Of a DNA stretch of 64,000 nt, positions 1 to 64,000 are shown one piece after another. This DNA is from an uncultured Candidatus Rokubacteria bacterium (GTDB lineage: Bacteria > Methylomirabilota > Methylomirabilia > Rokubacteriales > CSP1-6). The translations under genes and the position numbers were made by a program. Below the pieces are notes generated by a model, which searched no databases, was not told where the DNA came from, and saw only the letters and a list, made by a program, of their open reading frames with translations. The stretch spans positions 512,001 through 576,000 of the forward strand of contig CAVXJS010000009.1 of NCBI GenBank assembly GCA_963762145.1, read 5' to 3'. How positions within the stretch are numbered: position 1 is the stretch's first letter; every line of letters starts with the position of its first letter.

Positions 1-570
1 CTCAAGGCGATCGGCCGCGACATGGAAGCCTTCGTACGCGACCGCGGCGTCCCGGTGCCCGCGCGGGCGCTCCGCTGGTCGGGCGCGGAGCTGTTCGACC
101 TGGTGCGGCGCGAGGCCGCGCACCTCGAGGCCGAGCTGCTCGCGATCCCGGTGGCCTACGAGCGGCGGGCCATGGCCGAGGCGACCCTCGTGCCCTTCGC
201 GCGCGAGGCGGTCGCCGCGATGAAGGGCCTCGGCTTCGCCACCGCCATCTGGACCAACAACGACCGGGTCGTCGCCGACTTCGTCCTCGCGCGCTTCGAG
301 CTGCTCCCGCACCTCGACCTGATCGTCACCCGCGACGAGATGCGCCGGCTCAAGCCCGATCCGGACGGGCTGCGGGTGGTGCGGGAGCGGTGGCCGGACG
401 CCGAGCGGATCGTGGTGGTGGGCGACTCGTGGGTGGACGGCGCCGCGGCCCTGGCCGGCGGGGTCCCCTTCATCGCCTACCGCCCCGACCGGGCCGAGAT
501 GGAGCAGCGCGGCGTCGTCATCGCGGCGGAGATCCACTCGCTGCTCGATCTGCCCGCGGCGCTGGCGTAG
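1..570 (+). CDS. HAD-family hydrolase (5' end before the window)
   Basis: HAD motifs II-IV: WTNN, KPDPDG, VGDSWVD; the frame is open from base 1. Confidence 0.85.
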   Translation, partial: LKAIGRDMEAFVRDRGVPVPARALRWSGAELFDLVRREAAHLEAELLAIPVAYERRAMAEATLVPFAREAVAAMKGLGFATAIWTNNDRVVADFVLARFELLPHLDLIVTRDEMRRLKPDPDGLRVVRERWPDAERIVVVGDSWVDGAAALAGGVPFIAYRPDRAEMEQRGVVIAAEIHSLLDLPAALA

Positions 571-574
571 GCCG

Positions 575-611
575 CCCCGCTCACCCTGCCCGCTCCCCTG
601 AGGAGAGAGGG
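575..611. repeat. REP-like palindromic element (degenerate copy)
   Basis: ccccgctcaccctgcccgctcccctgaggagagaggg; similar copies at 36411, 40004, 40050 and 61881. Confidence 0.75.
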
Positions 612-615
612 TGCG

Positions 616-621
616 TATAAT
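616..621 (+). promoter_or_regulatory. -10 box TATAAT, 7 nt before the rarA GTG (likely leaderless)
   Basis: tataat-tcgcggc-gtg, with no SD sequence in between. Confidence 0.55.
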
Positions 622-628
622 TCGCGGC

Positions 629-1948
629 GTGGACCTGTTCGACACGCCGCCGTCCTCCGCCGCGAAGGCGCCCGCGCCCCTCGCCGACCGCATGCGCCCG
701 GCGAGCCTCGACGAGGTGGTCGGCCAGCCGCAGCTCACCGAGCCCGGCAAGCCGTTGCGTCGCGCGCTCGAGGAGGGCCAGCTCCACTCGATGATCCTCT
801 GGGGCCCGCCCGGCACCGGCAAGACCACGCTCGCGCGGCTCCTGGCCGACGTGGCGGGTGCCCGCTTCGTGCCGTTCTCGGCGGTGGTGTCGGGGGTCAA
901 GGAGATCCGCCAGGTGATGACCGAGGCGGAGGCCGAGGGCGGCCGCCGGGGGCAGCGCACGATCCTCTTCGTGGACGAGATCCACCGCTTCAACCGCGCG
1001 CAGCAGGACGCCTTTCTGCCCTACGTCGAGAAGGGCACCATCGTGCTGATCGGCGCCACCACCGAGAACCCGTCGTTCGAGGTCAACGGGGCGCTGCTGT
1101 CTCGCTGCCGCGTGTACGTGCTCCGTCCGCTCGCCGAGGCCGACCTGGTCGCGATCCTGGAGCGCGCGCTCGCCGATGCCGAGCGCGGCCTCGGCGGGCG
1201 CGCGACCGCGGAGCCCGACGCGCTGGCCCTGATCGCGCGGCTCTCCGACGGCGACGCGCGCACCGCGCTCAACGTGCTCGAGATCGCGGCCGCCGATCCG
1301 GGCGCCCGCGTGACCGAGGCCGCGGTGCGCGACGCGGTCCAGAAGAAGACCCTGCTCTACGACAAGTCGGGCGAGCAGCACTACAACCTGATCTCCGCGC
1401 TCCACAAGTCGCTGCGCGACTCCGATCCCGACGGCGCGCTGTACTGGCTCGGCCGCATGCTCGAGGCGGGCGAGGACCCGCTCTACGTGGCGCGACGGCT
1501 GGTGCGCTTCGCCTCGGAGGACGTGGGCAACGCGGATCCGGCCGCGCTGCGCCTGACGCTCGACGCCAAGGAGGCCTACCACTTCCTCGGCACCCCGGAA
1601 GGCGAGCTGGCCCTGGCCCAGGCCACCTGCTATCTGGCGCTGGCGCCCAAGTCGAACGCGGTCTACACGGCCTGGAACGCGGTCCGCCACGACATCCAGG
1701 AGAAGCCGGCCGAGCCGGTGCCGCTGCACCTCCGGAACGCGCCGACCGGCCTCATGAGCAATCTGGGCTACGGCCGCGGCTACCAGTACGCCCACGACGC
1801 CGCCGACGCGCAGGTGAGCCAGGAGCACCTGCCCGATGCCCTGCGCGGGCGCGTCTACTACCGGCCCACCGAGCGCGGCGCGGAGAAGGAGATCGGCGAG
1901 CGGCTCACGAAGTGGCGGGCCTGGCGCGACAAGCAGAAGCGCGCGTGA
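629..1948 (+). CDS. rarA: Replication-associated recombination protein A (AAA+ ATPase)
   Basis: PLADRMRP, Walker A GPPGTGKTT, Walker B FVDEIHRF, GATTENP, MgsA C-terminus (SEDVGNADP). Confidence 0.95.
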   Translation: MDLFDTPPSSAAKAPAPLADRMRPASLDEVVGQPQLTEPGKPLRRALEEGQLHSMILWGPPGTGKTTLARLLADVAGARFVPFSAVVSGVKEIRQVMTEAEAEGGRRGQRTILFVDEIHRFNRAQQDAFLPYVEKGTIVLIGATTENPSFEVNGALLSRCRVYVLRPLAEADLVAILERALADAERGLGGRATAEPDALALIARLSDGDARTALNVLEIAAADPGARVTEAAVRDAVQKKTLLYDKSGEQHYNLISALHKSLRDSDPDGALYWLGRMLEAGEDPLYVARRLVRFASEDVGNADPAALRLTLDAKEAYHFLGTPEGELALAQATCYLALAPKSNAVYTAWNAVRHDIQEKPAEPVPLHLRNAPTGLMSNLGYGRGYQYAHDAADAQVSQEHLPDALRGRVYYRPTERGAEKEIGERLTKWRAWRDKQKRA

Positions 1949-1980
1949 CCGGAAACCCGGGGTCTGATACAACTAAATTC

Positions 1981-3099
1981 ATGGACGAAAAGCCCCGCAA
2001 GCTCCGGGTAGGGGTCGTCTTCGGCGGCCGCTCGGGCGAGCACGAGGTCTCCCTGGCCGGCGCCGCCTCGGTGATGGCTGCGATGGACCAGACCCGCTTC
2101 GAGCTGGTGCCCATCGGCATCGCCAAGGACGGCCGCTGGCTCATGGGCGGCGACCCGCTGCGCGCCCTGGCCGGCGAGGCCGCGCAGCTCGCCTTGGCCT
2201 CGGGTGATCCCGACGCCCACACCAAGCACGAGCTGCTCGAGCGCGCCGCCGCTCAGGCCACCGGCGCCTCGCTCATGCGCATGGAGACGTCCGAGGGCCT
2301 GCCGCCCGGCCTCCGCGACCGGCTGGACGTGGTGCTGGTCCTGCTCCACGGCCCGCAGGGGGAGGACGGCACCGTACAGGGGCTGCTGCAGCTCGCCGGC
2401 GTGCCGTACACCGGCGCGGGCGTGCTCGCCTCCGCGGTGGGCATGGACAAGGTCGCGATGAAGGATCTCTTCCGCGCCCACGGGCTGCCGATCGTGGAGT
2501 ACGCGGTGGTGCGACGGCACGACTGGGAGCGCGAGCCCGCGGCCATCGCGCGCGGGCTCGCCACCGAGATCGGCTTCCCGTGCTTCGTCAAGCCGGCGAA
2601 CCTGGGCTCGAGCGTCGGCATCAGCAAGGTGAAGGCCGCCGATGATCTACCCGCCGCCATCGACCTGGCCGCGACCCACGACCGCCGCATCATCGTCGAG
2701 CGCGCGATCCAGGCGCGCGAGGTGGAGGTTGCGGTGCTCGGCAACGACGAGCCGCGCGTCTCCGTCCCCGGCGAGGTCTGCTTCGCCGGCGAGTGGTACG
2801 ACTACGACACCAAGTACGGCGCGGGGCAGACCACGTTCAAGGTGCCGGCGCCGCTCGCCCCCGAGGTCACGGAGGAGATCCGCTCGCTGGCCCTGCGCGC
2901 CTTCCGCGCCACCGACTGCGCGGGCATGGCGCGCGTGGACTTCTTCGTCGAGGGCGATCGGCGCGTGCTCGTGAACGAGATCAACACGATCCCCGGCTTC
3001 ACCGCCTCCAGCGCCTACCCGCGCCTCTGGGAAGCCTCGGGCGTCCCGTACCCCGAGCTGATCGCCCGCCTCATCGACCTCGCGCTCGAGCGCCGGTGA
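1981..3099 (+). CDS. ddl: D-alanine--D-alanine ligase
   Basis: FGGRSGEHEVS, LHGPQGEDG, KPANLGSSVG, YDYDTKY, NEINTIPG. Confidence 0.96.
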   Translation: MDEKPRKLRVGVVFGGRSGEHEVSLAGAASVMAAMDQTRFELVPIGIAKDGRWLMGGDPLRALAGEAAQLALASGDPDAHTKHELLERAAAQATGASLMRMETSEGLPPGLRDRLDVVLVLLHGPQGEDGTVQGLLQLAGVPYTGAGVLASAVGMDKVAMKDLFRAHGLPIVEYAVVRRHDWEREPAAIARGLATEIGFPCFVKPANLGSSVGISKVKAADDLPAAIDLAATHDRRIIVERAIQAREVEVAVLGNDEPRVSVPGEVCFAGEWYDYDTKYGAGQTTFKVPAPLAPEVTEEIRSLALRAFRATDCAGMARVDFFVEGDRRVLVNEINTIPGFTASSAYPRLWEASGVPYPELIARLIDLALERR

Positions 3100-3164
3100 C
3101 GGGGCGCGGGGTGGGCGGGCGCTCGGGCCTGCTTTCCACCGTTTGCTTCTTTAAGCTCTTCATA

Positions 3165-3191
3165 TGCGGGGGCCCAGAAATGGCCCCCGCA
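3165..3191. repeat. Short palindrome/hairpin
   Basis: TGCGGGGGCC-cagaaat-GGCCCCCGCA, a perfect 10-bp stem. Confidence 0.7.
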
Positions 3192-3208
3192 CTCCCCCAG
3201 TCCGCAGT

Positions 3209-3346
3209 CAACCGTCCCGGAGCCGCGGACAACCGTCCCGGAGCCGCGGACAACCCGCTCGGAGCCGCCGACAAGCCTCCCGGAGCCGCGGACAACCGTC
3301 CCGGGGCCGCGGACAACCCGCTCGGCGCCGCCGACAACCCGCGCGC
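3209..3346. repeat. 21-bp tandem repeat, about 6.5 copies (consensus CAACCGTCCCGGAGCCGCGGA)
   Basis: Contiguous units start at 3209, 3230, 3251, 3272, 3293, 3314 and 3335 (partial) and end at the murG ATG. Confidence 0.9.
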
Positions 3347-4462
3347 ATGCGCGTAGTCATCGCGGGCGGCGGCACCGGCGGCCACACGAGCCCCGGCCTT
3401 GCGGTGGCGGCGCGCCTCCGCGAGTCGGGCGTGGACGTGCACTGGATTGGCAGCCGGTCCGGCATCGAGGCCCGGCGCGTACCCGAGGCCGGGATCGCCT
3501 TCCACACGATCCCGGTGGGCAAGCTCCGCCGCTACTGGGACTGGCAGAACGTACCCGACCTCGCGGTGCGGGCGCCGGCCGGACTGGCGCAATCCTGGCG
3601 GCTGCTCCGCCGGCTGCGGCCGGCGCTGCTCCTCGCCACCGGCGGCTTCGTCGCGCTGCCGCCGGCGCTCGCCGCGCGGACCCTGGGCATCCCCCTGGTC
3701 GTCCACGAGCAGACCAGCGTGCCCGGGCTCGCCAACCGCGTGGCCGGCCGCTTCGCCCGGCGCATCGCGCTCACGTTTCCGCTCACCGGCCCCGAGTTCC
3801 CGAAGGAGCGCACCGTGCTCACCGGCAACCCGCTCCGGCAAGAGCTCCGGGGCGGAGCCGCCGCGGAGGCCCACCGCCGCTTCAGCCTGGACGCCTCGCG
3901 TCCGATCGTGTACGTGACGGGCGGCGCGCTGGGCGCGCACCGGATCAACCGGGACGTCGGCGCGGCGCTGCCTCGCCTGCTCGAGGTCTGCCAGGTGATC
4001 CACCAGTGCGGCGACAACGCCAAGAGCGGCGATCGGGCCTGGCTCGCCGAGCGCGCCCAGGCGCTGCCGGAGTCGCTCCGCCGCCGCTACGCCCTGACCG
4101 CCTACGTCGGCGCCGAGCTGCGTGACGTCTACGCGGCGGCCGCGCTCGTCGTGGGGCGGAGCGGCGCGGGAACGGTCAACGAGTGCTGCCAGCTCGGCCT
4201 GGGCGCCCTCTACGTCCCGCTGCCCGGCACCAGCGGAGACGAGCAGACGGCCAACGCACGCCTCGTGGAGGCCGCGGGAGGTGCCGTGGTATTCCCGCAG
4301 GTCTCGCTCACGCCTGACGGGCTCGTAGAGGCCGTGACGCGCCTCCTGGCGGACCGCACGGCCCTCGCGGCGATGGGCGAGCGGGCCCGGAGCCTCGCCG
4401 TGCCCGACGCGGCCGATCGCATCGCGCGGGTGCTGTTCGAGGTGGCGGGCGCGGCCGGGTGA
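3347..4462 (+). CDS. murG: Undecaprenyldiphospho-muramoylpentapeptide beta-N-acetylglucosaminyltransferase
   Basis: AGGGTGGH, HEQ..PGLANR, TGNPLR, GRSGAGT, EQTANA. Confidence 0.93.
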   Translation: MRVVIAGGGTGGHTSPGLAVAARLRESGVDVHWIGSRSGIEARRVPEAGIAFHTIPVGKLRRYWDWQNVPDLAVRAPAGLAQSWRLLRRLRPALLLATGGFVALPPALAARTLGIPLVVHEQTSVPGLANRVAGRFARRIALTFPLTGPEFPKERTVLTGNPLRQELRGGAAAEAHRRFSLDASRPIVYVTGGALGAHRINRDVGAALPRLLEVCQVIHQCGDNAKSGDRAWLAERAQALPESLRRRYALTAYVGAELRDVYAAAALVVGRSGAGTVNECCQLGLGALYVPLPGTSGDEQTANARLVEAAGGAVVFPQVSLTPDGLVEAVTRLLADRTALAAMGERARSLAVPDAADRIARVLFEVAGAAG

Positions 4463-4469
4463 TCGGGGC

Positions 4470-5405
4470 ATGATCGCCTGGCTGGTGCTGCTGCAGGCCT
4501 CGCTCACCATCGCGGTGGCCGGGCCGCCCACCTCACCGGAGTACCTGCCGCTGCACGTGGCCCAGGCCGAAGGCCTCTTCGCCGCCCGGCAGATCTCGGT
4601 GACGCTCCGGTCCACGCGCTCGGACGTCGCCGCGGCCGAGCTGCTGGCCGGCGGGCAGGCGCAGCTGGCGGCCACCTCGCTCGACACCGCGCTGCGGATC
4701 GGCGGGGCCGCGGGCGTGCCGCCGCGGCTCGTCTGGGCCCTCACCGCCGCGCCGCCGGTCGCGCTGCTCGCCGCGCCCGGCCGCGCCGACACCATCCGAT
4801 CGGTGGCCGATCTGGCCGGCCAGACCGTCGCGGTCCCGGCACCCGGCAGCGCGGAGGACATGGCGCTCGGGCTGCTGCTCGCCCGGGCGGGCGTGCCGCT
4901 GCACCTTCTCAAGATCCTGAGCCAGGGAGAGCGCGGCGTCGTGCGGGCGCTCGAGGGCGGCGAGGTGGCGGCCGGCGTGCTCGGAGAGCCGTACGTGAGC
5001 CGGCTGGTCGAGAGCGGCAAGGCGGTGATCGTGGTGGACCTGCGCACCGCCAAGGGTGCGGCGGACGCGCTCGGGGGCCCCACCGTGGGCGCGGGACTCT
5101 TCGCGAAGGCCGGCGCCGAGCCGCCCGCGGCGACGATCCATGCCTTGCGGGCCGCGCTGCAGGCCGCGGTGGCCCGAACGATCTCGGCCGAGCCGGCCGC
5201 GCTCGCGGCTCGGCTTCCGTCGTCGGTCGTCGGGTCGCCGGCCGATTTCGCGCTGCGCCTTCAGGGCGCCCGTGACCTCTTCCTGGCCGACGGCCGGGTC
5301 ACGGTGGAGACGCTCGAGCACAGCCTCGAGCTGATCCGGACTCGCGCGCCGCTTCCCGTGAAGGTGAAGCTGCCCCGGCGGACCGAGCAGCTCCTCGTCG
5401 AGTAG
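4470..5405 (+). CDS. Orphan ABC substrate-binding protein, NMT1/THI5/SsuA-like
   Basis: YLPLHVAQAEGLF, IRSVADLAGQTVAV..PGS, EPY; no adjacent permease. Confidence 0.7.
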   Translation: MIAWLVLLQASLTIAVAGPPTSPEYLPLHVAQAEGLFAARQISVTLRSTRSDVAAAELLAGGQAQLAATSLDTALRIGGAAGVPPRLVWALTAAPPVALLAAPGRADTIRSVADLAGQTVAVPAPGSAEDMALGLLLARAGVPLHLLKILSQGERGVVRALEGGEVAAGVLGEPYVSRLVESGKAVIVVDLRTAKGAADALGGPTVGAGLFAKAGAEPPAATIHALRAALQAAVARTISAEPAALAARLPSSVVGSPADFALRLQGARDLFLADGRVTVETLEHSLELIRTRAPLPVKVKLPRRTEQLLVE

Positions 5406-5406
5406 G

Positions 5407-6003
5407 CTAGAGCAGGCCGCGACGCGACAGCAGCCCGCGAGTCGTGGTGAGCGGCAGCCCGATCACGTTGGTGAGGCAGCCGTCCACCGCCGCCACCAGC
5501 CGGCCGCCCAGCCCCTGCACCGCGTAGCCCCCCGCCTTGTCGAGCGGCTCGCCGGTGGCGACGTAGGCCTCGATATCGCCCTCGCCGTACTCGGCCATGC
5601 GCACCCGGCTCGTCACCGCCGCCGTCTCCTGACAAGGCGTTGTCCCAGCCGGTCCCACATCCACTATTGCCAGGCCTGTTATTACCTCATGCTCGCGGCC
5701 GCGAAGCTCGCGGAGCATCCGGGCCGCGTCGGCCGGATCCCGTGGCTTGCCGAGCAGCCGGCCGTCCAGGACGACCTCGGTGTCGGCCCCGAGCACCACC
5801 GCCGGCCCCCGCGCGAGGTCGAGGTCGCCGGCCACGGCCAGGGCCTTGGCGAGCGCGACGGCGGCGATGGCCTGGGCGGGCGGCCCGGACGGGTGCTCTT
5901 CGGGGATGTGGCTGGCCAGCACCTCGAACGGGACGCCCAGACGGCCCAGCAGCTCCCGGCGGCGCGGGGAGGCCGAGGCGAGGATGAGGCGGGGAGTGCT
6001 CAG
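5407..6003 (-). CDS. maf: Maf family nucleotide pyrophosphatase (probable CTG start overlapping the speE stop)
   Basis: LILASASPRRRELL, GADTEV, LGKP, EPLDKAGGYAVQG, NVIGLP. Confidence 0.9.
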   Translation of the reverse strand: MSTPRLILASASPRRRELLGRLGVPFEVLASHIPEEHPSGPPAQAIAAVALAKALAVAGDLDLARGPAVVLGADTEVVLDGRLLGKPRDPADAARMLRELRGREHEVITGLAIVDVGPAGTTPCQETAAVTSRVRMAEYGEGDIEAYVATGEPLDKAGGYAVQGLGGRLVAAVDGCLTNVIGLPLTTTRGLLSRRGLL

Positions 6004-6917
6004 GTAACGATCAGGGGATTCTTGTCGGTGATGACGCGGTCGTTCTTCTCGATCGACTCGCGGAGGAACTTGGGCAGGCTGAAGCAGTGCAGGTGCGCGT
6101 TGCCGTCCCAGTAGCCGAGGTCCTTGGGGTTCAGGCGCTCGGCGATGAGGCGATCGATCTCGGCCGGAGACTGCTTCCGGGGATCGGTGCCCTTCGAGGC
6201 CAGGATGAAGCCCCACGGCGTCCCGAAGCAGGAGATGAAGCTCTGGTACGGGGCGACCACCGGGAAGACTTCCTGGAGCGTGCGGTTCACCGCCCCGTGG
6301 AAGAAGATCTCGTTCACCTTGGTCATGCCCGCCTGCATGGTCATGACCCCCTGGTCGGTCAGCCGGTCGCGGATCAGGGTGTAGAACTCCTTGGTGAAGA
6401 GCAGACAGGCCGGCCCTTCCTCCAGGGGCTCCACGAGATCGACGACGATCAGGTCGAAGCGGTCGGTGGTCTTCTCCAGATAGGCCCGGGCGTCCTCGTG
6501 GAGGACCCGGGTCCGGGGGTCGTCGAAGGCGCCCCGGTGCATCTCGGGCAGGTGCTTCTTGCACTCCTCGACCACCTCGCCGTCGATGTCCACCATGAGG
6601 CAGTCGGTGATCGTCTTGTACCGCAGGATCTCCCGGACCGTGGCGCCTTCACCCCCGCCGATGACCATGGCTTTCTGGGGCCGGGGGTGGGCCAGCATGC
6701 CGGGCTGCACCAGCGTCTCGTGGTAGATGAACTCGTCGGCCTGGCTCGACTGGATCCGCCCATCCAGCACGAGACACTTGCCGTACGAGTGGGTGTCCAT
6801 GATCTCCATGAACTGGAACTTGGTCTGGCGGGTGACGATGGTCCGGGCGATGGCGTGCATGTGGCCTTCGACCGGAGTGGTGGTCTCGAAGAACCACTTG
6901 TACTGAAGCGTGGCCAT
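6000..6917 (-). CDS. speE: Polyamine aminopropyltransferase (Thermus-like spermidine synthase family)
   Basis: LVLDGRIQS, DEFIYHETLV, IGGGEGATVRE, VDIDGEVV, EDARAYL. Confidence 0.93.
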   Translation of the reverse strand: MATLQYKWFFETTTPVEGHMHAIARTIVTRQTKFQFMEIMDTHSYGKCLVLDGRIQSSQADEFIYHETLVQPGMLAHPRPQKAMVIGGGEGATVREILRYKTITDCLMVDIDGEVVEECKKHLPEMHRGAFDDPRTRVLHEDARAYLEKTTDRFDLIVVDLVEPLEEGPACLLFTKEFYTLIRDRLTDQGVMTMQAGMTKVNEIFFHGAVNRTLQEVFPVVAPYQSFISCFGTPWGFILASKGTDPRKQSPAEIDRLIAERLNPKDLGYWDGNAHLHCFSLPKFLRESIEKNDRVITDKNPLIVT

Positions 6918-6927
6918 GCCGACCCGA

Positions 6928-7338
6928 TCAGCTCGGGGTGGAGGCGACGGGCGCCTCGGCCGGCTTGTGCAGAAGCTTCCGGGGATGGTTCAGGAAGATG
7001 CCGCGCTGGAGCTCCACCACGGAAGCCCGGGCGGCCCCGAGCTGCTCCACGAGGTAGTCCGCGGCCACCTGGGGCTGGAGGACGTCGCCGCAGGAGAAGA
7101 CGTCGACGGCGGCGTAGCGATACTCCGGCCACGTGTGAATCGCCAGGTGCGACTCGGCGATGACGACGACTCCGCTGATGCCGAACGGGTTGAACTCGTG
7201 AAAAACGACGTCGACGATGGTGGCCTGAGCCCGCTTGGCCGCTTCCACCATGGACGCCTTCACGGTGTCCAGACTGTTGATGGCCTCTGCGTCGCAGTCG
7301 AACAGCTCGAGCAGCAGGTGACGCCCCAGTGCTTGCAC
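6928..7338 (-). CDS. speD: S-adenosylmethionine decarboxylase proenzyme (class 1B)
   Basis: LGRHLLLE, FNPFGISGVVVIAE/SHLAIHTWPE self-cleavage site, DVFSCG; GTG start with GGAGG SD. Confidence 0.93.
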   Translation of the reverse strand: MQALGRHLLLELFDCDAEAINSLDTVKASMVEAAKRAQATIVDVVFHEFNPFGISGVVVIAESHLAIHTWPEYRYAAVDVFSCGDVLQPQVAADYLVEQLGAARASVVELQRGIFLNHPRKLLHKPAEAPVASTPS

Positions 7339-7533
7339 TCTTTCCCTCCTCCCCAAGTTCTGGTCTGAATACTCCGGCGAAATTTTCTACTTGCCGGATT
7401 TTTCTGCACTGTGGGGCTATTTTTTTTCCATTGCAAGAAAAAAATGGCCGTTGAAACCGCTCCGGCGGCGTCGCGAGCGCTCGCCACACCCGCTCGACGA
7501 GCCCACCGAGCGGCGCCGAAGTCAACTTTTTGC

Positions 7534-7577
7534 TTGCGTTCGTCGGCCCAGCCGCTACGATGAGCGTGAAATTCACG
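7534..7577 (+). promoter_or_regulatory. Putative sigma70 promoter (TTGCGT-N16-TACGAT) with a palindrome at the start site
   Basis: ttgcgt 7534-7539, tacgat 7556-7561, cgtgaaattcacg 7565-7577. Confidence 0.45.
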
Positions 7578-7650
7578 ACGGGCGGCGGTGGGGCGCCGCT
7601 CGTGAGACGGCGCGGCGTTTCCGCGTAACAACGCCACGAGGAGGGAGCGA

Positions 7651-8133
7651 ATGCGCTTCGCACCGGTGACCAAGGCGGCGGGCACGGCGGGCAACGCCGA
7701 GGGCTCGACCCCGCTGAACGCCTTCGACAACGCCCTGCTGGCGGCCGGCATCGGAAACATCAACCTCATCAAGGTCTCCAGCATCCTGCCCCCGGGCGTC
7801 GAGCTCGTCGAGCTGCCACGGATCAAGCCGGGCGCGCTCGTGCCGACCGCCTACGCGGCCATGACCAGCGAGGTGCCCGGCGAGGTCGTCGCGGCCGCCG
7901 TCGGCTGGGCCCGGCCGGTGGATCCCGCCAAGAACGGGGTCATCATGGAGTTCCACGACAAGGCCACGCGCGAGGAAGCCGAGCGGATGATCGTCCAGAT
8001 GCTCGAGGAGGCCTTCCGGGTCCGGGACGAGAAGATCCGGGACATGAAGGTCTTCGCGGTCGAGCATCGGGTCGAGCGGACGGGCTGCGCGCTGGCGGCC
8101 GTCACGCTCCTCGCCGACGAAGATCTCGGCTAG
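7651..8133 (+). CDS. pdaD: Pyruvoyl-dependent arginine decarboxylase
   Basis: EGSTPLNAFDNALLAAGIGNINLIKVS/SILPP self-cleavage motif; strong SD sequence. Confidence 0.9.
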   Translation: MRFAPVTKAAGTAGNAEGSTPLNAFDNALLAAGIGNINLIKVSSILPPGVELVELPRIKPGALVPTAYAAMTSEVPGEVVAAAVGWARPVDPAKNGVIMEFHDKATREEAERMIVQMLEEAFRVRDEKIRDMKVFAVEHRVERTGCALAAVTLLADEDLG

Positions 8134-8142
8134 CGCCGGCTG

Positions 8143-9000
8143 TTGATCCCGGCCGAGCCTCGCTTCATCGCCTGCCGGGCTTCCCTCCCGGACGCCCGGG
8201 TCGTTCTCTTCGGCATCCCCTTCGAGGGGCGCATCAACCTCCGCCGGGGCGCCGACCACGGCCCCCGCGAGCTCCGGCTGGCCTCCGACTCCATCGAGAC
8301 CTACTCCCCGTTCCTGGGCCGTGACCTGGAAGATCTCGCCATCGCCGATCTGGGCGACTGCGAGCTGGGCGACGGCTCGCCGCGGGAGCAGCTCGCCCGG
8401 GCCCGGGAGGAGATCCTGGGCTTCTGGCGGCCGGGGCTCTTGCCCGTCATGCTGGGCGGCGACCACACCGCCACGCTGCCGGTGATCGAGGTCCTGGCGC
8501 CCGCCATCCCGGAGCTGCGCATCCTCCAGCTCGACGCCCACCCGGACCTCCGCGAGGAGTTCCTCGGCGAGCGTTACAACTACGCCTCGGCCATGGCCCG
8601 GGTGATGGACGTGGTGGCGCCCGAGCGCGTCTTCCAGGTGGGCATGCGCACCGGCGCCCGAGAGGAGTACCAGCGGAAAGCGCCGCACCTCTTTCCGGCC
8701 CACCGGATCCATCCGGTGGAGGCGGTGAAGAGCCTGCTTCCCGAGCTGCGGGCCCACCCGCTCTACGTGACCATCGACGTGGACGTGCTCGATCCCTCCG
8801 AGGCGCCGGGAACCGGCGCGCCCGAGCCCTGCGGCATCACCGCCTCGGAGCTGGTGGAGATCGTCCGCCTGCTCGAGCCCTGCCGGATCGTGGGCACCGA
8901 CCTGATGGAGGTCGCCCACGCGTGGGATCCGTCGGGCCGCACCGGCATCACCGCCTCGTGGATTCTCCGGGAAGCCATCCTGACGTGGTGGGGCAAGTGA
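8143..9000 (+). CDS. speB: Agmatinase / ureohydrolase
   Basis: GGDH, DAHPD, TIDVDVLDPSEAPGTG Mn-binding motifs. Confidence 0.92.
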   Translation: MIPAEPRFIACRASLPDARVVLFGIPFEGRINLRRGADHGPRELRLASDSIETYSPFLGRDLEDLAIADLGDCELGDGSPREQLARAREEILGFWRPGLLPVMLGGDHTATLPVIEVLAPAIPELRILQLDAHPDLREEFLGERYNYASAMARVMDVVAPERVFQVGMRTGAREEYQRKAPHLFPAHRIHPVEAVKSLLPELRAHPLYVTIDVDVLDPSEAPGTGAPEPCGITASELVEIVRLLEPCRIVGTDLMEVAHAWDPSGRTGITASWILREAILTWWGK

Positions 9001-9124
9001 AGCTGCAGACGGTAGGCCCGCCTGGCCAGGCCAAGGTCTCGCCTTCGGCCGCGGCCGATAGCCCCGACCGGTTACACCACGGTCAACATGGCTCAGCCAT
9101 GTTGAAGATGAAGGGAAGTCACGG

Positions 9125-9904
9125 ATGACCGCTCCCAGCGGATCGCAGTATTCCGCGCCAAGGTACTACGAGATCGCGTTCGACATGAACCGGCGGCAGG
9201 AGGTGAATTTCCTCGTGCACTGCTTCCGCCGCTACGCGCGGCGGCCGATCAAGACGGTGCTCGACATCGCCTGCGGCACCGGCCCGCATCTCATCCGCCT
9301 GGCCGAGCGCGGCTACGCCATGTCGGGGCTCGATCTCTCGCCCGAGAACATCGCCTTCCTCAAGGAGCGGACCGCGGCCAAGGGCTTCGACGCCAACCTG
9401 ATCGTGGCGGACATGACCCGCTTCAAGCTGCGGCGCTCGGTGGACGCGGCGATCTGCATGCAGGACTCGCAGGGCCACCTGCTGACCAACGAGGCCCTGC
9501 TCGCCCATCTCCGCTGCGTCGCCCGCGGGCTCAAGAAGGGCGGGCTCTACGTCTTCGACCGCTACATGTGCTCCTCCTGGACCGATCCGGCGCGGCGCTG
9601 GTCCTGGACGCGACGGCGCGGCAGCGCCACCGTGCGCGCCACCTTCGAGGCGCTCAAGGACCTGAATCCGGTGACGCAGACCTTCTTCGAGGACATGGAG
9701 CTCGAGGCGCACGAGAACGGCATCCGACGCGTCTACCGCCAGCGCCACGCCTCTCGAATGGTCTTCCCCCAGGAGCTGCGGAGCCTGGTGCAGCTCGCCG
9801 GCGGGTTCGAGATGGTCGAGTGGTTCTACGGGTTCAAGCCCCACCTCCGTCTCGATGAGGCCCACCATCCGCTGCTGATGGTCGTCGTGCTGCGAAAGCG
9901 CTAG
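9125..9904 (+). CDS. Class I SAM-dependent methyltransferase
   Basis: VLDIACGTG motif I, GLDLS, ADMT. Confidence 0.85.
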   Translation: MTAPSGSQYSAPRYYEIAFDMNRRQEVNFLVHCFRRYARRPIKTVLDIACGTGPHLIRLAERGYAMSGLDLSPENIAFLKERTAAKGFDANLIVADMTRFKLRRSVDAAICMQDSQGHLLTNEALLAHLRCVARGLKKGGLYVFDRYMCSSWTDPARRWSWTRRRGSATVRATFEALKDLNPVTQTFFEDMELEAHENGIRRVYRQRHASRMVFPQELRSLVQLAGGFEMVEWFYGFKPHLRLDEAHHPLLMVVVLRKR

Positions 9905-9913
9905 AGCCTCCTC

Positions 9914-11092
9914 CTGGCCACTCTGATCCTGAAACGAGGAGCCGAGCGGCGGATCCGGGCGGGGCACCCGTGGATCTACCGGGGCGAAGTGGCCGATCTC
10001 AAAGGCTCGTGGTCCGCTGGCGCCGCCGTCGAGGTCACCGACGCCACCGGACGCTACCTCGGGCGCGGCTTTTACAGCCCGCGGTCTTCCCTGGTCTGCC
10101 GTCTGCTCACGCGGGCCGACGAGGCCGTCAACGCGGCCCTGATCCGGCGACGGCTGGAGGCGGCGCTCGAGTACCGCCGGGCCGCCTCGCTCGTCGCGCC
10201 CGCCTACCGCCTCTGCTGGAGCGAGGCCGACGGCCTGCCCGGTCTGGTGGTGGACCGCTACGGACCCGTGAGCGTGATCCAGTGCCTCACGCTCGGCATG
10301 GCGCGCAACGCGGACTGGATCCGCGAGGCGCTCGCCGCGATCTTCCCCGACGGCCGGATCGTCCGGCTCGACGACCCGACGGCGGCGCGCATCGAGGGCT
10401 TCGAGGCTGTTCGCGAGACCCCGCCCGAGGATGAGCGGCCCGGCGGCGATCTGATCATCGAGGAAGGCCAGGGCCGCTTCGCGGTGACCCTGGGCGCGGG
10501 CCAGAAGACCGGCCTCTACCTCGACCAGCGCGACAACCGGCTCCTGACCGCCGGCCTGGCCTCGGGGCGCCGGGTGCTCGATGCCTTCTGCTACGGCGGC
10601 GGCTTCGCCTGCCACGCGCTGCTGGCCGGTGCCGAGCGCGCCCTGCTGCTGGACTCCTCCGAGGACGCGCTGGCCCTGGCCCGACGCAACCTGGCGCTCA
10701 ACGGGATCGAGGCCCGCGCCGAGCTGCGGAGCGGCAACGCCTTCGACGGGCTCCGGGATCTGGATGCGCGGGGCGAGCGCTTCGGGCTGGTCGTCCTCGA
10801 TCCCCCGCCCTTCACGCGCCGCAAGGACGCCGTCGAGGCGGCCGCGCGCGGCTACAAGGAGATCAACATCCGGGGCCTGCGCCTGCTCGAGCGGGGCGGC
10901 CGGCTGGCCACGTTCTCCTGCTCCCACCACGTCACGCCCGCGATGTTCGAGGAGATCTGCCGCGACGCCGCCGGCGACGCCGGCGTCCGCACCCGCGTCG
11001 TCGCCACCCTCACCCAGAGCCGCGACCACCCGATCATCCTCACGATCCCCGAATCCCGCTACCTCACCGGCCTCCTCCTCGAATCCACCTAA
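9914..11092 (+). CDS. rlmI: RlmI-like rRNA m5C methyltransferase with N-terminal PUA domain (probable CTG start)
   Basis: GHPWIYRGE (upstream of the ORF-track start), SEADGLPGLVVDRY, GQKTGLYLDQR, LDPPPF, TFSCS. Confidence 0.85.
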   Translation: MATLILKRGAERRIRAGHPWIYRGEVADLKGSWSAGAAVEVTDATGRYLGRGFYSPRSSLVCRLLTRADEAVNAALIRRRLEAALEYRRAASLVAPAYRLCWSEADGLPGLVVDRYGPVSVIQCLTLGMARNADWIREALAAIFPDGRIVRLDDPTAARIEGFEAVRETPPEDERPGGDLIIEEGQGRFAVTLGAGQKTGLYLDQRDNRLLTAGLASGRRVLDAFCYGGGFACHALLAGAERALLLDSSEDALALARRNLALNGIEARAELRSGNAFDGLRDLDARGERFGLVVLDPPPFTRRKDAVEAAARGYKEINIRGLRLLERGGRLATFSCSHHVTPAMFEEICRDAAGDAGVRTRVVATLTQSRDHPIILTIPESRYLTGLLLEST

Positions 11093-11154
11093 CTCGGGGT
11101 CAGGTCTTACATTCCGACAAACTGCGCTGAGCCGGAGTGTATCTACCGGCACGG

Positions 11155-11330
11155 CGCTGCGGGTGGGCGGTGGTGCGGGGGGCGGGGCCCTCCCGGGAAC
11201 CGTGTCTTCTGCGGATTGTCGAAGGCTCGACGGCTCTGTCTCGTGGCTCGATTGCGACGGCGTGACGTGCAAGCGACTCAGCGTGTTCCCGGGAGGGCCC
11301 CGCCCCCCGCGCCGCTGCCCACCCGCGGCG
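11155..11330. repeat. 46-bp inverted repeat flanking an 84-nt spacer (MITE-like or structured RNA)
   Basis: Arms 11155-11200 and 11285-11330 pair at 42/46 Watson-Crick plus 4 G-U. Confidence 0.85.
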
Positions 11331-11348
11331 TGAGCGCCTCGCGCGAGA

Positions 11349-12894
11349 CTAACTCTCCCGGTAGATGATGAGGAGAGCGCCGACGAGCACGAGGCCGACG
11401 GCCCAGAGCGCCCCGGGCACGCGCCGGCGCCCCTCGGGGAGCCGGAGCTCGAGCCAGCGCCCCCAGCCGATCACCAGGGCCAGCAGGCCGAGCGGCGCGT
11501 GGGTCACCTCGAGCAGGAACTCGTCCTTGAGATTCTGCGCGGCGTGCGAGTGGCTCAGGAGCATGCCACCGCCGACCACGCAGAGCAGCGGGAAGATCAG
11601 GGCCGCGCGCCGCGATGCGAGGCGCCCGCTGCGGACCATCCACTCGAAGATGCCGAAGACGATGACGAGCAGCACGAAGAACCGGTGCTGGGCCACCGTC
11701 GCGACGAGCCAGCCCTCCCAGAAGCCCTCGGGGCCGAGCGGCCACGACCCGGGATCGTTGCGCACGATCATGAAGGCGGCCAGGCCCAGGAAGACCAGCG
11801 GCCAGTGCCGCGCCCAGCGCGCCCGCCCGGTCGTGTGCAGCAGGGCCAGCAGACCCATGATGAGCACGAGGATCCCGGAGACGTGATGGTTGAACTCCGA
11901 CCAGGCGCGATCGGCGTCGTTGCGGGGGGCCAGCGGATCGTCGACCGGCATCTCCGAGATCGAGGGCGAGCGGAGCGACGGCATCCGCGGCGTGAAGCGC
12001 GTCGCGACCTCCGCGAGCGTGGCCCGATCGTGGGTGAGATCCACCGCGGGGGGCAGCGAGGTGAGCGAGGCCGCCGCGAAGAGCACGGTGAGGCCCAGGC
12101 CGACCTCGACCTCCACGAAGCGGCGCAGCGTGAGCTGGTCGGCCTCGGGCGCGCCGTCCATGCGGCGGATCGCGCGGGAGTTCAGCGCCCCCAGCACGAG
12201 CAGGCCGCCGAAGATCGCCACCTTGGTCAGCACCATGAGGCCGTAGGCGGTGCCGACGATCGCGGTCTGATCCGGGGCGTAGTTCCAGGTGAGGCCCACG
12301 CCCGCGGCCACCAGGACCGCGACCGAGGCCAGCGCCAGGTTCGAGAACCGCCGCAGCAGGGCCACCGGCCAGGGCCGGTCGCCGCGCCCGAACGCGGCCG
12401 CGGTCAGGTGCACGAGCCCGCCGATCCACACCGCGGCGCCCAGCTGATGGAGGCCGTCGAGCACCAGCAGCAGGGCGCGGGAGTCGAGCCGCGCCGCGGC
12501 GTGGCTGGTCCACGGGGCGGCCACCACCAGCACCGCGCCCAGCGCGACCACTGCGGGCCAGAGCCGCGACGGCCCGCCCGCGCGCCGCAGCCCGACGGCG
12601 CACGCGGCGAGGGCGAGCCCGGCCACGATCCGGACGACGCTCACCTGCACGTACAGCGTGTCGAGCGCCGCGCGCAGCGGCCAGGCCGCCTCGTGGAGGA
12701 GCACGAATAGCTCGTTGGCCAGCGACAGGGCCTGGCCCAGCGCGAGCGTGGTCGCGGCGACCGCGATGAGCAGCAGCGAGCGCGGCGCCTCGGGCCCGCG
12801 GGCCACGAGCAACAGGAAGCACACGCCGCCCACCGCGGTGGCCTGCGCGGCGAGGATCAGGCCGCGCAGCAGGACGTCGAGAACGGCAGAGCAT
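11349..12894 (-). CDS. copD: CopD-family copper resistance membrane protein with an extended His-rich C-terminal TM domain
   Basis: TSHAAAR, LHQLGAAVWIGGL, RRFS, TAYG..VLTKV; C-terminal NHH, QHR, HSH, EVTH; probable indel just after the ATG. Confidence 0.75.
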
Positions 12895-12895
12895 G

Positions 12896-14068
12896 TCAGG
12901 CCGCCCGGCGTCGCCCCGTGCCCCACCGGACCAGCACATGAAGATCGGCGTGCCGAGCGCGACCGGGATCAGGAACCAGTGGGCCCGCCCGAAACAGGCC
13001 AGCACGAGCACGAGGTAGATGAAGTCGCGGTTGGCCACCGCGTCGGCCAGGCGGCCGGGCGGCGCCCGCGGCGGCGCCGCCGCGACGAGCGACGAGATAG
13101 GCGGACGCGGCGGTGCCGGTGATCGCCAGCGCGCCCAGGAGCAGCGGCCAGCGCGAGGCCTCGGCCAGGCTCCAGCCCGACCGCCATGCACCCGAACACC
13201 GCCACGTGGACGACGTTGTCGCCCCAGAAGTCGAGGCGCGCCCCGGTGGGCGACTCCTGGAACTTCAGCCGCGCCAGCTCGCCGTCGCAGCCGTCGAGGA
13301 TCGAGTGGGTCAGGAAGAGCAGCGCCCCGGCGACTGCTGCCAGCGGCTCCGCGGACAGGAAGAACGGCGCGCCCGAGCAGGCCGATGGCGAGGCTCACCA
13401 GGGTCATCGCGTTGGGGGTGATGCGCGTGCCCACGCAGCCGCCGGGTCAGCGCGAGCGAGATGCGCCGCTCGACGTGGCGCGACATGAAGCCCTCGCTGT
13501 CCTTGATGAGGCTCCGCAGGAGCCAGGCCTCGGCGGCCCGCGCGCCGGCGGCGCCCCCGAGCGCGAAGCGGCCGGCCGGATCGCCCGCCTCGGTGGTGCG
13601 CGGCCAGGCGCCCGGACAGCGCGGTGATCAGGTCCTCGCGCGCCGACGGCCTGGCCGCGCCGGCGCAGCACCTCGTCGATCCCCGCGCTCTCCACCACCG
13701 CGGTCAGCGACGAATCGACCGCGAGCGTCTCGGGACTCCAGCGGCATCTCGCGCAGGGCGCGCAGCCAGCGCGCCTGGGGGAGGACGTTGGCGGGCACCA
13801 GGACGAGCCGGGCCCGCGGCGCCAGCGGCGTGTCGGCATCGAGCGCGAACCGCCGCGGTGCCCGCGAGCAGGTGCGGCTCCTGACAGGCCTCGGGATGCA
13901 CCAGGATCCGCTCGAAGCCGGCCGCGCTTCGCGGCCAGCGCGATGCGCCGCACGCAGCGGCAGGCCCGCGACACGGTTCCGGGCGGCGGGGAGCCGCGCG
14001 TCCGCCGGGGCCGGCAGGATCACGAGGAAGCTCCGCACGGAGACGGCCGCGGAGGAGAGCGTGGTCAC
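12896..14068 (-). CDS. CDP-alcohol phosphotransferase (IPCT/DIPPS-like architecture); many indels
   Basis: Reconstructed across frames: KDSEGFMSRHVERRIS, ITPNAMT, HSILDGCDGELARLKFQES...DFWGDNVVH. Confidence 0.75.
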
Positions 14069-15107
14069 CGGGCCGATCCGACCCGCGTGGCCAGGGGGAG
14101 CAGCACGCCGCCGCGGCGGCTCGACTCGCGCGCGCCGCACTCGACCGCGACGCAGACCGCCGCCTCGGCGAGATTGCGGCTCCGTCGGCGCCCGGCCGAG
14201 CACGCGGGCGAGAACGCGTCGGCGACCGGGCCGAACCAGTCGGGATGCTGGGAGCCGTCGGACAGCGCGGGCGGGCGCCGGCCACGCTCGCTCGCGCGCC
14301 GTCCGCGCGGAGGACCACGGTGTCGTCCTCGAAGCTCGATGCGTCCCGGCGGCGCCGATCAGTGGGCCCGGTTGCGCCGCTCTCCGCGGCCCACGTCAGG
14401 ACGATGTCCGCCACGGCGTCCGGGAAGGTGCAGGCGCACCGTCGCGGTGTCCTCGACCGCGAAGCGATGGTGGCGCCGCGTCTCGAGACGGGCGCTGCAC
14501 GGCGCGCGGCGCAGGCGCCGAGCCAGCGCTGGACCACGTAGAAGACGTGCCAGCCGTGATCGGTCAGCACGCCGCCGCCCGCGACCGCCGGGTCGAGCCG
14601 CCAGTTGCTCGCCCTGCCGTCGCCGCGGCGGCCGGCTGGGTGCGCAGCGTCTGCCAGGCGACGCGCGCGCACCGGCCCGATCGCGCCCTCGCGGAGGAGC
14701 TCGGCGGCGCGCGGACGATGGGCGCGTGGTGCCAGTTGTGCACGGTGTGGAGCACGCGCGCGCGCGGCGCGCGCGAGCCCGGCCACGGCGCTCGAGCTCG
14801 GCGAGCGAGCCCACCAGCGGCTTCTCGCAGAGCACGTGCAGGCCGCGCGCGAGCGCGGCCTCGATCAGGGCCGCGTGGCTCGACGGCGGCGTGCAGACGT
14901 CGACGAAGTCGAGTCGTCCGCGGCCAGCAGGGACTCGACGCGAGTCGTACCAGCGCGCGCCGGGCAGGCGCGGCCCGGCACTCGGCCTGCCGCGCGGGGT
15001 GGAGTCGGTGGCGGCGACGATCATCGACGTCGGGCCGCTCGCGCCAGCCGGGCAGGTGGCCGTGCACGGCCACGTTGCCGAGGCCGATGATCGCGCCCCG
15101 GAGTCAT
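14065..15107 (-). CDS. Gfo/Idh/MocA-family NAD(P)-dependent oxidoreductase; many indels
   Basis: GAIIGLGNVA Rossmann motif, DVCTPPSSH, HVLCEKPL, GGGVLTDHGWH, VED. Confidence 0.8.
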
Positions 15108-15108
15108 C

Positions 15109-16461
15109 CTAGTCTCGAGCCCATGCGCGCTTGAGCGTCACTCCGAGCGCTTCGTCCAGGATCGCGAGGCCGGCCCAGCGCCTGTGTCCTCGCGTGATCA
15201 CGAGGGGCGGATTGATGCCGGATCGTCGGCGCATAGGTCATGGCACGAGCCCGCGCCGCAGGCACTCCTGGTAGAGGTCCCGGGTGACGCTCCTTGTCGA
15301 GCGGCTCCTTGCGCTCTGCCGGTCCTCGACCAGCTCCATGCCGAGCAGCAGCCCGCTGCCGCGCACCTCGCCGACCGCGCGGTACTTCTCCTTCATCGCC
15401 TGGAGCTCGGCGAGCATGACCGCGCCGACGCGCTCGGACGTGCTCGACGAGGTCCTCCTTCAGGATGATCTCGAGCGCGGCGAGCCCGGCCGCCGAGGCG
15501 AGCGGATTGCCGCCGTAGCTCGACGAGCTCGAGCTCGGATTGGACCAGGGCTTGGCCGCGGTGAGCGTCTCGGTGGAGACGACGGCGGCCAGCGGGAAGC
15601 CGCCGCCCATGCCCTTGCCCACCGTCATGATGTCGGGCACGACGCCGTCGTGCTCGGCGCCCCACATCGAGCCCGGTGCGCCCGAAGCCGGTGATCATCT
15701 CGTCGGCGAAGAAGCAGCGCGCCGTGATCCTTGGCGATCGACTGCGATCGCGCGCAGGAAGCCGTCGGGCGGGATGATGTTGCCCGCGGTGCCCTGGATC
15801 GGCTCCACGATGATCGCGGCGATCTCGCCCGCGGTCTGGTAGCGGATGACGTCGCGAACGTAGTCCGCGCAGGCGATGCCGCAGTCGGGATAGCGTGAGC
15901 TTGCAGCGGGCAGCGGTAGCAGTCCGCATAGGGCGTCGAGGTGCTGGCCGGGCAGGAACGGGCCCCAGGTGATGCTTGAAGTCGCTGCCGAGGAGGCCCG
16001 AGCACGCCGCCGGTCTTGCCGTGGAAGCCGCCCCAGAAGCCGATGACCTCGTGCTTCCCGGTCGCCGCCTTGGCGAGCCGCAGCGCCGGCCTCCACCGCC
16101 TCCGCGCCGCCCGAGAAGAGCTGGATGCGCGTCGAGGCCCGCGGGGGTGACGGACGCCGAGCAGCTCGAGGAAGCGGGCGCGCGTCTCGGTGGTGAAGCT
16201 GCCGAAGGTGAGCCGCTCGACCTGGCGCTTGAGCGCCTCGACGTAGTGCGGATGGCAGTGCCCGACGCTGCCGACGCGCGATGCCCGCGATGAAGTCGAT
16301 GTACTCGTTGCCGTCCTCGTCGATGAGCGTCGCAGCCCTGGCCGCGCGCCATGGCCAGCCCGGAGTAGAGCGCGAAGGACTGGAAGCCCGGCGCGATGTG
16401 GCGCTGCCTCGCGCGCCACGATCTCCCGCGAGCGCGGCCCCGGCTCGCGCCGCTCGCTCAT
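15109..16461 (-). CDS. Class III PLP-dependent aminotransferase; many indels
   Basis: YIDFIAGI, VGHCHP, SGGAEAVE, GGFHGKT, IIVEPIQG, DEMITGFGRTG, DIMTVGKGMGGG. Confidence 0.88.
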
Positions 16462-17352
16462 CGCCCGCCTCCCGCAGTCCGCCGGGCGCCGAAGCGCAGC
16501 GCCAGGTAGGCGGCGATGACCGGCGCGGCCTCGTCTCGGTAGAGCGCGAAGCTCGGCCACGCGTTGAGGTCGAGGAGCAGGAGGCCGCCGTCCGCGGTGG
16601 CGATGGCGTCGCCGCCGTAGATCTCGAGCCCGAGCGCGGCCGCCGCGTCGCCGCGCGAGGCGCGCGAGCCGGCCGCGGGTCGAAGGGATGCCCGGCCAGG
16701 CGTCTGATCCTTGTGGTAGAACCAGCGGAACCAGGGCGGCCCGCCGTCGGGACCGCCGCCGCCGGGCCGACGCCGTAGAACTTGATGAGATCGCCGGCCA
16801 CGTGCGGCTGCAGCACCGCGCCGCGCGATCCCGCGGGCGCGCGAGGCCGGCCGAGCGCGGCCGCGACCGCGCGCGTCCGTCTCCGCGAAGACGACGTCGC
16901 CCTCCTGCGTGTTGTGCACGTCGCCCCGCTTGACCCAGACCGGCAGGCGCGCGGGCGCCGGCGATGTCGGCCCGGAGTCGCCACGAGCCGGCTCGTGCAC
17001 GAACGGCACGCCGGCCTCATCGAAGCTGGGCGATCATCCGCTCGCGGTAGGTGTCGAGGACGGCGGCGGCGACGTTGACGATGCGGACGCCGTCCCGCTC
17101 CCACGCGGCGAGCTGCGCCAGCACCTCCTCGCGCTCGCACATGAAGAAGATCGCGCGCGGGCGGCGCCTCGGTGGGCCACGCGACGCTCCTCCGGGTCCT
17201 CGGAGCTCGACCTGGACGCCGCGCGCCTCGAGGTGCTTGCCGGTCAGGCGCAGGATCTCCGCGTCGTCGTTCTCGCGCCCCGGCGAATGCGCCCGCTCGC
17301 GGAAGATTCCCCAGCAGGTCAGATCGGCCACCCCCGTCCTCCTCGCGCTCAT
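16458..17352 (-). CDS. ATP-grasp fold protein of unknown function; indels
   Basis: RERAHSPGRENDDAEIL, WVKRGDVH, LQPHVAGDLIKFYGVG, IYGGDAI...LLDLNAWPSF. Confidence 0.65.
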
Positions 17353-18072
17353 GTCCGTCGCGCTCCTCGCGCCAGCGCCTCGGCGCTGGCCACATCCTCC
17401 GCCCGGTCGACGTCGACGACCGTCTCGATGATCTCCCCGTAGAGCGGCTGGCCGCTGTCGTGCAGCCACCCCAGGTAGCTCGCGCAGCCGCCCGAGGTCC
17501 CGCGGCGGCGTCGAGGCGCCGCGCCCGCTCTGGGCACGAGGTACATCCCCGCGGTGACCAGACGCGCCGCCGCCGTCGCCGAGCGCCTTCCACGCGGCCG
17601 CCGCGCCTCGAGCGACGACCCACAGCGGCTTCTCGTCCGCGACGAACGGGGTGACCGCGAGCACGGTGGCGTCGTCGGGCCGGGACGCGGCAGCCGCTCG
17701 ACGAAGCGCGCGAAGTCCGCCGGCCGCGCACCACGCGTCGACCGTGGACACGAGCAGCGGCCCCGCGTGCCCGCGGCCGGTCACCTCGCGGAAGCTCTCG
17801 AGCGACGACGCGGTGGTCTTGACGATGAAGTCGATCGTCGAGCGCGGGGAACCGCGTCGCGGACCCACTCCACGCAGTCCCGCTCCTGCTCGTTGACGAT
17901 GATGGCGAGCGCGCGTGATCCCCGCCGTCGTCGAAGTTGCGCAGCACGCGCCTCGATCAGGGGCACGCCCGGCCACCTCCACCAGCGGCTTCGGCACCCG
18001 GTAGCCGTCCGCGCGCAGGCGGCTGCCCTCGCCGGCCGCGATGATGCCGCCTCGAATCGCACTCGCGCTCAC
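17349..18072 (-). CDS. NTP-transferase (nucleotidyltransferase); indels
   Basis: GIIAAGEGSRL, PKPLVEVAG, STVD, VDVDR.ED. Confidence 0.85.
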
Positions 18073-18753
18073 GAGCAGCAAGGCCTCCACGCTCCGTCAA
18101 CGAATGGACCACGCGGTCGCCCGGGCAGCACGGCCCGCCGGGCGGCGGCGGGGCCGCGACCAGCCAGATGTGCCGCATGCCGAGGGCCCGCGCGCCCTCC
18201 ATGTCCCGGGCCGCCGAATCGCCCACGAACACGGCGTCGATCGGGCGCCACCCCCAGCCCGTCCAGCGCCTGCATGAAGATGCGCGGATCGGGCTTGGAG
18301 AATCCGACCCGGACCGAGTCGACGATGACGCCGAAGAGAGACCGGATCGCCGTAGTTATGACACACGGTCGTCGAGGTTGCCATAGAAGTTGGACACGAT
18401 GCCGAGCCGATAGCGCGCGCCGAGCCGCGCGAGCAGCGGCCGGTTCCGTCGCAGATGGCGGTGGGCGTCGTCGAGGAACCGGTCGGCGACGCGCGCGATC
18501 ACCCGCTCGTCGCGCACCGCGAGCCCGGCGGCGATGTTCGCGGTGAGGCGCCGCACCGTCTCGTCGAACGACAGCGTGACCGGGATCGCGTCCACGAGCG
18601 CGTCGTCGGCGCGGTAGAAGACGGGATCGAAGGCCTCCGGGCGGTCCGCCGCGCCCTCGGCGCGCCAGAGGCCGAAGAAGCGCTCCTTCCACGTCACCCC
18701 GTCGGCGTCGAGCGTGCCCCCGAAGTCGAAGAGCAGCGCACGCGGATGCTCAG
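18069..18753 (-). CDS. HAD-family hydrolase (probable CTG start); indels
   Basis: LLFDFGGTLD, IVSNFYGNL, KPDPRIF, VGDS..RD. Confidence 0.85.
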
Positions 18754-20769
18754 ACAGGCGCGACCTCCACCGCCGCGTCGAACGCGGCCTGGCCGGCCGA
18801 GAACCCGAACACGTCCACCGCCGCGTCCGGGATGCACGCCGCGCCGGAGGTGAGCCGGTTGAGGCCGTCCCACCCGTCTCGCATCCAGACGGTGCGCGCG
18901 GGCACGCGATCGGTCACGCGGGCGCGGGCGCGCATCTCGCCGCGCTCGTTGAACACGCGCACCGCGGCGCCGTCCGCCACCGCGCGCGCGACCGCGTCGG
19001 CGGGCGACAGCCACAGCACCGGCTCGGGCTCGAGCGCGGCCAGCGACGGCAGGGCCCGCCCGTGATCGTAGAAGCCGTGGAAGTGCCCGAGGGTGCGCCC
19101 CTGGCGGAGCACGAGGGGGAAGCGCCCGGCCGGGAGATCCTCGTGCACCGGCAAGGGGGCCAGGCCGAGGCTCTCCGCGCGCGCCGAGTAGAGCTCCACC
19201 TTTCCGGACGGCGTGGGGAACACCAGATCCGGATGGCCCACCGACGACACGCGGAGCGCGCGCATCCCGCCCTCCGCGCGCAGGGCCGCCACCGTGGCGT
19301 GCCCGGTGGCCGGGTGATCGAGGATCGCGTCGATGGGCCCCGCCGCGTCCGCCCACGGATAGAAGTCGGCGATCTCGAGGCGGCGCGCGAGCTCCTGCAG
19401 GACCCACGCGCCGGGGCGCGTCTCGCCCCGCGGGCGGCAGGGCCGGCTCCATCAGGTAGAGATGCGTGTTGGTCGCCTTGCAGCCGAGCTCCTCGAGCCA
19501 CGACGTGCCGGGCAGGACGACGTCCGCGAAGCGGCGCGCGGTGTCGTTCCAGAAGAGCTCGTGGCTGACGATCAGGTCCTGGCGCGCGAGCGCGGCCTCG
19601 ACGCGGGCGCTGTCCGCGAACGACGAGAGCATGTCGGTGCCGAAGAGCAGCAGCGCGCGGACCCGGCCGGTCTCGAGCGCCTCGGTGATGCGCGGCATCT
19701 GGTTCGGCACGTAGTCGCCGGGCGGCCGCCGCTCGGCGAGCGCGATGTCGGTGAGGCCAAAGCCGTGCCCCTTGCTGCCGTGGCGCGGGCCCAGGCCGCC
19801 CCCCGCGATCCCCAGGTTGCCGGTGAGCGCGGGCAGGCACGCCACCGCGCGCGCGCCCTGCCAGCCGTTGGCGCCCTTGTGCATGCTGCTGCCGCCCAGC
19901 ACGATCATGGCCGGCCGCGTGCCCGCGTAGCGGCGGGCCAGGCCCACGATCACCGCCTCGTCGAGGCCGGTGACCGCGGCGGCCCACGCGGGCGGGTGCC
20001 GACGCACGTGCTCGGCGAGGGCCTCGAAGCCGGTGGTGTGCCGCGCGACGAACTCCCGGTCGCAGAGATCCTCCGCGACGAGCACGTGCATGATGCCGAG
20101 GGCGAGCGCCGCGTCGGTGCCGGGTCGGATGATCAGCACCTCGTCCGACTGCGCGGCGGCCTCGGTCCGGCGCACGTCGATCGTGACCACGTGGGCGCCG
20201 CGGCGACGCGCGGCCACCAGATGCGGGGCGGTGTTCGGCTGGCTCGCGAGATTTGCGCCCCACAGCACGATCAGCTGCGCGTGCGCCCCCATGTCCTCCT
20301 TGGTATTGGTCTCGAGCGGACCGGTGAGGCCGATGCCGAACCCGCCGAGCCCCCAGCAGATCATGGTGGGCGCCCACCACTGGCAGCCCCAGAGATTGGC
20401 GAAGCGTCGAAGGAGCTCCGAGTTGACGCGCGTGCCGTAGTTGTTGGCGAAGAAGCCGTGGCCCGACCAGAGCCCGACCGCCTCGCGCCCGACCGACCGG
20501 AGCGCTTCCGCGATGCGATCGAGCGCCGCGTCCCACGTCACCTCCCGGAACGGCGCGTCCCGGCGGTCGCGCGCGAGAGGGGTCAGCAAGCGCTGCGGGT
20601 TTCCGATGATCTCGCGCGAGGCGTGGCCGCGCACGCAGAGGAAGCCGCGGCTGTCGGGATTGTCCGGGTCGCCCGCGACCTCGACGAGCCGCCCGTCCTC
20701 GACGGTGACCAGCATCCCGCAGAGGGTCGGATGGCAGTTCATGGGGCACATGGTGCGGATGGTGGCCAT
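18750..20769 (-). CDS. Cytoplasmic molybdopterin (bis-MGD) oxidoreductase, DMSO-reductase family; one indel near 19430
   Basis: N-terminal CPMNCHPTLC...C [4Fe-4S] motif, WGANL, RPGTDAALA, ADVVLPGTSWLE, FPTPSGKVE; no Tat signal. Confidence 0.88.
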
Positions 20770-20785
20770 GTGCGGGTGCCCCGGG

Positions 20786-23469
<2,684 letters not shown>

Positions 23470-23520
23470 AGGACGGGTATTATACGCCCGGCGTCAGACC
23501 CCCGGAATCGGGCGCCGGAA

Positions 23521-24047
23521 TTAGGCCCCGCCGTCTTCCTCGATGCCGGAGAGGTCCGCCCCGCGCTCGGCCAGCAGCACCCGCACCGCGTGTCGCACCG
23601 TCGCGGCCGGATAGCCGCGGCGCAGGAGATAGTCGGCCAGCCGGGCCGGCGCCCGGGCGGCCTGGCCGCGCAGCAGGGCGGGCAGCCGCCGCCGGCCCGC
23701 CTCGAGCGCGCGCTCGAGCTCCGCCACCTCCTCGAAGGCGGCGGCGATCGCGGCTTCGGCCATGGCCCGCGGAATCCCCTTGGCGCAGGAGCTCCTGTCG
23801 CAGCCGGTGACTGCCGACCCGGCGCCCGCTGGCGCGCGCCTCAGCCCACCAGCGGGCGAAGGCCTGGTCGTCCAGATAGCCGCGGTCGACGAGATCGGCG
23901 ACCACGGCCTGCGCGACGTCGGCGGGGGCGCCGCGGCGCTGGAGGCGGCGGGTCAGCTCGCGGCCGGCTCCAGGACTTGCGGGCCAAAAGATCGAAGGCC
24001 GCCAGCCTGGCGGCCTTCGCGTCGAGCGTCGGGGCGGGCGGCGGCAG
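23521..24047 (-). CDS. recX: Regulatory protein RecX; indels
   Basis: AFDLLARKSWS, GYLDDQAFA, RLRQEL, YLLRRGY; lies between recA/pilT and alaS. Confidence 0.8.
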
Positions 24048-24049
24048 TG

Positions 24050-25259
24050 CTACCCCGCTTTCTTCCCGAAGGGGCTGCGCACCGCCGCGGCCGGCGCGGC
24101 GGCGGCTACGCCCGGCTGCGTGGGCGCGGCGGTCGACGCGGTGTTGCTGCCGCCGGGATGCTCCCAGGTCATCTCGCCGGTGGAGAGGATGCCCTTGACC
24201 TTGAGATCGAAGTCGTCCGGGTTGGTGGCGGCGTCGCGCGCGGTCTCGTAGGTGATCAGCTCCTCGCGATAGAGCTGCAGCAGCGACTGGTCGAAGGTCT
24301 GCATGCCGTACTGGGCCTTGCCCGCCGCGATGACGCTCGGGATCTGCGGGGTCTTCTCGGCCTCGCGGATGCAGTCGCGGATGAGGCCGGTGGCGATCAT
24401 GACCTCGACCGCGGGCACGCGGCCGCTTGCCGTCGGCGCGCACCACGAGGCGCTGGGAGACGATGCCCTGGATGACCGCGGCGAGCTGGTCGCGGATCTG
24501 GTCCTCCTGGTGCGGCGGGAACATGGAGATGATCCGGTTGATGGTCTCCGCCGCGTTCAGGGTGTGCAGCGTGGAGAGGACGAGGTGGCCGGTCTCCGCC
24601 GCGTGGAGCGCCACCTCCATGGTCTCCGCGTCGCGCATCTCACCGACGAGGATGATGTCGGGGTCCTCGCGGAGCGCGGCGCGGAGCGCGTTGGCGAAGT
24701 TCACCGAGTCGTGGCCGATCTCGCGCTGGCTGATCACGCACTTGTTGTCCTGGTGCACGAACTCGATCGGGTCCTCGATCGTGATGATGTGGTCGTTCCG
24801 GTTCCGGTTCACGAAGTCGATCATGGCCGCGAGCGTGGTGGACTTGCCGGAGCCGGTGATGCCGGTGACCAGGATCATCCCGCGGCGCTCCATGCAGAGC
24901 CGATCGAGGACCTTGGGCAGGTGCAGCTCGTGGAAGGCGGGGATGCGCTCGGGCACGTGCCGGAAGACGCCGCGCACCTCGCCCATGGGCGAGGAAGATG
25001 TTGCACGCGGAAGCGGCCGACGCCCGGGCAGCAGTGTAGCCGACGTCCATCTCCTTGCCTTCCATCAGCATGTTGAGACGGCTGCTCTCCGAGGAGGGTC
25101 ATCGCCATCCCGTCGCACGAACTCGTGGGTGATCAGCGGGAGGTCGTCCTGCACCTCGAGGTGACCATGGATCCGCAGGATCGGCTTCGAGGCCGGCTTC
25201 AAATGCAGGTCGGAAGCCTTGCGCTGCGCGGTCTCCGTCAGCAGCTGCTGCAGTTCCAT
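24050..25259 (-). CDS. pilT: Type IV pilus twitching motility ATPase PilT; indels
   Basis: [62 protein letters not shown]. Confidence 0.92.
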
Positions 25260-25272
25260 GGGGTTACCGCTC

Positions 25273-26320
25273 CTACTTGGCCACCTTCTCCGGCGCCGGC
25301 TGCGACGCGCCCCCGACGGCTTCAGGCCAAGGGCATCGCGGACTTTGACTTCGAGGTCGGCCAAGAGCTTGGGATTGTCCTTCAGATACCGCTTGGCGTT
25401 CTCCCGTCCCTGCCCGATTCGCTCACTCTTATAGCGTGTACCAGGTGCCGGATTTTTCGACAACGTTGTGCTCGGCGGCCAGGTCCAGAACGCGAGCCCT
25501 CCTTGGAGATCCCCTCCCCGTAGATCACGTCGAATTCGGCCTCGCGGAACGGCGGAGCAAGCTTGTTCTTCACGACTTTGACCTTGGTGCGGACGCCGAC
25601 GGCCTCGGTCCCGTTCTTGATGGTGTCCTGCCGGCGGATGTCGAGCCGTATAGAGGAGTAGAACTTCAGCGCCCGCCCACCGGTGGTCGTCTCCGGGGAC
25701 CCGAACATGACGCCAATCTTTTCGCGTATTTGGTTGATGAAGATCACCGCCCCCCCGGACCGGGAGATGGCAGCGGTGAGCTTGCGGAGGGCCTGAGACA
25801 TCAGCCGCGCCTGCAGGCCCGGGAGCGAGTCGCCCATGTCGCCATCCAGCTCCGCGCGCGGCACCAGCGCGGCCACCGAGTCGATCACGATCACGTCCAC
25901 GGCATTGGACCGTACGAGGGCCTCGGCGATCTCGAGCGCCTGCTCGCCGGTGTCGGGCTGGGAGATCAGCAGCTCGTCGGTGTTGACGCCGAGGTTCTTG
26001 GCGTACTTGGGATCGAGCGCGTGCTCGGCGTCGATGAAGGCGGCGGTGCCGCCCATGTGCTGAGCCTCCGCGATGATGTGGAGCGCCAGCGTGGTCTTGC
26101 CGGACGACTCCGGTCCGTAGATCTCGGTCACCCGGCCGCGCGGAATGCCGCCGATGCCCAGCGCGACGTCGAGCTGGAGCGCGCCGGTCGGGATGACGGA
26201 GATCTCATCGAAGATGCCGCCCTGACCCAGACGCATGATGGCGCCCTTGCCGAACTGGCGGTCGATCGCGGTGATGGCCAGCTCCAGGGCCTGGCGGCGG
26301 TCGCTCTTGACGTCAGCCAT
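25273..26320 (-). CDS. recA: Recombinase A; indels near the 3' end
   Basis: [53 protein letters not shown]. Confidence 0.97.
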
Positions 26321-26394
26321 GCTGATTCTCCTCGACTACGCGTGGAAGGGACCCGTGACCGGGTCCGAGAGGTAGACGAAAAAGGGTGGATAGC

Positions 26395-27159
26395 TCAACA
26401 AGTTTCCCCATGATACGGGCGCGTCTCGATCAAAGTCAACGAAGCGAGTGTGAGAGCGCGCGGAACGTCTGTCAATGTCCCGCGTTGGATACGTGCGGAC
26501 GATCCATAGTCGAGCGAGGTGCGCGGCGCCACTCCCGGCGCTCCCTGTGCGAGGACGGCATCGAGCGCGACGAGCGCGAGCAGAGCGCCCAGCCTCACGG
26601 CGCGCCTCAGCGTGTACCGCGCGCCCGTCGGCGAGAGATCGCTGCGCATCAGCGCCACCTCAGCCACCCGCTGCGTGCCAAAGGTCGTGGTGGCCGCCTG
26701 CGCGAGCGCGCCACGCAGCGGCGGCCCGGCCTGGCGCCGCCAGCGGCGCTCGTCGGGGACGCGCCCGATGGTGAGATGCGGATGCCACGGCCGCTCCTCC
26801 CGGGCGAACCCGCGCGTGGCGAGCGCATCCGTCACCCGCGCCTGCAGCCGGCGCGCCTCGAGCGCGCCGTGGGCCAGGCCCACCCAGAGAATGCGCGGCC
26901 GCTCGAGTCCGGGGTACGCGCCGATGCCGTGGAAGGTGACGTCCACCGGCGCGCTCCCGGCCGCGGCGTCGGCCAGCGCGGCCTCGGCTTCCTCGAGCCG
27001 CTCCTCGCTCTGGTCGCCGAGGAAGTGCAGCGTGACGTGGAGGTTCTGCGGCGGCACCCACGCGACCGCGGGGCCCAGCGGTCGGAGCCGCTCGACGGTG
27101 GCCGCGACCGCCGCACGCACCCCGTCCTCGAGAAGCAGCGCGACGAACGCGCGGATCAC
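26395..27159 (-). CDS. thpR: RNA 2',3'-cyclic phosphodiesterase (2H family); the 3' end is uncertain
   Basis: IRAFVAL, two HxT motifs (HVTL, HLTI), LMRSDLSPTGARY. Confidence 0.88.
   Translation of the reverse strand: MIRAFVALLLEDGVRAAVAATVERLRPLGPAVAWVPPQNLHVTLHFLGDQSEERLEEAEAALADAAAGSAPVDVTFHGIGAYPGLERPRILWVGLAHGALEARRLQARVTDALATRGFAREERPWHPHLTIGRVPDERRWRRQAGPPLRGALAQAATTTFGTQRVAEVALMRSDLSPTGARYTLRRAVRLGALLALVALDAVLAQGAPGVAPRTSLDYGSSARIQRGTLTDVPRALTLASLTLIETRPYHGETC
26410..26475 (-). promoter_or_regulatory. Two tandem sigma70-like promoters upstream of recA
   Basis: Minus strand: TTGACA-N17-CACACT (26475-26447) and TTGACT-N18-TATCAT (26439-26410). Confidence 0.5.
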
Positions 27160-28406
27160 CGCCCTGACAGGAGGGCGCGGCGGAGCATGTCGAGGGCGGC
27201 CTGCGACGACTGCCACTTCACCGCCTCGCGCCCGCCCGCGAAGCGAAAGCGCCGCACCTCGATGCGCGGGCCGTCGCCGCCGGGCGCGGCCGCCGCGACG
27301 AACACGGTGCCGACCGGCTTGCCGGGCGTGCCGCCGTCGGGCCCCGCGATGCCGGTCACCGCGATCCCGCAGGCCGAGCCGGAGATGCGGCAGATGCCCG
27401 CCGCCATCGCCTCCGCCACCGGCGCGCTCACCGCGCCGTGCGCGCGCAGCAGATCCGCCGAGACGCCCAGGAGCTGCTCCTTGGCCTGGTTGGAGTACAC
27501 GACCACACCGCGCTCGACGTAGCGCGAAGAGCCTGCGATGTTGGTCAGCCGGTGACCGACCAGGCCGCCGGTGCAGGACTCCGCCATGGACACGGTGAGG
27601 CGTCGCTCCAGGAGGAGCCGGCCCACCGCGACTTCGAGCGTGTCCTCATCCTTGCCCCAGCAGTCGGCTCCGAGCGTAGCGCGGATCTCCTGCTCCACCG
27701 GGGCGAGCGCCGCCTCGGCCGCGCTGCGCGAGGCCGCGCGCGAGCGGAGCTGCACCCACACGTCGCCGTCCACCGGCACGCAGGAGACGGTCACCGGCCC
27801 CTCTGCGCCGAGCCACCGGGCGACCCGCTCCTCCGCGTCCGCGGGCGTGAGACCGGTGGTGTGCAGGGTGCGGAGCACCGTGCTCTCGCCCGCGCCGAGC
27901 CGCTGGCGCGCGAGCGGGCGCAGGTGCGATTCCACCAGCGAGGCGAGCATCGCGGAGCCGGACGGCAGCACCGCCACCGCGGCGCGCCGGACCTCGAGCA
28001 CCCACGCGGGCTCCCCCGCCGCGGGCCAGAGCACGGCGCCCTGCGGCAGGAGCGCCAGGCGGTCGAGCCGGCGCGGCATCGCCTGCCCGCGCCGCGCGAA
28101 ATCCTCCTCGATCGAAGCCAGCAGCTTGTCGTTGAGCACGAGGCGCGCGCCGCCGAGCCGGGAGAGCGCGCGCCGGACCACCTCGCCGCTCGAGCCGCCC
28201 GGCTGCGCCAGCACGACGACCAGCGCGGCGGCCTCGACGGCGCCGCGGAGGGCTTCCTCGACCGCGGTCTCGTCCTCGTCCACGACCTGCCGGGAGGCCA
28301 CCGGCACGCCCTCGGCCAGGAGCGCGCGCGCCACCATCATTCCCGCCGGGTCGTCCGCCGCCCCGAGCCGCGCGGCGCCCACCGTGACGATCCAGGCCCC
28401 GCTCAC
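27156..28406 (-). CDS. cinA: CinA-like protein / NMN amidohydrolase (PncC domain)
   Basis: AESCTGG, YSNQAK, HGAVS, TGIAGPDGG..KPVG; N-terminal MoCF-like domain is degenerate. Confidence 0.88.
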   Translation of the reverse strand: MSGAWIVTVGAARLGAADDPAGMMVARALLAEGVPVASRQVVDEDETAVEEALRGAVEAAALVVVLAQPGGSSGEVVRRALSRLGGARLVLNDKLLASIEEDFARRGQAMPRRLDRLALLPQGAVLWPAAGEPAWVLEVRRAAVAVLPSGSAMLASLVESHLRPLARQRLGAGESTVLRTLHTTGLTPADAEERVARWLGAEGPVTVSCVPVDGDVWVQLRSRAASRSAAEAALAPVEQEIRATLGADCWGKDEDTLEVAVGRLLLERRLTVSMAESCTGGLVGHRLTNIAGSSRYVERGVVVYSNQAKEQLLGVSADLLRAHGAVSAPVAEAMAAGICRISGSACGIAVTGIAGPDGGTPGKPVGTVFVAAAAPGGDGPRIEVRRFRFAGGREAVKWQSSQAALDMLRRALLSGR

Positions 28407-28413
28407 GGCCGGC

Positions 28414-28880
28414 TCACCGCGGGAAGCCGAAGAGGGCCCGCGCGCCCAGCACGAGCACCAGCGCGTAGAAGCCCGCGATGAGATCATCCACCATCACGCC
28501 CAGGCCGCCGGTGAGGACCTGGCTCTCGCGGGCCGGGAACGGCTTCCAGATGTCGAAGAGCCGGAAGAGCAGGAACGCGGTGACGAGCACCGGGATGGTC
28601 GGCGGCAGGAGGATCACCGAGAGCAGCATGCCCGCGACCTCGTCGATCACGATGACCCCGGGGTCCTTCCGGCCGAGCGCGCGCTCCACCCGCGAGCCGG
28701 CCCAGATCCCGACGACGGTGACGACGATCAGCGCGACCAGGATGCGCAGCGGGGTGACCGGCAGGAGCCAGATCGCGACCACGGTGACGAAGCTGCCCAC
28801 GGTGCCCGACGCCACCGGGGCGTAGCCCGCGCCGAGCACGACTGGCCAGCACGGAAGGCCAGCCGGTCGAGCCGGCCCGA
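28414..28880 (-). CDS. pgpA: Phosphatidylglycerophosphatase A (start uncertain because of indels)
   Basis: GAGYAPVASGTVGS, KDPGVIVIDEVAG, FRLFDIWKPFP, GVMVDDLIAG. Confidence 0.9.
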
Positions 28881-28885
28881 GCGGC

Positions 28886-30199
28886 TTAGTCGCCGACGAG
28901 CTCGTAGCCCTCGACCTCGACGATGGCGACCTCGGCGAAGCGCCCCGGGGTGAGCGCGCGGTCGCGCAGCAGCACCACGCCGTCGATCTCGGGCGCCTGG
29001 CCGGCGGTCCGGCCCTCGAAGGGGAACGCGGGGTCCGCGCTCGGCCCGTCCACCAGCACCGTCTGGCGGGTGCCCGAAGAGCGCCTTCTGGCGGGGCCAC
29101 GCCAGGCGGTCCTGGAGGTCCTGCACCTGCTGGGCGCGCTCGGCCATGACCTCGGCCGGCACCTGATCCGGCATGTCGGCGGCCGGCGTCCCCTCCTCCA
29201 CCGAGTAGGTGAAGACCCCGAGCCGGTCGAAGGCCACGTCCTCCACGAAGCCGAGCAGATTGTGAAAGGCGGCCTCGGTCTCGCCCGGGAACCCCACGAG
29301 CACGGTGGTGCGAAGCGTGACGCCGGGGATCGCGTCCCGCAGCCGGGCGATGACGTCCAGCATGCGCCGCGCGGTGACGCCGCGGCGCATGGCGCGCAGG
29401 ATCCCGTCGTCGCCGTGCTGCACCGGCATGTCGAGGTACGGCACCACGCGCGCGCGCTGCCACTTGGCGACGAGGCGGTCGGTGACGTGCGCGGGGTGCA
29501 GGTACATCGGCCGGATCCACGGCATCGTGGTGTCGGAGAGCGCCAGCAGCAGGTCGCCGATGTCGCCGTTGCCTGGGAGCTCGCGGCCGTAGGCCAGCGT
29601 GTCCTGCGAGACCAGGATCGCTTCCTGGACCCCGCGGCGCGCGAGCCCGTTGACCTCGGCCACGATGTCGGCGAGCGGGCGGCTCCGGTGGCGCCCGCGG
29701 AACTGCGGGATCGCGCAGAACGTGCAACCCATGTCGCAGCCCTCGGCGATCTTCACGTAGGCGTAGGGCACGCGCCCGGTGAGCAGCCGCGGGGTCTGCG
29801 CGTCGTACAGGTAACCGGGCGGCGCCGCGCTCACCCACGCCTGCCGCCCGTCGGCCTGGTTCACGAGCTCCACGATGCGGTGCAGCTCCGAGGTCCCGAG
29901 GATCGCGTTGATCTCCGGGATCTCCGAGCGGATCTCGCCGCCGTACCGCTGGGTGAGGCAGCCCGTCACGATGAGCGACCGGGCCCGGCGCCGCGCTCCT
30001 TGAGCTGCGCCAGCTCGAGGATCGTGTTGACCGACTCCTCGCGCGCCCGGTCGATGAACGCGCAGGTGTTCACCACGAGGCACTCGGCGGTCTCCGCCGT
30101 CTCCACGATCTGATGCCCGGCCTCGGTCAGCATGCCCAGCATCAGCTCGGAGTCGACCTGGTTCTTGGGGCAGCCGAGGGTCGTGAAATGGACTTTCAT
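28886..30199 (-). CDS. rimO: Ribosomal protein S12 methylthiotransferase; indels
   Basis: LGCPKNQVDSE, VNTCAFI, YVKIAEGCDMGCTFC radical SAM motif, TRAM domain (QAPEIDG). Confidence 0.93.
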
Positions 30200-30262
30200 G
30201 ACGGGGTGTTAATGATCCCACACCCTCTCCGGCGGCGTCAAACGTAGCCCTCGGAACCTTCC

Positions 30263-30291
30263 TTGACGTCACCCGGTTGAGTGGTTACCGT
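30263..30291 (+). promoter_or_regulatory. sigma70 promoter TTGACG-N17-TACCGT, 7 nt before ATG 30299 (leaderless)
   Basis: ttgacg 30263-30268, taccgt 30286-30291, ATG 30299; no SD sequence. Confidence 0.6.
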
Positions 30292-30298
30292 GTCGCGT

Positions 30299-30811
30299 AT
30301 GCTGCGGATCGATCGCATCTCCTTGGCGCTGCTGCTGTCGCTGGCCCTCCTGGCCATCGCCGGCCCGGCGGCGGCCCACGTGGCCTCGCCGGCAGCTTCC
30401 GCCCCGATCGTCCCGACGCCGGAGGCCCCCGCGCTGATCCCGACCCTGACCGCGGCCCCCGCCGCGCCCACGCTGTCCTGGTATCTGCCCGCGGCGCTGG
30501 TCCTCGTAGCCCTGATCGCCTGGCGCGGTCCGCGGCGGGTCATGATCGTGACGCTCGCCCTGCTCCTCTGTGTCTTCGCCTTCGAGGACGCGCTGCACTC
30601 GGTGCATCACGGCTTCGATCCGAAGCAGCAGGAGGCGTGCGCGGTGGCCGCGGCCACCGCCAATCTGACCGCCGTGCAGGCGGACGATCCCGGCCTGTCT
30701 TCCGTCGTGCTCCCCGTCGTCGGTCGGCCCACGACCGATCCGGCCGCGTCCGGCCCGACCCGCTTCCTCAGCCCCGACCAGGGGCGCGCTCCTCCCTCCG
30801 CGATCCTGTAG
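30299..30811 (+). CDS. Putative regulatory leader protein with a C-terminal RAPP arrest motif (CruR/CutF/DUF2946-like)
   Basis: Signal peptide (AAA/H), 2 hydrophobic segments, HSVHH...C motif, ends QGRAPPSAIL; sits directly upstream of tonB and the TBDR gene. Confidence 0.65.
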   Translation: MLRIDRISLALLLSLALLAIAGPAAAHVASPAASAPIVPTPEAPALIPTLTAAPAAPTLSWYLPAALVLVALIAWRGPRRVMIVTLALLLCVFAFEDALHSVHHGFDPKQQEACAVAAATANLTAVQADDPGLSSVVLPVVGRPTTDPAASGPTRFLSPDQGRAPPSAIL

Positions 30812-30913
30812 TCCCGCCGCGGTCTCCCGACGCCCCGCGCGCCTCGTGCGCCGTGGCCAGCGGGTGTCCCGGCTGTCGCGGCTCCAATCCTGGCCTTGCG
30901 GAGGGAAGCGTTC

Positions 30914-31678
30914 GTGCTCAACGAGCTGTCGTGGCGGCGTGCGATGCCGATCGGCCTGTCCTGCGTGCTGCACGTGGCGCTGGTCACCGGTCTCATCGTG
31001 GGTCAGCACTGGGTGACCAGCGTGGTGGCCGTTCAGCCGCCGGTCCTTCCCGTGCAGCTGGTCACGCTCGATGCCGACGAGCCACCGCGCGAAGTCGCGC
31101 CTCCGCCTCCGCCACGACGGGAGCGGACGGCCTCGGTCCGGCGATCGGAGCGGCCCCGGCCATCGGAGGTCGCCCCCGCGAGGGTCGAGGAGCCCGCGCC
31201 GCAGCCCGTCGCGCCGACGCCGGAGCCGGTGCGGGAGCCGACGGAGATCGCGCCCGCGACGGTGGCTACCCTGCCGGCCATCAGCGAGCCCGCGCCGGCG
31301 CCGGCCTCGTCGGCCCCCGCGTCCAGCAGTCCGACGGTCGCGCTGCCGGCATCGGCCCCCGTGGTGGCCGCGAAGCCCCCGACCGCGGCGCCCGAGGGCA
31401 TCACCCGCACCGCGCGGCCGCAGGGCGGATATCAGGTGCGGCCCACCTACCCGACCGCGCCGAGGCGGCTCGGCATCCAGGGCACGACGCTCCTGCGCGT
31501 GCACGTGCTGGCGGACGGACGCATCGGCGACGTGCTCGTCGAGAGCTCGGCCGGCCACCCGGATCTCGACGAGGCCGCCATCGGGGCCGTCCGGGGCTGG
31601 CGCTTCGATCCGGCACGCCGGGGCAACGAGCCGGTGGCCATGTGGGTGCTGCTCCCCGTCGAATTCCGACTCAGGTGA
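30914..31678 (+). CDS. tonB: TonB energy transducer
   Basis: SCVLHVAL TM motif, Pro-rich linker, PTYPTAPRRLGIQG, SAGHPDLDEAA, WRFDPA. Confidence 0.9.
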   Translation: MLNELSWRRAMPIGLSCVLHVALVTGLIVGQHWVTSVVAVQPPVLPVQLVTLDADEPPREVAPPPPPRRERTASVRRSERPRPSEVAPARVEEPAPQPVAPTPEPVREPTEIAPATVATLPAISEPAPAPASSAPASSSPTVALPASAPVVAAKPPTAAPEGITRTARPQGGYQVRPTYPTAPRRLGIQGTTLLRVHVLADGRIGDVLVESSAGHPDLDEAAIGAVRGWRFDPARRGNEPVAMWVLLPVEFRLR

Positions 31679-31691
31679 GGAGCCCTGGCTC

Positions 31692-33813
31692 ATGACCCGA
31701 CCCTCGCGTCTGCCGTTCCTCGCCGTCCGTCGCCGTCCTCCTCACCGCGGGCGCCGTCGGCGCGCAGGCCCCGCCCGCGCCGCCCATCCTCGAGCCGGTG
31801 GTCGTCGAGTCGAGCACCCTGCCGCCCGAGCGCACCCGCACCGAGGAGCAGGCGCGCGAGGAGATCGACCGCACCCCCGGCGGCGTCGCGATCGTCCCGC
31901 AGAAGGCCATCGAGGAGTCGCGCGGCGCCAACCTCAAGGACGTGCTCGACTTCGTGCCCGGCGTGCTGATCCGACCGCGCTTCGGCGCCGCCGACGAGAG
32001 CCAGTTCTCGATCCGCGGCTCGGGCCTGCGCAACAACTTCCACCTGCGCGGCATCAACGTGCTGATCGACGGCTTCCCCTACGGCAACGCCGACGGCTTC
32101 AGCGACTTCGAGTCGCTCGAGCTCCTGACCACCAAGTACATCGAGGTCTTCAAGGGCGCCAACGCGCTCCGCTTCGGCGGCAACACCCTGGGCGGCGCCA
32201 TCAACCTCGTCACCAAGACCGGCTACGACGCCGGCCTCATCGAGAGCCGCGTCGAGGGCGGCTCCTACGGCTTCTTCAAGGGCTACGTCGCCACCGGCCA
32301 GGTGTACGGCCCGCTCGACCTCTACGCGAGCTTCAGCGACACGGAGCTGCAGGGCTACCGGGAGCTACAGCCAGCAGACGCGCTACCGGGCCTTCGGCAC
32401 CGCCGGCTACCAGCTCTCCGGCGGGAGCCACGCTCCGCTTCGACCTCGGCTACGTGCACAACAAGGAGCAGCTCCCCGGCGCGCTCACCCCGGAGCAGTT
32501 CCGGCAGAACCCCCAGCAGCAGAACCCGGCGACCAAGCTTCGCCAAGGAGGCGCGCAACTACGACTACACCCGCGGCGCGCTCACGCTTCCGCACGCCGC
32601 TCGGCGAGAACCAGGCCTTCGAGTGGGCGACCCAGCTCAACTACCAGGACCTGGACCACCCGCTCTCCTTCGCGGTCATCGACGAGACGACCTACAGCTA
32701 CAGCACCGAGCTGCGCTACCTGCGGTCGGCGCCGCTCTTCGGCCGCGGCAACCGCTTCACCGCGGGCTTCCAGTTCTTCGGCACCAGCCAGACCGACGCC
32801 CAGTTCCAGAACGTCAACGGCAACCGCGGCTCCATGGTCAAGAACCAGGTACAACGACGCGCAACACCTACGGGATGTACGCCGAGAACCAGCACGACGT
32901 CGTGCCCACCGTGGCGCTCGTGACCGGCGGGCGGCTGCAGGTCACCGACGATCGCGGTGCGCGACCAGCTACCTGGTCAACGGCAACCAGTCGGACTCGA
33001 CCGGCTTCTTCGGGGCCTCGCCCAAGGTCGGCTTCGTCTGGCGCGCCGCGCCCACCGTGCAGGTCTTCGGCAACGCCAGCCGCGCCTACGAGCCGCCCCT
33101 GCTGCTCGAGCTGACCGCGCCCGGGCAGATCGGGGGCGATCTCTCGCAGCTCGACGCCCAGACGTCCTGGCAGTTCGAGGTCGGCACGCGCGGCCAGTGG
33201 GGGGAGCGGCTCAGCTGGGACTCTCGGTCTACGACATCGAGCTGTGGGACGAGATCCAGAACGTCAACGTCCAGCCCTTCCCCGGCGCCCCGTTCACCAT
33301 CCCCCGCTTCCAGAACATCGACCGCTCGCGCCACACCGGCATCGAGGTGGGCGCCGATCTGCTGCTCGTGAAGGACATCGCGGCCGCGCCTCGGGCTCGG
33401 CCGCCTGGGCGACACCCTCCGGGCGCGCGTGGCCTACACGTGGTCGCGCTTCGTCTTCGTCGACGATCCGGTGTTCAACGACAACGACCTGCCCGGAGCG
33501 CCCGAGCACTTCATCAACACCGAGCTGCGCTACAGCCACAACTCGGGCTTCTGGATCGCGCCGGGCGTCGAGATCGTCCCGCGCGGCTACTTCGTCGACA
33601 GCGCCAACACCACGCGCACGCCGTCCTATACACTGGTCAACGTCAAGATGGGCTTCGACTACAAGCCGTGGAACCTCGGCGTCTTCTTCGAGGGACGGAA
33701 CCTCACCGACAAGAGCTTCGTCTCGGCGGTGGCGGTGGACGACGCCAACCGGAACTACTTCTATCCCGGGCGACGGGCGAGGCTTCTACGGCTCGGTCGC
33801 ATGGAGGTGGTAG
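31692..33813 (+). CDS. TonB-dependent outer-membrane receptor; many indels
   Basis: TonB box EPVVVES, plug (SIRGSG, LIDGFP, IEVFKGANALRFGGNTLGGAINLVT), GRNLTDK, terminal aromatic YGSVAWRW. Confidence 0.9.
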
Positions 33814-33815
33814 CG

Positions 33816-35037
33816 ATGCGCGGACGATTGCTCCCCATCCTGGCGCTGCTGGCGGTGGCCGCCCCCGCCCCCGCGGCCGAGCTCGACCTCGGCCCGCGGC
33901 TCGAGTACAAGCACGTCAGCCGCGGACACGAGTTCCATCTCTCCGGCGCGGCGGTGGCGGCGGGGACGGACGGCAAGCCGCTCGTGACCTGGGCCGCCCA
34001 GGAGGGCCACGCCAACCAGCTCTATCTCCTCCGGATGGGCGACGGGGCCACACCGGTCCGGGTGAACCCGGAGGCGCTCACCGTCGAGGCCCTCCATCAT
34101 CCGCCCCGGCTGGCGGTCGGGGGCGGGCAGGTCTACGTCTCCTGGTCGTCCGGAAAGCCCAAGCCCGAGGGCACGCTCTTCGCCTCCGACCTGCAGCTCT
34201 CCCGATCGGGCGACGGCGGGCGGACCTTCGGAAACCCGCTGCGCGTGAACGAGGACCGGCCGATCTCCCACTCGTTCGACGGTCTCGCCCTCGCGGCCGA
34301 CGGCACCGTCGTGCTGACCTGGATCGACGGGCACGAGGGGCGCAAGGATCCCGCCACCTGGGTCGCGCGCGTCGTCGAGCAGGGCACGCGCGTGGAGGGC
34401 ATCCGCAAGGTCGGCGACGATACCTGCGTGTGCTGCCGCGTGGACGCGGCCACCGGCGCCGGCGACACGGTGGCGCTCACCTGGCGGCGGGTCTTCCCGG
34501 GCGACATCCGCGACATGGTCCTGTCCGTCTCGCGCGATGGCGGGCGCACCTTCGGCGACGCCAAGCTGGTGAGCGCCGATCACTGGAAGATCAACGCCTG
34601 CCCCCACCGCGGCGGCGCGGTGGGCCTGGACGCGAAGGGCCGCGTGTACATGAGCTGGTACACGGAGGGCAGCGACATCCGGCCCGACCTGAAGTTCGCC
34701 ATCTCGATGGACGGGCAGCGCTTCGGGCCGCGCCAAGCGCCTGCACACGTCGGCCACCTCCATTCCCGATCAGGCGCGCATGGCGGTGGACCCGGCGGGC
34801 CGCGCGGTGATCGTGTGGGAGGAGTCCACCGCGGTGCGCCGCCGCATCCTGCTGCGCTACACCCTCGACGCGGGACGGACCTTGAGCCCGATCCGCGTGC
34901 TGTCCACCGCCATCAAGGCCTATGCCCCCGACATCGCCTTCGCGCCCGACGGCGGGTTCCTGGTCGCGTGGCACGAGGAGCAGTTTCCCTTCCTCAAGAC
35001 GGTCGTGCAGCCGGTCCGCCTCCCGAGCGCCCGATGA
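33816..35037 (+). CDS. Secreted BNR/Asp-box (sialidase-like beta-propeller) protein with CxCC and CPH motifs; one indel
   Basis: SGDGGRTF and SRDGGRTF Asp-boxes, TCVCCR, NACPHRGG, signal peptide. Confidence 0.75.
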
Positions 35038-35417
35038 AGCTCGCGGTCCTGGCCGTCCTGGGTATGATCGGGGCATGCCTGGCGGGGCTTCCCGACGCGC
35101 ACGCGCACGCCATCATCCTGGAGTCCGCCCCGCGCCACACCGAATCGCTGGCGAGCCCGAAGCGCCTCGTGCTGCGCTTCAACAGCCGCCTCGAGAAGCC
35201 GCTCTGCTCGGTGCAGCTCATCGGACCGCGCCAGAAGACCATCGCCCTGCTGCGCCAGGAGCCGGATTCCCCGGCCGACACCCTCGCGTACACCCTGCCC
35301 CCGCTCGATCCGGGCGCCTACCAGGCGCGCTGGAAGGTCATGGCCGCCGACGGCCACGTGACGGAGGGCATCGTGCTCTTCACGGTTGCCGGGCCGGAGC
35401 CGACCGGGCCCCGGTGA
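35034..35417 (+). CDS. copC: CopC periplasmic copper-binding protein (1)
   Basis: AHA/HA N-terminal His, LRFN, WKVMAADGH. Confidence 0.88.
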   Translation: MKLAVLAVLGMIGACLAGLPDAHAHAIILESAPRHTESLASPKRLVLRFNSRLEKPLCSVQLIGPRQKTIALLRQEPDSPADTLAYTLPPLDPGAYQARWKVMAADGHVTEGIVLFTVAGPEPTGPR

Positions 35418-35430
35418 GGTGGCGCGCCCC

Positions 35431-35820
35431 ATGACCCGCGCGAGCCGGTGGCGGGGTGGGGCGCTGGCGGTCGCGTGGCTCGCCGCGCTCGCCTGCCCCG
35501 CGCCTCCCGCGGCCGCCCACGCCTCGCTCGTGCGGTCGACGCCCGCGCACCGCGCGGTGCTGGGCCAGATGCCGGAGCGCGTGCAGCTCTGGTTCAACGA
35601 GCGCCTCGAGCCCGCCTACAGCACGGTGTCGGTGTGGAACGAGGCGGGCGCGCAGGTGGACGCGCGCGACGTGGCGGTGGGCCCGGACGATCCGCGGCGG
35701 CTCTCGGTCACGGTGGAGGCGCGCCAGTCCGGCCTCTACACCGTCAAGTACCGCGTCCTCTCGGTGGACGGCCATATCGTCGACAGCCGCTTCTCGTTCA
35801 CGGTGAAAGCGTCACAGTGA
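35431..35820 (+). CDS. copC: CopC periplasmic copper-binding protein (2)
   Basis: AAA/HASLVRSTP, LWFNE, YRVLSVDGH. Confidence 0.9.
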   Translation: MTRASRWRGGALAVAWLAALACPAPPAAAHASLVRSTPAHRAVLGQMPERVQLWFNERLEPAYSTVSVWNEAGAQVDARDVAVGPDDPRRLSVTVEARQSGLYTVKYRVLSVDGHIVDSRFSFTVKASQ

Positions 35821-35832
35821 AAGGACCCGCTC

Positions 35833-36387
35833 ATGACTCGACTCGATAGCCGGATGCGCTCGTTTCTTGTGATCGCGGTCGCCGCCGCCGCGGTGGGCCT
35901 GGGCGCCGCCGCGGGCTGGGAGGCGGTGCGCGCCCAGGGCCACTCCCACGGCCACACCCACGGCGCGGCGGACCCGGGCGGCTGGTACAAGCGCCTGTCG
36001 GCGGACGCCCGCGCCGCCGCCATCGAGCGGCAGTTCGGCGGGTTCGAGACCGCGATGGCCGAGGTGTCCTACCGCTACATCGAGATGTACTTCGGCGCGC
36101 TCGACGGCAACTGGGACTACGCCGGCCACATGGGAGCCACGCTGGCGACCGCGCTCGCCAGCGGACTCGAGCGGCGGCCGGCCCTCCGGAAGAACGCGGA
36201 CGCGCTGTTCCTCAAGGGGCCGTATCCGCAGGTGATGGACGCGATCAAGGCGAAGGACCTCGCCCTGTTCAAGCAGCGGTTCGAGACGATGCGCGCGGCG
36301 TGCACCGCCTGCCACGCGGCGGAGCAGCACGCGTTCATCAAGATCGGCGTGCCCACCGTGCGGCGGAACCCGGTGGTGGCCAACTAG
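35833..36387 (+). CDS. Monoheme c-type cytochrome (cytochrome c'-like, C-terminal CxxCH) with a His-rich N-terminus
   Basis: Signal/TM segment, GHSHGHTH, ACTACH near the C-terminus. Confidence 0.75.
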   Translation: MTRLDSRMRSFLVIAVAAAAVGLGAAAGWEAVRAQGHSHGHTHGAADPGGWYKRLSADARAAAIERQFGGFETAMAEVSYRYIEMYFGALDGNWDYAGHMGATLATALASGLERRPALRKNADALFLKGPYPQVMDAIKAKDLALFKQRFETMRAACTACHAAEQHAFIKIGVPTVRRNPVVAN

Positions 36388-36410
36388 CGTCGCCCCTCCC
36401 GGTTGGACCA

Positions 36411-36445
36411 CCCCTCACCCTGCCCTCTCCCCTGAGGGGAGAGGG
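36411..36445. repeat. REP-like palindromic element between convergent genes
   Basis: cccctcaccctgccctctcccctgaggggagaggg. Confidence 0.85.
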
Positions 36446-36469
36446 AGGGGAGGAGGCGCAGGGCGCGCC

Positions 36470-37663
36470 TTAATACCGGTCGGGGAACTGGGTGACGATG
36501 GCCTCGGCCAGCGGGTCCGCGATCATCTGCATGTGACCCGCGCCGGCGCGCACGGCCGTGTAGGCGCGGCCCTGGTCCTTGGCCGCCTGGGCGTCGATCA
36601 CGTTCTTGAGCGTCACCACGTGGTGCTTGACCAGCTCGGCCACGACCGTCTTCGGCAGGCCCGGATTGGCCGCCGACAGGAAGGCGCCGAAGTCCTGCGT
36701 GTAGCCGATCAGCTCGGTCACCGCCCGGTCCTGCTTGGCGCGGTCACCGGCGGCCGCGCCGACCGTGTAATCCACCACCATGCCGATGTGACGGCGCCAG
36801 AGCGGCAGGAATGCCTGCTCGGCCTCCACGCCGTAGACGGAGCCGATGGCCTTCGAGATCGCGACGGAGTTGGCGTCCAGCGCGCCGGCCGCCGCCTTGA
36901 ACTCCGCGTCCCGGCCGCCCAGCGCCGCGTTCGTGGCGGCGGACGCCAGGTAGACGTGCTCGCGCAGCGCCAGGTTGAGCGCGGTCCGCAGCGACGCGGC
37001 CGACGCGTCGGGCGCGCCCGCGATCTTGTCCGGGAACTGCTTGACGATGGCGCCCGCCAGCGGATCCGCGATCATCTGCATGTGTCCGGCGCCGGTCCGC
37101 AGCGCGGTGAACGCGCGGTCCTGGTCCCGCGCGCTCTGCGCGTCGATCACCGCCTTGAGCGTGAGCACGTGGTGCTTCACGAGATCCGCCACGACGGCCT
37201 TGGGCAGGTTCGGATTCGCTCCGGCGAGGAAGGCCCCGAAGTCCTGCGTGTAGCCCACCAGATCGCTCACCGCCCGATCCTGCTTCGCGCGGTCGCTCGT
37301 CGCCGCGCCCGCCGTGTAGTCCACCACCATGCCGATGTGCTTGCGCCAGAGGGGCAGGAACGCCTTCTCCGCGTCGGGCCCGTACACGGAGCCGATCGCC
37401 CGCGCCACGTCCACCGAGTTGGCGTCGAGCGCCGCGGCGGCGGCCTCGAACTCGGCCTGACGGCCCGCGAGGGCCGCGTTGGTGGCCGCGGCGGCCAGGT
37501 AGACGTGCTCGCCCAGGAGCGCGTTCAGCCCCACGCGGAGGGCCGCGGCGGGCGTGGCGGACGTGGGCGGGTTGAGCCGCGCCGCCCAGACGTCGCCGCC
37601 GCCCATCGCGGTGACCGCGAGCACTGCGAAGCCTCCGATCAGTCGAATCATCGTGCGTTTCAT
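36470..37663 (-). CDS. Secreted protein made of two tandem helical His-rich domains
   Basis: Signal peptide; two closely similar copies of about 175 aa, each with EHVYL, LWRxHI, KHHV and GHM. Confidence 0.8.
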   Translation of the reverse strand: MKRTMIRLIGGFAVLAVTAMGGGDVWAARLNPPTSATPAAALRVGLNALLGEHVYLAAAATNAALAGRQAEFEAAAAALDANSVDVARAIGSVYGPDAEKAFLPLWRKHIGMVVDYTAGAATSDRAKQDRAVSDLVGYTQDFGAFLAGANPNLPKAVVADLVKHHVLTLKAVIDAQSARDQDRAFTALRTGAGHMQMIADPLAGAIVKQFPDKIAGAPDASAASLRTALNLALREHVYLASAATNAALGGRDAEFKAAAGALDANSVAISKAIGSVYGVEAEQAFLPLWRRHIGMVVDYTVGAAAGDRAKQDRAVTELIGYTQDFGAFLSAANPGLPKTVVAELVKHHVVTLKNVIDAQAAKDQGRAYTAVRAGAGHMQMIADPLAEAIVTQFPDRY

Positions 37664-37692
37664 GGCTGTCTCCTTTTCGTGGCTGGGAACGT

Positions 37693-38037
37693 TCACTTCA
37701 CGCGGATCTCGCCGCGCATCGACTGGTGGCGACGGCAGAAGTACGGGTACGCCCCGGGCTCTCCGAGCTGCACGGTGGCGGCGGCGCCCTTGCCGTCGAG
37801 GCGCGCGTCGAAGCGTCCGTCGGGCTGCTCCGGCGTGCCGGAGGTGACGGTGTGGGCGATGTCGTCCTGGTTGGTGAAGCCAACCCGGGCGCCCGCCTTG
37901 ACCTCGATCTGGCCCGGCTTGAACTGGAAGAGCTGGACGCTCACTCCCGATTGCGAGCTGCCCGGCGCGGCCAGGCCGAGGATCACCCCGCCGATCACCA
38001 GGGCCGTCACCATCTTCCGGATTCGCTGCGTCCGCAT
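37693..38037 (-). CDS. Cupredoxin (plastocyanin/azurin-like blue copper protein)
   Basis: Type 1 Cu ligands: AHTV ... YFCRRHQSM. Confidence 0.88.
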   Translation of the reverse strand: MRTQRIRKMVTALVIGGVILGLAAPGSSQSGVSVQLFQFKPGQIEVKAGARVGFTNQDDIAHTVTSGTPEQPDGRFDARLDGKGAAATVQLGEPGAYPYFCRRHQSMRGEIRVK

Positions 38038-38057
38038 CGTGGCCTCCTGCTCACGTC

Positions 38058-38081
38058 TACGCCGGCGCCGGACGTTTGGAT
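38058..38081 (-). promoter_or_regulatory. Putative ECF sigma promoter ATCC-N16-CGTA (cupredoxin)
   Basis: Minus strand aatcc-aaacgtccggcgccgg-cgta; same spacing as the copy at 38799-38822. Confidence 0.55.
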
Positions 38082-38100
38082 TGCGCGGGCGAGCGGGATG

Positions 38101-38141
38101 AAAAACGAACGGCGGCACGGGCGCTTGGGCCCGTGCCGCCG
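38101..38141 (-). terminator. Rho-independent terminator after the fasciclin gene
   Basis: CGGCGGCACGGGC-ccaagc-GCCCGTGCCGCCG stem followed by TTCGTTTTT on the minus strand. Confidence 0.75.
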
Positions 38142-38164
38142 GGGGACGTGACGGCGCGCGGGGG

Positions 38165-38719
38165 CTAGTTGGGCAGCACCACGCGGTCGATCACGTGGAT
38201 CACGCCGTTGGACTGGTAGACGTCGTAGGTCGAGATGCTGGCCACCGCGCCCTTCTCATCCTTGAGCACGATGTTCCGGTCGCCGTTCATCATGGCCCAG
38301 AGCATGCCGCCGCTCGCGGTCCGGAGCGTGGCGGTGCCGTTGCCGGCCTTGATGGCCTTCTGCAGCGCGGCGGCGTCCATCTTGCCGGGCACCACGTGAT
38401 AGGTCAGCACCTTCGCGAGGCCCGCCTTGTTCTCGGGCTTGAGCAGGGTGTCGACCGTGCCCGCGGGCAGCGCCGAGAACGCGGCGTTGGTGGGGGCGAA
38501 GACCGTGAACGGCCCCTGGCTCTTGAGGGTGTCCACCAGGCCGGCCGCCTTGACCGCGGCCACGAGCGTGGTGTGGTCCGCCGAGTTGACGGCGTTGTCC
38601 ACGATGTCCTTGCTCGGGTACATCGCCTGGCCCCCCACCATCGGCTCGCTCTTGGCGAGCGCGGCGGCGGGCAGGACGGCCAGCGCGCTGAGCAGCACGA
38701 ACGCGATTGTCCGCTTCAT
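38165..38719 (-). CDS. Fasciclin (FAS1) domain protein
   Basis: TLVAAVKAAGLVDTL, PFTVFAPTNAAF, LTYHVV, SNGVIHVIDRV. Confidence 0.93.
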   Translation of the reverse strand: MKRTIAFVLLSALAVLPAAALAKSEPMVGGQAMYPSKDIVDNAVNSADHTTLVAAVKAAGLVDTLKSQGPFTVFAPTNAAFSALPAGTVDTLLKPENKAGLAKVLTYHVVPGKMDAAALQKAIKAGNGTATLRTASGGMLWAMMNGDRNIVLKDEKGAVASISTYDVYQSNGVIHVIDRVVLPN

Positions 38720-38798
38720 ATCGTCCCATCCTTTCCGGCTAGGGTTGCCCGGGATGGAGGGGGCGACGGGCGCCCCGCTCTCCGGGTTCACCCTGAAG

Positions 38799-38822
38799 TA
38801 CGGCCGGGAGACCCCGGCGGAT
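38799..38822 (-). promoter_or_regulatory. Putative ECF sigma promoter ATCC-N16-CGTA (fasciclin)
   Basis: Minus strand gatcc-gccggggtctcccggc-cgta. Confidence 0.55.
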
Positions 38823-38836
38823 CTACGGGGAGGGAT

Positions 38837-39334
38837 CTAGGTGGAGCGGTAGTTCGTGAACTGGAGCGCGATGCCGAGGTCCTTGCCCTTGAGCAGCGCG
38901 ATGACCGCCTGCAGGTCGTCGCGGTTCTTGCCCGCGACGCGCACCTGCTTCTCCTGGATGGAGGCCTGGACTCGGATCTTGGAGTCCTTGATCAGGCGCA
39001 CGATCTCCTTGGCCTTCTCCATCGGCACCCCGTCCTGCAGCGTGATCTTCTGGCGCACCAGCCCGCCGCCCGCCGGCTCCGGGTCGTTGATGGTGAGGGC
39101 CTTGAGGTCGATGCCGCGGCGGTGGAGCTTGGACTGCAGGATGTCCAGCACCGCCTTGACCTTCATGTCGTCGGTGGAAGAGATCGTGATGTCCATCTTC
39201 TCGATCTCGATCTCGTTCTTCGCGCCCTTGAGATCGTAGCGGGTCGCGATGTCGCGGCGGGCCTGATCGATCGCGTTGGTGACCTCCTGCATGTCGATCT
39301 TGCAGGCGACGTCGAAGCTGTTCTCGGCGGCCAT
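38837..39334 (-). CDS. yajQ: YajQ-family nucleotide/c-di-GMP-binding protein
   Basis: SFDV, EVTNAIDQA, RYDLKG, QVRVAGKNRDDLQ, QFTNYR. Confidence 0.93.
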   Translation of the reverse strand: MAAENSFDVACKIDMQEVTNAIDQARRDIATRYDLKGAKNEIEIEKMDITISSTDDMKVKAVLDILQSKLHRRGIDLKALTINDPEPAGGGLVRQKITLQDGVPMEKAKEIVRLIKDSKIRVQASIQEKQVRVAGKNRDDLQAVIALLKGKDLGIALQFTNYRST

Positions 39335-39348
39335 GGCGAGGTCCTCGG

Positions 39349-40000
39349 CTAGCGCGGGTCGAGCGGCACCACCGCCGCGTCCTTCGGCGGCGTGAAGACG
39401 AAGAGCGTGTCGCTGAGCCCCGGATTGATGGTGACCCGGTTGAAGGTCATGGTGACCGTGTTCTGGAACTGGTCGTAGAGCACCGCCTGGCGGACCACGT
39501 AGTCCTTCGGATCCACCGTGATCACCAGGCGCGTGAGGAGCGGGGTCGGCTGCTTGGGCGTGAGATCGAGCACCGGCCGGCCGGTGCCGTCGCGCGGGCT
39601 CGCCGGATTGAGGAAGCGCACCGCGAACTCCTCGCGCAGCTTGCCCAGGCCCGGAGAGGAAGCTGCCCGCGGGGCCCGCGAGGGCCTTGGGCGCATTGCC
39701 CTTGTTCACCTGGTTCAGCTCGGGCGTGTACACCCAGAGCGAGGTGCCGTCGGAGACGATCTGCTGCGGCGCCGGCGCCTTGTAGTCCCAGCGCATCTTG
39801 CCGCCCTTCTTGAGCAGCACGGTGCCCTCGGCCTTGATGTCCTGGCCGAGGCTCTGGTTGCGCGCGGTCTGGGTGAACTCGGCGCGAAGGTCCACGATCT
39901 TGCCGTAGGTGGCCTCGACGCCGTTCACCACCTCGTCGAGGGTCTGGGCCGTCGCGGAGAGCGGCACGAGGAGGAGGAAAACGAGAGCGAGGATGAACAC
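39349..40000 (-). CDS. lolA: Outer-membrane lipoprotein carrier LolA; one indel
   Basis: AEFTQ, GKMRWDY, QIVSDG..LWVYTPELNQV, LFVFTPP; downstream of ftsK. Confidence 0.85.
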
Positions 40001-40003
40001 CGC

Positions 40004-40085
40004 CCCCTCACCCTGCCCTCTCCCCCTTCGGGGGCGAGGGTAGATGGCTCCCTCTCCCCTCTGGGGAGAGGGCCGGGCTGAGGGG
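40004..40085. repeat. Inverted pair of REP-like elements (BIME-like)
   Basis: cccctcaccctgccctctcccccttcgggggcgaggg followed by a reverse-oriented ccctctcccctctggggagagggccgggctgagggg. Confidence 0.85.
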
Positions 40086-40100
40086 CGGGGTCGCGCGCAT

Positions 40101-42355
40101 CTACTTTCCCCTCTTTTGCAGGTACTCGGGGCCGACGAGGATCTCGCGCGGCTTGGCGCCGTGGCCGGGGCCGATGACGCGGTCCTGCTCCATCATGTCG
40201 ATGAAGCGCGCGGCCTTCGGATAGCCGAGCCCGAGCCGCCGCTGCAGGAACGAGATGGACGCGGCCCGCTGCGCGATCACCAGGTTCACCGCGTCCCAGT
40301 AGATGTCGTCGCGGTCCTCCCCGTTGCCGCCCGGCCCGGCCTCGTCGGACGGCAGCTCCACCGTCTCGTAGACCGCCGAGCCCTGCGTGCGCAGGAACTC
40401 GCACATCGCCTTCACTTCCTTGTCCGAGACCCAGGAGCCGTGCACGCGCATCTGCCGGCTCGCGCCCGGCGGCACGAAGATCATGTCGCCGCGGCCCAGG
40501 AGCTGCTCGGCCCCGTTGCCGTCGAGCACGGTGCGCGAGTCGACCTTCGACGCCACCTGGAAGGCGATGCGCGTCGGGAAGTTGGCCTTGATCAGGCCGG
40601 TCACCACGTCCACCGACGGCCGCTGGGTCGCGACTGATCAAATGGATTCCTACCGCCCTCGCGATCTGGGCCAGGCGGATCAGCGAGTTCTGGACCTCGC
40701 CGGCCGAGACCATCATGAGGTCGGCCAGCTCGTCCACCACCACCACCCAGTAGGGCAGGCGCTCTTCCGGCGGCACTTCCTTGTTGTAGCCCTCGATGTT
40801 GCGCACCGCCTTCGCCTGGAGCTGCTTGTAGCGGGCGTCCATCTTGCCCACGATCCACTTGAGCCGCGCGGAGGCCTCCTTCGCGTCGGTGACGACCGGC
40901 GCGAGCAGGTGCGGGATCTTCTCGTAGATGCCGAGCTCGAGGCGCTTCGGGTCGATCAGGAGGAACCGGACGTCCGCCGGCGTGGCCTTGTAGAGCAGCG
41001 AGCAGATCATGGTGTTGAGGCCGACCGACTTGCCGCTGCCGGTGGAGCCCGCGATGAGCAGGTGCGGCATGGCAGCCAGATCCGCGACCACCGGGTTGCC
41101 GGTGGTGTCCTTGCCGAGCGCCAGCGGGAGCTTCCCCTTGGTCGAGACGAACTCCGGGCTCACCAGGATCTCGCGCAGGTACACCGTCGCGGTCTCCGGG
41201 TTCGGCACCTCGACCGCCACCGTGCCGCGCCCGGGAATCGGCCCGATGATGCGCACCGCCGCCACCTTCATGGCCAGGGCCAGGTCGTCGGCCAGGTTCA
41301 CCACCTGGCTCACCTTGACGCCCGCCGCCGGCTCGAACTCGTACGACGTGATGACCGGGCCCGGGCTCGCCTGCACGATGTGGCCGTCCACCCCGAAGTC
41401 GTGGAGCTTCTTCTTGAGCGTCTGCGCGTTGCCTTCCAGCTCCTCGCGCGTGCGCTGGAGCGACGAGGCCGGCGGGGCCGCGAGCAGGCCGACCGCGGGC
41501 AGCTTGAACGCCTCCGCGCCGCCCTTGCCGAAGTCGAACGTCTCCTGCCAGGCGAGGCCCTTGTCCGAGAGCCCCGACTTCACCTTCGGCTGCTCCTTCA
41601 CCACGAACGGCGGCGGCGCGGCCGGCTGATCCGCCGGCCAGCCGCCCGGCGGCACCGCGGCGACCAGCGGCAGGTCGGCCGTCGCCGGGCTGCCGCGCTG
41701 GCTCTTCTTGCCCTCCGGCCGCCGCCCGCGGCCGAAGCGCGCCCGCAGCGTGCGCGAGAGCACGCTGTACGGGATGCGCGTGACGAAGAGCACGCCGAGC
41801 GGGATGAGCGCGAGCAGGATGATCCAGGTGCCCACCGTGCCGATCGAGACCATGAGCCCCTCGGACACCGCCCAGCCCACCACGCCGCCCTTGTGCAGCC
41901 GGTACTCGGCCAGGGTGTCGGAGGCGCGCGCCAGGATGCCGGTGGCGCTCACCAGCAGGATGAGGAGCCCGACTCCAGCCTGCCAGCCGTGGGCCACGCG
42001 CGGCCGCACGAAGGCGGAGACGCCGTAGAGCGCGAGGAGCACCGGGAAGAGATAGCCCGGCGTAGCCGAAGGCCTGGAAGGAGCCCCAGCCGAGCCACGC
42101 TCCGACCGGGCCCACCGGGCTCGACTGATCGAGGGGATGCACCATGGGGTCGTAGGCGTAGAGGGCCACGAAGCCGAAGCCGGACAGGGCGAGGGCCAGG
42201 ATGCCCTTGGCCTCGCGCACCCAGCGGCCGGGCTCGGTCTTGCCCGGCCGCGGCCGGCGGCGGGCTCCGTCGCGCGGCGCCTCGCGCGGACCGTGACCGT
42301 TCGCGCCGGACGCCTTCTCGGGCAGGATCTTCTCGATCGTCGACTTCTCCGCCAT
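40101..42355 (-). CDS. ftsK: DNA translocase FtsK; indels
   Basis: N-terminal TM segments, PHLLIAGSTGSGKS, IDPKRLEL, VDELADLM, KANFPTRIAFQV, gamma domain SFLQRRL. Confidence 0.95.
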
Positions 42356-44061
42356 CAGACCTCCAGGATCACGGGCAGGACCACCGGCTTGCGCTGGAAC
42401 CGCTGGTTGATGAACCGTCGCGCCGCGCTGCGTACCATGGCGCCGACCAGCTCGCGGTCGAATGCCTCCGGCTCCCGCCGGCCGGCCAGGGCGTCTCGCA
42501 CCGCGGTCTTGACCTCGTCCATCAGGGCGTCGGCCTCCTTCATGTAGACGAACCCGCGGGAGACGATCTCGGGTCCCGCCACGATCAGGCCCGTGGTGCG
42601 ATCGATCGTCAGCGCGATCACCAGCATGCCCGCCTCGGCCAGGAGCTGCCGGTCGCGGAGCACCACGCTGCCCACGTCGCCCACTCCCTTGCCGTCCACC
42701 AGCACCGGCCCGGCCGGGTAGCCGCCGAGCACCCGGGTGCCGGACGCGGTGACCTCGAGCCCGAGGCCGTCCTCGATGAGGAAGATGCGGTCCTTGGGGA
42801 TGCCCACACCCTCGGCCAGCCGCGCGTGCTGGAGCAGGTGCCGGAACTCGCCGTGCACCGGCACGAAGTAGCGCGGGCGCGTCAGTCGCGAGCATCTGCT
42901 TGAGATCCTCCTGGCTCGCGTGCCCCGAGACGTGCACGAAGGCCACGTCCTCCCAGAGCACCTCCGCGCCGCGGCGCAGGAGCGCGTTGATCACGCGGCC
43001 GATCACGCGCTCGTTCCCCGGGATCACGCGCGAGGAGAAGATCACGAGGTCGCCCGGCCCCGCGTGCACGTACTTGTGGTCGCCCGCCGCGATCAGCGAG
43101 AGCGCGGAGTGGGGCTCGCCCTGGCTCCCGGTGGAGACGATCACCTGGCGCTGGGCGGGCAGCTCGGCGAGCTCCTCGAGCGGGCAGGATCAGGCCCTCC
43201 GGCACCGTGAGGTAGCCCAGCTCCTGCGCCACCGCCACGTTCGTCATCATGCTCTTGCCGAGCAGCGCGACTTGTCGATGGCAGTGCGCCGCCAGATCGA
43301 GCACCTGCTGGATGCGGTGGATGTGGGAGGCGAAGGTGGCGAGGATGATGCGCCCGGGCGCCTCCGCGAAGCGGCCCGCGAGCGCCTGGCCGACGAGCGT
43401 CTCGGAGCCGGTGTGCCCCGGCCGGCCGACGTTGGTCGAGTCCGAGCAGAGCACGAGCACGCCGCGCTCGCCCAGCGCCGCGAAGCGCGAGTAGTCCGGC
43501 TGCTGGCGGTCCACCGGCTGCGCGTCGAGCTTGAAGTCGCCGGTGTGGACCACCGTGCCGAGCGGCGTCTCGATCGCGAGGCCGATGCCGTCGGCGATCG
43601 AGTGGGTCACGCGGATCGGCTCCACCGTGAAGCCGCCCACGACGATGCGATCGCCCGGGCGCGTACGTGCGCAGGTCGGCCTGGTCGAGGACGCCGTGCT
43701 CGGCGAGACGATGCTTGGCCACCGCCAGGGTGAGCGGCGTGCCGTACACCGGCACCGGGAACTCCCGCAGCAGGTACGACAGCGCGCCGATGTGGTCCTC
43801 GTGGCCGTGCGTGAGCACGACGCCGCGGAACGCGTCGCGCCGCTCGCGCAGATAGGCGAAGTCCGGGATGGCGAAATCGACGCCCGGCATCTCGTCGTCC
43901 GGGAAGAGCAGGCCGCAGTCGACGGCCAGGATGTCGGGGCCGCACTCGATCAGCATCATGTTGAGCCCGATCTCGCCGAGGCCGCCCAGGGGAATGAGTC
44001 TCACCGCGGGCTCGCCGGGCGCATCGATCGGAACGGGATCTGGTCTGTAAGTGGTGTTCAT
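42355..44061 (-). CDS. rnj: Ribonuclease J; indels
   Basis: [50 protein letters not shown]. Confidence 0.95.
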
Positions 44062-44089
44062 TGCGGCCTTTTCATCCTACCATCGGCCC

Positions 44090-44978
44090 CTAGCCGGGCC
44101 CAAGGAACGGGGCTAGGTCCGCCGTGGCGGCCAGCCGGGCGAATTCGGCCAGGCGAGAGGGTCTCGGCCCGGCGGCCCGGGTCGATCGCGGCGGCCTCGC
44201 AGAGCCGGCGGGCCCGCTCGGCGCCCAGGCCCAGACCGGCGGCCAGGGCATTCGCCAGGCTCTTGCGACGCTGGCCGAACGCGGCGCGCACGACGGTGGC
44301 GAAGCGGGCCGGATCGGCCACCGGCACGGGCGGCGCGCGGTGCGTCACGAGGTGCAGGACCGCGGAGTCCACCTGGGGCGGCGGGCTGAAGGCGCCGGGC
44401 GGCACGCGAGAAGGCCAGGCGCGACGCGACCGCCACCTGGGTCAGCACCGACAGCGCGCCGTAGGTCTTCCCCCCGGGCGCGGCGGCCACGCGCTCGGCC
44501 ACCTCCTTCTGGAGCATCAGCGCCATCTCGTCGATCGCCGGCGCCGCCTCGACCAGCGCGGCCAGGATGGGCTTGCCCACGCTGTACGGGAGGTTGCCGA
44601 CCACCAGGACGCGGCCGCCGGGATCGGGCGCGAGCGCGCGCAGCGCCCGGTAGTCGAACCCGCGCGCGTCCGCCTGGCGCACCTCCACGTGCGACGACGC
44701 GGCGAACCGGGCCTGGAGCGTCGCGGCGAGCTCCGCGTCGATCTCGAGCGTCAGGAGCCGGCCCGCGCGGGCGGCCAGCGTCTCGGTGAGCGCGCCGCGC
44801 CCGGGCCGATCTCGACGACCAGGTCGCGCGCGGTGGGCGTCACCAGGTCCACGATGCGGTCCACCACCGACCGGTCCCGCAGGAAGTGCTGGCCGAGCGC
44901 GCGGGTGCGACCGCGCGTGGCCGACCGGTACACCGGCGCGCGCGGGACCGCCGCGCGCGCGTTGCGACGCGGGCTCAC
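44090..44978 (-). CDS. rsmA: 16S rRNA dimethyladenosine transferase; indels
   Basis: [43 protein letters not shown]. Confidence 0.92.
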
Positions 44979-45609
44979 CGCCGCGCCTGGAGCTGGCGCA
45001 GGTCCTCGAGGAGGGCGCGGTAGACCTCGCGCACGCGCGCGGCCGTCGCCTCGGCGCGAGCCCGAGTTGTCGATGACGTAGTCGCCCGCGCGCGCCTTCT
45101 CCGCCAGCGGCATCTGGCTCGCGGTGCGGCGCGCGCGCGGCCTCCTCGGTCGAGCCGTCGCGCGCCATCAGCCGCGCGGAGCTGGGTGGCGGGATCGGTG
45201 GTCACCACCACGACCTTGTCCATCTTCTTGTGGCCGCCCGATTCGACCAGCAGGGCCGCGTCCCAGATCAGGAGGCCGTCGAAGCCCTGGCGCTCGAGAT
45301 CCGCCATGATCTTCTCGAACCGCACCCGGATCGCGGGATGGGTGATCGCCTCCAGCCGCTTCCGCTTGCCGGATCGGGGAAGACGATCTCGCCCAGCTCG
45401 CTGCGGTCGAGCCGACCGTCGGGCTGGAGCACGTCCTTGCCGAACTCGACCACGATCTGGGCGTGCGCGGGCGTGCCCGGCTCCACCACCTCGCGGGCGA
45501 GGGCGTCGGCGTCCATCACCCGCACGCTCGGGCTCGCCAGCAGCGCGGTGACCGTGCTCTTGCCGGTGGCGATGCCGCCGGTGAGGCCGACCAGGAGGAA
45601 GCGCTTCAT
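44975..45609 (-). CDS. coaE: Dephospho-CoA kinase; indels
   Basis: VGLTGGIATGKSTV, DAD, ITHP, QMPL..K, DYVIDN. Confidence 0.92.
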
Positions 45610-48177
45610 ACCGCGGCCCAGTCGGCGCCGATCTTCACGTCCACCCGGAGCGGCACGTCGAGCGACATCGCGGACTCCATCACCTCGCGTGGCCAGCGCC
45701 TCGGAGCCGGTCCAGCTCCGCGGGCGGCGCCTCGAACAGCAGCTCGTCGTGCACCTGCAGGAGCATGCGGCTCTCGAGCCGGTGCGCCTCCAGCTCCGCG
45801 GCCATCCGGACCATCGCGATCTTGATCGAGGTCCGCGGCGGTGCCCTGGATGGGCGCGTTGGTGGCCATGCGCTCGGCGAAGCCGCGGAGGTTCGGGTTG
45901 CCGCTGCGCAGCTCCGGCAGGTAGCGCCGGCGCCCGAGCAGCGTGCTGACGAAGCCGCGCTCGCGCCCGTCCGCGACGGTGCGCGTCGAGGTAGGCCTTG
46001 ACCTTGGGATGCCGGCGCGAAGAAGCGGTCGAGGAACTCCTGCGCCTGCTTGGTGCTCATATCGAGCCCGCGCGAGAGGCCGAAGGCGGTGACCCCGTAG
46101 ATCACCGCGAAGTTGGTGGTCTTGGCGATGTCGCGCTGCTCCGGGGTCACCGCCTCGAGCGCGGACGCCGAACACCTCGGACGCGGTGCGGCGGTGGATG
46201 TCCTCGCCGCGACGGAAGGCCTCGATCAGGCTCTCCTCGCCGCGAGACGTGGGCGAGGATGCGCAGCTCGATCTGCGAGTAGTCCGCGGCGAGGAACTGC
46301 CAGCCCGGACTCGGGGACGAACGCGGCCCGGATGCGCCGGCCCAGCTCGGTGCGCACCGGGATGTTCTGGACGTTCGGATTGCTCGACGACGAGCCGTCC
46401 GGTCGCGGCCACGAGCTGGTTGAACGAGGTGTGGATGCGGCCGGTCCGCGGGTTGATCAGGGTCGGCAGCGAGTCGGCGTAGGTGGACTTGAGCTTGGCG
46501 AGCGTGCGGTGCTCGACGATCCGCGCGGGCAGCTCGTGGCCGAGGGCCAGCTGCTCGAGCACGTCGGCGTCGGTCGAGTAGCCGGTCTTGGTGCGCCGCA
46601 CCGGCGGCAGCTTGAGCTTCTCGAACAGGATCGTGGGCGAGCTGCTTGGGCGAGCCGATGTTGAACTCCTCGCCCGCGAGCGTGAAGATCTCGCGCGTCG
46701 TCCGCTCGAGATGCACCTCGAGCTCGCGCGAGAACTCGCCGAGGCGGTCCGGATCGACGCGGATGCCGTGCCGCTCCATGCGCGCGAGCACCGCCGATCA
46801 GCGGCCGCTCGATGTCCTGGTAGACGGCCGTGGAGACCTACCTCCTGCAGCGCGCGCGGCTGCATCGCCCAGAGATCCCAGATCCACCGGGCCCGCGTGC
46901 CGGGCCGCGCGATCCCGGGCCCCTGGCCGAGCAGCTCGGCGCAGACCTCCTCGAGCTTGTAGTTGGTGCGCGCCGGGTTGAGCAGGTAGGCGGCCACCGC
47001 GGTGTCCTCGCCCGGGGGCAGCGTGCCACCCCGGGCCAGCCACCACTCGGATAGCGGCTTGATGTCGTGACCGACCAGCGTGCGCCCGCCGAGGTCGGGC
47101 ACCGCGGCCTTCCAGGCCTCGAGCTCGAGGATCGCGGGACCCGCGCCCGGGTGAAACAGGCCGATCGCGGTCAGTGCCGGATCCGGCGGGCCGCCGTCGC
47201 CGATCGCTTCGACGGCGAGCGGCTCGCCCGCGGGCGCCTCGGCCAGGTAGGCCGCGAGCGCGGCGGCGTCGGCCAGGGTCGGGACGTCGGCGCCGGTGGC
47301 CTCGGGCGCGGGCTCGGCGGGGAGCTGGCGCAGGAGGCTGTGGAACTCGAGCTCGGTCCAGAGCGCGCGCAGGCGATCCCAGTCGGGCTCGCGGCGGCGG
47401 AATGCGTCCAGGTCCACCGCGATCGGCACCCGCGTGCTGACCGTCGCCAGCTCGCGCGAGAGCAGCGCCTGCTTGCGATTGGCGGCCAGCGTCTCGCGCA
47501 GCTTGCCCGGCACCAGGGAGAGGTTCTCGTACAGCCGCGCCACGCCGCCGAACTGGCCGATCAGCTTGGCCGCGGTCTTCTCGCCCACGCCCGGCACGCC
47601 CGGGATGTTGTCGATGGAGTCGCCCATCAGGGCCAGGATGTCGGGGATCTGCGCGGGCTCCACGCCCCACTTGGCCTTCACCGCCGCCTCGTCGAAGACC
47701 ACGCGGTCCCCGCCCCGGCCGGTGGTCGAGAACACGCGCACCCGCGGGCTCACGAGCTGGAGCATGTCCTTGTCGCGAGGTGACCAGCGACCAGGTCGAT
47801 GGCGAGCTCGCGCGTGCGGTCCACCACCGTGCCCAGCACGTCGTCGGCCTCGAAGCCCGGCACCTCCAGGAGCGGCAGGCGCAGGGCCTCGAACAGCGTC
47901 TTCACCAGCGGGATCTGGGTGCGCGAGATCGTCGGGCATGGGCGACCGCGTCTCCTTGTAGGCCGCGAACTTCTCCTCCCGGAACGTGGGGCCGGGCGGG
48001 TCCCACGCCACCGCGAAGTAGTCGGGATTGTCCTCGCGCAGCAGCTTCCACAGCATCGTGGACATGCCGAAGACCGCGTGGCTCGGCACGCCCTTCGACG
48101 GTGGAGAGAAAGGGGATCGCGTGGTAGGCGCGGAAGAGGAAGCCGGGGCCATCGAGGATGAACAGGCGCTCGGTCAT
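45606..48177 (-). CDS. polA: DNA polymerase I; indels
   Basis: 5'-3' exonuclease ([29 protein letters not shown]) and polymerase motifs [27 protein letters not shown]. Confidence 0.95.
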
Positions 48178-48273
48178 GCGGGCTCGCCCGGATCATACAC
48201 CGGCCTCCCGGCGACCGCCTCTCCCGTGCCTTTAATGTCCGCACGCTCGGTTAGTATTGACGAGGAGGCTCAC

Positions 48274-49567
48274 GTGACCGGAGATCGCTTCCTGGTGGAG
48301 GGCGGCCATCCCCTGCGGGGGACGGTGACGCCGGCCGGCAACAAGAACGAGGCCCTGCCCGTCCTCGCGGCGTGCCTGCTCGTCGCCGGCGAGGTCGTCG
48401 TGGAGAACGTGCCCCGCATCCGGGACGTGACCGCGCTGCTCGAAGGCCTCCGCCACCTGGGGGTCCGAGTGGACGTGGACGACCACGGCACGGTGCGCCT
48501 GGACGCGAGCACGCTCAAGGGCCGCGACCCCGACCCCGCGGTGATGTCGCAGCTCCGCGGCTCGGTGCTCCTGGCGCCGGGCCTGCTCGCGCGGACGGGC
48601 CAGGCCGTGCTGCCCCCACCCGGCGGCGATCGGATCGGCCGGCGGCGGCTCGACACCCACCTGCTCGCGCTGAGCGAGCTGGGCGCAAAGGTCGCCTCCG
48701 GCCCGTCGCTCCACCTGACGCTCGAGGGCCGCTTCCGCGGCACCGAGGTGTTCCTCGACGAGATGAGCGTGACCGGCACCGAGAACACGGTGATGGCCGC
48801 CGCGGTGGCCGAGGGCGAGACCGTGATCCTGAACGCGGCCAGCGAGCCGCACGTCCAGGGCCTGTGCCGCTTTCTCAACGTCCTGGGCGCCCGGATCAGC
48901 GGAATCGGGACGAACCAGCTCCGCATCCAGGGGGTCCGGGAGCTCGGGCCCGGCCGCCACCGCCTGGGCCCCGATCACATCGAGATCGGCTCCTTCGTCG
49001 CGCTCGCGGCCATGACCGGCGGTGATCTGCGGATCCGCGACGTGATCCCGGAGGATCTGCGCATGATCCGCCTGGCCTTCCGGCAGGCTGGGGGTGGAGA
49101 CGTCGCTCGACGGCACCACGCTGGTGGTCCCCGGCCCGCAGAAGCTGGAGGTGGCGACCGACGCGGACGGGGCGATCTCCAAGGTGGACGACGCGCCGTG
49201 GCCGGGCTTCCCCGCCGACCTGACCTCGCTCGCGCTGGTGCTGGCGACCCAGAGCCGTGGGACCGTGCTCATCCACGAGAAGCTGTTCGAGAGCCGCCTC
49301 TTCTTCGTGGACAGCCTCATCGCGATGGGGGCCCGGATCGTCCTGTGCGATCCGCACCGCGCGGTGGTGGTCGGCCCCACCGAGCTGCGGGGCGCCCCGA
49401 TGGTCTCTCCCGACATCCGCGCGGGCATGGCCCTCATCGGCGCGGCGCTCTGCGCGCGCGGAACCTCCTCGATCATGAACGCGCACCAGGTGGACCGTGG
49501 TTACGAGCGGATCGACGAGCGCCTGCGCTCCCTCGGCGCGCGGATCACCCGCGAGCCGGGCGCCTGA
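48274..49567 (+). CDS. murA: UDP-N-acetylglucosamine 1-carboxyvinyltransferase (Asp at the Cys115 position); one indel near 49085
   Basis: [49 protein letters not shown]. Confidence 0.93.
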
Positions 49568-49617
49568 CCACGGCGGGTCGCTTCGGCGCAACGCGCTCGT
49601 GGAGCGCCCGCACCCAC

Positions 49618-50643
49618 GTGGTGCTGATCCTCGAACTGGCCGTATCGCTCACCCTTCTCGGCGTCGCCACCGTAGCGACCGCCCACCCCTCGAGCTTGCA
49701 AGCCGAGCTCGATCGCGTCGCCGCCTCGGTCGGCGGCAGCGCTGGCATTGGCGTGCGCCATCTTGAATCCGGGCTCGAGCTCTACGTCAATCGGGGCGTG
49801 CGCTACCCGATGGCCAGCGTATTCAAGGTGCCGGTCGCGATTCAACTGCTCGCGATGGTCGAGGAAGATCGCGCCGATCTGGACAGGATGGTCGAGCTGC
49901 GCGCGAGCGACCTTCGCCCTGGCAGCGGCGGGCTCGTGAAGGGCTTCGTCGAGCCGAGGCGCATCACGATTCGAGAGCTGCTCGAGAGGATGCTGGTCGA
50001 CAGCGATGCCACCGCCACCGACTACCTGCTGCGCGAGATCGGCGGCGTCCCGGCTGTCCAGGCGCGGTTGAAGAAACTCGGGTTGGACGGCATCTCGGTG
50101 GACCGCACGACCGGTCACCTCCAGGCTGCCGCGCTCGGCTTCGACGACCTGCCCGCCGACGTGGGACCCACGGCGTCCGAAATGGATCGGATGATCCACA
50201 CGCTCCCGCGCTCGCGGCGCACTGGACGCATCGCCGCCTTCATGAATAATGAGCGGGACACGGCGACGCCCGAGGCGCTCGTCGCGATGCTGACAAAGGT
50301 CTGGAACGGCGAGACGCTCGGTCCGAAGTACACCAAAGTCCTTATCGACACCATGCATCGCTGCCGGACCGGCAAAGGGCGGCTTCCGGCCGGGCTACCG
50401 GCAGGAACAAAGGTCGCTCACAAGACGGGGACATTCAGGGGCTTGATCACGAACGACGCCGGAATCATCACCCTTCCCGGCAAGTCCGGGCATGTCGTCG
50501 TCACGGTTCAGATCAAGGAGTCCAGCCAGCCTCTCGAGGCGCAGGAGCGCGCGGTCGCGGAGGTCGCGCGCGCAGTCTACAGCCACTTCACCGCCAGAAC
50601 TCAGACGAGCTTGCGTCCGCCCGCTTCCTCTTCCCGCCACTAG
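49618..50643 (+). CDS. Class A beta-lactamase-like serine hydrolase (degenerate SDN and E166 motifs)
   Basis: Signal peptide, YPMASVFK (SxxK), SDA, RDTATP, HKTGT, NDAG. Confidence 0.8.
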
Positions 50644-50667
50644 CGGTCACCTGATAGAGTCCGTTCC

Positions 50668-51387
50668 ATGCCAACCATGAAACGCATCGGGGTGCTCGGT
50701 GGGATCAGCCCGCAGGCCACGATCGACTTCGAGGCGCGCGTGCACCGCGTCTGCCAGCAGCTGGTCCCGCAGAGCTGGAATCGCGGCTACCCGCCGATGG
50801 TGGTCTGGTACCACCGCCGCATGCCCCTGCGCGTCGACGCCGATGACCGGCCGCTCGTGCCCCGCGAGATCGACCCGGAGCTGGTGGATGCTGCGACCTG
50901 GTTGGGCCGGACCGTGGACTTCCTCGTCATGCCCTGCAACGCCGCCCACGTCGGGCTGGCCGCGCTCAGGAAGGCCGCCGGGTGCCCGGTCCTCAGCATG
51001 ATCGACGTCGCGGTGGACGAGGTCGCGCGGCGGGGCTGGCGGCACGTCGGCGTCCTCGGCTTCGCCGGCGCGCCGGCGCCCTACGTCCAGGCGCTGGGCG
51101 CGCGAGGGGTCCGCCACGCGACGATCGACGGCGCGCTGCAGGCGCGCGTGGACGCCGGGATCCGGGCCGTGGCGGAGGGGCGCGAGGGCCCGGCCGATAC
51201 GGAGGCCGCCCGCGCCGCGGTCGCGGCCATGCGGGCGGTGCCGGTCGAGGGTGTGCTGCTCGGCTGCACGGAGATCCCGCTGATGCTGGGCGAGGAGGTC
51301 GAGGCCAAAGATCTCCTCAGCCCGGCGGCGCTTCTGGCCGAGGCCGCGGTCCGCGCGGCCATCGGTGACATCCCGCTGCCTCGCTAG
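50668..51387 (+). CDS. Aspartate/glutamate racemase family protein
   Basis: IGVLGGISP, two catalytic Cys motifs PCNAAH and GCTEIP. Confidence 0.85.
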   Translation: MPTMKRIGVLGGISPQATIDFEARVHRVCQQLVPQSWNRGYPPMVVWYHRRMPLRVDADDRPLVPREIDPELVDAATWLGRTVDFLVMPCNAAHVGLAALRKAAGCPVLSMIDVAVDEVARRGWRHVGVLGFAGAPAPYVQALGARGVRHATIDGALQARVDAGIRAVAEGREGPADTEAARAAVAAMRAVPVEGVLLGCTEIPLMLGEEVEAKDLLSPAALLAEAAVRAAIGDIPLPR

Positions 51388-51809
51388 GTCGATCCTGATT
51401 TCGCGCGTTCCCGCGACTACCGACTCTCCGGCCGTCCTCCTTGGCCGGGATGCAGATGTTGGTGAGCTGGCAGCTCCCGATCTGCTCGTGATCGAGATCC
51501 GCGCACGCCTCGCCCACGCACGCGATGACCGGCGCCGAGGTTGATGCAGGCGTCGCCCGAGCACGAGCCCGGTCCGGCGGCATCGCCCTTGGGAGCAGCG
51601 GCCTACGCCTGAGTGTCGCCCAGCCGGCCAGATCGAGCACCCGCCCGGGCGCCTAGGAAGTCGTCTCGGAAACGCGCTCACCCGAGCAGGCGCGAACGTT
51701 GAACGGTCCGGGGCGAGATCCGGGCACGCGGCGCGCACCGCTCGGTATCGTGCTGGCCTGGGCGACGCCGGAGCGGCAGGGGCCGAGATCCGCGAGGAAT
51801 TCCGGCGCG

Positions 51810-53027
51810 TCACCGAGATGGTGAAGAAGGCAGACCTGACGAAGTAAGGCCCGCTGCCTTCGCCGCAGCCTCGGCGTGCGGCACGACGTCGTACGAATAG
51901 AGCTGCTTGCGGAATTCGGCATGCGCGAGAAGATCGGCGTCGCGCTTGCGCAGGTCATCGACCATCGAATCGACGCGCAGCCCATGCCGGCGAGCGCCCA
52001 GCTGGACCTCGGCGACGCGCTCGCGGCGCAGCCGCTCGTACGCGAGCAGGCAGGCGGGCGCGCTGGCGGTGTCGGCGCGAGTGAGGATGGTGGCGAGCGC
52101 GATGCCGTCCTCGATCGCCTGGTTGGCGCCCTGGCCGAGGTGCGGCAGCATCGGATGCGCCGCATCCCCGAGCAAGGTGAGACGGCCCCTGGTCCAGGTC
52201 GGCAGCGGCTCGCGGTCGTAGAGCGCCCAGCGGAGCGTCCGCTCGACCTGTTTCAGCACCTGCCCGATGCGCGGATCCCACCCGTAAAACTCGCGGCGCA
52301 GCACCTCCGGGTCGCCTGGTGCGGACCAGGACTCCTTCATCGTCTCGTCGGTCGGCACGAAGCCGACGTAGTTGACCATCTCACCGTGGCGCACCGGGAA
52401 GACGAGGAAGTGCTTCGAGGGCCCCGCCCACATCTGCCAGCGATCCATTGGCCAGTCCGGCAGGTGCTCGCGCGGCACCAGGCCGCGGTACGAGATCGTG
52501 CCGTGGAAGAGCGGCTTCGAGGGCGGGAAGACGTGAGGCCGCAGCTCGGAGTGGATGCCGTCGGCGCCGATCACCACGTCGGCCTCGGCGACGGTGCCGT
52601 TGGCGAACTTCACGCGGGCGATCTCCGCGGTCTGCTCGAAGCCGACCGCGCGGTGACCGGTGCGGATGATGCCGGCGGGCAGATGCGCCGCGAGAAACTC
52701 GATGTAGTCGGCGCGGTGCATGCCAAAACAGGCATTCCACCCCGCGGCGTCGGTCACCTGAACCGGCGCGATCGGAGCGCCGTCGTGGCGGAAATACGCG
52801 GATCCCGGGCCGACACGGGCGCCCCAGCGCTCGACCGCGCCGCCGAGCCCGATGCTCTCGAGGTGTCGGACCGCGTTCGGCGTCACGAAGACACCGGCGC
52901 CGATCTCGCCGATCGCCGTGGCCTGCTCGTAGACGGCAACGCGCAGCCCGCGCGCGAGCAGCGCGTTGGCCGCGAACAGGCCGCCGATGCCGCCGCCGAC
53001 GATCGCGACGCTGGGTCGGGTAACCAT
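51810..53027 (-). CDS. FAD-dependent monooxygenase (salicylate hydroxylase-like)
   Basis: IVGGGIGG, GADGIHS, LLGDAAHPMLPHLGQGANQAIED. Confidence 0.9.
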   Translation of the reverse strand: MVTRPSVAIVGGGIGGLFAANALLARGLRVAVYEQATAIGEIGAGVFVTPNAVRHLESIGLGGAVERWGARVGPGSAYFRHDGAPIAPVQVTDAAGWNACFGMHRADYIEFLAAHLPAGIIRTGHRAVGFEQTAEIARVKFANGTVAEADVVIGADGIHSELRPHVFPPSKPLFHGTISYRGLVPREHLPDWPMDRWQMWAGPSKHFLVFPVRHGEMVNYVGFVPTDETMKESWSAPGDPEVLRREFYGWDPRIGQVLKQVERTLRWALYDREPLPTWTRGRLTLLGDAAHPMLPHLGQGANQAIEDGIALATILTRADTASAPACLLAYERLRRERVAEVQLGARRHGLRVDSMVDDLRKRDADLLAHAEFRKQLYSYDVVPHAEAAAKAAGLTSSGLPSSPSR

Positions 53028-53206
53028 GCCCGTATTGTGCGGCTACTAGGGAGTCTCGCCACGCTGTTTCTCGACGTCGGCGTTGATCGAGGTGAGCACG
53101 ACCGCGTAGTAGGGCCGTTCGCATACCCTCCTTGGAAAGCCGCCCGCGCCCTGGCACAATCATGGCCTGCCGCGATAGCCCGGGCCGCGGCGCCAAGGAG
53201 GAGCCC

Positions 53207-54320
53207 ATGAAATTCGGCCTGTTCTACGAGCTCTCGGTGCCGCGGCCATGGACGCGCGAGTCGGAGCGGACGGTCTACCAGAACGCGCTCGAGCAGGTGC
53301 AGCTCGCCGACGAGCTCGGCTTCGATCAGGTGTGGGCGGTCGAGCACCACTTCCTCGAGGAGTATTCCCACTGCCCGGCCCCCGAGCTGTTCCTGACCGC
53401 CTGCGCGATGATCACGAAGAAGATTCGCGTCGGCCACGGCATCGTCATCTGCGTCCCGGAGTTCAACCATCCGATCAAGATCGCGGAGCGCACCGCGGTG
53501 CTCGACATCCTCTCGGGCGGCCGCCTCGAGGTCGGCACCGGCCGATCCGCCACCTGGACCGAGCTCGGCGGCTTCCGCGCCAATCCGGACACGACGAAGA
53601 AATCGTGGGACGAGTTCGTGCGCTGCCTGCCGAAGATGTGGACGCAGGACACGTTCAGCTACGACGGCGAGTTCTGGTCCATGCCGGAGCGGACGATCGT
53701 GCCCAAGGTGTACCAGCGGCCGCACCCGCCGCTCTGGGTGGCGGTGACCTCGCCCGGCACCGAGCTCGACGCCGCCGACCGCGGCCTCGGCAGCCTCGGG
53801 CTCACGTTCGGGCAGTTCGCGGAGCAGGAAAAGCGCATCGCCGAGTACCGGCGGCGGATCCGCTCCTGCGAGCCGGTCGGCGCATTCGTCAACGACCAGG
53901 TCAGCACCGTGAACTTCCTGTACTGTCACGAGGACGACGCGACGGGACGCGCCACCGGGCGTCGCATGGCAGACACCTTCAACTACCTCGCCGCGCAGCT
54001 GATCTCGGCGCGGGAGGCGTTCCCCAGCCGCTCGTACCAGTCGCTCGGTCTCCTGCCCCAGCTGAGGCGCCAGGCGACCGGGCCCGACGCCACCGAGCAG
54101 GCGGGCGAAGGGCTCGCGTTCGGCGGACCCGCAGCGGGTGGTGCACGCGCTCAAGCGCTGGGAAGCGGTCGGCGTCGATCGGGTCAACTTCCTGATGAAC
54201 GCCATGGAGGTCATCCCGCAGGCGGACGTGCTCGCCAGCCTGCGGCTCTTCGCCAAGGAGGTCATGCCCGCGTTCGCGGACGACAAGCCGGCCGGCAGTG
54301 CGCCGGCCGTGAGCGCCTGA
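53207..54320 (+). CDS. LLM-class (luciferase-like) flavin-dependent oxidoreductase; one indel
   Basis: MKFGLFYE, LGFDQVWAVEHHF, HPIKIAER, DILSGGRLEVG, PHPPLW, LFAKEVMP. Confidence 0.9.
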
Positions 54321-55085
54321 TGCCCACCTTCGGCACGCTGGAGCTGACCTCGCGTCGTCGACCGCCTCCCGACGATGCGCGATCTCGATACCGAGGCGTG
54401 GCTGCTGCCCGGCGCGGAGATCCTCCAGCTTGCGTTCGAGGTGCCGCGCACCACCGAGTCGCTGCTCCCGCGGGCGATGCACCCGGCGATTCCGCCGTAC
54501 GCGACGATCTGGGTCACCCGCTACGCCGAGAGTCCGGTCGGCCCGTTCACTCTCGCGCAGCTGCGGCTCATGGGACGCGCGGGAGCGCATCCCCGGGGCT
54601 TCGTGCTGGGCGCGGTCGCGAGCACGGACGGCGCGGCGACCGCCCTGCGGGAACGGTGGGGCCTGCCGGTGGTGCCGGGTCAGGTCGCCTTCCGGCGCCG
54701 GCACGACCGCATCACCGCCACGGTGATGCGCGACGGGGTGACGGTGCTCGACTGCGGGCTGATCGATCCCGAGCCGATCTCCGGCGGCGACGTGCAGTAC
54801 ATCCATTCGGTGACGCTCGCCCACGCCCCGCTCGACGGGAAGACCGACCCCCGGCTGATCCAGGTCGACTCGCGCTACACGATCAAGAAGGCGGAGCGCG
54901 GGCGCCCCCATGTCGGCGTGCTGGTCCCGTCCGCATGGAACGCCGAGCCGGTACGGCCGCTCAACCCGATCGCCGCGACGGTGACCTCGAGCGACACCGA
55001 CCTGCCGCGCATCCGCTTCGTGATGGATGTCGAGGTCCCGGTGGTGCGGGGCACCCGCCGCATCCGCGAGTCGCGCGAGGAGTGA
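54320..55085 (+). CDS. Acetoacetate decarboxylase-like fold protein; one indel near the start
   Basis: LLPRAMHP, SPVGPF, RERWGLP pattern typical of the ADC superfamily. Confidence 0.6.
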
Positions 55086-55101
55086 CCGGGCAGGGCCGTC
55101 G

Positions 55102-55960
55102 ATGGCCATGACGCCACGGCGCAGCGTGCTGTTCATGCCCGGCTCCAACGCGCGGGCCCTCGACAAGGCGCGCACGCTCCCGGCCGACGCGCTCATCCTG
55201 GACCTGGAAGACGCCGTCGCGCCGGACATGAAGGGGCCGGCTCGGGCCCAGGTCCTGGCCGCGGTACGAGCCGGCGGCTACGGGCGCCGCGAGCTCGTCA
55301 TCCGGGTCAACGCCCCCGGCACGCCCTGGGCGCGCGACGACCTGACCGCGATGGCGAACGCCGGCGTCGGTGCGGTGCTCCTGCCCAAGGTCGAGTCCGC
55401 CGAGACCGTGACCGCGGCGATCGGCCGCCCTGGGCCCGACCCAGGCGGTGTGGTGCATGCTGGAGACACCCCGTGGAATCCTGAACGCGCCCTCGATCGC
55501 TGCCGCGAGCCCGCGCGTCGCCGCACTGGTCATGGGCACCTCGGACCTGACGAAGGATCTCCACGCACGCGCCACGCCCGAGCGCGGCCCGCTCCTGACC
55601 AGCCTCCAGCTGTGCGTGCTCGCGGCGCGCGCCGCCGGGATCACCGCGCTCGACGGCGTCCACCTGGATCTCGACGATGACGCCGGCTTCGCCGCGGCCT
55701 GCCGTCAGGCCGCCGACTTCGGCTTCGACGGCAAGACGCTCATCCACCCCCGGCAGGTCGCCGTCGCCAACGAGGTCTTTGCTCCGACCGCGAGCGACGT
55801 GGACTGGGCGCGCCGGGTGATCGCGGCCCACGCCGACGCCACCGCTCGGGGCCACGCCGTCGTCGTGCTCGACGGCCGCCTGATCGAGAACCTGCACGTC
55901 GACGACGCCCGTCGCGTGCTGACCCTGGCCGACGCGATCGCGGCGCGCGCAACGGGGTGA
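55102..55960 (+). CDS. CitE/HpcH-family CoA-ester lyase; one indel
   Basis: RSVLFMPG, LDLEDAV, IRVN, LPKVES, LETP, GTSDL, GFDGKTLIHP. Confidence 0.88.
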
Positions 55961-55996
55961 GCGGAGGCGAGCGGGCAAGCCGCTCCGTGTGGCACG

Positions 55997-56200
55997 TCAC
56001 GCCGGGAACGCGGGAAGCACGTAGCGGGAGAACATGCGCATCTGGTCGCGCACCTCGTTCACCGTGTTGCCCACGAACAGGGTGGCGCAGAAATGGTCGA
56101 GACCCGCTCGCTCGAACGCGGCCACCTTCTCACAGACCTCGTCCGGATTGCCGATCAGGTTCGCGGTGAGGTAGGCGTCGCGGCTGACGCCTCTCGTTCG
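55997..56200 (-). pseudogene. Isolated 3' fragment of an LLM-class oxidoreductase
   Basis: NLIGNPDEVCEKVAAFERAGLDHF...QMRMFSRYVLPAF looks like an LLM C-terminus; there is no room for the 5' part. Confidence 0.55.
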
Positions 56201-56344
56201 TGCGAGCGAGCCCCTGAAGGACGCCTTGCAGTAGTGCAGGGGCCGGCAGTATACTGCCTCCCCAATTGCGGGTCGCTCTCGTCCCGAGGGACCCGTGTCG
56301 ACACGCAACATCCGCTCGGGCTCGGCAGGATCGGCCGGAGGACC

Positions 56345-57289
56345 ATGGTCCGATTCGTCCTTTCTCGTCTCGGGCAGACCTTGGCCGTGCTCTTCACGGT
56401 CTCGGTGATCATCTTTGCCCTGATGCGGATGATCCCGGGCGACCCGGTCCTGATGCGTCTCGGCGACGATTTCACCCAGGCGGCGTACGACCGCCTCCGC
56501 GGCGAGCTCGGCTTCGACCGCTCCATCGTCACCCAGTACCTCATCTGGATCCGGAACGTCCTCTCCGGCGATCTCGGCGATTCCTTTCTCAATCACGAGC
56601 GCGTCTCCAAGCTGGTGCTCGACGCGTTCGTTCCCACGCTGATCCTGGTGGTGGCCAGCGTGATCGTGGGCACCCTCATCGCGGTGCCCTCGGGTCTCAT
56701 CGCCGCGATGCGGAAGGACTCGGCCTGGGACTACGGGTCGATGGGCTTCGCCATCTTCGTCTACTCGATGCCGTCTTTCTGGAAGGGCATCATCCTGATC
56801 TGGATCTTCAGCGTGTACCTTGGGTGGTTCCCCGCGATGGGTTACGTGGCCCCGTGGACGGACCTCTCGCAGGGCCTCTGGCGTCTCGTCCTGCCCGCGG
56901 TGACCCTCGGCACCTTCTTCTCCGGACTGGTCGCCCGGATCATCCGCTCGAGCGTGCTCGAAGTCCTCGACCAGGACTACGTCAAGGCCGCGCGAGCCCG
57001 CGGCGTCCGCCGGGCCGCGCTCGTCTACAAGCACGCGCTGGCCAACGCCCTCATCCCGGTGGTGACCGTGATCGGGCTGCAGTTCGGGACCCTGCTGGGC
57101 GGCGCGGTGCTGACCGAGACCGTGTTCGCGATCCCGGGGATGGGCCGGCTCTCCGTGAGCGCCATCCTGAACCGGGACTACTCGGTGGTGCAGGGCGCGA
57201 TCCTGGTCGGGGTCCTCGCGGTGGTGGTGGTGAATCTCCTGGTGGACATCCTGTACGCGTTCCTCAACCCCCGTATCCGGGTGGCGTAA
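56345..57289 (+). CDS. Dpp/Opp ABC permease (DppB-like)
   Basis: IPGDP, GDLGDS, DYVKAARARG EAA motif, ETVFAIPGMG, NPRIR. Confidence 0.92.
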   Translation: MVRFVLSRLGQTLAVLFTVSVIIFALMRMIPGDPVLMRLGDDFTQAAYDRLRGELGFDRSIVTQYLIWIRNVLSGDLGDSFLNHERVSKLVLDAFVPTLILVVASVIVGTLIAVPSGLIAAMRKDSAWDYGSMGFAIFVYSMPSFWKGIILIWIFSVYLGWFPAMGYVAPWTDLSQGLWRLVLPAVTLGTFFSGLVARIIRSSVLEVLDQDYVKAARARGVRRAALVYKHALANALIPVVTVIGLQFGTLLGGAVLTETVFAIPGMGRLSVSAILNRDYSVVQGAILVGVLAVVVVNLLVDILYAFLNPRIRVA

Positions 57290-58222
57290 TGGCGTCACCC
57301 CTCGGCGCCGGCGACCGCCCGTTCGATGCCGAGGGCCTGGGCGTTCCCGGCCCGGTGGCCCCCGCCGCGACGACGGGCGGGCATGCGAGCGTCCGCCGCT
57401 GGTGGCGGCGGTTCGCGCGAAACCCCGGCGCCGTGTTCGGGCTCGCGGTGTTCCTCCTGATCGTCGCGATGGCGGCTTTCGCCCCCGTCCTCGCCCCCTA
57501 CGATCCGATCGCCCAAGGCGTGGGCACTGCCCTCGAGCGCCCGTCCGCGGCCCACTGGGCGGGCACCGACAGCTTCGGCCGAGACATCCTGAGCCGGATC
57601 ATCTACGGGGCGCGCGTGGCCCTCGTGGTCGGCATCGTCGCGGTCCTGCTGGCCATGGTCATCGGGGTGACCCTCGGGCTGATCTCGGGGTACTACGGCG
57701 GGATCGTGGACACCGTGATCATGCGGATCATGGACGGCCTTTTCGCGTTTCCCATCATCATCCTGGCGATCGCGATGATGGCGGTGATGGGCTTCGGGGT
57801 GCGTAACGTGATCATCGCCGTCGGGGTCGGCTTCATCGCCCCCTTCGCGCGGGTGACCCGCGGCGACGTCCTCGCGGTGAAGGAGGAGCCCTACATCGAA
57901 GCGGCCCGCCTCGCCGGCGTGGGCAGCTTCGCGATCATCTTCCAGCACGTGCTGCCCAACGTGCTGGCCCCGATCATCGTCCAGGGCGCGCTCCGGGTCT
58001 CGGGCGCCATCATCACCGAGTCCGGCCTGTCGTTCCTTGGGCTCGGCCCGCCGCCGCCCACTCCGGCGTGGGGCTCGCATGATCGCCGAGGGCCAGGCGT
58101 TCATCGTGATGGCGCCCCACGTCTCGACGATTCCCGGCATCGCGCTCATGCTGGCGATCGTCGCGCTCAACCTGCTGGGCGACGGGCTGCGCGATACCCT
58201 CGACCCGCGGATCGCCGGTGAC
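57289..58222 (+). CDS. Dpp/Opp ABC permease (DppC-like); indels
   Basis: [45 protein letters not shown]. Confidence 0.9.
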
Positions 58223-58233
58223 CGGCCGATCCG

Positions 58234-59191
58234 GTGCTGGACGTCAAGAACCTCACGGTCGAGTTCAGCTCGGAGGACGGCGTCGCTGCGCGCGGTGGAC
58301 GCGGTGAGCTTCCAGATCCGGCGCGGGGAGATCGTCGGGCTGGTGGGCGAGTCGGGAGCGGGCAAGTCGCTGACCTCGGAAGCGATCCTCGGCCTGATCC
58401 GCCGGCCCCCTGGCCGGATGGCGGGCGAGGTCTGGTTCGGCGGCCGCGACCTGCTGACCCTCGACGAGACCGCGCTCGCCCGCATCCGCGGCAAGGACAT
58501 CGCGATGATCTTCCAGAACCCGGGCGCCTCGCTGAACCCGGTGTTTCGCGTGGGCGAGCAGATGCTGGAGGCGATGATGCTGCACCTTCCCGAGGGACGG
58601 GCCACGCTGGCCGAGCGCGTGGTCGAAACGTTGGGGCGAGTGGGCATCTCGTCGCCGCGGACGCGCGCCCGCGACTATCCCCACCAGTTCAGCGGGGGCA
58701 TGGCACAGCGGGTGATGATCGGGATGGGGATTTCCTGCACGCCGAGCCTGCTCATCGCGGACGAGCCGACCACCGCGCTCGACGTGACGATCCAGGCGCA
58801 GGTCCTGGCCCTGATCCGGCGGCTCGCCCGCGAGCTCGGGATGGCGGTGCTCCTCGTCTCGCACGACCTCGGGATCATCTCGCAGATGTGCCATCGCGTG
58901 CTCGTCATGTACGCCGGGCGCGTCGTCGAGGAGGCGTCGGTCTCGACGCTCTTCCGCGCGCCCGCCCACCCCTACACCCGCGGGCTGATCGAGTGCCTGC
59001 CCCGACTCGACGGCAATGGCCGGCTCGGCGCCATCGGCGGCGCGATGCCGGGGCTCCGGGCGCTGCCGTCCGGCTGCCGGTTCCATCCCCGCTGTCCCAT
59101 CGCCGAGCCGCGCTGTCGCGACGAGTCCCCGGCGCTCCGGTCCCTCACGGCCGGCCATGCGGCTGCCTGTCACCTCGCGGGAGTGTCGTGA
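58234..59191 (+). CDS. Dpp/Opp ABC ATPase (DppD-like); indel
   Basis: [26 protein letters not shown], Cys-rich C-terminus (CRFHPRC). Confidence 0.92.
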
Positions 59192-60208
59192 CCCGCTCCG
59201 CGCCGTCTGCTCCAAGTTGCCGACCTCGTCAAGCACTTCCCGATTCGCGGCAACCCCCTGGCCGCGCTGTGGCCGGCCGCACGCCTCGCGTGGTGCACGC
59301 CGTCGACGGGGTGAGCTTCGCGATCGAGCCCGGCGAGACGCTCGGGCTGGTCGGAGAGTCGGGCTGCGGCAAGACCACGACCGGCCGACTGGTCCTGCGC
59401 GCCATCGATCCGACGCGCGGCCGCATCATCTTCGAAGGGCAGGACATCACGGCGCTGCCCGCGCGCCGGCTCATGCCGTTCCGTCGAAAGGTCCAGATCG
59501 TCTTCCAGGACCCCTACAGCTCGCTCAACCCGCGGATGACGGTGGGCCGCATGGTGGGTGAGCCCATCCGCGTGCACCGGATCGCGGAGGGCGCGGAGGT
59601 CGAAGCGCGGGTGCGAGCGCTCCTCGATATGGTGGGGCTCTCAGCCCGAGTACTTCCACCGTTACCCGCACGAGCTCTCCGGCGGCCAGCGGCAGCGGGT
59701 GGGCATCGCCCGCGCCCTCGCGGCGGGACCGCGGCTCGTGGTGGCCGACGAGGCGGTCTCGGCGCTCGACGTCTCGGTGCGCGCCCAGATCCTGAATCTG
59801 CTCGTGGACCTGCGCGAGCGTCTGGGCCTGGCCTTCCTCTTTGTCTCCCACGATCTGGGGGTGATCCGCTTCGTGAGCCACCGGGTCGCGGTGATGTACC
59901 TGGGCAAGCTCGTGGAAGTGGCGCCGACCGCCCGGCTGTTCAAGCAGCCGCTGCATCCCTACACCCAGGCGCTGCTGGCCGCCATCCCGGCGGTGGGCGA
60001 CGGCTCCGCGTCGATCTTCGACGACCCGACCCGCCTGCTGGAAGGCGAGCTCCCCAACCCGATCGACCTGCCGCGGGGCTGTCGTTTCGCGAGTCGCTGT
60101 CCCCACCGGATGGCCCGGTGCGATGAGGCGGAGCCCGATCTCCGCGAGGCGGCACCGGGCCACGCCGTCGCGTGCTACCTCTACACCGAAGGAGGAGGAT
60201 CCTCATGA
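59188..60208 (+). CDS. Dpp/Opp ABC ATPase (DppF-like); indels
   Basis: [37 protein letters not shown]. Confidence 0.92.
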
Positions 60209-61871
60209 AGAGTCGCGATGGGTTCGAGGAAGTCAACCGCGAGCTGCGCGAAGGCGCCTGGAGGGACGATCCGGTCTCCCGCCGCGCGATGCTGCAGGCG
60301 CTCGGTCTCACCGCGGCCGGGCTCGCCGCCGGGTTGCCGCTCGAGCGTGCCCGGGGCCGCGCACGGGCAGACGCCGAAGCGGGGCGGCACGATCAAGATC
60401 GGCAGCTTCCAGAACATCGACACGCTGGACGCCCACAACACGACCTTCATCACGGCCTGCGCCATCCACAACAACATCTACAATGGCCTGCTCCGCATCA
60501 CCTCCCCCGACGGCAAGAGCGTGGACTTCAAGCCGGACCTGGCCCGCGAGTGGGAGATGCAGGGCGACCGGGTCCACGTGTTCCGGCTTCACAAGGGCGT
60601 CACCTTCCACAACGGCGATCCGTGCACGTCGGCCGACATCAAATGGAACCTCGAGCGCGTCAAGGACAAGGCGCAGGCGCCCATTCATGCCTGGAAGCTC
60701 GCCCTGCTCGAGTCGATCGAGACGCCCCGACCCGCTCACCATCAAGCTCTCCTTCGCCAAGCCCTATCCGTTCCTCCGCGTCGCCTTCACCGGCTCCACC
60801 GGCCGGGCCGCCACCATCCTGTCGCCTCGCGCGGTCAAGGAGAAGGGCAAGGTCTACGGCCGGAGCCCGGTGGGGACCGGCCCGTTCAAGTTCGTCGAGT
60901 GGAAGGAGGGCGACTTCATCTCCCTCGAGCGCTTCGCGGACTACTGGGAGAAGGACGCCGGCGGCGGCAAGCTGCCGTACGCCGACAAGCTGCTCATCAA
61001 GTTCATCATCGAGCCCTCGACGCTGGTCGCCGCGCTCAAGACCGGTGAAGTGGACGGTATCAACAACGTGTCACCTCAGTTCGTCGCCGAACTCCGCAAG
61101 GACCCCAAGCTCACCGTGTCCACCGCGGTGGGTGGCAACTGGCGATGCCTGCACATGAACCTGGCCAAGGAGCCCTTCTCGGACAAGAACCTCCGCAAGG
61201 CGGTGGCCTTTGCCATCGACCGAAAGGAGATCCTGGATCGGGTCGAGTTCGGCGAGGGCATCATTGCCCACGGCCCCATCTCCCCGCCCATGGGCGGTTT
61301 CTACGACCCCGCCTTCGAGACCGGCAAGAATGGGCAGTACTTCGACCTCGAGCAGGCCAAGCAGCTCATGAAGCAGTCCAAGTACCCGAACGGCACCGAG
61401 GTGATGCTCCTCTCCGGCAATGCGGGCACCGGCCCGCGCCAGGCCGAGGTGCTCCAGGCCCAGCTCGCCAAGATCGGTATCAAGGTCAATATCGAGCTCG
61501 CGGATGCCCCCACGTTCCGGCGCCGCTGGCTGCAGGAGAAGCAGTGGGATCTGGTGCAGGTCCAGTGGGACGCCGATCTCGACCCCGATGAGACGCTGTA
61601 CCCCGAGCTGCACTCCTCCGAGGCGTGGAACGCCGGCCGGTGGGTCAACGCGGACTTCGACAAGATGGTCGAGGGCGCCCGGTCCGAGGCCGACTTCAAG
61701 AAGCGCAAGAAGTTCTACGACGAGGCAGTGCGACTCATCGTCGAGGACGCGCCGGTGGCCATCCTGCTCCACCTGAACGAGCAGAAGGTCTTCCACAAGT
61801 ACGTCAAGGGCTTCCAGATGGTTCCCGCGGGGCTGATCGACATGCACCGGGTGTGGCTGGATAAAGCGTAG
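60205..61871 (+). CDS. Dpp/Opp family 5 substrate-binding protein with a Tat signal; indels
   Basis: SRRAML twin-arginine motif, [24 protein letters not shown]. Confidence 0.9.
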
Positions 61872-61880
61872 GCGGCGGCA

Positions 61881-61918
61881 CCCCTCACCCTACCCTCTCC
61901 CCCTCACGGGGGAGAGGG
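61881..61918. repeat. REP-like palindromic element between convergent genes
   Basis: cccctcaccctaccctctccccctcacgggggagaggg. Confidence 0.85.
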
Positions 61919-61975
61919 CGGCGGTGTGCGAGCGCGCCCTTGCATCACACCCGCATGGCGGCGGCGAGCCCGCCG

Positions 61976-63010
61976 CTACGGAAGCAGGTGCCTGGAGAAA
62001 TAAGCCGCGATCTTGCGGTCGACCTCGGGCAGTGCGGTCCGGTTGAAGCCCGGCGGGTCCTTCAACAGCTCGCCGACCAGCCCGGTGAGACCGGGCGGCA
62101 GAGGTGACAGCAGCGCCCCATGACCGCCCTCGCGGATGTCGGCAACTGTCTCGCAAGCCGCGCATGCCTTGAGGACCGCGTCTCCATGAAAGCGAGGCAC
62201 GAGCCACGCATCGTGACGGGCCGTCACCAGCCCCAACGGCACGGGCGGTGCCGCAAGCGAGTTCATGTCGAAGTCGGCGGCGTATGGCACCGCCGCGACG
62301 ATCGCGGCGACGCGGGGGTCGGAGTGGGTCTGCCACGTCGCATCCCGGAACTTGAAGCGAATCACCCACAGCGCAAGCGTCTGGGTGGCCCCGTCAAGGA
62401 AGTTGCGCTGGCGCCGGACCGCGAGACCGACGCAGGAGTAGAAGTCGTCGGCGATGTGAGCCTCACAGTGCTCCTTGAAGCGCGCCGGGGACCACCGGCC
62501 GCCCGCCAGGCTCAACGCGGTGTGGCCGCCCGCCGACATGCCGTACACGCCGACCTTGTCCAGCGCCAGCAGCGGCTTGAAGCGTGAGTCTTGCGCGACC
62601 GCGTCGATCGCGCGCGACACCTCGGCCGGCCGCCGGCGCCAGCTCTCGGGCCCGGGCGTGCTGTGGTCCTTGACATTGTCGCCCCGGTGCTCGGGCATCG
62701 CCACGACGAAGCCGACATCCACCAGAGCGCGCGCCAGGTTCGAGTGCACCCACGGCGAGCCACCCGAGCCGTGCGACATGACGACGAGCCGTCCGTTGCC
62801 GCGCGCGGGAGCCCCCTGCCAGGCCATCTGGAAGGTGAACGGCCCGCGCTTGAGCGTCTGCGCCTCGCTGCTGGACGGGTAGTAGATGGTGACGGGGCCG
62901 TCGCCGTCCTTGCCGGCGATCTCGGTTAGCCCGACCGCAGCCTCTGCGGTCGCGAGCCGGAGAAGAGCAGTGAGCAGGAACCCGGCCGCGATGTGACTTG
63001 GCAAGATCAT
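61976..63010 (-). CDS. Secreted alpha/beta hydrolase (dienelactone hydrolase-like)
   Basis: Signal peptide, SHGSGG, nucleophile elbow GMSAGG, GGH. Confidence 0.82.
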   Translation of the reverse strand: MILPSHIAAGFLLTALLRLATAEAAVGLTEIAGKDGDGPVTIYYPSSSEAQTLKRGPFTFQMAWQGAPARGNGRLVVMSHGSGGSPWVHSNLARALVDVGFVVAMPEHRGDNVKDHSTPGPESWRRRPAEVSRAIDAVAQDSRFKPLLALDKVGVYGMSAGGHTALSLAGGRWSPARFKEHCEAHIADDFYSCVGLAVRRQRNFLDGATQTLALWVIRFKFRDATWQTHSDPRVAAIVAAVPYAADFDMNSLAAPPVPLGLVTARHDAWLVPRFHGDAVLKACAACETVADIREGGHGALLSPLPPGLTGLVGELLKDPPGFNRTALPEVDRKIAAYFSRHLLP

Positions 63011-63075
63011 GCGCTATCCAGAGATGGTACCCCTCGTGCCACGCAAGCAGGTGGGACGCGTGCCCGGGCGGCGCC

Positions 63076-64000
63076 TCAGAACCGCTCGGTGGCGCCTCCG
63101 CCCCCGAATCTCCCGCCCTCGCCCGCGAAGCCGGGTCGGTCCACGACCGCCGCGGGCGTGAGCGTGGCGACCACCGGCACGACCTCGAGCGCGCGCTGCC
63201 GCCGCTCGTCCGAGAACAGAGGCTCCGCGGTGAAGCCGCCGATCTCCCGCCCGGGGGCCCGCCGCAGCATCCGCTCGACCGCAGGCGCCAGCATCACCAC
63301 CGCAGCCCCGGCCAGGACCAGTACCACCCAGAGCGGCGCCCCCCGCACGTAGTGACGCAGGGTGAGGAGCGAGCAGGCGGCGAGGACGATGCCGGTGTCG
63401 AGCAGGAGCGTGCGCCGCGAGCCCACGCCCCAGGCCAGCACCACCACCGGGACGATCGCGGTGGCGGCCGCCGCCAGCACGCCCGTCCCCGGCCACCGGA
63501 GGCCGGGCTCCGGCGAGAAGCGCGCGACGCTCTCGAGGAGACGCGCGTCCAGCGAGTAGGCGTTGACCGCCGCGTACACCGCGACGATCCCGCCCACGAG
63601 CAGGACGGCCGCCGAGCGGCGGTGCGAGGGAGCCCAGGCCGCGGCGTCCAGTCGACGCGCGCCCGCGCCGGCGAGCGCCACCCCGCCCAGCAGCCAGAGG
63701 AGACGACCGTTGGGCAGCCGCGCCAGGAACAGGAACAGAGAGGCGGCGGCCAGGGCGGCGAAGAGCGGGCTCCCCCACCGTCGGCAACCGGCGGCCCACA
63801 CGAGCGTGCTCGCGATCAGGAGCAGGTCGATCCCGTTGTCGAGCCGAAGCCGGAGCGTCTCGCCGAGGAAGAGCGCGAGGCCGACCAGGAGGAATCCGAC
63901 GCCGAGCACGGCGGTCGCGCCCGCCGCGCCCCGCCGGGCGAGCCGCGGCGACGCCTCCAGCCGGTCGGTCACCACGAGACACGCCCCGGCGAACAGGAGC
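63076..64000 (-). CDS. Polytopic membrane protein of unknown function (5' end beyond the window)
   Basis: Multiple hydrophobic segments; C-terminal GGRFGGGGATERF. Confidence 0.7.
   Translation of the reverse strand, partial: LLFAGACLVVTDRLEASPRLARRGAAGATAVLGVGFLLVGLALFLGETLRLRLDNGIDLLLIASTLVWAAGCRRWGSPLFAALAAASLFLFLARLPNGRLLWLLGGVALAGAGARRLDAAAWAPSHRRSAAVLLVGGIVAVYAAVNAYSLDARLLESVARFSPEPGLRWPGTGVLAAAATAIVPVVVLAWGVGSRRTLLLDTGIVLAACSLLTLRHYVRGAPLWVVLVLAGAAVVMLAPAVERMLRRAPGREIGGFTAEPLFSDERRQRALEVVPVVATLTPAAVVDRPGFAGEGGRFGGGGATERF

Follow-up and report, generated by a model that had tools for sequence, protein, structure and literature searches.

A RAPP-terminated His/Cys leader protein, probably a metal-sensing arrest peptide, heads a TonB/CopC copper-uptake operon and represents an unannotated family of Methylomirabilota

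To our knowledge, CruR and CutF, two proteobacterial proteins that behave in opposite ways, are the only ones for which it has been worked out how a nascent leader peptide exerts copper-responsive control. CruR (Bp2923) of Bordetella pertussis is the prototype of DUF2946 (PF11162); it heads a gene for a TonB-dependent receptor (TBDR) and is released by copper, and the spacing from CxxC to RAPP in DUF2946 is given as 45 +/- 1-2 residues (PMC9426467). CutF of Rhodobacter capsulatus, also a DUF2946 protein, is described as a co-translationally exported nascent chain that senses periplasmic copper and whose C-terminal proline stall controls a stem-loop that covers the next gene's Shine-Dalgarno (SD) sequence (bioRxiv 10.1101/2025.02.05.636593). 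The class of RAPP leaders as a whole was already described by a 2025 survey, according to which small proteins that are secreted or membrane-bound carry RAPP or RGPP close to the C-terminus and are enriched upstream of genes for TBDRs, YcnI, PCuAC and PepSY. In that work, copper sites were proposed at His (and Met or Cys) residues that are conserved among transmembrane RAPP/RGPP proteins, and His-based sensors were proposed for Streptomyces proteins, SLIV_18480 and SLIV_16130 of Streptomyces lividans among them (PMC12992588). The family reported here is most likely a His-based Methylomirabilota variant of this known design.

We analysed a window of 64,000 nt from an uncultured Candidatus Rokubacteria bacterium (GCA_963762145.1, contig CAVXJS010000009.1, positions 512,001 to 576,000), in which an ORF of 170 aa at 30299..30811, with a TAG stop at 30809-30811, probably acts in cis as a metal-sensing arrest-peptide leader that sets the expression of a copper-uptake operon encoding TonB, a TBDR and CopC. 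All of the features given below are on the plus strand. High-GC DNA is rich in long spurious frames, and a chance open frame is conceivable in DNA of 72% G+C; this reading was refuted, to the point of being hardly credible, by a GC3 of 0.90 against a GC2 of 0.56 and by hundreds of homologs with conserved residues, length and synteny. The ORF was also unbroken in independent metagenome contigs. No meaningful match to the protein was found in Pfam and NCBIfam, with no Pfam family at E<=0.01 and generic transmembrane families only at E<=1. The protein is an abundant hypothetical one, wrongly labelled as 'fumarate reductase subunit D' in some sources.

A signal peptide was predicted for residues 1-26 (30299..30379 together with H27), within which the AlphaFold2 model forms a helix at residues 4-20. 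A26 and H27 were invariant among 34 relatives, fitting an A-x-A cleavage that would expose H27 (30377-30379) as the putative mature N-terminus. Two hydrophobic helices follow at approximately residues 59-76 and 79-104 (30473..30610), modelled at 62-76 and 79-104 and joined by an R-G-P-R-R loop, the second of which continues into E96-x3-H100-S-V-H103-H104. The motif D97-A-L-H-S-V-H-H104 is followed after 9 residues by C114 (30638..30640), 48 residues separate C114 from R163, and the C-terminus reads GRAPPSAIL. The model adds a fourth helix at 115-125 and leaves the chain mostly unstructured, with a mean pLDDT of 71.4 and a pTM of 0.33. The ORF length, the DALHSVHH-x9-C motif and the GRAPPSAIL end listed in the first-pass annotation are thus read directly in the translation, while its signal peptide exposing an N-terminal His and its two hydrophobic helices agree with the invariance of A26-H27, the cleavage itself being predicted, and with the modelled helices, respectively.

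The leader is a member of an unannotated His-based family that is absent from Pfam and found across the soil phylum Methylomirabilota. A search with the leader yielded 273 homologs, and a profile built on it matched 656 cluster representatives at E<=1e-3, of which 307 reached E<=1e-10; as with the other counts given here, the relatives are kin and the numbers overstate independence. Matches were found in 96 of the 251 Methylomirabilota genomes (23 of 68 genera) and in 20 of the 20 genomes scored within the source organism's own genus, and a locus search with two narrow patterns returned 17 loci, all from Methylomirabilota-type MAGs, a few of them under other NCBI labels but on contigs that had come up in the phylum search as well. 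Across 145 relatives of 26-71% identity, H100, H103, H104, C114, R163, P165 and P166 were invariant and E96 and S101 were conserved at >=90%. The HxxHH motif was HSVHH in 118 of 140 relatives, the spacing from Cys to Arg was 48 residues in 112/140 and 47-49 in 137/140, and that from HxxHH to Arg was 56-59 residues in 135/140. The joint conservation of HSVHH, a single Cys and RAPP that had been anticipated for homologs was therefore borne out, with a fixed spacing in addition. In one genus, short forms of ~100 aa lacked the signal peptide, H27 and the first helix and kept HSVHH-C-48-RAPP.

RAPP, encoded by the codons CGC GCT CCT CCC at 30785..30796, was present in 118 of 120 homologs among the matches listed, in all 49 family members of 40 fetched loci and in 140 of 150 cluster representatives, which places the motif beyond chance. 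The other ten representatives comprised four with RGPP, one with RSPP and five without the motif at their ends, which look truncated; in the 140, the distance from RAPP to the stop was 1-8 residues. RGPP and RAPP are reported to be strong arrest cores and RSPP and RDPP to be partly permissive (PMC12992588). The motif, its invariance and these RGPP/RSPP substitutions mark the leader as a candidate RAPP-type translation arrest peptide. Loss of RAPP among homologs had been named beforehand as a finding that would tell against this reading; R163, P165 and P166 held throughout the 145 relatives. Adopting the stall register described in PMC10951233 and PMC12992588, we predicted a P-site codon of CCT (30791-30793) and an A-site codon of CCC (30794-30796).

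The arrest peptides ApdA, ApdP and SecM share with the leader the RAPP core (RAGP in SecM) and a position upstream of the regulated gene, but they are described as monitors of protein export that precede sec or yidC genes and carry no metal-ligand motif (PMC10951233). A phmmer search of the leader protein against PDB chain sequences returned nothing at E<=10, and hence no similarity to these arrest peptides beyond the core. The likeness to SLIV_18480 and SLIV_16130 is at the class level and by description (PMC12992588). The main text of that survey contains neither 'Methylomirabil' nor a point on anti-SD pairing or codon usage.

The comparison with CruR is more extensive. Both are small exported or membrane proteins whose gene opens an operon that also encodes a TonB-dependent transporter, both carry, a few residues from their end, an invariant RAPP with a metal-ligand motif at a fixed distance upstream of it (45 residues in CruR and 48 in the leader), and both are followed by a long spacer with a C>G stretch (162 and 102 nt, respectively) (PMC9426467). 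On the other hand, the leader has no CxxC, its invariant ligands being E-x3-H-S-V-H-H and one Cys. It appears to carry an extra N-terminal module consisting of a cleavable signal, an N-terminal His, a Pro/Ala linker and an additional helix, and it comes from another phylum, with a leaderless-type promoter and with tonB rather than the receptor as the first regulated gene. The first-pass annotation had called it a divergent metal-sensing arrest peptide, with DUF2946 uORFs as the precedent. The conservation of RAPP, of the His and Cys ligands and of the operon linkage supported the functional side of this reading, but no homology to DUF2946 was detected. PF11162, with a gathering cut-off of 23.7 bits, did not match the window's leader protein at E<=1, matched none of the 145 family members at the cut-off (8/145 at E<=1, the best at 22.7 bits) and had no match above the cut-off in the window's genome. 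In the phylum, 1 of 251 genomes had such a match (25 bits), to a divergent member that also weakly matched the leader-family profile. An hhalign comparison of the 145 leader sequences with 9 betaproteobacterial DUF2946 sequences, a small set drawn from annotated proteobacterial replicons that may miss a distant relation, aligned only 20 C-terminal columns covering the RAPP tail (probability 2.7%, E 0.017). A word-based search that took a relative's RAPP peptide of the CxxC type as its query, to find DUF2946 sequences, gave no match. In an Atlas look-alike search the named cluster closest to the leader was DUF2946 (0.82), followed by DUF2607 (0.81); both are under the level that counts and therefore leads only. 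Judged from these sequence comparisons, the leader is a protein that would work like CruR and CutF and is not a detectable member of DUF2946.

The leader is co-oriented with the operon that it heads, 102 nt 5' of tonB (30914..31678; Pfam TonB_C, 4.2e-20), which begins with GTG at 30914-30916 and is the gene that the first-pass annotation had placed there. It is followed by a gene for a TBDR with domain matches to the Plug domain and barrel (31798..33810), a gene for a BNR-like beta-propeller protein of ~410 aa (33816..35037), whose orthologs match BNR_2 below threshold, two CopC genes identified by domain matches (35034-35417 and 35431-35820, together 35034..35820) and, as the last operon gene, a gene for an exported protein of 184 aa that contains GHSHGHTHG as well as CTACH at its C-terminus (35833..36387), whose position is conserved in orthologous loci. 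The receptor gene lies in several frames in this assembly and shows single-letter indels against short-read contigs of three studies, in view of which its interpretation as a pseudogene was dropped in favour of assembly indels; the single frame change of the beta-propeller gene, near 34731, is likewise seen as an indel against short-read contigs.

Linkage of homologs to metal-uptake genes, the absence of which had also been named as contrary evidence, was found in ~36 of the 49 family members examined, by our reading of the loci. Among these ~36, 26 head TonB, ExbBD or TBDR genes, 6 head a CopD-cytochrome c fusion, and SCO1, a CopC-CopD fusion, PCuAC and ZnuA account for one case each. The 13 members without a clear metal gene downstream were at contig ends, beside unresolved ORFs or in M23 peptidase, TPR or ABC contexts. 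The nearest proteobacterial TBDR, with 31% identity to the window's receptor, has a DUF2946 gene and YcnI in front of it. An RNA-library contig (Logan) of a relative spans the 3' end of the leader into tonB, which is weak evidence, and the RNA-library contigs that cover the 3' half of the leader and tonB may include DNA carry-over.

These contexts bear on a different role for the protein, namely that of chiefly a stable copper-binding membrane component whose N-terminal-His and HxxHH site takes copper from CopC or the receptor, with RAPP serving another purpose or slowing translation for folding or insertion. Its 170 aa, its signal peptide, an invariant A26-H27 like the N-terminal His sites of the CopC type and the two conserved helices would suit such a component, and the leader is longer and more conserved than many leaders. 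However, the ~100-aa short forms do without signal peptide, H27 and first helix and keep HSVHH-C-48-RAPP, the substitutions in RAPP are arrest-competent ones only, the spacing to the C-terminus is fixed, and the same leader heads unrelated operon types. We consider a chiefly structural role quite unlikely. Nevertheless, its length and conservation are high for a pure leader, and it may also act as a mature protein.

Upstream of the ORF, the promoter at 30263..30291 consists of a -35 element TTGACG (30263-30268), a 17-nt spacer and a -10 element TACCGT (30286-30291), and ends 7 nt 5' of the ATG at 30299. This sigma70 promoter, as the first-pass annotation had given it, is read directly in the sequence, and the pattern TTGA[CT]N-N16-18-TANNNT-N5-9-ATG, in frame, was found in 26 of 62 distinct leaders, with a spacer of 17 nt in 24 and 7 nt to the ATG in 24 of these 26. 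A consensus promoter scan of the window did not list the 30263-30291 site, since TACCGT agrees with TATAAT in no more than 3 of 6 positions. The conserved geometry TTGAC-N17-TANNNT-N7-ATG, which is new beyond the first-pass annotation, implies that the leader mRNA would be leaderless or nearly so.

The spacer between the leader and tonB (30812..30913), expected to be C-rich and about 100 nt long, measured 102 nt and, with the last 120 nt of the ORF, forms a C>G stretch in which the C excess reaches up to 20 per 78 nt over 30690-30890. The codons for R-A-P-P-S-A-I (30786..30806) form the 5' arm of a helix in the MFE fold of the window, and with their codon bias are a predicted anti-SD. The 3' arm is TTGCGGAGGGAAGCGT (30896-30911), which contains the tonB SD GGAGGGA (30900-30906) and precedes the GTG (30896..30916 in all). 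The fold has 16 pairs and 2 further pairs with a z of -2.17, and the complementarity in the window reaches well past the SD core. Among family members, the Ala codon of RAPP was GCT in 18/49 and the first Pro codon CCT in 28/49, as compared with 5.1% and 6.1% in neighbouring genes, so that both choices are 7- to 9-fold off genomic usage in the direction that builds CUCCUCCC. The SD paired with the segment from RAPP to the stop in 32 of 50 loci against 15.4 expected under synonymous recoding; Pro-Pro codons are C-rich anyway, which gives some anti-SD character free, and the recoded controls still pair in those 15.4 of 50.

The other RNA comparisons were less favourable to the helix. RNAalifold on 15 orthologous spacers gave neither a RAPP-SD helix nor a consensus long-range helix. 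When the RAPP-SD helix, which was derived from one sequence of the set, was imposed, 67.7% of cells paired as compared with 63.0% in shuffles and 41.6-56.8% when slid, and its covariation score of 0.193 was nearly equalled by a slide of +2 (0.184). The best duplex between the stall segment and the spacer was no better in energy than those of synonymous recodings (1/61 at p<=0.05), a test without signal because GC-rich sequence pairs somewhere whatever the codons. Such negative results, together with a C>G stretch over the 3' end of the ORF and the spacer as in cruR (PMC9426467), leave some room for an output by Rho-dependent attenuation alone as in CruR, with the RAPP-SD pairing arising incidentally where C-rich Pro codons meet an SD rich in G. 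Against it are the Ala and first-Pro codons 7- to 9-fold off genomic usage towards CUCCUCCC, the pairing of the SD to the stall segment at twice the recoded expectation, and a complementarity of 16 + 2 pairs well past the SD core in the window; we see a purely Rho-dependent output as possible rather than expected. In sum, the bias of the Ala-Pro-Pro codons to GCU-CCU-CCC and their pairing with the tonB SD, likewise new beyond the first-pass annotation, are suggestive, and the bias could alternatively reflect tRNA-specific effects on stalling.

The computed results comprise the gene and its family, the residues that do not vary, the constant spacing, the contexts of the operons, the biased codons and the conserved geometry of the promoter. 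From them we infer the stalling, the topology, the metal sensed, the polarity and the output (SD masking, Rho or both) of a metal-sensing arrest-peptide leader as follows. Translation would start on an mRNA that begins at or beside the ATG. The nascent leader would enter the membrane, its signal peptide would be cut after A-A-A, and the two helices would leave the E-x3-HSVHH-x9-C cluster periplasmic; a coupling of stalling to membrane insertion or export is suggested by this predicted topology. With the ribosome at R-A-P and a Pro codon in the A site, the Cys would be ~50 and the His cluster ~60 residues from the peptidyl-transferase centre, so that both would have just emerged. The ribosome halted on RAPP would occupy the A-P-P-S-A codons, otherwise paired with the tonB SD, and would shield the C-rich, G-poor stretch from Rho, such that tonB and the genes behind it would then be expressed. 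Metal bound to the emerged His/Cys cluster would alter the duration of the stall. The polarity most economical for an uptake operon would be that of CruR, in which copper releases the stall; after release, translation would terminate 5 codons on, the helix would close over the SD, Rho may enter and uptake would be off.

The predicted helix over the tonB SD would share the design of that in CutF, and the leader is proposed as a counterpart to CutF in its export, its sensing and its control of the next gene. The opposite polarity could be considered, in which the stall is induced or prolonged when metal binds the His/Cys cluster after its export, and copper turns the operon on; CopC and CopD can indeed serve tolerance as well as uptake. 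The genes downstream, however, are mostly for import (TonB, ExbBD, TBDR, PCuAC, SCO1 and ZnuA), and their induction by excess metal would be harmful; in CruR, likewise at the head of a TBDR, the stall is released by copper (PMC9426467). CutF itself differs in that it combines CxxxC with PPP, depends on EF-P and controls a detoxifying oxidase, with copper inducing the stall (bioRxiv 10.1101/2025.02.05.636593). In the leader, the stall codons themselves are predicted to be one helix arm and the target is an uptake operon. We think a polarity of the CutF type unlikely.

A bolder reading extends the metal-sensing arrest-peptide leader to a phylum-wide Methylomirabilota family of leaderless, membrane-integrated arrest peptides, in which periplasmic metal would be sensed by a His cluster at the end of a transmembrane helix, one Cys and, in the long forms, an N-terminal His. 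In that case the GCU-CCU-CCC stall codons would have been selected as an anti-SD arm, one sensor design would have come to serve six or more kinds of operon, for copper and for zinc, and the long form would perhaps also be a copper-binding partner, both sensor and component. We put this forward tentatively and doubt that it holds in all of its parts.

The leader family would be a natural third design beside CruR and CutF, with three His, one Cys and Glu as ligands. Its ligand-to-RAPP distance is a different one, 48 residues as compared with 45, but equally rigid; its ligands come straight after a transmembrane anchor, its start would be leaderless and its stall codons are apparently the RNA switch itself. 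Simple leader constructs could be used to ask where the force or signal ending a RAPP stall originates, whether the ligand acts outside the membrane, and whether the output is translational, Rho-dependent or both. The finding annotates an abundant hypothetical protein and offers a way into metal acquisition by a soil phylum that is both uncultured and widespread.

The ORF at 30299–30811 (+) translates to a 170-aa leader with GC3 of 0.90 and GC2 of 0.56, the pattern of real genes in the window (71.6% G+C). Its hydrophobic N-terminus ends in A-A-A-H and is followed by a Pro/Ala-rich linker, two hydrophobic helices separated by R-G-P-R-R, a putative sensor consisting of D-A-L-H-S-V-H-H, nine residues and C114, a poorly conserved stretch, and the C-terminus R-F-L-S-P-D-Q-G-R-A-P-P-S-A-I-L directly before the stop, with the RAPP codons at 30785–30796 (+). 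Upstream on the same strand, TTGACG (30263–30268) and TACCGT (30286–30291) are separated by a 17-nt spacer, and ATG 30299 begins after 7 further bases. The sigma70 promoter 7 nt before this ATG, the 170-aa ORF with its two hydrophobic helices, DALHSVHH-x9-C and GRAPPSAIL, and the C-rich spacer of about 100 nt before tonB, all described in the first-pass annotation, were each recovered in place; the spacer measured 102 nt, and across 30690–30890 the excess of C over G reached 20 per 78 nt.

The TTGACG-N17-TACCGT site fails the consensus rule of the promoter scan. The pattern TTGA[CT]N, 16–18 nt, TANNNT, 5–9 nt and an in-frame ATG was found in 26 of 62 distinct leaders, 24 of which had a 17-nt spacer and 24 a distance of 7 nt from the −10 element to the ATG, the sequence of these 7 bases varying among them. 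No Shine-Dalgarno (SD) sequence precedes the leader ATG in the window sequence, and the promoter geometry, as predicted from sequence, is that of a leaderless mRNA. The same strict promoter lies 5–10 nt before the ATG of ∼33 coding-like ORFs genome-wide and is not peculiar to the leader. Facing the MiaB-like gene upstream is a divergent promoter of sigma-70-like type (TTGACG-18-GATCAT, its −10 preceded by TG; 30212–30241, −), in a sequence block conserved in orthologous loci.

The tonB gene starts with GTG at 30914 (+; Pfam TonB_C, 4.2e-20) behind the SD GGAGGGA (30900–30906, +) and is followed by five more genes, encoding a TonB-dependent receptor with plug and barrel, a BNR-like propeller protein of ∼410 aa, two CopC proteins (35034–35417 and 35431–35820) and a 184-aa exported protein (35833–36387) that contains GHSHGHTHG and, C-terminally, a haem-type CTACH motif. 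In Pfam this last protein matches only cytochrome c', weakly (E 0.001), and the position of its gene is conserved in orthologous loci. In the assembly (25 contigs, 6.26 Mb, completeness 88%), the receptor and BNR-like genes (31798–35037) switch frame several times. Short-read contigs from the metagenomes of three studies are one letter shorter than the assembly at 32422, 32586, 32850, 32862/32864, 32955, 32967/32969 and 34731 and one letter longer at 33221, with about ten single-letter indel places in all and no such difference in the leader. Because the contigs differ by single letters, gene decay was set aside, and the frame changes are probably assembly indels, carried by the assembly and not by the organism. 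The MiaB-like gene at 29966–30199 holds an N-terminal domain only and may be affected likewise. Just past the operon, depth rises to 130–240 in the last bin (36306–36500) in all four runs and many loose ends occur at 36406–36447, which suggests that a short element, repeated or widely shared, lies there.

Neither Pfam nor NCBIfam has a family for the leader. A word-indexed search returned 273 homologs at E ≤ 0.01; among the 120 listed, identity to the leader was 58–95%, the few named ones came from Rokubacteria or Methylomirabilota MAGs, and some were mislabelled 'fumarate reductase subunit D'. A 34-member profile searched against 1.84 billion proteins matched 656 cluster representatives at E ≤ 1e-3, of which 307 reached E ≤ 1e-10. 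Among species representatives of the phylum, 96 of 251 genomes (counting one unpublished genome, G076, used for no other result) and 23 of 68 genera had a match, as did 39 of 104 good-quality genomes and all 20 genomes scored in the window's genus. Many phylum genomes carry two to four copies, and the window's genome carries one. A scan of 185,579 species' genomes found 17 loci, all in Methylomirabilota MAGs, some under other NCBI labels on contigs that, judged by their length, the phylum search had returned too; its pattern was narrow and is no gauge of the family's absence elsewhere.

Seven residues (H100, H103, H104, C114, R163, P165 and P166) were invariant in 145 representatives with 26–71% identity to the window protein, and E96, S101 and A164 were present in at least 90%, so that HSVHH, the Cys and RAPP are jointly conserved, as the first-pass annotation would lead one to expect. 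The 34 closer members additionally share invariant A26-H27, W61, P78-R79, F95-E96, D107, D129, R155 and P159-D160-Q161. Among the best 150 of the 656 representatives, the motif was RAPP in 140, RGPP in 4 and RSPP in 1, and the remaining 5 without it look truncated. RAPP lies 1–8 residues from the C-terminus (4 in 69 cases, 3 in 31), 48 residues separate C114 from the Arg in 112 of 140 (47–49 in 137), and HxxHH precedes this Arg by 56–59 residues in 135 of 140. In 40 fetched phylum loci, RAPP plus 1–7 residues ends all 49 members, distant paralogs included. Short forms of ∼100 aa from one genus of small genomes have no signal peptide, H27 or first helix; what remains is a basic N-terminus, a single helix, HS[VAM]H[HN] and the Cys, with RAPP at the conserved distance.

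AlphaFold2 with the 145-row alignment predicted helices at 4–20, 62–76, 79–104 and 115–125 and coil elsewhere (mean pLDDT 71.4, pTM 0.33), so that E96, H100 and H103/H104 would be spaced i, i+4 and i+7/8 where the second helix ends. By the positive-inside rule, R-G-P-R-R would be cytoplasmic and the HSVHH-C segment outside, and the short forms (N-in, one helix) agree. At the predicted stall, C114 and H104 would be 51 and 61 residues from the P-site Pro and therefore just out of the tunnel and translocon. RAPP and RGPP are the strongest arrest cores, RSPP and RDPP being partly permissive, and CruR stalls in the PURE system with motif codons three and four in the P and A sites, according to a 2025 survey (PMC12992588).

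CruR and other DUF2946 leaders, as described in PMC9426467, have an export signal, CxxC and RAPP 45 residues apart within one or two, and RAPP three residues from the end; at the CruR locus the spacer measures 162 nt and contains a C>G 'bubble', and Rho-dependent termination is released by copper. The parallel with DUF2946 uORFs drawn in the first-pass annotation holds for the logic, but not for the sequence. None of the 145 family members reached the PF11162 cut-off of 23.7 bits (best 22.7), and 8 matched at E ≤ 1; of four listed matches at E ≤ 0.05, three cover profile positions 50/53–117 only and the fourth 9–117. Across the phylum, one of 251 genomes exceeded the cut-off, at 25 bits, with a divergent HSVHH-type member bearing a His-rich insert, and one truncated CxxC-type RAPP peptide was found (locus L078). 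From ten PF11162 matches over the cut-off in five proteobacterial replicons, the nine strongest were aligned, and hhalign paired them with the 145-row alignment over the RAPP tail only, the final 20 columns, at a probability of 2.7%. Given these scores and this tail-only alignment, membership in DUF2946 is unsupported, with distant common descent still compatible with the sequences.

To survey genomic context, ORFs were called by GC3, and the co-oriented genes downstream of each member, four at most, were scanned (126 proteins). By our reading, about 36 of the 49 members stand at the head of metal genes, bearing out the linkage to metal uptake. TonB and/or ExbB-ExbD and/or a TonB-dependent receptor are headed by 26 members, usually with a BNR-like protein and CopC next; 6 head a ∼328-aa protein without Pfam or NCBIfam match and then a CopD-cytochrome c fusion; and four single members head, respectively, SCO1/SenC, a CopC-CopD fusion, PCuAC, and ZnuA with ABC-3. 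The remaining 13 comprise 5 at contig ends or without downstream DNA, 2 with ORFs not resolved or scanned, 1 without a nearby co-oriented gene and 5 unclear contexts, including an M23 peptidase, TPR, a PBP-type ABC system and a weak cytochrome c match. The leader, conserved ∼328-aa protein and CopD-cytochrome c fusion form a second recurrent operon type in the phylum (∼328-aa genes at L034:10258–11244 (−), L037:649–1632 (+), L039:4789–5775 (+), L064:7968–8954 (−) and L067:3028–4026 (+)). Several genomes carry two family leaders a few kb apart, which are in tandem within a single TonB-receptor operon or diverge, in which case one heads TonB-TBDR and the other CopD-cytochrome c (L049:3004–3037 and 4537–4567; L051:2998–3016 and 4628–4664; L033, L034, L037 and L039). 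The nearest proteobacterial receptor homologs (31–34% identity) lie on chromids, and upstream of one, from Ralstonia, are an annotated DUF2946 gene and YcnI. In the case of an uptake operon, release of the stall by metal would be the economical reading, by analogy with CruR; the opposite polarity, that of CutF, is possible.

In the fold of 30770–30935 (−81.8 kcal/mol, z −2.17), GCGCU and UCCCUCCGCGA, within the R-A-P-P-S-A-I codons (30786–30803), pair with UUGCGGAGGGAAGCGU (30896–30911), which contains the tonB SD. A ribosome stalled with 30791–30793 in the P site would cover this helix's 5' arm together with part of the C-rich stretch. Codon choice agrees with the pairing: of 49 members, 18 use GCT for the RAPP Ala, 28 use CCT for the first Pro and 35 use CCC for the second, against 5.1% GCT of 19,647 Ala codons and 6.1% CCT of 11,132 Pro codons in neighbouring genes, a bias that might instead serve the stall itself. 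Among the 50 loci with an assignable SD and start, at least 3 SD bases paired with the RAPP-to-stop segment in the MFE fold in 32, against 15.4 expected from synonymous recoding of the segment with local codon usage. Best-duplex energies were no better than those of recodings (1/61), and RNAalifold on 15 orthologous spacers did not find the RAPP-SD helix. When the helix, taken from one of the rows scored, was imposed, 67.7% of cells paired versus 63.0% in shuffles (0/500 as high) and 41.6–56.8% when slid; its covariation score was 0.193, nearly equalled by a slide of +2 (0.184), and the sequences in these tests are kin; these four points were counted against the helix. SD masking by the RAPP codons is suggestive on this evidence.

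Two further RAPP ORFs were seen outside the window in genome G000. One of ∼94 aa (C10:308037–308330, +; L125:547–831) ends R-V-R-A-P-P-R-A directly upstream of a TatA/B/E gene (PF02416, 1.8e-17) and is a candidate RAPP leader of the Tat export genes. The other, of a different family (C11:273491–273889, −; L126:5992–6390), ends A-D-S-R-A-P-P-F-A upstream of a 476-aa protein without Pfam match and then ZnuA and an ABC-3 permease, and could be a leader of zinc or manganese type in the same genome.

The leader class itself is already known from CruR (2022), CutF (2021–2025) and the 2025 survey. The latter, covering 52,895 genomes, reports that across phyla small ORFs with RAPP/RGPP are enriched in front of genes for TonB-dependent receptors, YcnI, PCuAC and PepSY, and proposes His-based copper sites for transmembrane RAPP/RGPP proteins of Streptomyces (PMC12992588); the terms 'Methylomirabil', 'anti-SD', 'Shine-Dalgarno' and 'codon usage' do not occur in its main text. 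Searches of full-text literature on RAPP arrest peptides and copper, DUF2946, and Methylomirabilota with copper and TonB yielded nothing on the present family. What is new is the leader family as such, the set of ligands and their spacing, the range of operon types it heads, the leaderless promoter and the codon bias.
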